Source: Mytilus edulis
Lineage: Eukaryota
DNA length: 64,000 bases
Reading direction: 5' to 3'
Assembly (NCBI RefSeq): GCF_963676685.1
Contig: NC_092349.1
Location: 64,480,001-64,544,000 of the forward strand
Shown: in pieces, positions 1-64,000 of the stretch
Numbering within the stretch: the first letter of the stretch is position 1
Layout: each line of letters opens with the position of its first letter
Made by a program: the position numbers and the translations under genes
Notes under the pieces: model-generated
What the model saw: only the letters and a program-made list of their open reading frames with translations
Database searches by the model: none
What the model was told of the DNA's origin: nothing

Positions 1-1887
1 TGTTTTTGTTTAATTTTATTTACATAAATAAGTTGACTTGTCCCCTATTTTACTTTTGGTTTCCGATGCCGAGTCTTCATGTTCCAACTGATTTGTCTCA
101 TGACGAGTTTTAACCCTGTTCTCGTTAATGCATTATGACATGCATACATCACGGTACGTGCAATGGACGCTTTCTGATACCAATGGCTTAGTCTTGTTAT
201 CATCATCACCCCTCAGCTCTCAAAAAGAAGCTAATCAGGCCACAGACCACAATTTATTCCTCTATCAGTTCTTTATAACCTTTTGCATCATTAAAAAAAT
301 TGCACCATGCACTTTTGTCAAATTTTTTGTGTGTGCAATGTATAGTCCTAGTCCAAATATATATCCAAAATTCAGAAAAATTGACGCAATCACTTTTACA
401 AATTTAGCCAATACACATCCCTACCCCTATTGACAAGTCAAGAGATGTTCCGAAAACTGTAAATATTACCTTTTTGCACTTGGCCTAATCACTCATTCCA
501 TATCAAAATCAGTTAAAATACAACATCCAAAAATTTATTTCACCTCTCTTCTTTCATTTCCACCAAAAAAATCTAAGAAATGAGTGAGGAAGGGAAAGAA
601 AAAAAAATAAGGAAAAATACACTCTAATTAAAAGGAACTATATTCGTGGACAACGAAAAGCGGGGTCATTAATTGTGGTCTTGGGCCATCACATTTAATA
701 TTATTACCGGAAATTTACTTTCGTTTCAGTCCATTGCAAAAGTAATGATAAATCCCGAGCAATATGAAAAGAATTATGACGACATGACAAACGCTATTTG
801 GACAAAGACAGAGAAGATCGAAAAGTTTTCATCACCACGTGTACCTTCGGAGTAAAGGAAAATTTCAACAGGGAACCTTTCAATGCTCTATTTTAAGAAC
901 GAAAGGACATTTCCAATTTAAACTATTTACGCGACGACTATGTATTAGATAAGGCTAAACTATGCACACGATTTATCAGAATCTCTGATGTGATTAATAA
1001 TAAAATATAATAAAACCAAAATGTATATGCAGTATAATTAATGTTTATTTCAAAACGGGTTATCTTGAAACGTGGTGCATTCTTACTTTATGGGCCGAGT
1101 AATCTTAGGCCGAGTTGACTGTATATAACGACTGGTTTACGGTAGAAATTTTACACTCCAGTATCTGTATCTGTATGTAAATAAAGAGGTCGTGGAACCA
1201 GTGTAGACAATATTCGACGAAGTTGTCAGATTTGACCGGCGTTTGGACTGTACTTTACCGAAAGTACAACAGATTAATGTTCAATGACAAATAAATTTAC
1301 TAGCCCCTCGGACTACCGCGCCACGGACATTTACTAGCCCGACACAAAAGTTACTAGTCTCGGGCTAGCGGGCTAGCGTTAGTGTCGAACCCTGGTTTCC
1401 TATACAAATTGAGACTTGGTTGTAGAGTTGTCTCATTGGCACTCATAAAGGTATACCACATATTCTAATAAACAGGGTCAAAACTAGAAAATAGCTCTCA
1501 AGAAAGGCATATTTATAAATTGTATTTCACACCGTTTACTTGCCTGCAGATAGTGGTTTTCTGAGGGTTCTGTATTTCTTTTGACAATCAAAACTGTTGT
1601 CAACAATGTTGAAACAAAAGTTAGCCAGTGCAATTTGAAAAAAAAATTGTTTTATTTTGCATTTTCTACTTTATCATTCTTTAAATTCAATGACATATTA
1701 AGACAAATACAGAATTTAAATATATCGACAACAGCAATAATAAATCCAAAAAGTATCCACTTGTGTTCTTTCATCACTTTTTGGCTGAAATCTAAGATCA
1801 AATATATTTTTTAATTTATTGTCCATTTACAATCCAGATGAAAATATTCAACCACACTCTGGAGAACAATATAAGTGTATGACTTAC

Positions 1888-4800
1888 AAATCCCAGCCAC
1901 TGGTGAAATAAACTGCTGGTCCCTTTCCTAAAATCTTCAATATTGCTTCTACTATATATACTGAAAACAAATAAAAATTAATAATGCTTTAATATTTATC
2001 CATTTTATCTGACTGCTATTATGAAATTCAATGGCCATAACAAAAAAAAAATCTTTACAAAACTGCTTAATACAGACTCTGAGCTCAATTTTTTTTTTAT
2101 AGTAATCAATTATAATAATAGTTTGTTATTTTGGTTAACCATTATTTGTAGAAACAATCATACCTTGTGCTCGATTTTCATATGATGAAGACATTATCTT
2201 TCAATCAGTCTAATTGAGGTCTAGAGCCAGCATGTCAGTAACTGCTAGTAGTCCTTTGTTATTTTTATGTGTCATTGTCATTTTGCTTAGTTTGTTTTTT
2301 AAACTGAGTTTTACTGTACCTATTGCTGTGTGTTTGTTTTTTCTACATTAGCTAGAGGTATAGGGCAGAGTTGAGCTCAAAAAACATATATAACACTGCT
2401 ATATTTTTACACCTCTCCAAAGTCAGGAGCCTCTGGCTTTTGTTAATCTTGTATGATTTTAGTGCATTTATATGCTTTGGAGTTTAGTATGCCTCTGTGA
2501 GCAGGATTTTTTCTTTGTTTTGAAGACCCATTGGTGGCCTTCAGGTGTTTGGTCGGGATGTTGTTTCTTTGACGGATTCCCCATTGCCATTCTCAATTTT
2601 ACTAAAAGTAATTTTTTTTATCTTACTTCTTTTCTCTTGTTGTTACACATGTAAGCTAATTCTTGGTATATAATTTTACAATAAAAAAGCTCTGGGTTTA
2701 TTATTGTTGTCTAGTAAATTTTAATAAAAACATGACCCTTCTGATTTCAACTTCAGGATAATTTGACTTGTCAACATTTACTGATACATATACTTACTAC
2801 AAACATACACTGTTGAAGCAACAGAGGCCCAGTTCTCCCTGTCTGTTATCTTATGTCTATCTGCTTCTATTGTCACTGTAATAAAATAGATTTTAGAGGT
2901 TGGTTTTCTCTTTCAAATTGTTAGACATTTGTTATGCCACTGCTTGTTTTTTAGTTATTGCTCATAGCATAAATTCAGCCTTTTATTTTCTTATTTGAAT
3001 TGGTTTGAAGTTGTCTTGACAGGAGATTTTTTTTGTTTATTTGTCTTATATAAATCAGACTGAAAGTTTTCCTATTTAAATTGCCTTATATTTTGTCTTG
3101 CTAGCGCACTTAGAAGCTTACAACAGAGTATAGATGTTACTCAATACAGGGACTATATAGCTGATTGCATCCTCTGGTTGGTTCAAGTTCATTATTTTTC
3201 TTAATCCCATTTTTAAGTTGGATTAGATTAATATCTTTAAAAATTCAAATTTCAAAGAACTTTACATGCATTTCAGCTTCATGAGTCGGTTTATTGTCAA
3301 AAAAAGTGTTTTCCCGACTCACATATCAACACTCATACAAACAATGATACCTACCTGAAATCTGTATAGTTTCTACCAAAATAATCAGGAAGTTGCTAGC
3401 TATTGCAAAATCTAAAAGAGGAATACATATGTATTTTAAAATAGATAACTTGCATCAACATCAAAAGTTAGAAAGTGATCACAAAAATCTAAATTTACAT
3501 TTTTACTTATTCAATATTTTATTCACTACTGGATAAACAATGTTATAAATCTATCATTTGTTTTATCATAATTCCAGTATCATTTTCCTGCACTTTATCA
3601 AATTTTAATACAGATGTATAAATGTCAATTAATTTTTTTCCATGATTCAAAGTTTTCTTTTTTTTAAATCTAAAAATGACACCAAATATAATAACAGTTT
3701 AAAAAAAAATAATTAACAATTCAATGGTACCCCATTACATCACAGGGTCTTTTTAAAATGGCATCAGATCACAAGGTCTTTCATAAAGAAATAAATAAAA
3801 GCTTGATTTTTTAACATTTTTAAAAGTCGCATGTACATTTAAATGAGATCTCAGATCCATAGGACCACCCACTAGACCCCAAAGGTTGATGGCTGGATTT
3901 GACCTTGTTGAATCTATACAAAACACTTACAAATAAATCTTTTAAACCATTTCCATTTTACAAAACTGTGTATACCTGTAATAAATAGTCAAATTAAATG
4001 TTTTTACATTGATCTTCAAAAGTATTCATGTTGGTACTTTCTCCTTACAATGCTCTATATATAGGTACTGTAAATTCAGAAATTATTGTGAGTTTTTTTT
4101 TTAACGCATATAATGAGTCTGGATTGGAATTGTAATAATAAGAACTCCCATTCTAATAACTGAAACATAGATTTGTATGCAGTTTTTTTTTAAATCGCAA
4201 AAAATATACTTGCATTTTTGTTGATTCTTGCAATAATAGATTCAATCAGTCATTTTAAGAAATTTACAATTTAAATTTTGTCAGTGAGTGATGGTGAGTG
4301 TGTGTTTAAAATGTTCTAAAAAATCAAAGAATTCAATATACGATAATTTCAAGAGAAACAGAAGGGAAATGTGTAAAAAAGTGTTTACAGTCAATCTATT
4401 CATTTGTGTCTTCCCTTCTCATCAATCTCAGTAAGATTTGTTGGGGGGTTTTCCACACTATAAAAACAAAATGAATGATGTGAGGGAATGTCACTCTAGT
4501 CAACCCCATTGGGGATTGACGGCTTGAAGCCGTCTTCCCCAAAAACAATGGGTAGTATATATATAGGGGTCTCATTGGGGGGTTCCGATCCCGGATCTTG
4601 CTTACTGTTTTGTCAGATTCCCCCATCCCGCTTACACTATGTACGTAAGCAATTCTCATTTTTTTGTCATTTCCCAGATCCCGCTAGACCTCATTTCCCG
4701 TTTTCATGACACAATAATTTGACTTTCACGTGTCACGCTTACAAAAAATCGGCAATCCCGCATCACGCTTAGACCCCAATGAGACCCAGTATATAGAAAT

Positions 4801-7800
4801 AAAACCATGTGGGTATGTATGTAGAAATAAAACAATGGTGCTATAAAGAATGTGTAATATGTTTATAAAATAAGACAATGTCTTGTATGTTGATAAAGTA
4901 ACAATGTGTAATACACCATTTAAAATAAAGCAATGACATTTATATAATATGCTATCAAAATATTCTATGAATGCAGCTGTTGACCAAAGAAAGTACTTTG
5001 AGATACTTGGCAATTATCTGTTGAGCTCAAAAAGATTTAAAACACACACAAATACTTACATCTAAAAATTCTGTTGAAAGGATATTTGAAATGTGATGAC
5101 CAGATAATGTTTTCATCCGATTTTAACTGAAAAAGAATATACACTTTCAAAGATTCATATTTCTGTTTTGATGGGAAAGTGACTTTGTAGTCAATCAAAA
5201 CATAGTTTTCTTTGTTCTCCTAATGTGAGAACATGCAATAAAATATTTAACAAAATTAGACACAATAATAGCACAAAATATTCAGATGTTTTTGTTTGTT
5301 TGTGTTTGGTTGCTGTATCATTCATGTTTATCTCACGTTGTAAATACTGACGAAATGTTGGTGTGCATTTAGATTTTTATGCCAACCTTTATGTGAAAAA
5401 GATAGTATTACAGTTGAAATAATAATAACATAAAAAAGATAGTATTACAGTTGAAATAATAATAACATGAAAAAGATAGTATTACAGTTGAAATAATAAT
5501 AACAAAGTGTATGATCTATCTTACTTACCATCCACTGCAAGTCAATTGCTTCATATATCTTATGAAATTCTTCCAAAGATAATTTTCCTGATGTACTCAT
5601 GTTTAACATCTTAAAAACTAGATAACCATCTCTTCTACCTGTCAATACAAAGGAAAAGATAAGCAAAGACCAAGAGGCCTAGGCTACTAAAATTTGGACC
5701 AGGCCACTGAACTTATGCTGAAAATTCAATCATGGTTATTTCATCAGCAATAAGATTACAAAATGTAAAACAATTCAGAAAAGAAAATTAACAGCCTGAC
5801 TCATAGCACATTTGAGATGTCAGATATAAACAATCAACTTTACTTTTATATTCCATTCATTTAGAATACAATAATTAAAATGTTCATTATATTTTACTTA
5901 CTTTTCTTTGGTCTTAGATGTTTCATCATACCAAGAAAATGTTTTAATTTTATAGACTTGTTATCCTGCAACAAAAAAACATCAATATCAAAGTCTGGAT
6001 TCTTTACAATAATTCTTTTCTGGATATTATACATGTATATATATTTCCATCACTAATTAATTTTCTGTAGAAACAAATGGGTACATTTTTGCCAAAAAAC
6101 TGATAACTATTAATTTTTTTTAAGAATACAATTTTTTTGAGGATGGAGGTAAATTCAATTTTCTTGGACATTTGATTTTGTGGTTTTGCCAAAATCTGAA
6201 TACATGCAGAAAACATTTTTTATTTCTTTAAACATTTTAATTTGTGGTTTACATTTACCCACAATAAAATCCACAAAAAGTTAGCATCTTATAAATAATT
6301 ATTCCCCAGTCACAAATATCTCTGGTAGTAAGACTTCTAGATTGGATTATTTTTTGTGTTTAATGCCACTTTTAGCACTATTTCTTATAACATGTCTGCC
6401 AGTTTTGTATGATTGATGAAGACTGAGAGAACCATTACCTTAGAAAAGATAACTAACAATCCTAGTCAATTAGGATTGTAGTAAAACATGCATGCCACAT
6501 GTGGGATTTGAAAATCACAAACTGATTCTTGACAGGATACTGATGAGTTACTAATACCACTTGGCAACTGAGGCCCGGTTATAATTTTGGACTTACCTCC
6601 TTAGTAACCAGTAATCTGAAGGCATGTTGACAACCAAGTCGCTTGTGAAAAAATAGCTTCTTTACTTTTGTCTTTTCCAAATTTGAAAATGTATCATATA
6701 CTACGGCAAGAAACTAAAAAACAAAAATATACATAAATGTACTTTTATTGAAATGTGTACATTATTTCTAATCAATATCCCCTTTTCTTTCCCTTTTCCT
6801 TTATTGTATGTAGGCACATATAACAGGTATGACATTTTCACCCTAAAATGCATTGGTGTGTTTGAAGAATGTCATAATAAAATAATAATTTTTGTTTCAA
6901 AAGTTCAATATTGTTCAAAGTTACAATATTATGCTTTTGTGCTTGATACAAAATTTGCTTATGTTAAGGTAGCACAATACAAAGATTTTTTTACTTCCAA
7001 TCTCTAACCTTTGAAATGCTGTAACTTTCTTATGAATGCATAGAAAATAATAAAAGAGGTATATATAGATAGATAAAAGATTAATCTTTTAAATGAATGC
7101 AATATTTTTATTATGCAATCATTATGTAATCAATTATTATGTAATTAGTGGCAAAATCTGGGTAAGTTCACTTGAATGAATTTAGCTCAATCACCTCTTT
7201 AACTATACAGAAAATTTTAACGGAATCTTAATCAACACATTATGGGCTTCAAAAGGGTGTCTCAGATTGTCTCTATGGTATTCCATTCTCTCATAAATTC
7301 CTAGTTAGTGTAAACATCCTAACCACATAAAAGAAGATAATGTTCAATTAGGTGTAAAATTTGTTCTATACATTCTATCTGAAATCTGAGACACCCTTTT
7401 GTAGATAATGGCCATAGGAACAACATATAATGAAATCAACCCTCTAGGGATACCTATGCAGAAGCTAATTTCATTTGAAAGAGGATTTTTGGTGAAAAAT
7501 ATTTTAGACACAAATAACATTATAATTGGTTACATAATTGTTGCATAATACTAACATTGCATTTATTTGAAAGCGTAATCTGTTAGCTATCCAAAACTAC
7601 CAATTTTATAAATTTTCAAGCATTATTAAGAAAGTTACAGCATTTTAAAACTTGGGAATTGGAGTTATAAAATCTTTGTATTGTGCTACCTTAACTCCTT
7701 ACACCACAATAAAATTTCAAAAAGAAGCATTTTATTCTGAATTAAAATAAATGTTTACTAAAGTCAATTTCAGTAAAATTGATAATTATCTACGCCCTAC

Positions 7801-10800
7801 TTTTTTCTTCTTATAATAAAATACTATTGAAATTCTTGTTATAACACCCAATTTTTGTATTCAAAGATTTATATTATTATTATTTTAATTAATTTTATTC
7901 AGATTAGTATTCATCTTTGTACTATTTTGACAACATTATTTAAATGAATGTGGAAGGATAGGAAAGAGTTGGGTTTTTTTAAAATGATATATGGCAGGTG
8001 TCATTTATGGTAATGTGCCTATAAGTTGTTGGAAAAATTGCCAATTAAAGTAACTTTGTTGTTGGGAAATTTTTGTAATCCCTTCTACACACCAACATCC
8101 ATTTTTATGGAAGAGTATTCTAGTGCCAATATGTTAACCATGGAAGATTGAAAAATTGTGTAAATTATCTCCCCATGTTGTATAACTCACCAGATTCATT
8201 ATAAAATAAAGTTCTAGAGACAGGTATATAATGTAGAAAATACTGTAGTATCTGGAACTGGCATAGGCTGGCATCATTACATCTGGATAACTGAAGAAAA
8301 AAAATAGTAGTACATGTACAAAGATTACCAGATAGCTATTTTCATTAAAACTTAATGGTTATCTGTGGTAAAAAATCAAACACATTGTTGTGTTTAGCTA
8401 GGCCCTTGAACAGAAATAACGGGGTCTGACAGATTAAAAACAAGTTCAAGGGTTAAAAATCATCAGTGTTAAGCTGCTAACCTATTATGAAGTCATTTTA
8501 TTAAGTAGTATTTGAGAAAGTATGAGGAAAATATTTGTTGGTAGGACTAAGTCTTTGAAGCTTTAGTTTACAAAATAATCACATTTAAATGTGTAACATC
8601 ATTAGGTAATATGTCGGATATATAAGAGAAAAATAGAACAATGGTGATCCACCATCAAGAACGCTTATTAACTTCCTGCAAAAACATTGCTAAATAAAAA
8701 TGAAAACAATAGACAACTTTCGAGTTCGATGCATTTCCGTCAAAAACTCTGATTTTAGTGAACGTCATTTGTGCGTTTAGGGGCGTCGTCACTTCCATTC
8801 CAATGTTGAGCGAGTGGTTGGAAAACTATAATTCTATATTGTACGAATTATTCGGCAAATTGAATTCTCAAAATTGACAATCAGCATTGCTGTCATAAGG
8901 GAATTGTCATTAAGTACCTACAGAACAACCATTATTTCTAGTTTATCCTGCACAATGACGATCACTAAGACGCTTGATGAACGTAAATAGTGCAGGGATA
9001 CAGGCGACCCCCTCTATCTGGTAAATGACGTCATAAAGGCGCGTATAATTGACGAGTTTTTTCCGGTGACGGATGAACTCGAAAGTGGTCTATTACAAGC
9101 ATCCTTTGTTTAGTATAATGTATAAGTATGTATTGTATTATCATAGGAGATTTTTTTTGCACTTAGTTCGATACTTGAGAACTATTTTTAAAGTAATTGT
9201 CTTGGACTACTATTCTAAAATACTAAACAATTCAAAACTTTTAACTGCCATACTTTTCTATCTCTAACAAACTTACTTTGCTGTAGTCAAAAGAACAAAC
9301 AGACTTATAAAACTGTCTTGAAGTGTGGCAAAATACTGAAATAGAAAATAACAAACAATTTCGTCATTTGACATAAACTGAATAAAGATTTTAAATCAAT
9401 ATTACCATTGCATTTCATGTTTTTTTTCTGATATTAAATTTGATATATTCTTTATCTGAAAAGGTTCATTGAAATTTGGCAAAAATACCAAATATTAATT
9501 ATTTTGCTCAATGTGTACAAGTAATTATTTTAAATTTGACAATTTGTATTTTAATTGTAGATACAAAGCCCTGCTCATGTGTGATGACATGTATTTTCCT
9601 AGAGTAGTGAAGATTTACAAAACATGTTAAATGAATTTGATGATTATTGTGAAAAATGGCAACTCAAAATAAATGTTAACAAGACAAAAGTTCTTATTTT
9701 CTCCAAAGGGAGACAACCCAAAATTATTAGATTTGTTATACAGAATAGAGAATTAGAAATTGTAACTGAGTATAAATACCTCGGTATATTTTTTGCCAGA
9801 AGTGTTTTTTTTTTTAAAGACATGTTTGATAAGATAGTTTTACCAATTCTTCTTTATGGTTAGGAAATTTGGGGATTTGAAAATTTTGATTTGATAGAAC
9901 GTGCACATTTAAAATTTTGTAAGCTTGTTCTACATTGTTCTACATTTAAGACAGAGTATACCTAGCTGTATTGTTTATGCAGAATTGGGTAGATATCCTG
10001 TAATTGTTAATGCCGAAGTTCGTATGGATAGTTTCTTATGTAGATTACTATGTGGTATAGAAAGTAAAATTTCATGTCTTTTATATAAACTATTGTATAT
10101 TAATTTTCATAACTATGGTCTTAACTGTAAATGGATATCATTTGTAAAAACTGTTTTTGATACCTGTGGAATGTCAAATATCTGGTTGAACCAAATGTTA
10201 GATAAATGGGTAATTAAAAGCATTGAGTTGAAACTTAAAGACCAGTTTTTGCAGAATTGCCTAAGCGAAATTAACACTACTCCTAAACACTTATGTTATA
10301 GAATTTTTAAAACTGATATTAAATTAGAAAGCTATTTTTCCAAATTGTCAATATATAATCAATTTATATTGTGTAAATTTAGATTTGGAAGTCACTGATT
10401 ACCTATCGAGACGAGAAGGTGGAATAACATATCAAGAAATGATAGGTTGTGCCATCTTTGCAAATCAAGAGATGTAGGTGATGAATATCATTATGTTATG
10501 CCATGTAATGCTCTAAATCAAGAAAGAAAGATGTTGTTACCATACTATTGTACTCTTTGTCAAAATATTTATTAATATCAACAATTGATGAGCTCTAATA
10601 ATTATATTGTTCTTGAAAAACTTTGTAGATTTATAAAAATTATAAATGTGAGGGTCACTCCTTCTGGTTAGTTTGTAATTTAATGTTTATGTTTGTATTG
10701 TTCACATGTGCTTCAATATTTAATGTAATTGTTTATATATTCTCTGTAGCTATGTAATTTGTAGTTTTTTTGAGAAATAAAATTCATTCATATTTTTAAT

Positions 10801-13800
10801 GAATAACTCTACCAAATTAAACCAAATTGGTCTATACAATTAAAATGAACAGAAATACTTGAATACCTATATACATAAAAGTGTCAGGCAAAGTTGACCT
10901 TATAGTGATTTGGCTATTTATTTTATATCCTTTTTGTTTATATAGGTCTACAAACATTTTTTTTTTTTAATTCGAGCGTCACTGATAGTCTTTTGTAGAT
11001 GAAACTCGTGTCTGGTCTGGGGCAAATACAAAATTTCAATCCTGGTATCTATGATGAGTTTATATACACCCTTGGCTTGTAAATTTTCGCCTTTGAGCTT
11101 ACCTGAAGATAATAAATCCAGAAAAAAAGCTTTGAACGTTTGAAATTTATACTAGTAACTTGTTGTTTTTATATTTTATAACAAATATTCATACTTACTG
11201 CATCCCCATGAATCCCAGAAAATAAATAAAACCCTACAATTAAACCATGTGTATATAATATTAACATTAACATTGATTTTCATATCATTAATTAAAAGAA
11301 TGAATAATATTTTATTTATTTCATATTATAATGGTTTCCAGTTTTTTTCGTTACTGTACAAAGCAATATGTAAGATTTCTTTTTTTAAGACTTTTAATTA
11401 TGTTTTTACAGTAAAATTTTCTGGAAGTGTATTGACTGATTTCATTGTCCAAAATGATAGGCGCTATAAATCTGTACAATACAGCAACACATTAACTTTT
11501 ATCTTATTTCTAGCTGTCATCCTAATTTACCTAAAACCATTACCTCACAGGCTCTAGTTAACTTTAAGTTAATATTTGATACATAAACGTCCATGCTATG
11601 AAATGTACATGCAAGAATTATGATTCTATCTATAAAAATTAACTGAAAATTGGAAATGTTATTAGTTTATACCACATATACATTGAATTTTCTTGTCTAA
11701 ATTTGACCTATTTACATACTTCAGCTTCAAAACTTCATTTGGTCTCTGGCAAAATGTTGTCTCATTGGCAATAATACCACATCTTAATTTGATCTTCAAT
11801 TGTTTGTTCATTGCTTTTATGTTGTTTTTGCTTCTGTAATACTGTCTCAGTTTGAAATTTCAATCAGGTGATGTTTTTCACTCTCAATAAGATAATAAAA
11901 GTTTTAGGGTTCAATAGGCTTACTTATAGATGTAATATAGAGCTTACCTAATATAGAAAATATCAACATGAAAAACAATAACAACAACAACATGTCTATA
12001 ATAGGTGGCATGGACTGTAAAATCTGTCGGAATGTTCTGAAATAAATACAAAACAAAACAATTTCAGCTTTTAAATGTAGAAAATAAACTCATCATAGAT
12101 ACCAGGACTAAATTTTGCATATACGCTAGACGCGGATTTCGTCTACAAAAGACTCATCAGTGACGCTCGAATCCAAAAAAGTTTAAAAGGCCAAATAAAG
12201 TACGAAGTTGAAGAGCATTAAAGACAAAAATTCCCAAAAATTCTGCCAAATACAGCTAATATACACATGACAAAAGGTAAAACAGGTGGTAAAGCCTTAT
12301 TCAACATATTTTGACATGAATGTTACAAAGTTTGGTTCCATTTAGACTGGTAGTTTCAAAGGAGATCTTGGCAAATGTTAACAGACACATGTGATTAAAA
12401 TAGCCCATTTGGGCCATGTGAGCTAATAATATTAGACACAAACTGTAAATTCTGTTGGAATATTTTAAAATATTAAATAATAAAAGCTCTAGATTGAAAC
12501 GAAAATCCTTGAACTTTATTTATAAAACACTTAGCTAGTACATAATTTTAGTTCAGTTAAAATTTAATTGGAATTTTGAAAATAAGGATAAAATTTAATC
12601 AATATTTATTTTAACTGGTTGCTTCCTGTCACTCAGAGAAACTAAAGTAATTTAAATTCTCAAGTGTTTGTTTAAGAGGGAAATTATAAACACTTAAGAT
12701 TGATGTGAACTCTTTAAAATAACTGTTCTTTAGGAAGATCTAGAAGGAAAAGAAAACTCTATTTTAATCCATTTCCATAATTATGTTTGAATCTGTGAAA
12801 CAGTGAAATATAAATGCATTCTTAAAAACAAGTTATATGATTGTAATAAAATTGAGAATGGAAATGGGGAATGTGTCAAAGAGACAACAACCCGACCAAA
12901 TAAAAAACAACAGCAGAGGGTCACCAACAGGTCTTCAATGTAGTGAGAAGTCAGTTTGTGTCTAAAACCTGAACTCTGATTGATGTAAAACTTAAATTTA
13001 CACAATGTGTCAAACCAGTGAACCATGAAATATGGGTACCTTGACCATAATAGAGTATTGTTCTCCCCAAAATTCCATAGCACACAATATTATACTGCTG
13101 TATATTCAATGACCCCTCTATCAGCATGATTACAAATAATCGCTTCAACAATATGGTAAAATTTAATATTAACAAACATACCTTCTGACCCCTCTGCAGT
13201 AGTATGTATCTATGAGAAACAATGGCCTCAGTGATCTTGTGACTCTAAAATGGTTATGCTGTCGTATTATCACAACTATAGTCTCTATAAATACGATGAT
13301 CAAAGTACAACTCTGAAAAATAATTTTATTACTAACTTTCAGTTAAATTTGCACTATCATTAAAACAAGAATGTGTCCATATTACACAGATGCCCCACTC
13401 GCATTATCCTTTTCTATGTTCAGTGGACCTTGAAATTTTGCATCAATCTTACTTTAATTTTGCATTAAAATTAGAAAGATCATATCATAGGGTACAGGTA
13501 TACTTAGTTTCAAGTTGATTGGACTTCAACTTCTTTAAAAACTACGTATATCTTGACCAAAAACTTTAACCTGAAGCAGGACAAACAAACGAAAGGAGTA
13601 ACAAACGAACAGACGCACACACAGAAAAACTGGGGCATAAAAATAATCATTTGTCTATAAATAAGTATTTCTATTGATACAAAAAAAAATCATTAATTAA
13701 TCTACATACCTTTATAAGAGTTCTTTTATGTTTGATGAATGTTCTGAATCCTAGCCACTTCATGCGTATTCCTAATTCTAACGCTAATATCAAAAGCCCA

Positions 13801-16222
13801 AACAATTCCAGTGATCCATGAACCTGTAAAATACATCTAATACAAGAACACATTTTATACCTGACTTAACTGTACATTTTCCAGGAGCCATAATCTATGT
13901 TATTGTTGGACAAAGGTATTTCATAAATTAAATTGAGAAAACTAATAAATGGCTTTATATATACATGTATGTTTATGCTTGCTTTCTGCTTATTCAGTCT
14001 GATTTTCATGATTCTGTCATGATTTGAATTATTTATGGTTAAAAGTTGATATCTGACCACTTACAATATTTTTTTAAAGAATAAGACTAGCACATCTTAC
14101 AAAGGCAATGAAAAACATACAATGAAAATGATACTGTATTTTCCTTCCCTTCATAAAAGACTCAGTTTAAATTTGCTGGAAATTTTTATAATCAAAAGAC
14201 TTGAGCTTTCGGAAAATGCTTGTTGAATTTACCAGTCAATAATTAAAAAGACATTGACAATTAACAATTATATGGTAACTTACCCCTACAGGGAGAGTTA
14301 AAAATGGCACTGCTGGTCGTTCACAGGCAGCTAATCCCATTACCAGCAGTGCTGCAAATAAGTCTAAAGCATAGAAAATTTTCTTGTGAGCAATTTTATA
14401 TGCTGGCAATGCATTAAAGTCTCTGGGATGTGTACTATATTTATCATTGTTTTCCCCTTCCTGCAGATATATAGCTGCCTCTTGGTAATTCAGTTCCCAA
14501 GTTTTATACTGTTTATGTCGTCTAGTGATGGCATGGTATGGAGTGCCCTGGCCCTCCAAAATCTGATGGTTAGATCCAAAACCATTGTTTACATCATAAA
14601 TAGAGTCACCATTACTGTGTATTCTGTTTGATGGAACATCATATTGGTCTTCATCTGAAATAGACATTAAAAACCAAAATAAACAGTGTTCTAGCTACAA
14701 CCTTTGAAGAGGGCAGCTTCCGCCCTTTTTTATTGACGCCCGTTCCTTTTTTCTGTTGTTCCTCGGGCATCATACTTTTTATTACTGAACAACGAAGAGC
14801 TTTTTACATCTTATTGATATGTATAGTTTTATTTCATTAAAATTGATCAAAGGTTTCTATATATAAACCTGAAACGACCCCAGATGTCGATTCCTGAACA
14901 GTTAGCAAATTTAGACACAAAATTCAAGCTTGAGAATGTCTGAATTTGAATTTTGATCATTTTTTTTTTTTTTTACATAATTACGTTTCTGACACAGAAA
15001 TAGAATTGGTCTGACAAGGATCTTACAAATTTATTGTGCAACCCTGTGCAATTGAAGATTTCTTGTTGAAACTTTTCAAAAAATTTAAAATTTGAAAAAT
15101 TTTGAAAAAAATTTGAACTACATGTAAAAAAAATAGAGAACCCCCCCCCCTCTATCTTTTCGAATTCACAATGGTGCAATTACCCCCAAACTCAATCCTA
15201 GCCTTTCCTTTGTAGTATGGAACCTTGTAGTACAATTTCAAAGAGATCCATTCACTTAAACACAAGTTATTGCCTGGATTTAACTACAAAAATACTTGTT
15301 TTTGGCCCTTAGGTTTATAAACTGTTGGCACCAAAACCGTGCAAAATAAATTCCAGCCTTCTACTTGTGGTATTAAACATTGTGGTACAATTTCAGAGCA
15401 ATCAAAATATTTAATACACTAGAAATTATTTTGAAACTAGAAAAATGCTTGTTTTGGGCCCCTTTTATCTATTAAAACGGTTGGGACCATCATCCCCATA
15501 ATACACCTTATCGCTATTGCTGGAAATCACACAGGTTCCCGTAAAATTTTGACTTCATAAAACAAAATGTCTGACGCCACAATGGAAAAGTGATTGTTGT
15601 TGACGTCAAAAGTTCAAGCGGACGGGTCAGCCGGGAATAGCGATAAGGTGTATAAATCCTAACCTTCCTTTTTGTGGATTTGAACCTTCTGAATACATTT
15701 CATACAGATCTATTCACTTAAACTAAAGTTATTGTCTGGAAACCAAATTAATGTGTCTTAGGAAACGACACTGACATCAGGGCATCAAACTACCCAATAA
15801 AAACACACCCTGCAATAATTGAATCTTACCTGCCAAATCAATTTTCTCAAAATTTTGTAAATTTGCTTTCATGCTTAAGCATTAGTGACTAGTGTGGTAT
15901 ATTGTGACAGTTGACAGGCTGTGCGTCTCTTTCTTTGGATCATGGAAGTGACTGTGTATTTTCAAACTTGTCAGGTTTTATTTATCACTGGTTCATTTGG
16001 ACTAATTTAACCCTTGTTATCTACTCAAAAATAAACTATTATCTCACTGACTTTCCGCAACACTATTTTTTCAATGTAGCAATTAAAATGCAATGTCACT
16101 AGCCAGTATAAATAGTCAATCTTAAGTGTTTCAAAAAGAGATGCACATTAATAATAAATACCTGAGGGTGAAAATCCATTTTCATTTCTGATTAATAGGG
16201 GACTTTCAATATTACCCGCCAT
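1888..16222 (-). CDS. TPCN1: Two-pore channel 1 (partial, multi-exon; 3' end lies beyond position 1)
   Basis: Phase-consistent GT-AG exons on the minus strand: 14284-14654 (or from ATG 14667), 13710-13823, 13182-13312, 11948-12036, 11199-11233, 9277-9335, 8191-8290, 6597-6713, 5902-5965, 5529-5638, 5060-5126, 3931-3975, 3355-3411, 2798-2875, 1888-1960. Peptides [39 protein letters not shown] (S4), [19 protein letters not shown] (pore 1) and an EF-hand-like [14 protein letters not shown] are TPC1 hallmarks. The first coding exon is uncertain (16216-16222 or 15830-15872). Confidence 0.93.
4567..4787. mobile_element. Non-autonomous TIR element (MITE)
   Basis: TIRs gggtctcattgggg / ccccaatgagaccc. 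A partial inverted copy lies at about 46663-46808. Confidence 0.7.
5396..5503. repeat. 36-bp tandem repeat, 3 copies (intronic)
   Basis: Unit aaaaagatagtattacagttgaaataataataacat repeated three times next to a TPCN1 splice donor. Confidence 0.85.
6968..7690. mobile_element. Non-autonomous TTAA-targeting DNA transposon (Kolobok-like)
   Basis: 22-bp TIR ggtagcacaatacaaagatttt / aaaatctttgtattgtgctacc with TTAA on both sides (6964-6967, 7691-7694). Purine-purine start, no ORF. Confidence 0.8.
8708..9094. mobile_element. Non-autonomous TIR element, superfamily unassigned
   Basis: 20-bp TIR aatagacaactttcgagttc / gaactcgaaagtggtctatt (1 mismatch). CpG-rich interior, no clear TSD. Confidence 0.7.
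9600..10670 (+). mobile_element. 5'-truncated degenerate non-LTR retrotransposon (RT C-terminal region and CCHC; RTEX-like)
   Basis: Peptides [51 protein letters not shown] and [18 protein letters not shown], interrupted by stops. Lies in a TPCN1 intron, antisense to the gene. Confidence 0.8.
12083..12260. repeat. Dispersed repeat family (aaataaactcatcatagataccagga...)
   Basis: Closely similar copy at about 55988-56130 and an inverted partial copy at about 10970-11062. Confidence 0.8.
12846..12950. repeat. Dispersed repeat family (aaaattgagaatggaaatggggaatgtgtcaaag...)
   Basis: Other copies at about 21846-22020 (same orientation) and 19868-20058, 2480-2601, 63270-63380 (inverted, variably decayed). 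Confidence 0.8.
15504..15650. mobile_element. 147-bp MITE with TA flanks (Tc1/mariner-type)
   Basis: TIR caccttatcgctatt / aatagcgataaggtg, TA on both sides. Confidence 0.7.
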
Positions 16223-16325
16223 ATTGTTTTCATTTTTGATAATCAAGGATAAGTATAGAGGATTGCGAATGTATCATGTGTATTCTAAAAATATTCCGAA
16301 CAAAGGTTATTTCCGCTTAAAAGTA

Positions 16326-16513
16326 GTTCCATGACAACTTAATAAAATCATGAGCAACATTTTTTGCTTTATTCCCTTAGGAGACTAATATCTTCTTTTT
16401 TTTTCTTTTTTTTAAAACTGTATTTTTCATTTCATCGAACTATTTTGTAGATTTATGCTATTCAAAAAAGAGAGACACAGAAATTGTAGAAGTACTATTT
16501 GTTGCTAGGGAAT
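16326..16513. promoter_or_regulatory. Candidate RFX X-box motifs in the TPCN1/DRC10 divergent promoter
   Basis: gttccatgacaac (16326-16338) and gttgctagggaat (16501-16513) resemble the X-box consensus and sit upstream of a motile-cilia gene. Confidence 0.5.
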
Positions 16514-16649
16514 GCGTATTAAACAAATTCAATGTAATGCGGCTGCAAGACCGATAAACAGTGAATTGGTAATGTTGACGATGTAAATTAGGAATTATAT
16601 ACATATAAGCCTATTGTAAACGTTGTTATCGCCGTTATATTGTGCGAAA

Positions 16650-19600
16650 ATGGCCACCACAGCAATGCGAACACAGACATTAACAGGTTCAATTGCCACA
16701 GAGCCAATTTTAAACATGAAACTAACAGTTCCCGTACCCCCTCAAAAAGGAGGACCAGGGAAAATAAGAAACAGACTCCGTTTAGATCCAGCGAGGGCAT
16801 TAGAACCTGCAAGAAAAAAAATAGCCACAGTTGAAGCACAGCGTGTTATGTCAGTATTTGAGGACACAATACAAAGAATAGAAATTTCCTCAATGATCCC
16901 ATACATTCTTGAAAATTTGGACAGATTTCGAATAAGCTTTGGGGTAGAACTTTGCAGCTTGCTAGAGAACCACAGTATTATAATCGGTAGTTACAATGAG
17001 ATCAAAGAACAGCTTGATAGGCAAATGCAAAGGAATAGAATACGATCAGCCAGTTCTGTCAGAAGTGATGCATCACAAGAGCAACAAAATGATATGAATG
17101 AAACTCAACCTACTGCTGAAGATGACGAAGATGAAGATTCCGTTTATGGAGGCCAAAGTCCCCCACAGAGTCCTGTTAATAAGCCTCCATCTAGAGGTAG
17201 TAGTGCTAGCAGTCGAAGATCTAATCCTTCTGTTGCTAGTTTTGACAGCCAAACAGAACGTACAATGCGGAATTTGAGTCTGGTAGCTCAGCAACTTAGT
17301 TCCTCATGCAAAAACATTCTCAGACAATTTCAAATAAATGGTAGTGCATTTAATTCTGTTAAGACCCACTTTCATGCACGACCTAAAGAGAGTACCCAGC
17401 TTTTATCTTACATGAATGATTTGAGAGATATCTTACTGAATAAACTGTTAACAACACCTGAGGAAGAAAAAGAGAGAATGGCTTACATCCAGGAAGTTTC
17501 AGAAAGAGAGAGAAACAATGCTACTATCATTGCAAAGATGGAAGAAGAACTTGATGCTGCAGTTGCTGATAAGGAAGAAGAGGTATAATATTTAGATGGA
17601 TTTAAAAATACTTGGCAAATTTTTTGACTCCAACATGTCAGTCTACATGCATCATGTTTATTGATACATTGTGGATGATATGCATTTATTAAGAGCACTG
17701 AATTATTGTATTTCAAATCATACTGGCATTCTCAATGATAAAATGTTCTCCATTTTTAGTTATAAAGTTACAGAAGTTGAATTTTTTTTAAGATTCTTGA
17801 ATCAATATTTTAAACTCAAAAACATGTAAAACTATATATAATCAAACATGTCTCATAAAATTTAAAAAGAATACTATAATTTGCCTCACTTGGTTTACAA
17901 TGATGTCTAACTTTTGCAAAGAGAACCTTTATTGTAAAAGAGAAACATTTTAAAATTTTAATGACTTTCAACTACAGATACATGTATATGTTGCCACCAC
18001 AAAATTGTGTGAATAAATTAGCAATATATACTCACAATCATCATGTACATGTAGCACAAACAGCAGAAACAAATTATTGTAGTCTGTAAAAGAGTTATTG
18101 TCAACAGTAATAGTTATACAGAAAATTATAGAAGATATGATGACAATACACATAATTAACAGCGCCTAGTGATGTTTATAGTCTGACCAGTTTGTGTTAT
18201 AGTAATAGGGGTTGGCAAGAAGTTCTATTTATTGCACATCACATTATTTTATTTAAGTTCAAAATGTATACATGTATGTATGAATTTAAACACATTATAA
18301 TAATATAAATTGTATAATGATATGACACATTATTTCATATCATACATGTCATAGATACCAGCTAGATTATTTCTTTTAAACATGTGTGTATAAAGATTCT
18401 TTCTTTCTTTTATAGATGAAGAAGAAAAATGATGTAATAAAAAAGCTACAGACAGAGTTACAACAGATTATAAACTTTTCCAAAGAAAATATAGGAAGGA
18501 TTAAGAATGAACAGGACAAACAAGAATCAGCTGATAAAAAGAACCATGAAGGCAAAGTACAAAGGCTGCAGAATGAAATAGTACAACTTAAAACCCAGCT
18601 TCAAAACCTTGTATTGGAGCATAGAGAAAAGGAACAAGATCTAAGAAGGGTAAGATACATTTTGATGCTGTAAATATCTCAAATACATACATGTAGCATT
18701 AGTATAATATATACAATGCTATTTACGAGTTAGCATATTTAAACGACGAATCCGCAGGATGAGTTCTATACATGTAAATATGTTAATGAGTAAGGCGTGG
18801 TGTATATGTTTTGTAACATCATTCAAAAGTGGCCTGGTGATTTTTTATCCAATAAAAACCCAGTGGGAATGTTGTTCCAGCCCCCTGCTTAACGTGTGCA
18901 CGTGAAAATCAATCCAGTCAATTTTTTCGAAAATCAGCCGGTTCATTCAGAACAGAGTCGTAACAAAGAGGCAGGGTTTAAATCATGGTTTAACATGAAA
19001 AATATCAGATTAAACCATAGTCTAAACTCCACCTATCTACATGAAGTTGCAAGCACAAAGTATGTCATGACTTTTTTTAATGGAATAACATATCAATCTT
19101 TCTATAATAACCATGGTTTTTCAGAAACCGAACTATTAAGCAGAATATCACGTAAAAACTTCAAAGGAAAAATGCCATATTATGTTACAAGATATATATA
19201 AATCTTGTTGAACAAAGTCAAAATAATTCTATTGTAGTATTAATAATATAATAACTGGCCTATAAAAATAACCAATACAATGACATTTATCATTTCAAAC
19301 TGCTATTTATTCAATTTTTTGGTACCAAATTCAAAGATGACATTAGCATGATTATGCATACATTGAATTTAGCTGAATTTATCATTGAAAAATTTACATA
19401 TATTCAGATTTCACATGATGTTGAATTCTGATTTAAAAATATTAAGATTGGGTATATGATTACTGTGTACATGTACTTAAAATGTATAATTATGAGACAA
19501 TTACAATCCGTTCGAAAACAAAGATAGTGGATGTAAACAAAGGCCACTGTAAATCAAATACTGTAGCAATTTAAGATTTATATAGTTATTATCTACGAGA

Positions 19601-20935
19601 ATGATTAACATAATAAAAGCATGACATGAAGAAAAAAATATCAGCCCGATAAAAGATATGAACCAAAAATTGGCAGACAGAGAACAACTAATTGGCTCCT
19701 GATTGCATAGCTTTACATGTATATTACAAATTTCTTAAATTACAGTAATATTATTTTATATTTAACAGATGAAGTTTAAGGTGGAGTCACAAGTTGAAGG
19801 TTTAATTCAGAAATATGATGGCGAAATGAATGAGAGACAGGTAATTTCAGTCATATATGAAATAAATAGTTTTAGTATGACGTCCATTTTTACTGAACTA
19901 GTATACATATTTGTTTAGAAGCCAGCTGGGGGACACCTCTGGGTTGCAGGAGTTTCTCGCTACATTGAAGACCCATTGGTGGCCTTTGGCTGTTGTCTGC
20001 TCTATGGTTGGTTTGTTGTCTCTTTGACACATTCCCCATTTCCATTCTCAATTTTACACTTTGAATTCACCTACAACTGCTACTAAGCAGGGTGTTGAAG
20101 ACTGCATAGAAAAGTTTGAATGCATTTCAAAGCAATGCAAAGTTATAAATGGATACAATACAGATATGAACACTCAAATAAATTTTTATCAGAATAGACG
20201 GAAGTTCTAAATGAAAACTTAACTACACTAGACTTTCTCATTTGTAAATTTGTGATTTTTTTATCAAGTCTGTTCCAAAAATTTGAAGGCTGATTACCGG
20301 AACCGAAAGTAAAACATAGTTTTGTCAGATCCCTGAAAGTGTAGCCTGGACTACAGATCTGTATTTTAATCGGATTGCAACATTATCTAGTTAGTATTGG
20401 GTATTTCATTACAGATTGACTGCTATATATATTAATAAGTGACAACAATTAATTTTCATGACCAAATTTTTACTATAGAATAAATAAATCTTATATTTCA
20501 ATTTGAAAGTAGGTCAAAAGCACAATAAAAACGAACTGTACATTTAGAATATTATCATCATTCAGAACAAATTATTTGTCATGTCAAACATTTACATCTT
20601 AAATCTTTGTAAACAGTAAAATGGGAGGATTCAACTAATAATCTTGTGTTATCCTTATATTTCAGGAGGAATATGAAGAAATAGAAGCTGCATATAATGC
20701 TCAGAAGAAACAGTTAGATGAAGTAGAAGAAAGATTTAAAACTATGTCAGCTGAGTACGACCAGATTCAGGAAGAGAGGAGACTGGCCCGTGAGAAACGT
20801 GAAGCTGCTGAGCGTGAGATGGCTCTCATGGTCAAAGCTGCTACAACAGTCCAAGCTTTCTGGAGGTCATTCAAAGTCCGTAAAGCACTTAAAGCCAGGA
20901 AGAAGAAAGGAGGTGGCAAGAAAGGAAAGAAATAG
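16650..20935 (+). CDS. IQCD: Dynein regulatory complex protein 10 (IQ domain-containing D), about 502 aa
   Basis: Four phase-0 exons: 16650-17582, 18416-18649, 19769-19840, 20666-20935. Motifs EAQRVMSVFEDTI, KLLTTPEEE, KFKVESQVEGLIQKYD, C-terminal IQ motif AATTVQAFWRSFKVRK and a Lys/Gly tail. Confidence 0.92.
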
Positions 20936-23496
20936 ACTGAAAAAAAAGAGTGTTTATGTTTTTGAAGACTTTTCAAGAATTATAAATTGATTGAGAGAGT
21001 AACATTACAATTTCATTGATAGAGAACAGCTATCTAAAGAATATTTATTGTCCCAGTATTCTAATACCTTGATTTTAGTTCATGTAATTTCTACTGAGAA
21101 TCAGTGCTCTTCAAATCTGTAAATATATCTATGGGAGCTTTTTTATGTACACTTATGAAATGTGATGAACACATAAAATTGTAATAATTAAATTTAGTTT
21201 TTTATTTCTCTTCCAAATCTCTTAAATCAAAGTCTCAGTCCTGTTCTTATAAGCCCAATTGATTATAGATTAATGAAAATATGTGTTTTCTATGAATGAA
21301 CTAATTATTGATTCTGCTATTGGGACGTATTACACAAATAAAGTAACATCAGGCTGGTCAGTTATCTCCGCTGAAACTAAATGAACCCCTTTTTCAACAA
21401 CATGTATTGACCCTGAAAATTTTATGGAAATCTTTTGATTTGTTATGAAGTTATTTCCCCTGAAATGTATTAAAAATAAGTAGCAAAAATAAAAAAATGA
21501 ATTTACAATATTGATCCCCTGAAAATGATAAAACACTGAAAATAATAAGCTATTGCCCCTGAAATAAAAATTATTTTTACATGTATTTGTCTCCCTTTAT
21601 CTCGTATGCAGATTATTTACATAAAACATATGACTTTTTTGTTCAAATATGTCTTATGTCCATTGTCTTTTCCCTCATTTTCATGGTTCATATTAGATGA
21701 TTGGTGATTGCTTTACATGTACATCTCATCAGCACAAAAAAAGTTCAGTTACTACTTGGAAAAAATGTTTCTTTGTTCGGTCTTTTCAAATTGAGGTGAT
21801 ACAAAGTTTAGCTTTCATGTGAAATTTTTACTTGTTTTGAGTTACATGATAAAATTGAGAAAGGAAATGGGGAATGTGTCAAAGCGACAACCCAACCACA
21901 GAGCAGACAACAGCCAAAGGCCACCAATGGGTCTTCAATGAAGCGAGAGAAACTCCCACACCCGTAGGCATCCTTCAGCTGGCCCCTTAAAAATATGTAT
22001 ACTAGTATAATGATAATGGATAACTATACTTGGTATATGAGATCCTTGCAAAGAATATATGTTCACCAGACTTCAACTTCCTTTATATAAATCAGTGATC
22101 TTGTCATAATGTTTCAGTTGGACAAAAAATATGGGGTAGATCTTCATGCAACAATATTTCAATTGTATACTAACCATTTTAGACTATGGTTGTGTACACT
22201 ATTTTCCTTGGTCACATGTGCCTGAGTGTCTGAAAGGCAATTGTAACAAATCTACTTTGAAACGTGATAAATGCAGGGTTTAAGCTAGGATTTTGGTGGC
22301 TTTAGTCACTTTTGCGCGCTATTCAAATCAACCTTATTTTGTGTAAAAGCAAGGGACCAATGATGTATATTACTAGCTTCATCTTTTGACTTGGTCAGAT
22401 TTTTAAGGATTGAGGCACCAGCATGATTGGCAGTTATTGTATGATTTGACTGTATTGGCCATTATTATGAAAGATTCTGACATGGAATCCAGAAATTAAG
22501 TTCACAATTTCTCTTCAGTTTGTTCCAGGGGTCATTAATTCCTGATCAACAAAAGTTGGATTCTATTTTTTTAAAACAAGGAATCACAGCAGAAATTAAC
22601 TTGCAATGATTATTTCACTGCATAATCATTATCAATATAAAAGGTCTAAATCGATATAAATTTCGATAAAATGTTTCATTGTATTTCCATTTATGAAATG
22701 GAAATACAATGAAACACTGATCTGCAACAATATTGAATATACAGATATATTTGAACAACTATTCTAAGAGTATTGAAGGGCATTCTACTGGATAAGAATG
22801 CTTACTTCATAATGATGTAAAACATGTCATGGTGTAACTATTACACAAATTTCAAATCAATATCTTCAATCATGACAAAAAATGTGAAAAACTGATTATT
22901 TGCATGAATTTTCTAAGTCACAGGACCATATTAACTCTGCAAAAACTTCATTGGAACCAAACAAAAATAGAACTTTATCAGTAACTGGTCATGGTAATAC
23001 TACATGTACAATGTATATACCAAATATCAAATCAATATCTTCAAGCATGATGAATTTTTTTTTTGGAAACTGAATTTTTAAGTCCAAGAACCATAACTCT
23101 GCACAAGATCATCAGACACAATCCAAATTCGAACTTGATATGCAACTTGTCACGGTACAGCTAAATACCAAACATCTAATCAAAATATTCAAGTATGAAG
23201 AAGAAAAATGTGGAAAACGTTCTCTAACATGACTTTGTGCACTGTAATGTACTTTTTGATGTTCACCAAAATTTCAATACACTATGGATCTATGGTGCAA
23301 ATTCAAGGTTAAGAAAAAGCAAGTTAACTTTACTGCACAGTAACAATTCTTGTTGTAAATTATGACTGAAATGATAAAATGTAAAACATTTGTAATTGAT
23401 CAATGATTATTTATTTCTAAGTTGTTGTAACTGCCATCCAATTAATGTCAATCTTGGAGCTGTCATAGCACAGGAGTCGGTGATACAAATGTTCTC

Positions 23497-26400
23497 TCAT
23501 CCAGCATTATTCTTCTGTTTTTCATACTGCTCAGGTGTCCAAGTTTTCATTTCAAATGCATGTATGATTTTCATTTCTTCTTCAATGGTAGAGTTCACTA
23601 ATCTGGAAATAAAAACAAGATTTTATTTATGTATAATACACTGTGGTCAGACACTTCAGAAAGATTTAAGTCAGTCTTACCAATATCTAGATCAATAAAA
23701 CTACACCATGAAATAATAACTGCATAACTGTTTTTTTATTATTATTATTATTGTTTAACTATTTTTTTTTTAGGGCAAACATTTTTTTTTCTCTCTGATA
23801 TTTGATTTCCTACAGTAATCACTAAGTGATGATTTGTAGTATCAAAGGCCATATTTATGATAATAACACTTGTGTTTGAGGTGCATATCTTCAAAATATA
23901 TATCGCAAAAAATATTTCAAATATAAACTCCTGCCTATTTTTGTATAGGAAATAAACCTTATAACAGCTAAAGAAGTGAAATTTTCAAACTTGCATTTTT
24001 CTTCACACAAGTGCAATTCAAAGGCCATTAGTCACAAACACTTTTTATAACTTTCTAATTAACTCATCAAAATCCTGCATTTTCTTTCTATTTTTGCTCA
24101 AGTTAACTGCATGGCAATTAAATGCAAAATGTTAGCATCAAGCTTTTCAATACAAGGCTCCGTGATGAAGACTGTACCTTGACCCATATAATGGTTTACT
24201 TTTATAAATTGTGACTTGGATGGAGAGTTGTCTCATTTAACACTCATTCCACATCTTCCTATATCTAAATAAATATACATGTAAAAAAATTTACATCCCA
24301 TTCGATATCTCTTTACTTTATATCAATTTCAACATGATCAATTACCTGTGTCTTTGTAATAATGGTTTGCCTTCAAATTGAGGTGATACAATTATAGCTT
24401 TGAACTTTGAACCACAGCCATCAGACATGTCCACAACATCCTGCAGAGTGAAAGGAAACTAGTAAATTTTCAGTGTATTCAGTAATATCAAACTTATAGA
24501 TAATATACTTCACAACATTATGGAATATTTGATGCATAGCAATAAGACAAAATACATCAGTTTAAACAAGAATATATGTCCCAGAATATCATAATGCCTT
24601 GCACACACTATCTTGAATATTATGATGCATAGGCGGATCCAGGAGCGGGGGGATTTCCTAGGAAAATTTTGGTTGATTATATAGGGAATCACTGAAGCAT
24701 AACGGGAGCGGTCCCCCCATAGGAAATGTTCTGGATCCTCCACTGTGATGCATCTATGTTTAGTGAACCACAAAATCAGGGTAAAAACTGTAATATGGCA
24801 CATATATCACTGTATACATTACACATTTCACATCACAATGAACATGTGTGCTAAGTAATAAGTTGATGTGACAAAAAAAGGAAAAAATAACATATAGTAT
24901 AGCATATTGTTATACTCCATTTGTACTTATGGTTTGTGGTTTGAAAGTTACCATATTAATGATAATGACACTTGTATTTGAGATGCATATTTTCAGAATT
25001 TATAACACTACAACAAATGATTTTTAACAACCTTGACTGGCTATACAGCCCTTGCACGGTCGGTACTATTTAATAATACTATAATACATGGTATACTCCT
25101 ATCTTGGATTGTACTATCGCAAATTTGTAGACAGATATGCAATTTTATTGGTTAGACTGTTTATTTATTTGAAGAAAACATGCTGATTTATTGCATTACC
25201 CATAATATTTAAACAAATACCAAATATTTGTGTTTTAGAATCATTTTTTTTCAACTGAGTCATTTAAGGGGAGATAACTCTTTTAGTAAAAATATTATAC
25301 TGGTCACAGTAGGAAATTTTAAATTTTTACTTGTAGCAAGAAAAAAAGTTCAGTAACACCATTTTTCTTTTTATTTTCAACATATTATAAAACATATCTT
25401 GTCACATTTTATCATGTTTATAAAATTTCAAAATTCTATCTCTTTTTATGTGTAATGGTGGTTGGTTTTACCTTATAAATTATTCATATTAAAACCACTT
25501 TGAAAAAGGATATAGCTTCTAAACTGCCGTACTGGCCGTAGCTAGTTATGAGGTTACCGGGCCTACCGGTCTTCTTCCGGTAGGACCGGCCCGTGCCGGT
25601 CTGATGACGTCAGACTATAGTTTTGCGTTCTGCACTTACGAACTGACTGAGAAAGAAAACACTGAACATCACCTTCTTCAGGTTGATATTTTTATTAAGA
25701 CTACGTTTGTAACCACCATTATGTCTCATTTCGCCATTCTAAACATTTAAAGTAGTATTATTCATTGTAAACTGTGCTTAAATTATTTGGCTGATATTAA
25801 ATCTATATTATTATTAACGACGTATTCTGTTTTCTAATATTCCGTGAACTCGGGAAAACTCATTCCCGTTACATTGGGGGCTCGTCCTTTGAAGAGTAAA
25901 ACAATGTTAAATGCTCAGGAAACAAATTTTAAATATTCATCAGGTGCGTGTTCTGATCAATACAACAGTCGTGTCAGATTTGAAGATAGGGACGTGTTGC
26001 CGGGAGAGGATTCTCGGAAATTTTATGCTCAAAAACAAACACAAAGTTTGTCTGACCAAAATTATCACACAATAGACCAGGGTGAGGATTCTCGGAATTT
26101 TAATTCTCAAAAACAAACACAAAGTTTGTCTAACTAAAATTACCACACAATAGACCAGGGTGGGTTTCGGGAGATTAACAATAATTGTTTTCAGGACAAG
26201 GGATTCACTCCTTCCTACAACAAACACAGTCCGTGTTTCTCACAAGTTCACCTTAATGGTGAAAATAGAGAATCTTTTGGGGGTAATCATAACTGTACAA
26301 ATACGGGAACATCAAATGTTGGTATACAACATAGAAGGAGACCAGATCAAATGTTGGATAGGGTTTCATTGGGAGAAAATAGAAATGTGCCTTCGCATCA

Positions 26401-29400
26401 AAGTCGACCTAGTATGCAGGTGCCAAGGAAACAAAAAGACCCAGATACATATGATGGTAAACATACTGAATGGCCTGATTACATATGCCACTTTGAGCAA
26501 GTAGCTCTTTGGAATAGGTGGTCCGAGGATGAAATGGCAGCCCAGTTAACCATGTGTCTACGAGGGAATGCCCAGCGTGCCCTTAGTGAACTCTCTAGGG
26601 AGGAATTGTTTAATTTCGAGAGGTTAAAACGTTCATTGACCCAAAGGTTCTGTCCACCTGAAAGAGAAACAGCTTACCGTTGTGAATTTAGGAACAGAAG
26701 GCGGAAAGGAGAAGAGTCAGTAGCCGATTACGGTTATGCACTAAAACGATTGGCCACCCACGCATTTCCATCAATCCCTGTTGATATAAGAGAAAGTCTT
26801 ATAATAGAGCAGTACATTTCAGGCCTACCTAATCTAGAACTCAAAAGACATGTCCAGTTTTGCCACCCAACATCACTTGATAGGGCAATATCACTTGCAC
26901 TCGAATTTGAGGCATTTGAAGGTAGTCAAAATAAACCTTTTGCAAGGAAACCAAAGGACGAGGATATTTCACCCATGTGTACGTCAATTAAGGCAAACTC
27001 AGGGTCCGACAATAACAGTTCGCAAACCTCCATGTTTTCTAAACTAATTGAGGGTATGCAGGAGATCCAAAAATCAATGCAAGCAATGATGCAAAGTCAA
27101 AGAGATAAGGGAAATTTTAGGGGAGCGCAACCTTACAAGAATCACACAAACAGGAGGAAAATACAATGTTTTTATTGTAAGGAAGAAGGACATATGAAGA
27201 AGGACTGTCCTGTCCTTGAACGTGAAGGCTTGACTTCGAATCAAAATATTAATGTACAGAGGGATAATCTTGTTGAGTCTGATCCTTTAAATTAGCCCGG
27301 ACTGAGTTGGAGGCCACAAACTCAGTCCCAAATCCTATTAGTTTTGAAAATTTTGAAAGGCCGTCGTCTTTAATTAGGTTATGTAATATTTCACAGTATT
27401 GTTGGTATGCAAATGTAAGAATGCTTAACACAGACATTAGTATGTTAATTGACACAGGATCCGATGTCACTTTGTTGTCAAGTGAAGTTTTTAAGCAATT
27501 GAACATAAGCAAGTCGTTACTGAAGGGGGTGTCGAACCAGCTCACAACTGCAGATGGCGATTCACTGGAGGTCATGGGTAGGACCACAATTCCACTTTGT
27601 TTAGGTGGAAATGATTTTGAACATTCTGTAATTGTAGCCGGCCTGGGGGGACTCTCGGGTATTTTAGGTATGGACTTTCTTTGTACGAACAGAGTGTCTA
27701 TTGACACTGCAGAAGGAAGGTTAAAATCACCAAAATTTGAGGTCAAATTAAAACGTCACGCGACGTTTAATAATGTCTGTGCTAGGGTCCATCTTACAGA
27801 TACTGTGCATATTCCTGCTAAATCTGAAGTTTTTGTAGAAGGGGAAATTAGGGGGAATTTTTACGGGAAACCTGAAGGTTGCTTAGAACCATTACCTGAA
27901 TTCAAGGGCGATACTCATCTTCTAATGCCGAAGTCAGTGGTTAATTTGTCAAAATCAAAAGTAATATTTTCAATTTTGAATCCTACAGCGGATCCGAGAA
28001 TTCTTAAAAAGAATGTACAAGTAGGGTCTGTACAACCAATTGAACAAGTTTTAAACTGCAATTTGGAATCAAGAAATCAAATAAACGATAATTTTACTTT
28101 GCCCGAAATTGTAATACCAGAGCATTTGCAACCGTTGGTCGAGCGATGCTCCGAGAAATTATCAGCAGAGGAACGAAAACGCTTAGAGAGCGTAATTTAT
28201 CAATACGCGGATATTTTTGTCGGACCGGATGGGAAGTTGGGACACACCGATCTTGTTAGACATGAAATCGACACCGGAGATAGTAAACCGATAAAATTGC
28301 CTTTACGGCGATTACCGATTATGCAGCGAGACATAGCCGAAGCAGAAATTAATAAAATGCTAAATCAGGGCATTATCGAACCAAGTCACTCGCCGTGGGC
28401 CGCTAATATTGTCTTGGTGAAGAAGTCTGACGGCTCTACTCGATTCTGCGCAGACTACAGAAAAATTAACTCTATAACGAAAAAGGATGCCTACCCCTTA
28501 CCACGCATCGACGAGTCCCTTGACGCCTTGTCTGGAGCTAAGTATTTTTGTACGGCCGACATGGCAAGTAGTTTCCATCAAGTTTCTGTAAAACAAGAAG
28601 ACAGAGAGAAAACGGCATTTATCACGCATAAAGGCCTTTTTCAATTCAAACACATGCCTTTTGGCCTCGCCAATAGTCCAAAGACTTTCGAACGCCTAAT
28701 GGAATTAGTAATGTCAGGTCTGCAGTGGGAAAAATGTCTTGTCTATCTGGATGACGTTATTATTTTTGGAAAAACTTTCACACAAACATTAGAAAATTTA
28801 GTTTCGGTATTTGATCGATTTCGTAGTGCTAATCTTAAATTAAAACCTAAGAAATGTGCTTTCTTCAAGGACGAGATAAAATATCTAGGACACATCGTAT
28901 CTGAGTTTGGCGTTCAGTGCGATCCAGGAAAAATAGAGGCCATTAGAAACTGGCCTAAGCCTCATAACGTTGGTGATGTCCGTAGCTTTCTAGGTATAGC
29001 GTCGTACTATAGGAAATTTATTCCTAATTTTTCCGATGTGGCGTTCCCGTTAACCCAGCTCACTCGGAAAAATCAAAAGTTTAAGTGGACAGAGAGTTGC
29101 GTTGACGCTTTCGACCGCCTTCAAAATGCCTTAACAACAACGCCGATTCTAGCATATCCAACTCGCGAAGATTTATTCATTTTGGATACCGATGCCAGCC
29201 TTTACGGTATCGGAGCTGTCCTTTCGCAGGTACAAAACGGAGAAGAGCGCGTTATTGCTTATGGCAGTAAAACACTGTCACGGTCTCAGATAAAGTATTG
29301 CACAACTTACAGAGAACTTTTAGCGGTGGTTGTATTTGTAAAGCAGTTCAAGCATTACCTCTACGGTAGAAACTTTCTTCTGAGGACAGATCACTCCTCG

Positions 29401-32400
29401 TTAGTTTGGCTAAAAAACTTTAAGGAACCGGAAGGAATGGTAGCTAGGTGGATATCTCTGTTAGACACTTACGACATGACCATACAACATCGGAAGGGCA
29501 ACGCGCATGGGAACGCAGATGCACTTTCACGAGTGCCTAGACGACGTTGTAAACGTGATAACTGTTCAGAATGCATAAGTAATATGCCGTGCACTGTTAG
29601 CGCTATCAACTCAAATTCAGGGGATTCAGAGCAACCAACTTCAAAGACAAAAATCGTGTCCGATTCAAACTGGGTACAACAATGGGGTGCAGAGGATATA
29701 CCTAGACTGCAGCACAAAGACAGTAATATAGCTACTGTATTGCACTATCTTACACACAGTACTGAAAAACCACAGATCAGTACTCCCGATCAGGATATGT
29801 CTGCCTTACTGCGGCAGTGGGATTTGCTCTTCATCCGTGATGATTTGCTCTGTCGTAAATTCTTTGAAATCGATGGTTCGGTTACCAATCAACTCGTGGC
29901 ACCAAGAGAATTGCGTAAGGACATTATGCTCCAGTTGCACAACAATCGGACCGCTGGTCACTTAGGACGGGAAAAAACTTTAAATAAAGTTAGGTCACGG
30001 TTTTATTGGCCGTGTATGACAAGCGATATAAGTCGATGGTGTCAGACTTGTCCCTCTTGCGCGAAGCGGAAAAGGGGACCAGGAAAGGGGAAGTATCCCA
30101 TGCAACATTACACTGTTACTCGTCCGCTTGAGTGTATTGCTATAGATATTATGGGGCCGTTGCCACAAACAGACAACGACAATGAATATATTATGGTAAT
30201 TGGAGACTATTTCAGTAAATGGAAAGAGGCGTATGCTTTGAAAAATCATACAGCGCAAGCGGTAGCAGACAAATTAGTAACTGAGTTCATTTGTAGATTT
30301 GGGGCACCGACAAGAATACATACTGACCAAGGAAGAGAATTTGAGTCTAATCTATTTTCGGAAATTTGTAAACTCCTAGGAGTGGAAAAGTCGCGTACTA
30401 CTCCATACAGACCGCAATCAGACGGTATGGTGGAAAAGTATAACCATACTGCCCAAAATATGTTGGCAATGTATGTGGATGAAAATCGCACAGACTGGGA
30501 CGACCACTTGCCTTTTATAATGATGGCATATCGTGCCGCGGTACACGAAAGTACCAAGTGTACACCAAATTTGATTATGTTGGGGAGGGAAGTATGTCTG
30601 CCTATAGACATAATTGCTGGCACACCGCCTAGTGAAACAGAGTTTGAATGTCCTATTAAATATGTAGAATGGATTAAGGATGCTATGCAAGAGTCTTTTG
30701 CTTTTGCCCATGAGAAATTAGAAGCAAGTTTTCTTCGACAAAAACGTTTTTACGACGTCAAGCTTAAAATTCGTTCCTTCGAAAAGGACCAGTTAGTGTG
30801 GTATTGGTATCCCCCACATGCAAAACGGAAATTAGGCGTCGGTTGGACCGGTCCATACAAAATTATAAGAAAAATTTCGGAGGTCACTTATCAGATCGAG
30901 TCGAGTCTAACAAAGAAAATGAAAATCGTACACGTAGACCATTTAAAAAGAGTAGAAGGAAACGGCTTCAAAAATGAACTGTCAAATGTCGATTCAAGCC
31001 TCGCGACCTTAATGGATCAAGGATCTCTGGAACATGTAAACTTGAACACAGAAGAACACCATTCCGTTTCTTACACTGAAGATGAAACAGTTTTAGATAA
31101 CTGTACAGTCAAAAATAACATGAATAAAGACAATGTTGTACATAAGGCCAATTAAAATTAATTGATAGATTTTCATCCCCGCCCGCCCCTCTGAAATCAT
31201 CCCGCCCCAATTTTTTTTATTTTAAAAAAATTACGATTTCCGGATTTGTTCGTTTCCTTTTCCGGTAACCGTCAATAATTTCGTTTCATTCAAAACTTCC
31301 TGTTGCAAATTTCGGTTTTCGTATTTCTTCCAGTAATTTAAAATGATTCTGCAGCTCTATGATGACAAAATCATCTACCGAGAATAGAGATTGATTACGA
31401 GAAGGGCATGAAATAATCAAGTAATACGCTGTGTTCAAGAACACGATTCCCGGCATGACACACATTTCTGTGATAAGAAACCCGTTGATTTTTTATAGAT
31501 AAAATGACTTTGTGTCAGGAATGTTGGACTGTGAATTATATCCAAAGAGCAAGAATCGTAGAACACATTGTTACAGAAGCATGACTGGATTATACAAATT
31601 GACACAAGCACAAACTTATTAGATTTATGACAGTATATTGAGTTCAAAAAATCAGCAAACATACACTTTACCCATGGCTATTGGATATTTTTTGTTGACA
31701 AACAGCAAACACCTTCTGTCCCAATACCCTCAATAGAGTCATTAAACAACTTCTTCTTTTCCGTTAAGTTCATGTTTTACATATTAATTATATTTGCATC
31801 TATAAGAAGAATCATAAAAGCTCCAACCCTATTATTTTCAAAACTGTTTGAGTTTTCATTTTATTCTGTACTCATAATTCTTGTGTTGCATACCAATGCA
31901 TATTGGTTTCAATTTATGGAGACAAAAACATCGCTTTAATAGAAAGACAAATAATTTGGTGAAGGTAGTCCAACTGAAGAGAGCATTTCTCTACGTTTTT
32001 GCTGTTTATCAAAAATAGGTTTCTAAAGCAGCAATTGCAGAACAGTGGTTGCCAATCAAAGATTTTTATTTAAGATTTGAAAAAATATGTACGATTCCTT
32101 ATACATGCATATACATGATATAAGCTTATTATTACACATGCATATATGAAGAACAAGTCACAAGAGGGTTTCATAAGAAATAAAAAATAAAAAATAAAAT
32201 CCTCCCACCCGCCCCATTTTTTTCAAAAATTTGGATGAAAATCTACTTATTAATTTTAGTTGGCCTAACTCTCCTAAATACAGCACACGGGGTCGCTTGA
32301 TACGACCAAAACTTCAATTTTCACTATAAATTAGCTTTCTTATGAAATCTTTTGAACATAGTTTTTTTTTTGTAATATCCGAATAAACTTTAGACCTACA

Positions 32401-35400
32401 TTATGTAGATATATCATAAGGCTGTGACCGGGAATGCTAGGAATTTACATGTACGTTTGTACATTTTATTTACCATGGGCCTTTTCGTATGAGCTTTCGG
32501 TAATGTGCAGATATATATAGGAGAATTTAGCTGCCTTTTTGTAAGGGTAGGGGAATAAGGTCAGGTTAGACGTCAACCTGATTTTATTATTTTGGAAGCT
32601 GGGAACGCTTCTTATAGCATGTGAACAGTCAGCATTGATGTCTACATAATGATAGATAAAAATAAAATAAGTATAAATCGTAGGAATCTAACCAGAAAAA
32701 CTTTTACACCTATTATACTAAACATTTTTTGAAGTATCTCTCTTATTCACAGCATGGAAAATCAGGATGTATTGGAATACAACGAGGAAGAAATGGATAC
32801 AGAGATGTCGGAACTGACAAAAAGCATTGAATTTTTCTTTAAACCTGGGGGACGAATGCAATGTCCGGTGGAAGATTGTGGCGCTAAGTCCTTTGAAAAC
32901 AGAACCAAGTATCAGAGACATTGGGAGGAAAAACACACTATGAAGTGTGTGAAGTATGAATGTTCAGTAGCCGGTTGTTTAGCGTCCTGTAGAAGGAAAC
33001 ATGACATCAAAATCCATTTGGTTCGCCAACATTATATGACAGATATGAGATTGATACAGTCTGCCGTAGAGAAATGCCAAAAAACACAAAGGAACAACAA
33101 AGGGTTTATTGACCCTGGTTTTTTTATATACAAAAACAGAGTGTTGGTACCTGATTCTGCCGGATCAACAGAGAGAGAAAATTCATCTAACACAAGTTCA
33201 GCCAAGCAAGTATCACCTTCACCTTCAGACAAAGCTGCTCAGGATTCATCTTCACTTTCAGTCAGGTCTACTAAGCAGTTATCATCCGTTGTGATTTCTA
33301 ACCGGCAGTCAGCTTCTTCAGATGTGAATCCCACTAAGCACCTAGGCTCTAATTCCGTAGTTTCAGTCCGTCTGGTATCATCACCCACTCCATCTATATC
33401 ACTAATTTCATCTGTTCTAGCAGCTACAGGCAACCCTTCTAATGAGGATGATGGACCTGAGTTTACAGTGTCAGTTCCGAGGAAGTTCCCAACCACTTCA
33501 TCTAGAATTTCTTTGTCTAATTATCAGAAAAGATCTTACACTACTTCTACCGCTACTACTGCAACAGATACCACTTCTACAGATACTACGTCAACATATA
33601 CTACTTCCACGGACACTACTGCAACATATACCACTTCTACAGATACTACTGCAACAGAGACTACTTGTACAGCTACTACTTCAACAGCTATTGATAGGAC
33701 TTATAATACCTCCTTTGGGTATTCTGCCATTGCTATTACTGAAAGTTCCAGCCAGACGTCCTGCCTGGATTACCCTCCGATTCAGCTGCCTGCCATCCCA
33801 GAGAGTGAGACTGAGTTATCTTTATATCTTTTATTCCTATCAAATAGTATGGACTCTCTGGGAAGGACGAGGCAGGTTGCTAAGGAAAGGTTAGAGACTA
33901 TCAGGAAAGAGGGTTCCAAACTTGAGGTCGAAAGAAAGAAGAGGAGAGAGGTTGAGGTGGAGAATCGCCGTTTACTCACAGAACTTGCCGAATTAAAATG
34001 GAAGGACCAGCAATTCAGACATATGGAACCGTAATTCTTTTGTTTTGTGGAACAATAGTTATTATATATGACTGACTTATTGTGAAATTGTTGAGTGTTC
34101 ATTATTTATATATTTATTAAGAAAGTTGGTTGGAAAAGTTAATTGACTGTATTTTGTTGAATTTGAAATTGAAATATGTGATAAAAATTTCTAAGAATTC
34201 AAATTGATTTAAGAAATTTAAATAGAAATCAAGGTAAATAGTTTTGGAAATGAAATTTTTTATTGATTTTCTTTGATGTTAATTAAGTGCTAAAGTTAAA
34301 ACATAATTAAGGACTTGGTAAATCTACTTACATGCTTTCATATTATATGTACTTTGATCTATTCTATTGAATATTTTATCGTTGGACTAATGTCGTCCCG
34401 ACATTAGGTCTTAAGAGAGGGGGAGTGTAATGGTGGTTGGTTTTACCTTATAAATTATTCATATTAAAACCACTTTAAAAAAGGATATAGCTTCTAAACT
34501 GCCGTACTGGCCGTAGCTAGTTATGAGGTTACCGGGCCTACCGGTCTTCTTCCGGTAGGACCGGCCCGTGCCGGTCTGATGACGTCAGACTATAGTTTTG
34601 CGTTCTGCACTTACGAACTGACTGAGAAAGAAAACACTGAACATCACCTTCTTCAGGTTGATATTTTTATTAAGACTACGTTTGTAACCACCATTATGTC
34701 TCATTTCGCCATTCTAAACATTTAAAGTAGTATTATTCATTGTAAACTGTGCTTAAATTATTTGGCTGATATTAAATCTATATTATTATTAACGACGTAT
34801 TCTGTTTTCTAATATTCCGTGAACTCGGGAAAACTCATTCCCGTTACATATGCATAAAAATGAGTTTTTGCATGATCATTCTAAGCAAATTTAGAAAATT
34901 TTCAACAACTCATAGCTTGAAAAATAGCAGGGTGACCCATCCTTTTTATTATACATTAAAAAAATCTATCTAGGGGGGAAACTTTTTTAATGTGACCACA
35001 ATATTTGGGACAAAAAGGGATAATTTTTTTTTAAAGATTTGTATAGGGTTACTGTGTTATAGTAGTCTCAGACTACAGTAACGTTATTTTTTATTTTATT
35101 GAATTTAAATTTGTTTTCTTGCAAAGCAGATATATAGGTATATTCATAGGGCTTGACTCGCACAGGCACTTGTTTCTTTCCATTGGAAGACCCACTATCA
35201 ACGTATGTAAATATACGTTGATAATAGGTCTTCCAATGGATAGAAACAAGTGCCTGAGTTGACTAGTCATGCTCGTTGCAAATGTTAGCTTGTTCTAGAT
35301 TTTGACTTTAAATAGTGGATATTTTAAAAACATTTCTGCAATGACAAGTGTTTGTGATTTTAGCTGTTACATATATTTACTGTACAATACTCTCAGACAA

Positions 35401-35470
35401 TACTCACAACATGTGTGGCGCCAAGCTGGGATCTAAATTTGTCTTCAAGCTGACTACAAGTAATTGCCAT
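23497..35470 (-). CDS. BOLA2: BolA-like protein 2, 87 aa
   Basis: Exons 35408-35470 ([21 protein letters not shown]), 24346-24440 ([31 protein letters not shown]) and 23497-23602 ([35 protein letters not shown]), GT-AG with matching phases. Not present in the ORF track. Confidence 0.93.
24628..24745. mobile_element. Short MITE with 5-bp TSD (cagtggcggatccag family; hAT5-like)
   Basis: Ends cataggcggatccag ... ctggatcctccactg, TSD tgatg. Same family as 49207-49387 and 51752-51917. Confidence 0.75.
25451..25873 (+). repeat. 5' LTR
   Basis: tgtaat...gttaca. Direct repeat of 34426-34848 with one visible substitution (cactttgaaaaa vs cactttaaaaaa). Confidence 0.97.
25875..25887 (+). promoter_or_regulatory. 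Primer binding site complementary to the tRNA-Pro 3' end
   Basis: tgggggctcgtcc, 1 nt after the LTR, equals the first 13 nt of the classical tRNA-Pro PBS TGGGGGCTCGTCCGGGAT. Confidence 0.9.
25904..27295 (+). CDS. gag: Gag (capsid and CCHC zinc knuckle); one in-frame TAA at 26135-26137, uninterrupted from ATG 26351
   Basis: [31 protein letters not shown] and [14 protein letters not shown]. ORFs 25844-26137 and 26351-27295 are in the same frame and only one stop separates them. Confidence 0.9.
26003..26161 (+). repeat. 78-bp (26-codon) tandem duplication in the gag N-terminus
   Basis: [26 protein letters not shown] followed by [25 protein letters not shown]. Confidence 0.9.
27286..27328 (+). 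promoter_or_regulatory. -1 programmed ribosomal frameshift signal (gag to pol)
   Basis: Slippery heptamer T TTA AAT directly before the gag TAG, 6-nt spacer, perfect 10-bp stem ggactgagtt / aactcagtcc. The pol frame is -1 and open through the site. Confidence 0.85.
27307..31155 (+). CDS. pol: Pol polyprotein (protease, RT, RNase H, integrase); native C-terminus displaced to 32269-32329 by a MITE
   Basis: LIDTGSD (protease), YPLPRID, MPFGL and YLDD (RT), LDTDAS and TDH (RNase H), HHCC plus DIMGP, TDQGREF and SDGMVE (integrase), WTGPYKI (GPY/F). Confidence 0.97.
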   Translation: MEATNSVPNPISFENFERPSSLIRLCNISQYCWYANVRMLNTDISMLIDTGSDVTLLSSEVFKQLNISKSLLKGVSNQLTTADGDSLEVMGRTTIPLCLGGNDFEHSVIVAGLGGLSGILGMDFLCTNRVSIDTAEGRLKSPKFEVKLKRHATFNNVCARVHLTDTVHIPAKSEVFVEGEIRGNFYGKPEGCLEPLPEFKGDTHLLMPKSVVNLSKSKVIFSILNPTADPRILKKNVQVGSVQPIEQVLNCNLESRNQINDNFTLPEIVIPEHLQPLVERCSEKLSAEERKRLESVIYQYADIFVGPDGKLGHTDLVRHEIDTGDSKPIKLPLRRLPIMQRDIAEAEINKMLNQGIIEPSHSPWAANIVLVKKSDGSTRFCADYRKINSITKKDAYPLPRIDESLDALSGAKYFCTADMASSFHQVSVKQEDREKTAFITHKGLFQFKHMPFGLANSPKTFERLMELVMSGLQWEKCLVYLDDVIIFGKTFTQTLENLVSVFDRFRSANLKLKPKKCAFFKDEIKYLGHIVSEFGVQCDPGKIEAIRNWPKPHNVGDVRSFLGIASYYRKFIPNFSDVAFPLTQLTRKNQKFKWTESCVDAFDRLQNALTTTPILAYPTREDLFILDTDASLYGIGAVLSQVQNGEERVIAYGSKTLSRSQIKYCTTYRELLAVVVFVKQFKHYLYGRNFLLRTDHSSLVWLKNFKEPEGMVARWISLLDTYDMTIQHRKGNAHGNADALSRVPRRRCKRDNCSECISNMPCTVSAINSNSGDSEQPTSKTKIVSDSNWVQQWGAEDIPRLQHKDSNIATVLHYLTHSTEKPQISTPDQDMSALLRQWDLLFIRDDLLCRKFFEIDGSVTNQLVAPRELRKDIMLQLHNNRTAGHLGREKTLNKVRSRFYWPCMTSDISRWCQTCPSCAKRKRGPGKGKYPMQHYTVTRPLECIAIDIMGPLPQTDNDNEYIMVIGDYFSKWKEAYALKNHTAQAVADKLVTEFICRFGAPTRIHTDQGREFESNLFSEICKLLGVEKSRTTPYRPQSDGMVEKYNHTAQNMLAMYVDENRTDWDDHLPFIMMAYRAAVHESTKCTPNLIMLGREVCLPIDIIAGTPPSETEFECPIKYVEWIKDAMQESFAFAHEKLEASFLRQKRFYDVKLKIRSFEKDQLVWYWYPPHAKRKLGVGWTGPYKIIRKISEVTYQIESSLTKKMKIVHVDHLKRVEGNGFKNELSNVDSSLATLMDQGSLEHVNLNTEEHHSVSYTEDETVLDNCTVKNNMNKDNVVHKAN
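31146..32265. mobile_element. 1120-bp non-autonomous PIF/Harbinger-like element nested in the 3' end of pol
   Basis: TIR ggccaattaaaattaattgatagattttcatcc / ggatgaaaatctacttattaattttagttggcc, TAA TSD at 31143-31145 and 32266-32268. Removing it restores the pol frame. Confidence 0.88.
32754..34034 (+). CDS. Retrotransposon ORF3: 426-aa protein with two C2H2 zinc fingers, Ser/Thr-rich linker and C-terminal coiled coil
   Basis: CPVEDC-x13-HWEEKH and CSVAGC-x12-[16 protein letters not shown] repeats, charged tail [37 protein letters not shown]. Located between pol and the PPT, preceded by ctctcttattcacag|cATG. Confidence 0.82.
   Translation: MENQDVLEYNEEEMDTEMSELTKSIEFFFKPGGRMQCPVEDCGAKSFENRTKYQRHWEEKHTMKCVKYECSVAGCLASCRRKHDIKIHLVRQHYMTDMRLIQSAVEKCQKTQRNNKGFIDPGFFIYKNRVLVPDSAGSTERENSSNTSSAKQVSPSPSDKAAQDSSSLSVRSTKQLSSVVISNRQSASSDVNPTKHLGSNSVVSVRLVSSPTPSISLISSVLAATGNPSNEDDGPEFTVSVPRKFPTTSSRISLSNYQKRSYTTSTATTATDTTSTDTTSTYTTSTDTTATYTTSTDTTATETTCTATTSTAIDRTYNTSFGYSAIAITESSSQTSCLDYPPIQLPAIPESETELSLYLLFLSNSMDSLGRTRQVAKERLETIRKEGSKLEVERKKRREVEVENRRLLTELAELKWKDQQFRHMEP
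34413..34425 (+). promoter_or_regulatory. Polypurine tract
   Basis: aagagagggggag abutting the 3' LTR. Confidence 0.92.
34426..34848 (+). repeat. 3' LTR
   Basis: 423-bp direct repeat of 25451-25873, followed by TSD tatg. Confidence 0.97.
35163..35256. repeat. 94-bp foldback (inverted repeat)
   Basis: Arms of about 44 bp, caggcacttgtttct.tccattggaagacc...tatcaacgtat, with about 3 mismatches and a 6-nt loop. Confidence 0.85.
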
Positions 35471-35758
35471 TTTTAACCATGTTAATTTTCATGTAGAGTT
35501 ATCTCTCTTGTATTGACTGAATTATTTAAGAATACTATCTTTCGTTGTTTGGCATTTTATGTCAACAAATATTGGGATGTTTGCTAAAATATGAATTCAA
35601 TAGTCTGACACACAATCATTAATATTAAAAAACAAAAAAATCAATTCGAAAATAGCAAAGTTTCATGATCTGGCATATCTTAGAAAATCGTCTCAGGGCA
35701 TTTCCATGATGGTAGAATTTCAAGTAAAACTCAACTATAAACAAACATACATGTAGCT

Positions 35759-38884
<3,126 letters not shown>

Positions 38885-39559
38885 TACATATTGTTTGTTT
38901 TTTTTTAATTTGCCATGTATCTTACTATCTTATTCGTTATATATATATTCCATCAGTCCTGTTTAAAACTGGTGTTATATTAAAATATAATTGATATGCG
39001 TCATAATCCCGACTTTATCTGCAACAACACAGTCTAAGACTTGAAATTTCAATTTATGATGAAAATCGGGAAATTAAGATTTTGTGTAGACGACAGAGCC
39101 GTCAACCCTTCTAATAGGTCAACTTATTTTCCTTTACCCAGGCTTAAAGACATACATGATGCTCATGGTAACACAGAAGCCAAAACATTTAGAACAGTTA
39201 GGATATTGGAAATACAGCCTTGACTATAAAACAACACACACAGCTTATAGTTTGACTCAAATTAGGGTATACCATGAGAAGCGTTTACCTTTTTGATTTC
39301 TGCACAATTCTTTTGCAGCCTTTTGATCGGTTGTTGACTCAGGTTCTAAATAAAACCTACCGACTACACATTGGCTGGGTTTTTTTTTATGTTGATGGCA
39401 TTTTATCTTTTTTTTTTGTCCTTTGGTCACAATTTTTGTAGGTGTTATCATCAAGCCAAGTAAATACCCTTTTGCTCTACCTGATGGGATATATACCTGG
39501 TATCCTGGTCTTGATATTTCAAAAAGCAGCCAGACAGAAAGTTCTTGAAAAACAACCAA

Positions 39560-39900
39560 AAACACAAACATCCTTACTTTGTCTGACAAAATATAATACT
39601 TGTACTCTTTCATCCTGCAATAGCAATAAAACAATTGACTTTTGTCAGTTAACATAAGTATTCCAATTCCAAACAAAAAAAACAAATTTGGTCTTGCTTT
39701 TTTTATAAAAAGTATCTTGTCTTAGGGAGGAATAACTCCTAATGTGTAAAAAATCACTCTGAATCAAGCATAAAACTCTCTCAAACTAACATGATCAACA
39801 TGCTTGATTTCTTTCTTTTATATTGATAATATTTTTGTTGCGTTTGAAGCACGTGTTTTTCAAAAAACAATCAGCAACCAAATGTGTCCTCTTCTTGTCG
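39560..39900 (+). mobile_element. Degenerate Penelope-like element RT fragment
   Basis: Peptide IDNIFVAFEARVFQKTI..MCPLL resembles the PLE RT motif IDNIFVxFGxxxFQQxIGIPMGxxCAPLL. Many indels. Confidence 0.5.
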
Positions 39901-40099
39901 AAAAGAGGCGCGAAAGATACCAGAGGAACAGATGGATCGAAAATAAACTGACAACGTCATGGCTAAAAAAGAAAGAGACGAAGGAACAAATTAATAGTAC
40001 AAAAGACGCAAGATAGAAAGTTAAAAGCTAAGCAACACGAACCCGTACCTATATCTGGGAGTTATATCAGCTGCTCCGGAAAGGTAATTGTTTCTTTAT

Positions 40100-41450
40100 T
40101 CATATGACTTTAAATTAGCAACTGATGCTGTGGTATTGATTGTTGACATGTCACAATACCTGGCCGTTCTTTTTTTGACCCACTTATATATATAAATGTT
40201 TTATAATCTGCTCAGCAGTATGAGGGTTAAAAACTGGGCATGGATGCTGCGGTTTTGGTCGAACAAGTTTTGCCTGGTTTTAATGTATTGGCTTGATGTT
40301 TTCAAATTTTGTTTTAGGAAGCCCAGTGATTTGTTGTAATTAGCTATGATGTTCCCTTAACTTTTTGATCATTTTAAGTTTGATTGTAGTATAATGCCTA
40401 GATGTTAAGCCGAAGAAACAAGTTAAGTTTAATTTTGTGGTTATGAAGTATTAATGAAAGAATTTGTATTGTCTTCTTTTTTTGACTTACTCAAGATATT
40501 CCCTTCTGAATATTCCAAATTTTTTCCTGCTCAAAAACCTGCAGCATGAATCATTGAACCGGAAACAATGATGAAGACTTGTGGCGCTCATCTGTCAATC
40601 AGGTTTTGATTGGAGAAGATGTCACGGGGATATTGTTCTTTTTTTCTTGTTGGTTTTCGGTTGAAGATTGCATTGAGTGGACTGATATCCAAATTTCTGA
40701 AGCTCAGGTATGTTATACAATAAAAGTCATATTTATGTTTAGATAAGGTTCTTGCTTGAGCGTTTCACCTTTTATAAAAGCGGACGTTACGTTTGCATGT
40801 ATCCAATCTGTGTTCTAATGATGTTTGCAAGGATATTTTGAAAATGAGAGGGAATATTGGAATCGTTTGAGTCCTTTATTTGTTTTAACATTCATATATT
40901 TTGAAGATGAGAGGGAATATTGGAACCGTTTGTCCTTAATTTGTTTTAATATTCATCCACTGGTGTTATCTTGACCACTTATCTTATGTATAGTAAATGA
41001 GTAGTTTCCTTGACCTTATAATGATATTTTTCAGTGGTACCATCGTTTGATATGTTGGTTGTAAATAGAAATGATCAGTGTGTTGTTTGTTTTCTGTCTG
41101 TTTTGAATTGTCCCCTTTTTTAAAGTGTGACGCCTGAATTTTCTGAGCGCAAAGTTTTGATGAATAAGTATAGATTGGTATTTTTTTTAATAGTAATGTC
41201 AATGGATCATTTTTTGGAAAATCCCGATTGTTTTATTTCTCAATATAACTCCAGTATGATAACTTCTGTTCTGTTTGTACCTGCTTTTAAGATTTTTAGG
41301 TACAAGTACTTGATTTTTTAGGAAAATTTTGATATTTGGTTCATCTTATAAAAAAATAAGTTTACCCTTTCTAAAGATTTTTCTTCTGACCTTGTTGTCA
41401 ATCAAGGACTTTAATCTGTAAAACACAGCATACCAAACTAAAGTAAATAT
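40100..41450 (-). mobile_element. Highly decayed CR1/L2-group LINE
   Basis: Minus-strand peptides TDWIHANVTSAFIKGE (about 40765-40812) and NKSLGFLKQNLKT (about 40297-40335) match CR1-type ORF2 motifs. Boundaries approximate. Confidence 0.6.
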
Positions 41451-44400
41451 GTCATTTACATTTTGTTTTTTCCTTTATATTTAGCATATAGATCGTTAAT
41501 GATTTGTTTTCTAATTCATACAAGTGTGGACACAGATCAGTGTGGATAGTATGTTTGGATGTTTGACAGTGTTTGTTTCTAATTCTTAATAGGTTACTCC
41601 ACCTAACTTCACTGTACCATTCTATATATTTTGTATTTGTTTTCCTCTTCCAAATTTATTTCTTCATATTTATGCCTCAATAGCAAGATGGGGATGAAAT
41701 TACTCCGTAAACAAATTGGTCATGCATTTTTTTGTATGAAAAGTTAACAACTATAGGTCAAAGTACGGCCTTAAACAAGGAATCTTGCCTCACACCGAAC
41801 ATAAGCTATACAGGGCCCCAAAATAACTAGTGTAAAACCATTCAAATAGAAAAACCAACTATCTATATAAACTATAAAATAGCGAGAAACGATAAACACA
41901 TATGGACAACACCAACAAACGACTAACAATGAACAACAGGCTCCTGACTGTAATTTATGAAATAGTTTGAATTCACCGCCTTTTAGTATACGTATATTAG
42001 CTGACCTTAGCTTTTTGAGTTTTTTTTAAATATACTAAATAATCTTACTTTTATAGTAATATTAATTATCTGATTAGTCTTAAGAAGTAACCAAGTAGAA
42101 AGATTTTGCACCTTTTATTATTTTCCCCAAACAATAGAACAGTTTGTATATAGTTCTGAATTAACAAATTATTTTTTAGAGGCAACACGTAATACTCCTT
42201 CGTATTTCAAAGCCAAGTTTCAGAACTATATCTTGTATTCGTTCTGGTTAAGTGTTTCGTATGGAAAGAACATTTATATTATGAAATCGGATAGGTTTTC
42301 TATTTTCTTTTTGTGTAATATGATATTTCTTTTGATGTTTACCAGTCAGGTTATGTTTTGGGGATGATGTGGGTTTGGGACACCTGCATTTCTCAAAATA
42401 ATGACTTATCACCAAGATCACATGCATATGTCATATATTAAGTTTGATGTTTCAATTGTGGATTGAATAAATAAGACAACTGAGAAGTTCAACATTACAC
42501 AATGTGTGTATTCCCATGCAGCTTGCGGTACTGGCACTCTTACAACCATCGCAATAACATTGTATCTAGAAATACTAGACCTTAAAGCTATCACAACAGA
42601 TTGCATGTTACTCCGATATCTTTTGGCATGGTCTACATTACTTCTTTTGGTATTAGGTTCTGATATAGTTTATATATATGACAATTTATATACTAGCCTG
42701 AAGTCAAAACATGTGCACTCATGTATTTTCCTCATTTTAATTGACTCAGCTTCTTCACTGATCGATCGAGTAAAAGTCTACTAATGACGGGTAATGGTCA
42801 GATGGAACTTGTATTCTGATGTTAATTTTTGTTATTGATTGGTCTTGTTACGTACGCGGTATACTATTGCATACTATCTCTGCACCAAAGAAGTAAGATT
42901 GCGAAATTAAAACAGTGATCAGTACGTATAATACTACTACTTCAACTTGAGTTCCACATCATGGTTTATTGTGAGTTGCATTTGATACATAAAATTGTTA
43001 TATTTTAATGTTTTTGTTAATATTGACCTCTTGTTAATTTGGCTATAACTAAGCATGTGTGTGTACGGAGAAAATCAAGGACGCACTGCAAATTATATTA
43101 AACACCAATTTAGCACTTTTGTGCTATTTTGTGGCGTTTTTTTTTTATTGATGACGGAAGCCGGCGTTCCAAAATAGGACCATGCATCACTTGAACTTTG
43201 GTTTGAAAATAAAAATCCTAGTCAATTAAGTCTGGAAAAAAGTAAAATAACAAAAATACCTAACTCCGAGGAAATTCTAAAGTCCGGGCCGTAAGCAAAT
43301 GGAAAAATCATAAGCGCAAACACATCAAACGAATGGATAACAACTGTTATATTCTTGACTTTATACAGACATTTTATCTGCAGAGAATGGCAGATTAAAC
43401 CTGGTTTCGTAGCTAGCTTAACCTGACACTTTTATCATGACATTCGCATCAAATTGAAACGAGCGTACCTGTCACGTGACGATTCCATCTCACATTCTCA
43501 GTGTTGACATGCATGATATACAGTAGTTCGACTTCTTAGACCACTTGGTCCGACCGACGAAGCCCGTGATAATTTGATTAATGACTTGTTCTATTTTCTG
43601 CAGTTAAAGTTGAACTGTCAGACAAGTAACGATGTATTGAGATGTATGGCATTAACATTAAGTTAATCCTATTTGTTTTCTTTTCAAGTAATTAAACTTT
43701 CTGATCAAGATGCTGGTGATTGTGCATCAGCTTTGATAATGCAAGGATGTGATTTTTCCTTAAAGTTTCGAATCAGTAAAGATTCTAAAGGACTTGTATT
43801 TAAAGTTTGTATATTTAAACTTTGTAAGGCCCTTTTGTCAATAAGTCTGAAGCACTAGTAATCTGTCTGTGTCTTAGGCTAGCCCGGCGTTCTCCCCTCG
43901 ATAACATTTCAATAGATAATATTATAGAAATACCAGTGCTCGAAATAAGAGATGTGGAAAAAGAGAAATCCTATCATATCTAAATTAAATAATCAGCTGT
44001 AATAATGGCTATGTCATGCAAAAAGACTACTTTAACCTTGGCTACTTTAACATTAATACCTACTTATGAGGGGCAAATTTAGTCAAAAGTATTTTACTTT
44101 ATAAGGAACCCATGAAATAGTTCAGGGGACTGTAAATCAATTTCAAGTTGCTCCTAATTAAATATTCATGAATGTCCACAATCATTTCAGGACCTCCACA
44201 ATTCGATTTGAATAAAGCATCATGGACCTCCTTGAATATTTAAAGATATCCTGAAATTGAATTATGGAGATCTTAGAATATATAATAATGGAGCTGAACA
44301 AATATTAAGGATATCCTGAAAATATTTCAGGACCTCATAAACCTTGATAAAATTATGTTGACGAATTATTTTTTAGGCCGCAGTTCTTGAATTATTTTTT

Positions 44401-44508
44401 TAGAATATCATAAAATTGAATTAATAAGAGCCTGAAAAATTTCGAAAGGTCCTCGATGATTTGAAGATTAATCCTAAAATCTATAGTAATTATGTCGGAT
44501 GTTTAAAA

Positions 44509-44542
44509 CTGAGACTACTATAACATCATATAGTAGTCTCAG
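44509..44542. mobile_element. 34-bp hairpin flanked by a 7-bp direct repeat (possible transposon footprint)
   Basis: tttaaaa [ctgagactactata acatca tatagtagtctcag] tttaaaa. Confidence 0.65.
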
Positions 44543-45905
44543 TTTAAAAATACAATAATTTTGACTAAATCATCTCTCCTATTTGTAACCTCCCTTAGCC
44601 TGTGTTAAGATTAATTAAAGTATTGATACTGCATGATAAATACATTTTTTTTTATACCTATATGTGCCTTCGACCAGAGAAAAAACAAAGCCTAAATTAT
44701 AATGTACCAGCTGTGACACAGAATTATCTTAATCCGGAATGTATACACATTCTTTCCGTATTGTTTTATGTTCGCGCCAAAATGTCATTCAAAATCACGT
44801 GTGATGATTTATTTACAAACTGACTGGCGGGATATTGCAAGTAAACACAGAAGACAGATTAGAAAGGTAAATTTGCCAGTTTCATGCGATGCATAATAAT
44901 TTTTTTTGTATAGTGTGCAGGTTTTATACTCATGTTCTGTTGAATTCTCTGATTTATCCCATCGAGTATTTAATTCTCACTCCTAGCTTGACCCCCCCTT
45001 TTATCTGTATCCTGTAGCTACATGTCATGTATGACAATGCGTGAGTAACAAACGTTTGTGACAATGAAACCTTCATATGAGTAATAACTACAGCTGACAT
45101 ACTTAAGTAATGTTATGTTTAAGGAAACAGCTTAAGTCAGGAAATAAAAAAAGATGTAAAAAATAGGGTAAATGTAAAAATATAACATTTATATCAATTA
45201 TGAAGTTATTATTTATTAATAGAATAGCAAAACAATAGAATGTAGCAGCTAAATTAACAATGATACAAAATGTTTGTCTGTTTTAATGTGTTTAAAAAAA
45301 ATATAAAAAAATGAATAGTTTAACTTCCTATGATCCCTGCTAGTCCAAATAATTATGACGTCTAAGTAAGTAAGTAAATTTTATTTAGAGTCGGCATATA
45401 TATACATAATAACAGACCAAACGTTAGCTCTGGTGAGCTCTTTAACTAACTATCACATACAAAAATCATGCAGTATCATGCAAATACTATCAAATAAAAA
45501 TGAAAAAAGCATGCAAGTATATATAATGAAAGCAAATATATTAGATCTGTGAGCCTCCAGAGTCAAAGTTCATGTGGCAAGCGCCTCTATGTGTATGAAA
45601 TGGAGGAGTCAGCAAATCACTTGAAAATCATAAAATAATAACAAACTAAAAGCATAAAAACAATAAATAAAAGCATATAATATAATAGCCTTTCAAGACG
45701 TCGTAAATATTTGGACTACATGTATGATCCCTGCATGACATTTTTGTGTTTCATTAACAGTTAATACATGTATAAACGATTTCAGGATTTTGTTCATTTC
45801 CGTTACTGCTAACTTTCCACAATTTCATTTCATTCAAAACTTTCTGTTTCAAATTTGGGTTTTCGATTTCTAAGAGTAATCAAGGATTTGTATAGTATAG
45901 TCTTA

Positions 45906-46267
45906 GGCCGAGAAAAAAAAGATCCGTGTTTCCGGTAACCCGACCGACCCTGTTTTTTTAGCCCCGACCCTAACTTTTTTATTGGATCTTCCAAAAAAAA
46001 AAAAAAAAAAAAATTATCAACCGACCCTGTTTTTGACACAGGCTTCTGATAGATGACATAATATTTTTTCTCTCTTGCTTCCTCTTGCATAGAAAGCCAG
46101 TAAAACATTTTATTAATGTCAAAAGGTATTTCAAATAGGTTAAAATCCAAGAAATTTGCACAGCAGGTGCTTCAAAAACATTGCAAATGGCACACTTCCG
46201 GTTTTTGAAACTAATTACGGATCCGGACTTGGAAAAAACATGATAATTTTCCGGATTTCATTTACGA

Positions 46268-46304
<37 letters not shown>

Positions 46305-46367
46305 CCGACCTACCGACCCTATTTTTCAAAATGATGTTACCGGAAACATATCTTTTCTTTTTAGGCC
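45906..46367. mobile_element. PIF/Harbinger-like MITE (GGCC ends, TTA TSD) inserted in a small hairpin element
   Basis: TIR ggccgagaaaaaaaagatccgtgtttccggtaac / gttaccggaaacatatcttttctttttaggcc, TTA at 45903-45905 and 46368-46370. Confidence 0.8.
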
Positions 46368-49206
46368 TTACTATACAAATCCTTGGAGTAATCTAACCTA
46401 AATGATGAAGCTGACATATTCTGCTGCTCTATGATTACAACATCATCTACTGGGAACAGGGATGGATTGTGAGAAAGGCATGAAATATTCTGGCAAAGAG
46501 TAATACACTTAGTCCAAGTACGCAAATCACTGAACGTCACAAATTTGATTAATTTCTGTGATTAGAAAACCATGGATTTGTTTATGGTCTTGGCTGTTTA
46601 GAGAAGGTCATGGAGATAAAAATTTAGCTGTAGTAGGAACTGTGGAAGCTATGTATTTAGGGTGGGTCTCATTTGGGGTCTAAGTGTGACGTGGGATTGC
46701 AGATTTTTTGTAAGCGTGACACGTGAAAGTCAAATTATTGTGCAGTGAAAACGGGAAATGAATCTAGCGGGACACGGGAAATTAAAAAAAAATGAGAATT
46801 GCTTACATAACAAGACTATGTACTAACTTAAAAAAATGCTTTACATCAGCTTATCCATACAAATTTTCTACTATATTTTTTACAGGGGGGTCCAAAGAGA
46901 TGGCTCTTATCTCAATGATGTCTAGTTCATGATGAAGTCATTAAAAAGAGAAGAAATTTACATCAATTTAAAAAAAAAAAATTTTTTTATATATATTTTA
47001 TTACCTATAATCCAGATTCCTTAAAGATGGTGTGACAACTAATGCCTGACTGTATTTGTCCCCCCTGATTGCAATGTTGACTTGTAATAAACAGGATAAA
47101 AAAATTAATAACAGTTAACTTGAAGCTGCCAATTTTCGTGATGTTGTTACAAATAGCTTTAAAAAATTGTGAATTCAAGTTGACCCTTGAAAATATCTTT
47201 CATGTCCTTTTACATGGTTTACAGCTAATATTGACATCGGAACACCTTAAAATATAAAAACCTCAAAACAAAGCATTATAGTGTTTAACAGTACATAAAG
47301 TTACATTATATAAATTCTGTATAAAGTCAGTAGCAAAGCTTTTACATTATCACAAAACATTTTGTTTGTAACATTTTTAAAAGTGAAATCAAACATTTTA
47401 ATGATAGCCGTAAAGCACTTAATCCTGATAAAACAAACTTGAGCTTCTCATAAAAGTAGGATTAATTGATAAGAGGAAGGAAGTGTTTATTGGTTTATGG
47501 GGACTATCAAGGAATTTGTTGTGGTCTCACCCATAATGTCTACCTGCGCAGGTAACAGTCTATGACAGGTTTACCTGGAAATCAGACTGATAGCTGAATT
47601 CAGGTTAGCCTTTTATATATGATATTTTTTCTGTTATAGTTAATTTTTTTTCATATTTTCCATTAATTTCAGTTATAAAATAAAAAGGATATATGTGAAG
47701 ATCTAAATTAAGGCATTGATTTTTAAGTCTAAAACATATTATTAGACTTTCTTATATATCCTTGATAGATTGGTTTTTAAATTTGAATAAAAATGTAAGT
47801 TAATCGTACAACAGGATTAATGTATACTATTTTAAAATTGATCGGACATGCCATTTATCACAATACTTTAAAAGCAACAGCAAAATGTTTATGACTTAAT
47901 TCTTTCTTCACCACCTATATTGAACAATCTCACTGATATAAAAATTACTCATCGTAGTATTATAGTACATGGCATGTTTCATTCATTCTTTATGTCAAGT
48001 ATGTTGTTATCTTTTAACAATGTTTAAGATGAAATATAATATGATAAAATCGATATTTAAATTTAAGGCTATGATATGCACGTAGATTTGATTTGATCAT
48101 TTGATATGTTTTGTTTAAAGCAAAAAGATTAAGTAGTTTTAAAAAAAATCAAGATGAAAGGATTATAAAAACACCATGAAGATCATTTGGCTAGCAGTCT
48201 TAGGTATAAAGACAAATTTCTTAAATTGTTTTTTGTAATATGCACCATGTGCACAGTGAAAGTGAATTGTATGCAATTACATGATTATTTAAACCTTGGG
48301 ATCGGCTGTGATTTTACATTTGTTTAAAAAGCTTCTGATTAATTACTGTTCAGGTCAAATGTCAGTATTTTACAAGTTTAAATAGTTATAATGTATTTTC
48401 TTTGCTTCCTGGTTTAATATGTGTCTGCATAAACCCTTTAATTTCATACTTCAAAAGAGAATTTAAAGACTTTATATACAAATGTTTAATAGCTATACAT
48501 CTAGGAAGAGTAGAGTCTTCATTAAAATTATGATTTTAGATCTTTTAATCTTTATAACATTCCTATGAGGAAAAACAGAAACCAGCATCTGCTGCATTGA
48601 TATCAGCATTGATAGCCCTGTAAACATATCGACATGTAACATATATTTTAGTAAAAGACTTCTGGACATAGATATCTGTAGTCTGCAACAAAAATGTAAG
48701 ATATATACTTTTTACTGTTCAATTATTTTGTGAGTTTCATCATGTACATACAAATGACTTTATAGTAAGAAGAATTTAATTTTTGTTATCAAATGAAATT
48801 TATCAGAAGGAGGAATCATGAGAACGTACAAATACGTAAATAAAAACAGTTGACTTCAAGAATGAGTCACAAAAAATGAATATTTCATACTATGTATTTT
48901 CACTTAAAGAACAATAAGAATTTTATTGGTTCATTCACGCCAAGCATTTTTATGCCCCACCTAGGTGCATAATGGCCTGGCATTATGTTTTTCCGTCTGT
49001 TTGTTAGTTCCTTCCTCCATCAGTTCATCCTTCCATCCATTCAGGTTAAAGGTTTTGATCAAGGTAGTTTTTGCTGAAGTTAAAGTCCAATCAATTTGAA
49101 AGTAAATTCACATGTTTCTTATGATATGATCTTTCTAATTTTAATTCAAAGATAGAGTTTTTACCCGAATTTCATAGTCCACTGAACTTAGAACATGATT
49201 GTGAAC

Positions 49207-49387
49207 CAGTGGCGGATCCAGAACTTTTCCTAAAGGGGGAGGGGCCACTGACTGACCTAAGGGGGGGCCTGCTCCAGTCATGCTTCATTGATTCCCTATA
49301 TAATCAACCAAATTTTTCCCACGAAAAGGGGGGGGGGGGCTAACCCCCCCCCCCCCCCCCCCCCTGCCCCCCCTGGATCCGCCTATG
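49207..49387. mobile_element. Short MITE with 5-bp TSD (cagtggcggatccag family)
   Basis: cagtggcggatccag ... ctggatccgcctatg, TSD tgaac. Confidence 0.8.
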
Positions 49388-51751
49388 TGAACTTGTTAAG
49401 TTAGGATTGTGGGTAAAATTTCAAATTCTTTGACAAATGTGTGATGTCAGCTTAATGTGATATTGTTAGTTGAAATGTATTTGGATGTGATTAACACATT
49501 GAACATATGAAACAATTAAGTGCTCTTTTTATGCCTGTCCAAACAAAGGACAGATGATTTTAAAAATTGTTTTTGTCTTTGGAACTCTTCAGATGTGTGA
49601 AAAGGTTCCACTATCAACTATAGAATGTTTGTTTCAATAATAATTAAGTGAAAGACAATGTTTTAGGCAAGTTCAAGTCACAGTGTACCCTTTCACTGGC
49701 AGATGTAATATAGATCTATAACTGTGACAGAACAAATTCTGCTACACAATAGTCTGTATGCCAATATTACAAGGAATTGAGTCTGTAATTGGAGATCCCC
49801 TTTTCAGTTGTCTCCCTTAGGAGGGACATCAATCTTTATTGACAATGGAGAGCTAACTCAAAAAGCAAATTTATCTTTGAGTATTTTGCATATTACCTTT
49901 CTCTTTGCTACATTTTTTTGTATCTCTGATGTGTTAAAATATCCCTTTAACATTTATGTACTTATATCATCTTTTAAATCTTAAAAAAATTGAGTAGGAA
50001 GTACTTAGAAGATTTATTTAAATCTTAAATTAATCAGACCTGAAAAAGTCAAATTGTACTTTTATTTTTCATTACCTAAAGCATTTTCAAAGTTGTACGC
50101 CCCTTAACTAAGTTAACAAATTGATATTTTGTAAAGAAAAACAAAAACATAAATCTTCAAGGTTGTCCTCATAATATGATATTTTATTGAAAAAATACAA
50201 TTAAAGCTTTTATTTCAACATGTTCAAAGGATATCATAGAAGCTAATAACTATTTTCTACATATAAAGCATCAGCTGGTGAAAATATAAAGATTTAGATT
50301 AAATATTGATTTTATATGAAACCTAAAGACTTAATGAGACCATACATAGGTAAAAAGATATCTACATAGAAAATATATCAAATGTTGAGAGTAGATAATT
50401 GATTTCATTGAAATCTGTTGGCTGATTATGTCATTACAATCCTTCAATGAAATAATTTGCTTTGACAGTCATGACTGTCCTTTGAAGGAATTGATTTTAT
50501 ATGAAAACTATATATACAAGCAGAAAACTTGAGAAAAATAGTCCTAATTAAAATCTTTTGTACCTATGAGCTGCTATGTTTGTATATCTAGTTACTGAGG
50601 TATCTGAAAAATTTCATGAATTTAAATTTGAAAATACAAGGTTAATGTTATCTGGTTAAATAGGTATTCTGGCTGAAGTAAGGTTAATTAAATGAAAGTC
50701 ATCTATTTATCATTTATGTGCGTCATATTTCAGTCATCACAATAAACTTTTGTAGCACAGGCTCTTTTTGGGAATTTTTTATACTGTCTATTCTATAACA
50801 ACGTATTGGCCTGTAAAAGAAATGCTTAAAAGGCTCAAAACAAATTTTTACAAGCCTTCTGCTGAGCTTGAAGGTTGCACTTTGTAAATACAGCTGTTTC
50901 TCAAAACACGCCTCTTTTGGGGAGTAATTGAATATTCATAGAAAATTCATTTTGTTTACATACTGGTTCCCAGTTATGCTCTCTGTGTTCCATATCGCAG
51001 AGACAGAACTTGGGAATGTTACCAGTAAATAAACACGTGCATATTGTTTACATTGAAATCTGTGGTAACCTTTCATTCGAGGTAGGGGTAGTTAAGAAAA
51101 TTAGTGTAAGTTTAAACTCAGAGAAGTTCAGGGCATATAAACGTTGAAAATATGCCGCACAGCCCTATATTTTGACCTTTGAAAAAAATTGTGGTGCATA
51201 TGAACTTTCAATTCTAGGATAAGATTTTTTTCAAAACTTCATAGTAAAAGTGGTACAGTTTTAGCCGTAAAAGGAGTTCCTATGGGAAATTGCATTGTCA
51301 ATATTTACAGAAATGCAACCTGAAGACTGCATGCTGTCCACCTTTTTCTCCAAGAAAAGTAATAAAGTATAGTATCTATATTGAATGGTCTTATGGACGA
51401 ATTCAGAAATAGTCATATTGGAAATATTACTATAATTTTAGACTTTCTCACTAGTCGTGCTAGTCAAGCCTACTGTTTAGTGGGTGATGAGACCGTCTTA
51501 GGTACGTGATTATAACAACAGATAATGAACGTTTGATTTGGTCCATTATATGTAATTTGAGATGCTTTTTTTTAAGAGTCCAATATTTTGGTATGATCAG
51601 ATGGCATGGTCACAATAAGCTTGAAATCTTTGGTAAATTCAAATATTTCAGCTTCTTTCAAAAGCGTGATTATTATTTCAAGCTTATCAGTTTGATTTCA
51701 ATTTTCTCCGTTATCTGCAAATGGACACTCAGCCACTTTGATTTAAATTTT

Positions 51752-51917
51752 CAGTGGCGGATTCAGAACTTTTCATAAGGGGGGCCCGCTGAATGACCTA
51801 AAGGGGGCCTGCTCCAGTCATGCTACAGTAATTCCCTATATAATCAACCAAATTATTCCCACAATGGAGGGGAGGGGAGGGGCTAGGCCCCCAGGACCCT
51901 TTTTGGATCTGCCTATT
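51752..51917. mobile_element. Short MITE with 5-bp TSD (cagtggcggatccag family)
   Basis: cagtggcggattcag ... ttggatctgcctatt, TSD atttt. Confidence 0.72.
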
Positions 51918-54900
51918 ATTTTCCATGATTTATGTAAAAAAATGAAGATACTGATTGATCTTATGTTAATAACTTCATAAAACAAGAGAATAATTTGTTT
52001 TTGTAAATAATGGTCCACTCATATGTTCTCGCCCATGGTACATTTGTGATGACTTGGCTACAGTAATAAATCTGTCATATTTTAAGGATCAATACTGATA
52101 GGCTGAATCACCATCGCAGATTTTTATAACCTATAGATTTAAGTAAGTTTTATCTTACGTACATGTCTTATGGGATGATTCAGAATTTAAATAAAATACA
52201 TTAAAAGTACATTAAACCTATAATTATTTAAATATGTTAAACAAGTGCAATGGATCTAACTTGCCCAATTGAATTCATTACAAATATTTGTTTTGATATA
52301 TATTGATGACTAAATTTGGCCAATTGATTGTTGATGCATTTTTATGTTAAAGAATAATACAATTTTAGAGTATACATGTACATTTCATATGTTTTATACT
52401 GAGCATTCTTTAAAAAAACTAAAAAAAAAATAAGTCTTGTGAATCTGACCTTTATAACGTTAGGTTTGTTTTATAATTTTTTTTGTAATAATATTTACAA
52501 ACATGTAGCTCAACAGATTAGCATGATTAGTTAGATCATTGCCCTGGATGTTTATATCACATTATCTCCTTCATTCTTTCTTTTGCATGTCATGTTATAT
52601 AAGATTTTAGGGATATTAAATCATGAAAATTTAGAGTTGATGAACCATATAATTATTTTGTACTGAGCATAGACTTTAAAAAAACTTTTCAATAAGACCT
52701 GTGAATCTGACTTGCATTAATGAAGGACAGAAAGTTACAGGACAAAAAGTCACAGGAAAAAAGTCACAATTCAGTTTTGAGATTATTTTTCTTTGAAGAA
52801 AAATTAATACAATTAAAAACCAATTGTTCAGAGAACAATTGAAGGTCTTTCTACCAGTTAATATCTATTTTGATATTAAAATATTAAAAATCAGTCTAAA
52901 ATGTCAGTTCATATGGCTTTATGATGTATAGATATGAATTTAAAGCAAAGGTCAAAATCTAGAACGTCAAATTAACCTATGACCTTAACCTCAATTTCAA
53001 GGTCACAAACTGAGGATCTCAAATCAAAAGACCCTAGGTCTCTAATATGTATGGTTAATAAGTTATATCACTTTACACATAATTTTAGATATGATAGGGG
53101 CAAAAACTCCCATTCATTGTCTACACACCCTTTCAACCAAAATTATTAAGTTACGACATTTCGCAACTAACAATTTAGTCAAAATAATTTGTCGATATCT
53201 TATACAGTTTCTGGAAATGAGTGGAAACAAAGCCTAATTCAAAAATTAGAATATGACCATGACCTTTGACCTTGACCTAATTTTCATTTTTTTGGACCAA
53301 GATCCTAGGTCTCTATCACTTGTGGTGTTCCAGTTTAAAATACATTTCAAAATTTCAAATACAAAAGGGGAAATAACTCTCATATGGAGCGTTCATATTG
53401 CTTCGGTTGAAATTGGACAAATCATGCGAAGGATATAACGAGCAATTCTATAAAATAAATTTGTCGTAATCTTTTACGGTTGCGAAGGAGTCGTGGACAC
53501 AAGGAAAACAGTGTTTGGGGAGATAACTCCTACAAAGAAAAATATTCGGTTACGCAGGGTAAATTTCAAAAGCACATAAACTGTTCGATATCATATACCA
53601 AATATCTAAACGACTTATTGCGAAACAAATATTTATCGCAAGAACAAAATTAGGCGGGAAAAAAAAATAATCAGAAGAAAACAGAAAAGTGGAAAGACCT
53701 AATTATTTTAACAAAAATATTTTTGTATTTGTTAAGTTTTAAAAAAAAATTAATGATATTTACAAACAATATATCATTGTATATAGACCAGACATAATTG
53801 ATTTTTATCAATGATCAACAGATTAGTGGGATCATTCACTCAGATCATATAGATCAGGATGTTTATATCACATTATCACATTCCTTCACCCTTTCTTAGC
53901 TTTTGTATGTCAAAGTCATTATAAAAAAGGAAATATTATAGATATACAATAAATTACAATGATATGTCATCACTCAGCTGTCTGCAGCCTCTCTCACCTG
54001 GCCAGGTATATATACAATACTAAATACCTGTATTGATTACGGCCAGGTGAGAAACACCTACATGTTTTATCAATGACTTCATCATCTTTATATTACATAG
54101 TTTGACGGTGATTTATTATTATGTACTAGTTAAAATTTATTTGTTACATGTTTTCTGTTTAAGGTAAGGTTTTGTTAAATTGTTGAATTTTTTAAATAAT
54201 TTAGGATTGTTATATATAAATATTTGATATTATAACTGTTGATATTTTATTTATTGATTTGTAAATATCTTTAAATGTTAAAATTATATCACCACTGTCT
54301 TTTGTTAAACATTATATCCCCTTAATTCCACAGATGAAATGATTGATATAAACATAAGGAACTGTGGTAAAGATTTCTTAAAAAACTTATAATCCACTTG
54401 AGTTCAAAGGACATAAATATAAGCAATATAGGTCACTGTAACTCAATTTTTGGAATATTTCAATTTGAGTTGTGTTAGTTTCACTAAAAAGAGTTCTTCC
54501 AGAAAAAAGATGTGTTTTAGGGTGAAGCTTGTTTTTTTTTTGTTGCTTTTTGACCTACATGTATAAATACTATTTTGTAAACCCAACTTTTTTCATGAAT
54601 AATTTTTCATAAAAGTAAAATATTAAATTATTTTAGCATTCACCATTTCTTTATGAATGTTAAAATAATGAAAATATAGCAAAAAATTGCACAGAAATCG
54701 TGCATTTATATTGTCCATTGTGGATAAGAAATGCACAAAATGTTGTATTCCTTCAAGTTGATTAATTGATCATGACAGAAAGTGTTATGCAATAAGTATT
54801 CGTCACCGTCATTTTTTGCTATATACATTGATATATTTCATTTTTACAAAAAAACAAAAATAGAGTGACAACTTTCTTAAAGGACTTTAATCGACTTTAT

Positions 54901-56398
54901 ATGCAGGTACCAGTAGAAGCAGAAGTCTCTAGGTTTGTTTATTTATTTGCTTGTTGTCAATGTTGAGAGAGGTAAATTTTACTTTCTGATGATAATTTAG
55001 TATTCATTTATTTTCGTGGGTATCAATTTTCATGGATTGAGGAAAATTTACGTTTTGTGAATATTTGATTAGGTGGTTTGGCCAATCATTGCATCGATCC
55101 AAAACCTATAGAAAATTTGTTAATTGTTGAACATTTGAATTTGTGGTTCACTAATGTACCCACGAAAAGGTATACAACGAATAATAATGAATCTATATAG
55201 TATACAGAGAATTTCAACAAAATTAAATTCTAAAAGATAACTATACATTTCTGCACATCAAGAAAACACAATAACAACTTAAGACAAGCCTTTACATCAA
55301 ATAAACAAATATACCTCAGACAATCCTGTGTCTTTCAACACATGGTTTGATGAAATCTGACCATAAATGACCTTAATATAATCTTTTGAAAACACAGTTT
55401 ATGTGAAATATATTTTTGGAAAAATTTTGTAGACCATGATGAATACATATTATACATGTAGCATTACAAAATTTCCAGGAAAATTAAATTAAACTAATAA
55501 CGACTTTTTTTTGTGTTTGATTTATTGAGATTTTATAGGACTTAAGTGCAAATACCTGTAGGAAATTAACACCAGTCCGATTCCAGAAAATACTCATTTG
55601 ATTGATTGATTAATCATTATTTACTAAGCGCTATAAATACAAATCTGTAATTTAGAAAGTAGCTGATGAGAACAATATTAAGTATTATAGAGTACTACAT
55701 TGTACTAACTTAGAGTACTGTTACAATAGAATAAAGCTGTTAATATGTTTTGATGTTTTATGTACTTTTTTTTTTAAAACTATTATTTATTGTAGGTAAA
55801 CATGTTCTTTTAACTTAAGGATATTAAATGTATAATTTAAGAGATTGTTCAGGATTTGAATTAATAGTTTGATATCAACATAATAAAGTTATATGCTATT
55901 AAATCTAAAAATAAGACATTTCTTCCTAAGCCTATTATTTTTTTCTGTAATAGATTAAAACCAAGTGTTTCAGACTATCAAGGTCATAAATAAACTCATC
56001 ATAGATACCAGGATTGAAATTTTATATTTACACCAGACGCACATTTTGTCTACAAAAGAGTCATCATGCAGTGACGCTCGAATAAAAAAAAGTTAAAAAG
56101 GCCAAATAAAGTATGAAGTTTAAGAACATTGACAAAGTGCTAGCTATGGCTTTGAATATTCATTATGCCCATAAACCAAATGGATACTGAAATGATACAG
56201 TGCAGTCTATGCAAAACTGAATTTAGGGTTTGTCTGGACAATAAAGGAATTTTACCTTTTCTAATATATTGTCAACTAAAAAGGTTGTTGAAATTTGTCC
56301 ATGATCTTGGCAGTTGCTTAGTATGTTCGTTGTTCAGTTTTTATTGTTCTAAAATTAAACTAAATTTTTTGCAGGTTATGAATTTGAAGTAATCAGCT

Positions 56399-59300
56399 AT
56401 GGAAAATGAATTGACTAAGCGTGACCATATTGGTGTCCAGGATTTTGTCTTACTTGAGGATTATGAACACCCTGAAGCCTTCGTAGAGAACTTGAAGAAA
56501 AGATTTACAGAAAATCTTATTTATGTAAGATTGAAAGTTAGACAGTTAATTTCAAATTTCTTGATATACATACATACAGCATTTACAGCACACATGATAA
56601 CTCCTTTAAAGTTCATTCATCAATGGTGCTGGTTTTACACAGTGAATGCTGGTTTATGTTGGGGATTTAGTATCATTTACTCTGAAATACCAGGACAATT
56701 TTTGTACTCATTTGTGAAAATGTCAAGAGTATTGATAATTGGCACATAAATTAAAGATTTTCTTGACATGCAATCACTTGCAAATACCCTTCTTCTAGTG
56801 AATTCACCCTTGTCAAAGTCATGACATTAACGAGGAGACTGGCATTGGTGTGTTTTTTTAGAAAGTGATTAGGCTCTGTGATTTGGGTATCAACAATGGC
56901 AAAAGCATTGTGGTGAAGCTCAATTTTAAAGTCAACACTAATGATACATCAATATTTGGTATGCAGTTGCATTGATTTTAAAACTCTAAAATAGTTTTAA
57001 AAATGTTCCTTCGGGCCAGGTGAGCTTTTCTCATCACTTGGCGTCCGTTGTCTGTCGTCCGTCTTCGTTGTCGTTAACTTTTTACATTTTGAACTTCTTC
57101 TAGAGAACAACTGAATGGATTGAAACCAAACATGGCATGAATGTTCCTTATGAGGTGCTGACCAAGTGTTGTTACTTTGTAGCCGATCCATCATCCAAGA
57201 TGGCCGCCAGCGGGGGACTTAGTTTAACATAGGACCCTATGGGAAATGCATACAAATGACTTCTTCTAGAGAACCACTGAATGGAATGAAACCAAACATG
57301 GCATGAATGTTCCTTATAAGGTGCTGACCAAGTGTTGTTACTTTGTAGCCGATCCATCATCCAAGATGGCCGCCAGTGGGGGACTTAGTTTAACATAGGA
57401 CCCTATGAGAAATGCATACAAATGACTTCTTCTACAGAACCACTGAATGGAATGAAACCAAACATGGCATAAATGTTCCTTATGAAGTGCTGACCAAGTG
57501 TTGTTACTTAGTAGCCGATCCATCATCCAAGATGGCAGCCAGTGGGGGACTTAGTTTAACATAGGACCCTATGGGAAATGCATACAAATGACTTCTTCTA
57601 GAGAACCACTGAATGGAATGAAACCAAACATGGCATGAATGTTCCTTATGAGGTGCTGACCAGGTGTTGTTACTTTGTAGATGATCCATCATCCAAGATT
57701 ACCGCCAGTGGGGGACTTATTTAACATAGGACGCTATGGGAAATTCATACAAATGACTTCTTCTAGAGAACCACTAAATGAAATGAAACCAAACATGACA
57801 TTAATGTTCCTAATTATGAGGTGCTGACCAAGTGTTGTTACTTTGTAGCTGATCCATCATCCAAGATGGCCGCCAGCGGGAGGACTTAGTTTAACATAGG
57901 ACCCTATGGGAAATGCATACAAATGACATCTTTTAGAGAACCACTGAATGGAATCAAACCAAAAATAGCATGAATGTTCCTTATGAGATGCTGACCAAGT
58001 GTTGTTACTTTGTCTCCGATCCATCATCCAAGATGGATGCCAGCAGGGGGCTTAGTTTAACATAGGACCCTATGGGAAATGCATACAAAAGTCTTTTTTC
58101 TAGAGAACCACGGAATTGAATGAAATCAAACATAACATGAATAGTCCTTTCTTTATGAGTTGCTGGCCAAGTGTTGTTACTTTGTAGCCAAATTTTATCT
58201 GTTTTTATATGATTTCAAAAACCCAAGTAGAGTCAGGTGAGCGATACAGGCTCTTGAGAGCCTCTAGTTTATATTTTCATTATACTATTGAAATTACATA
58301 CAGGCAAGGCATATTACTGTGTCAACAGTTAAACTGCTGAATCACCTTTTGTGTACTGTTCCATTGTCATGATGGTCATAAAATGCATTATTATATAACA
58401 TTTAAGAATATTTTAGTTGGAAAAGAAGAACAATTAAAATATAGTGGATAATTGATAAATTAATAAAAAGATGCATCTAATTTATAGGTGAGAAGATGGG
58501 AGGGTTTTGTAGGAATGATTTGTATAAAATAACCTTCAAGTGTCCTTTTATTTCGCTTATCACCTTCTACAAGATATTTAAGTCAAATATATAAAATTTG
58601 ATACATATACAGATATTTGTAAGTCAATCAGTTTAAGTTACACTATACATCACTATATAAGATAATAGGTTTACATTCATATTACTAAATACACTAAATA
58701 TATAAACAGCACGACTACTGACAGGAAATTTGTTGTTTACATTGAAGGTGTATATAGTTACTGTTTAGTCAGGATATTTAGAACAAAAGCAGACAGTATT
58801 CACTGTGACCTCACAAACGGTGAAACTGCAATTGTGAAAAATTTGTAACTTCCTGACATCCACTTAACAATGCTAAAAGAAAATATATAAAGTTGGTTAT
58901 TTTTTATAATCCTATGTATAAAATGGCAGCAGTACACATACTCTTACCTATTCTCTGTTATTATAAAACCATTTTTCTTAATTATGATCTTATGCAGATA
59001 GAAAGTAAGCTGACATTTGGTTCACTGCATATCTGAATATGGGCTAATTCAGGAAAAGATGTATGTGAGGTTTGACACCTGTAAATCTCTTTATGTGGTT
59101 TAAGGAGGTAGACCTAGGTTAAGGGTGCTATAAACAGTTTCGTACTAAAAACTAGGGGTTATTCCCCGACTAAAAATAACCATGGAGGGAAACCCCTGTT
59201 TATTTACTTACTTGGTGAAAAAGTATCATGTTTTTGGTATTTGATTGTAAAAATTAGTTAATTAGCTTGCAATTAAAACAGGTTGAATGATTGAAATAAT

Positions 59301-62282
59301 TTTAAAAATTATATTAAATATACATGTTTCAAGGGGAGACAACACTGTAAACAGTCTGCTTTTTTAGCAGTGAAAATTGAAAACTTATTTGCAGCCACTG
59401 TAGCTCTTTTCGGAGCAGGAAACCGTACCCTGAAACAAGATTTTTTTGAAAGGCCAGGTAAAAACCTACAAAATTCATACAGTTTTGATTATGAAAAATG
59501 TGCATGGATCATGTCTTCATGGGTGTGCACATGACCTGATTTCAAGTTTTTTATGTTAAAATTATACCTTTTTTCCCCCATGTTCATTGGATGAAATTTT
59601 TATAATATATTAAAAGTACACATTATTTTTATTTCATTATAAACTAGAGAACATTCTGATTCTAGTGATATCTAGTTTTATACAAGTATCTTTATTTATC
59701 AGTCCACCAGTAAGGGTCACATATGCATGGTCCCTCAAAACATGACGTCATAGAAAAAAACTGTTGATTGCACCCTTAAAGGGACAAACATATAATATAA
59801 TGATGTTTTAGCAAAGAAATGTGTTAGCAAATGGAGTAAAATTATTTTGAAAAATATTATATGACATGTATACATTAATTTAAAAGCATCAGTTTGGTAC
59901 ATTTAATGCAAATATTACAGATTTGTACATAGCAACCAGAAATAAGAAAACCAGACTCTGTGCGAATATTGAAGTTTTTCGTCTTTTTGCGACGTCATGA
60001 TATTTTTATTCAATCTCTCATATATTTGAAACTAAAAGTTGCACATGAAAAGTGTAGATTTTTTCTACTTTGACCTGTACTACTGATCAGAGTAACATAC
60101 ATTTTTATTCATTATATTGTATATTTGGTACTTTTTATAGTCAAAAAGGTACAAGTGCCATTCCTAAGAAAAACACCATTTCAATATTTTTCTCAACTCA
60201 GCCTTATCTTAGTTCATATAATACTAGGTACAAAATATGCTTTAAGTACCTTTATTCATGCTTATTTCATAGTTTTTATTCTATTTATTCAAAAGAAACC
60301 CTGTTTTATGATTTATTTTCTTTGTAAAACTGATGAAAATGTGATACAGGAATTGTTTGCAATTTGCCAGTTAAACTGTTTGCCACTGGCCAAAATGCCA
60401 TTACTACGCGACATAAAAAAAGAGCTGTAGTTTCACTATTCGTGGTCACAATCCTTAAAGGAAGACATCATTTTAATCGGTATAGTGTACAGATTCAGAA
60501 AAGCTGAGAAATTTTAATTTGTCGCATACAAAGTTTTGCCTTAAGGGTGCTATAAACAGTTTCGTACTAAAAACTAGGGGTTATTCCCCGACTAAAAATA
60601 ACCATGGAGGGAAACCCCTGTTTATTTACTTACTTGGTGAAAAAGTATCATGTTTTTGGTATTTGATTGTAAAAATTAGTTAATTAGCTTGCAATTAAAA
60701 CAGGTTGAATGATTGAAATAATTTTAAAAATTATATTAAATATACATGTTTCAAGGGGAGACAACACTGTAAACAGTCTGCTTTTTTAGCAGTGAAAATT
60801 GAAAACTTATTTGCAGCCACTGTAGCTCTTTTCGGAGCAGGAAACCGTACCCTGAAACAAGATTTTTTTGAAAGGCCAGGTAAAAACCTACAAAATTCAT
60901 ACAGTTTTGATTATGAAAAATGTGCATGGATCATGTCTTCATGGGTGTGCACATGACCTGATTTCAAGTTTTTTATGTTAAAATTATACCTTTTTTCCCC
61001 CATGTTCATTGGATGAAATTTTTATAATATATTAAAAGTACACATTATTTTTATTTCATTATAAACTAGAGAACATTCTGATTCTAGTGATATCTAGTTT
61101 TATACAAGTATCTTTATTTATCAGTCCACCAGTAAGGGTCACATATGCATGGTCCCTCAAAACATGACGTCATAGAAAAAAACTGTTGATTGCACCCTAA
61201 GGGAAATAACTCTTAAAATCATCAGTACGTTTGTGTCAGCCATTTTCATAAATATGTTCTAAGCTTCTTGGATACATAGATTATTTCCAATCTGTTTCAG
61301 GTAAATGCTTAAAATTCATTGACGAAACTTGACTTTTACAAACGCATAACTGATTTAAAGAGTTATCTCTCTGAACCAAGGTCTACCCCCTTAAATAGGG
61401 AGAAGCAAATACAGTTCAGCTTCAAACATACATGTCAACCTCTGACAATGGGAAATCATGTCATGACATGACATGACATGTCAAAAAGCGTGTGAAAACG
61501 CGTGACATAGATGCGGACTTGTTAATATGAATGTGGTAATGTTCATAATTTCATACAAATTTGTGAATATAAAAAAACAATATATATTCTACTGTGAATT
61601 TTTTTTGTATTAAACAGTGGTCTGTTACAATGTATGTTGCTTTTAAAGCACCACCACTAGGCACATATTCAAATCAACTGCCAGTTTCAAGTTTAGTTAC
61701 ATTTATTTGATAACAGCACACAATACAAATGTAACATAGTCAAGTTCTGATCAGAATTCAGTGTCAATTTCTTTATAATTGAAAAGGCTCTCCCACAGTA
61801 GGAATTGATATTTGACTGAATTAGCTTCATCAAGATTTGAAAGAATGTCATAATGTTGGGTTTTTTTTGGCAATGTATAATGTCATCTATTTTCTCTGCC
61901 ATTGCTCCCATTGCTATTGCCTGATTAAAACTGGGTAGTTCATCAGAATCAAAGGAAAATAAAAATATTGGTATACATGTATTAATAAGTGTTGACTTCT
62001 CTAATTGATTCCTGTATATCCCTTTTACATTTTGCCCTGAAATAGCATTTTGAAAATTTAAATTCATGCTTGATGACAATGATGTTTCTACCTGTGCACT
62101 GTTCAGTCTGTGCATTATTGATTTTACAGACAAGATTTTTACTCTTTAAATTCCATTCTATTTCAGACTTACATTGGACCAGTCCTGGTATCAGTTAACC
62201 CATACCATCAGTTAGACATATACAACGATGAAATTATACAGACATATAGAAATGTCAACTTCTATGAGTTACCACCACATAT
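56399..62282 (+). CDS. MYO1C: Class I myosin, MYO1C/Myo61F-like (first two coding exons; gene continues beyond the window)
   Basis: Exon 56399-56524 [42 protein letters not shown] (acceptor at 56374, donor gtaaga) and exon 62167-62282 [39 protein letters not shown], joined in phase 0. Confidence 0.88.
57010..58270 (+). mobile_element. Helentron-associated (HINE-like) element carrying about 6.5 copies of a 166-bp satellite unit
   Basis: 5' caggtgagcttttctcatcacttggcgtccg plus a gtc microsatellite, 166-bp array at about 57090-58190 (identical ORFs recur every 166 bp), 3' caggtgagc plus hairpin aggctct/agagcct and a T-run. Confidence 0.8.
59123..59775. mobile_element. 653-bp MITE, copy 1
   Basis: TIR gggtgctataaacagttt / aaactgttgattgcaccc. 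Appears identical to 60545-61197. Confidence 0.85.
60545..61197. mobile_element. 653-bp MITE, copy 2
   Basis: Direct repeat of 59123-59775, same TIRs. Confidence 0.85.
61690..62000 (-). pseudogene. Possible hAT-type transposase C-terminal relic
   Basis: Minus-strand [13 protein letters not shown], then in another frame IDTEF*SEL, resembles the hAT dimerisation motif SNAxxERxFS. Frameshifted. Confidence 0.4.
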
Positions 62283-62925
62283 GTAAGTTTATTAAGAGTA
62301 CTACCAGTCCTGGTTTCAGTTAACCCATACCATCAGTTAGACATATACAACGATGAAATTATACAGACATATAGAAATGTCAACTTCTATCAGTTACCAC
62401 CACATATGTAAGTTTACTAAGAGTACTACCAGTCCTGGTATCAGTTAACCCATACCATCAGTTAGACATATACAATGATGAAATTATACAGACATATAGA
62501 AATGTCAACTTCTATCAGTTACCACCACATATGTAAGTTTACTAAGAGTACTACCAGTCCTGGTTTCAGTTAACCCATACCATCAGTTAGACATATACAA
62601 AGATGAAATTATACAGACATATAGAAATGTCAACTTCTATGAATTACCTCGACATATGTAAGTTTACTAAGAGTACTACCAGTCCTGGTTTCAGTTAACC
62701 CATACCATCAGTTAGACATATACAATGATGAAATTATACAGACATATAGAAATCTCAACTTCTATGAATTACCTCCACATATGTAAGTTTACTAAGAGTA
62801 CTACCAGTCCTGGTATCAGTTAACCCATACCATCAGTTAGACATATACAAAGATGAAATTATACAGACATATAGAAATGTCAACTTCTATGAGTTACCTC
62901 CACACATGTAAGTTACAGGAACTAC
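62178..62925 (+). repeat. 125-bp x 6 tandem array of the myosin exon body plus its splice donor
   Basis: Units start at 62178, 62303, 62428, 62553, 62678 and 62803. Each ends cac(a/ac)at|gtaagtt plus about 15 nt of intron. Confidence 0.95.
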
Positions 62926-64000
62926 TGCCAATATTTTTTTAGATTTATACCAAACTTTTACTGGTCACCTGGTTTACTGAAATTTGTCTCTCCTTGACAA
63001 AGTTGCTATATATTAAAGTCAGACTTGGGCCTGCTGGGGATTGTCAACAACTTACTAACATTTGTGTATCAGTCAGAACTTTTAGGGAATGGAAAGTCAA
63101 TGATGTTCGGTATGCAGATGTTTTGGCATTATAACATCATATTAAAATGGATATGATTTGTTCCACCACCTCAGTCAATGACTTCAGTCGTGGAAATATT
63201 CAACTTTGAGCCTTTAGCATAGATAACATATGAGCTCAATGATATTTGATATTCAGGGACCAGCTAAAGTCTCGCAGCCTTCAGGTGTGGCATTTTCTCA
63301 CTGTATTGAAAAGCCATTTGTGGCCTTGGGGTATTTTCTGCTATTTGGTTTGGTAGTTCCCAGTTTCCCTTCTCAATTTCATAGTACTACTTATATGACA
63401 TGTATGAGCATTGTCATTTCTGTAAACCTGCACTTTTTGTCATGGATCATTGACAATGAATATTACATATTTTACATGTTTAAGTATCATATATTGCCAT
63501 TTAATTAAAACATTTGCATTTGACTATATAATTACAGACCAGCCTGACATCTCTGTGTCAATAGTTGATTGTATAGTTTGTCAATTTGATTTGAATTTGA
63601 TCTAGTATATATTAGTATTGTTAAAATGTTTGTTTTGGATTGAAATCAATAATACACTGATGAAACAGCTTGCTTCAATTGACTGAACCTTCAATATACC
63701 AGAGTTCCACTTCATCAGTTTGCTTTTAACATCCAGCTCAATTTGTTTATAAAAATACAAAATCTGGGTATATTGATAAAAAAAAAAGACAGGACCAATA
63801 GAGTGCAGTATGAACAATAAAAAAAAACTTGACAGAGATTACAACTAAAATAAAAATGCAGGACAAAAGTTTTCATCCTAGCACCCCCACCCCCTGGAAT
63901 AGTATTAGTCCCAGCACCTCATTAATAATGCCCTATTTATGGGCATTATATTTTCTGGTCTGTGCCTCTGTCCGCTCTTACGTCTGTCCCGCTTCAGGTT

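Follow-up and report, generated by a model that had tools for sequence, protein, structure and literature searches.

A Ty3/gypsy LTR retrotransposon spans positions 25451-34848 of the window, i.e. of the whole 64,000-nucleotide stretch of Mytilus edulis DNA that was analyzed (Table 1). Two TG...CA LTRs with 1 mismatch in 423, a primer binding site (PBS), a polypurine tract (PPT) and a target-site duplication are all present, and the coding regions follow the gypsy order, with gag (capsid and zinc knuckle in 26351-27295) preceding the protease, reverse transcriptase (RT), RNase H and integrase. A third open reading frame, ORF3, lies downstream of pol on the same strand. The element is flanked by long host exons (16650-17588 and 35759-38884), which we take to be similar to a subunit of the dynein regulatory complex and to a SelO-type protein.

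The window copy is young but damaged. A MITE, which is absent from the sister copies and from two sequencing-run contigs, is nested in the end of pol; by comparison with the sister copy L021, about 877 bp after the PBS are gone, the start of gag included, and the gag remnant carries a stop at 26135. The MITE, presumably PIF/Harbinger-like, belongs to a high-copy family with GGCC ends and 3-bp TAA, TTA or ATA duplications (961 candidates in the genome, 40 of them scored) that is common in RNA reads. In two near-identical copies, namely the window copy (25885/25886) and L135, the deletions start exactly at the PBS end and resume at a short look-alike, as would be expected from mispairing at plus-strand transfer. 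L135 (G000:C3:93936257-93940829) has the structure LTR-ORF3-LTR, with a CTTA duplication, LTRs that are 99.8% alike and a 1.8-kb insertion in ORF3.

Table 1. Features of the retrotransposon, in window coordinates
Feature	Position	Strand	Basis or remark
Left target-site duplication TATG	25447..25450	+	Read from sequence
5' LTR, 423 bp, TG...CA	25451..25873	+	1 mismatch to 3' LTR
CCGG x5, 9-11 bp apart, in an LTR region that is likely U3; candidate ORF3 binding array	25557..25599	.	Motif count
TGACGTCA, presumably a CRE-like host factor site	25605..25612	.	Sequence
Candidate splice donor cag/GTTGAT inside the LTR, upstream of ATTAAA	25679..25687	+	Score -1.4, weak
Primer binding site, presumably of tRNA-Pro type	25874..25887	+	~877-bp deletion (vs L021) begins at PBS end
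gag lacking its start, with a stop at 26135 inside a 78-bp tandem duplication	25907..27295	+	ORF and domain scan
pol (protease, RT, RNase H, integrase), end interrupted by nested element	27421..31155	+	ORF and domain scan
Nested 1120-bp MITE, 34-bp inverted ends, TAA duplication; not part of ORF3	31146..32265	.	Repeats, genome copies
Acceptor-like stretch: tactaaac, pyrimidine tract, cacag	32716..32752	+	Sequence
ORF3 (426 aa), made up of an acidic start, the finger module, a Ser/Thr linker containing 15-bp repeats and a helical tail	32754..34034	+	
Module of ~100 aa: two C2H2 fingers, extra helix, N..(F/Y)xDPG strand	32826..33140	+	Alignment and model
Conserved ORF3 tail (QT..PxIP and long helix), predicted antiparallel homodimer	33753..34031	+	Profile and model
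Polypurine tract	34412..34425	+	
3' LTR	34426..34848	+	
Right target-site duplication TATG	34849..34852	+	

ORF3 and its distribution among gypsy families

ORF3 lies inside both LTRs and is intact, with no stop in frame, as described in the earlier note, and the other sequence features listed there were found again: two atypical fingers (C-x4-C-x13-H-x4-H, aa 37-61, and C-x4-C-x12-H-x4-H, aa 70-93), the NKGFIDPG stretch (aa 115-122), a Ser/Thr-rich region (aa 131-335, 44% Ser+Thr) and a basic tail (RKKRR at aa 394-398). The protein is not env-like: no membrane helix is evident because the highest 19-residue hydropathy is 1.21, no signal peptide is evident, the N-terminus is acidic (net charge -8 over aa 1-24), and the domain scan detected no Pfam env family. 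Indeed, no Pfam family reaches the cut-off for ORF3, all matches being sub-threshold.

The genome search with the finger module yielded 35 matches that are covered by 31 fetched loci. In 19 of these, pol is found upstream of ORF3, with RT identity ranging from 98% down to 56%, and the remaining 12 represent fragments of these families or derivatives that arose from them by deletion (L047 was matched to L062 by eye). Comparison of the window copy with diverged copies gives dN/dS values of 0.07, 0.17 and 0.15 for the module (three copies), 0.12 and 0.15 for the tail and 0.50-0.52 for the linker; the values in other ORF3 families are mostly 0.10-0.27, and the integrase yields 0.05 with L023 and 0.31 with L033, a decayed copy. 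Comparisons of near-identical copies give no selection signal (0.7-1.2 on few changes). The earlier note had considered that sister copies might lack ORF3 or decay neutrally, or that the ORF might belong to a separate nested element; in fact, ORF3 is present in the sisters and evolves there under purifying selection, and no nested element has a target-site duplication of its own apart from the MITE, which lies upstream of ORF3. ORF3 is a gene of the element that is held under purifying selection in sister families. Named relatives belong to Mytilus galloprovincialis (99% within the module), M. edulis and M. coruscus, and some genes annotated as 'C2H2-type domain-containing' in Mytilus are retrotransposon genes. 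Scans of metagenomes with the window module and with P0136 gave no match, and a scan of viral sequences gave a single match, without a locus.

The breadth of this arrangement was assessed on loci chosen by integrase alone (80 of 150 integrase matches, 6.5 kb each, hand-picked over ranks 10-149, with loci already analyzed and some near-duplicates skipped). In 53 of these 80 Mytilus gypsy copies, a C2H2-like motif follows the integrase core at a distance of 300-3000 nt (two of the 53 look spurious), compared to 5/80 on the opposite strand and 5/80 further downstream. Thus, a zinc-finger third gene is common over dozens of gypsy families in one animal genome, and ORF3 marks a large group of families rather than the single element of the earlier note. 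The integrase tree has one branch (support 97) for which the DPG-type module is a marker, 26 of its 29 rows carrying it.

In the family ORFs, the fingers come first and are followed by varied tails, namely a coiled coil, short tails, BTB_2 and three unnamed kinds. With seven tail types assigned by eye and a quick integrase tree, each type occupies one side of a branch of this tree, and 6 changes of tail type are required compared to a mean of 41.2 after shuffling. The BTB_2 domain (KCTD-type), a known oligomerization module, scores above the Pfam cut-off at the C-terminus of all three tested ORF3s of a sister group (L091, L121, L124), which have an N-terminal finger. Three more tails are conserved, characterized by LPDG.., PPARR.. 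and a short terminal hairpin-like motif (L101, L108, L113, L120, L122; L119, L125-L128; and L065, L070, L073, L074, L090), and no Pfam families were detected in seven scanned members of these three types.

These observations bear on the view of ORF3 as a neutral passenger or as a piece of some separate nested element. Several genomic copies of ORF3 are broken, as a passenger would be; however, the frame has no repeats or target duplication of its own, acceptor-like sites in front of it are conserved (see below), dN/dS is low, and the tail types follow the integrase tree. Purifying selection and the tracking of the integrase tree by the tail types exclude the neutral passenger, and we consider the probability of this view as a whole to be close to nil.

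ORF3 can nevertheless be lost, and at least three families spread after its loss. Near L088, a deletion of ~1 kb is common to 6 copies (6/7 lack ORF3), near L070, 4 copies share a loss relative to L070 (4/6 lack ORF3), and no finger ORF follows pol in a group of 10 near L090. Conversely, derivatives without pol but with ORF3 exist and have also transposed. L049:4308-9374 measures 5 kb, has LTRs of 1315 bp and lacks pol, but retains the gag start and a finger ORF; a second copy at G000:C14:41126150-41128385 is 97% alike over the common stretch. We also observe two tandem finger ORFs after pol in L039, L042 and L044, each with an acceptor-like site, an arrangement that resembles the alternative acceptors of complex retroviruses.

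The excess of ORF3-less over ORF3-bearing derivatives near L088 and L070 is what a copy-number brake would produce, i.e. an ORF3 that binds the LTR but represses the element, and BTB-zinc-finger proteins are often repressors. The acidic N-terminus, the selection on ORF3 in many lineages and the transposition of pol-less derivatives that retain only ORF3 argue against such a brake, which appears quite improbable. Because some families spread after losing the gene, ORF3 would instead act as an optional, trans-acting booster of its element.

The finger module, the tail and the LTR motif

All eight zinc ligands, a Trp and the PG dipeptide are invariant in 11 module sequences that are 19-49% identical, and in the AlphaFold2 model (pLDDT 89.5) two fingers are packed with an extra helix and a closing strand. 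Judging from the invariant Cys2His2 ligands and the predicted finger fold, ORF3 is a C2H2 zinc-finger protein. The best fold matches of the module are DNA-binding finger pairs, all of them weak and covering only about 60 of the 116 module residues, in particular CTCF (Z 5.1, rmsd 2.7, 59 aligned) and tramtrack (Z 4.8, rmsd 2.6, 62 aligned), whereas TFIIIA is the top PDB sequence match. Foldseek at E 0.001 gave no match for the module in PDB or BFVD and none for the tail in PDB; in a protein atlas search the module hit generic C2H2 clusters and the tail nothing above 0.81. The module shares the finger fold and the base-reading positions with CTCF, tramtrack and TFIIIA but, unlike classical C2H2 factors, adds a helix and the N..(F/Y)xDPG strand, and no Pfam family reaches the cut-off.

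A profile search of 1.84 billion proteins gave 27,856 matches at E 0.001, and the best 150 of these comprise Mytilus ORF3s, many generic poly-finger proteins and large module-array proteins. The latter (P0012-P0038, P0078, P0104) carry 2 to 17 full copies of the ~95-aa module, and the named ones come from the freshwater mussel Sinanodonta and from the gastropods Gigantopelta, Elysia and Haliotis; RRM or G-patch domains are present in 3 of the 27 that were scanned. A double-finger module of ~95 aa that corresponds to no Pfam family and is present in mollusc host proteins is thereby defined. By eye, the ORF3 tail seemed plausibly homologous to those of the Haliotis RRM proteins, but the tail profile scored none of them and the idea was dropped.

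The presence of the same module in host arrays raises the possibility that ORF3 serves as a decoy or counter-defense against these proteins, or that it recruits a ubiquitin ligase through its tail, given that BTB_2 tails are found in a sister group and that KCTD-type BTB domains can bind Cullin-3. We regard this as unlikely: the finger-2 residues of the host modules are not conserved like those of ORF3 (see below), and the ORF3 tail profile matches none of the host proteins.

The conserved tail is predicted to form one long helix and to pair as an antiparallel dimer (score 0.44 compared to 0.00 for the best of three controls, pLDDT at least 80, 84% of contacts in agreement between runs). In calibration on microbial proteins, 21 of 30 solved pairs and 0 of 23 single chains attained the dimer mark, and among animal proteins 7 of 16 pairs did; given that only 7/16 animal pairs reach it, the score supports binding between the tails of ORF3 but does not show it. 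A DNA-binding dimer of this kind could also tether the integration complex to chosen genomic sites, one of the roles proposed in the earlier note. There is no common target sequence in the two copies compared (TATG in the window, CTTA in L135), the proposal found no support, and a tether seems very improbable.

The residues at the base-reading positions point to a specific DNA motif. In finger 2, Arg at -1 is combined with Asp or Glu at +3 in 13 of the 31 family-level ORFs that could be parsed (finger 2 was unparsed in one of 32, and some registers in distant groups may be off), including 4/4 families with the coiled-coil tail, compared to 3/425 generic fingers and 1/68 host modules. ORF3 of the window has Arg -1 and Asp +3 in finger 2, and Lys +3 and Arg +6 in finger 1; under the zinc-finger recognition code, this pair would read about nCGG(G/T).

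Although the LTRs of the four coiled-coil families can barely be aligned to one another, CCGG stands out in them as the 4-mer with the strongest enrichment (38 occurrences on both strands compared to 9.2 in shuffles, z 7.4). The cluster had been noticed before the motif was derived from the fingers. These families form one clade and so do not amount to four independent tests, and for one of the LTRs, taken singly, the enrichment is not significant, its count being matched in 144 of 1000 shuffles. Within the first 350 nt of the LTR, CGG(G/T) occurs 8-9 times in the four coiled-coil families compared to 0-4 times in 14 other families, in a comparison from which 18 of 36 rows without a PPT were left out and in which some PPT calls are unsure. 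The correspondence has exceptions: L126 and L128, from another tail group, combine Arg -1 and Asp +3 with few CG in the LTR stretch examined. Furthermore, CTTCCGG presumably is also a host ETS-type site that overlaps the motif.

On balance and with moderate confidence, ORF3 can be viewed as a probable dimeric LTR-binding factor that activates its element or counters silencing. The dimer would recognize the CCGG cluster in its own LTR, occupying the phased sites, and keep the element transcribed; the acidic N-terminus would recruit activators, or the dimer would shield the CpG-rich promoter from silencing. Of the roles put forward in the earlier note, those of LTR regulator and anti-silencer thus gain indirect support from the finger-2 residues, the predicted tail dimer and the CCGG cluster. 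A broader proposal, which is tentative, is that a large branch of animal gypsy elements consists of 'complex' retrotransposons, in which each family would possess its own sequence-specific zinc-finger factor, with swappable oligomerization tails and a co-evolving LTR motif array, that switches the family on or shields it. If this is the case, the system would be a mirror image of the KRAB zinc-finger arms race in which the transposon owns the fingers, and the module would be common to transposon factors and an undescribed family of mollusc tandem-array proteins. The many natural pairs of protein and LTR lend themselves to testing a finger-to-motif code, and families with and without the gene can be compared.

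Expression of ORF3

The acceptor-like stretch in front of ORF3 reported in the earlier note is present: tactaaac occupies 32716-32723, and cacag runs up to 32752, which leaves 1 nt before the ATG. Other families do not conserve tactaaac letter for letter, so its role as a branch point is plausible only. YAG is found within 12 nt of the ATG at 12/12 ORF starts of the first set, and a strict acceptor test, written after the sites had been seen, is passed by 10 of these 12 starts compared to 4-7% of background positions. In the set picked by integrase, 38/45 ORF starts have YAG within 12 nt and 29/45 pass the strict test. The distances from acceptor to ATG are 1 to 12 nt and fall in all three phases, so that the first exon is likely non-coding. 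An accessory gene encoded by the element that is not env and has its own acceptor-like site, as the earlier note proposed, is supported by these data.

The donor suggested in that note, cag/gtgcgt at 25943/25944, is rejected: in the undeleted sister L021 it falls 855 nt into gag, 947 nt beyond the PBS, and would join gag out of frame with ORF3. In three sister families, the LTR donor that scores best or joint best precedes a poly(A) hexamer and is 181-195 nt away from the LTR end, and the window LTR has a site at the same distance that is weak by the scoring matrix (cag/GTTGAT, -1.4). The site with the best window score by this matrix (ccg/GTAGGA, 4.5) was set aside because it is upstream of the CRE-like site and probably in U3. 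Translation would start at the ATG of ORF3 itself, on a spliced RNA with a non-coding first exon and probably a donor in the 5' LTR.

No junction at 32753 was found in four sequencing runs, in which raw-read depth is near 0-1 over ORF3 and contigs drop rare forms. In run X1, which like X2 is RNA by guess only, a single contig of 8.8 kb with a depth of 71 covers the family of the window element and crosses the ORF3 acceptor unspliced. The high-copy MITE in the same run has low depth and is fragmented, as would fit transcription of the full-length element.

Elements that make spliced RNA must also export the unspliced form, and ORF3 might be a CERV- or Rev-like factor that binds unspliced element RNA for nuclear export or shifts the balance between spliced and unspliced RNA. 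The CCGG dyad of U3 is also near the RNA 3' end and could be an RNA element, RRM or G-patch domains co-occur with the module in host proteins, and TFIIIA, the top sequence match, binds both RNA and DNA. A precedent in the same position is CERV of the C. elegans Ty3/gypsy element Cer1; as given in the accessible part of its description, this RNA exporter is a large protein encoded by multiple exons, with sequence in common with Gag and a possible C4 finger, and no homologs outside nematodes are reported (PMC10309623). Several features of ORF3 speak against an exporter: two patterns detect no leucine-rich export motif, finger 2 retains the base-reading residues, and the loss of ORF3 in at least three families that spread argues against a strict need in cis, even if supply in trans is possible. 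A CERV-like factor in particular would be expected to show a Gag-exon fusion, whereas acceptor and ATG are 1 to 12 nt apart in all phases in the mussel elements. We assign a low, if appreciable, probability to a role in RNA export, and retain the LTR-binding factor as the preferred reading.

Comparison with known systems

Accessory genes in the env position are a known kind. The env gene of errantiviruses and retroviruses occupies the position of a third gene with an acceptor in front, and ORF3 is like env in both respects, differing in that no membrane helix or signal peptide is evident. Accessory regulators are a mark of complex retroviruses, and few have been characterized in LTR retrotransposons, CERV being one. 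The titles and abstract starts searched describe no mollusc gypsy element with a C2H2 third gene; prior annotation is possible in Repbase, Dfam, GyDB or subscription journals, which were outside this search. The word 'zinc' is absent from the main text, as accessible, of three surveys of mollusc and annelid transposons, the supplements of which could hold annotations (PMC6238403, PMC10294476, PMC8220671). By description, ORF3 and CERV differ, ORF3 having its own ATG right after an acceptor at mixed phases and two C2H2 fingers.

To our knowledge, there is no sequence link between ORF3 and Tas of foamy viruses, and the likeness between them concerns the arrangement. Tas, according to the available part of the account, is an accessory transactivator produced from a subgenomic RNA, with target elements in U3 (PMC5035957). 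The major donor of foamy viruses is located in the LTR, upstream of the poly(A) signal (PMC3694450), and the candidate LTR donors of the mussel elements are placed in the same way. In contrast to the mussel elements, foamy viruses are retroviruses with env and an internal promoter, and their LTR strictly needs Tas in the part of the account available, whereas ORF3 can be lost (PMC5035957).

The second comparison is with VANC21 and VANC6 of VANDAL transposons, for which anti-silencing depends on a short motif present in many copies in the own family; the anti-silencing proteins covered in the accessible part of that review are from plant DNA transposons, and demethylation by VANC has been shown (PMC6719617), whereas the likeness of ORF3 to VANC lies in the motif cluster. 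This trait, a motif cluster in the own element, which Tas and VANC have in common, is present in 4/4 coiled-coil families in the form of the CCGG cluster. By analogy, ORF3 most likely works like Tas or VANC while being a member of neither family.
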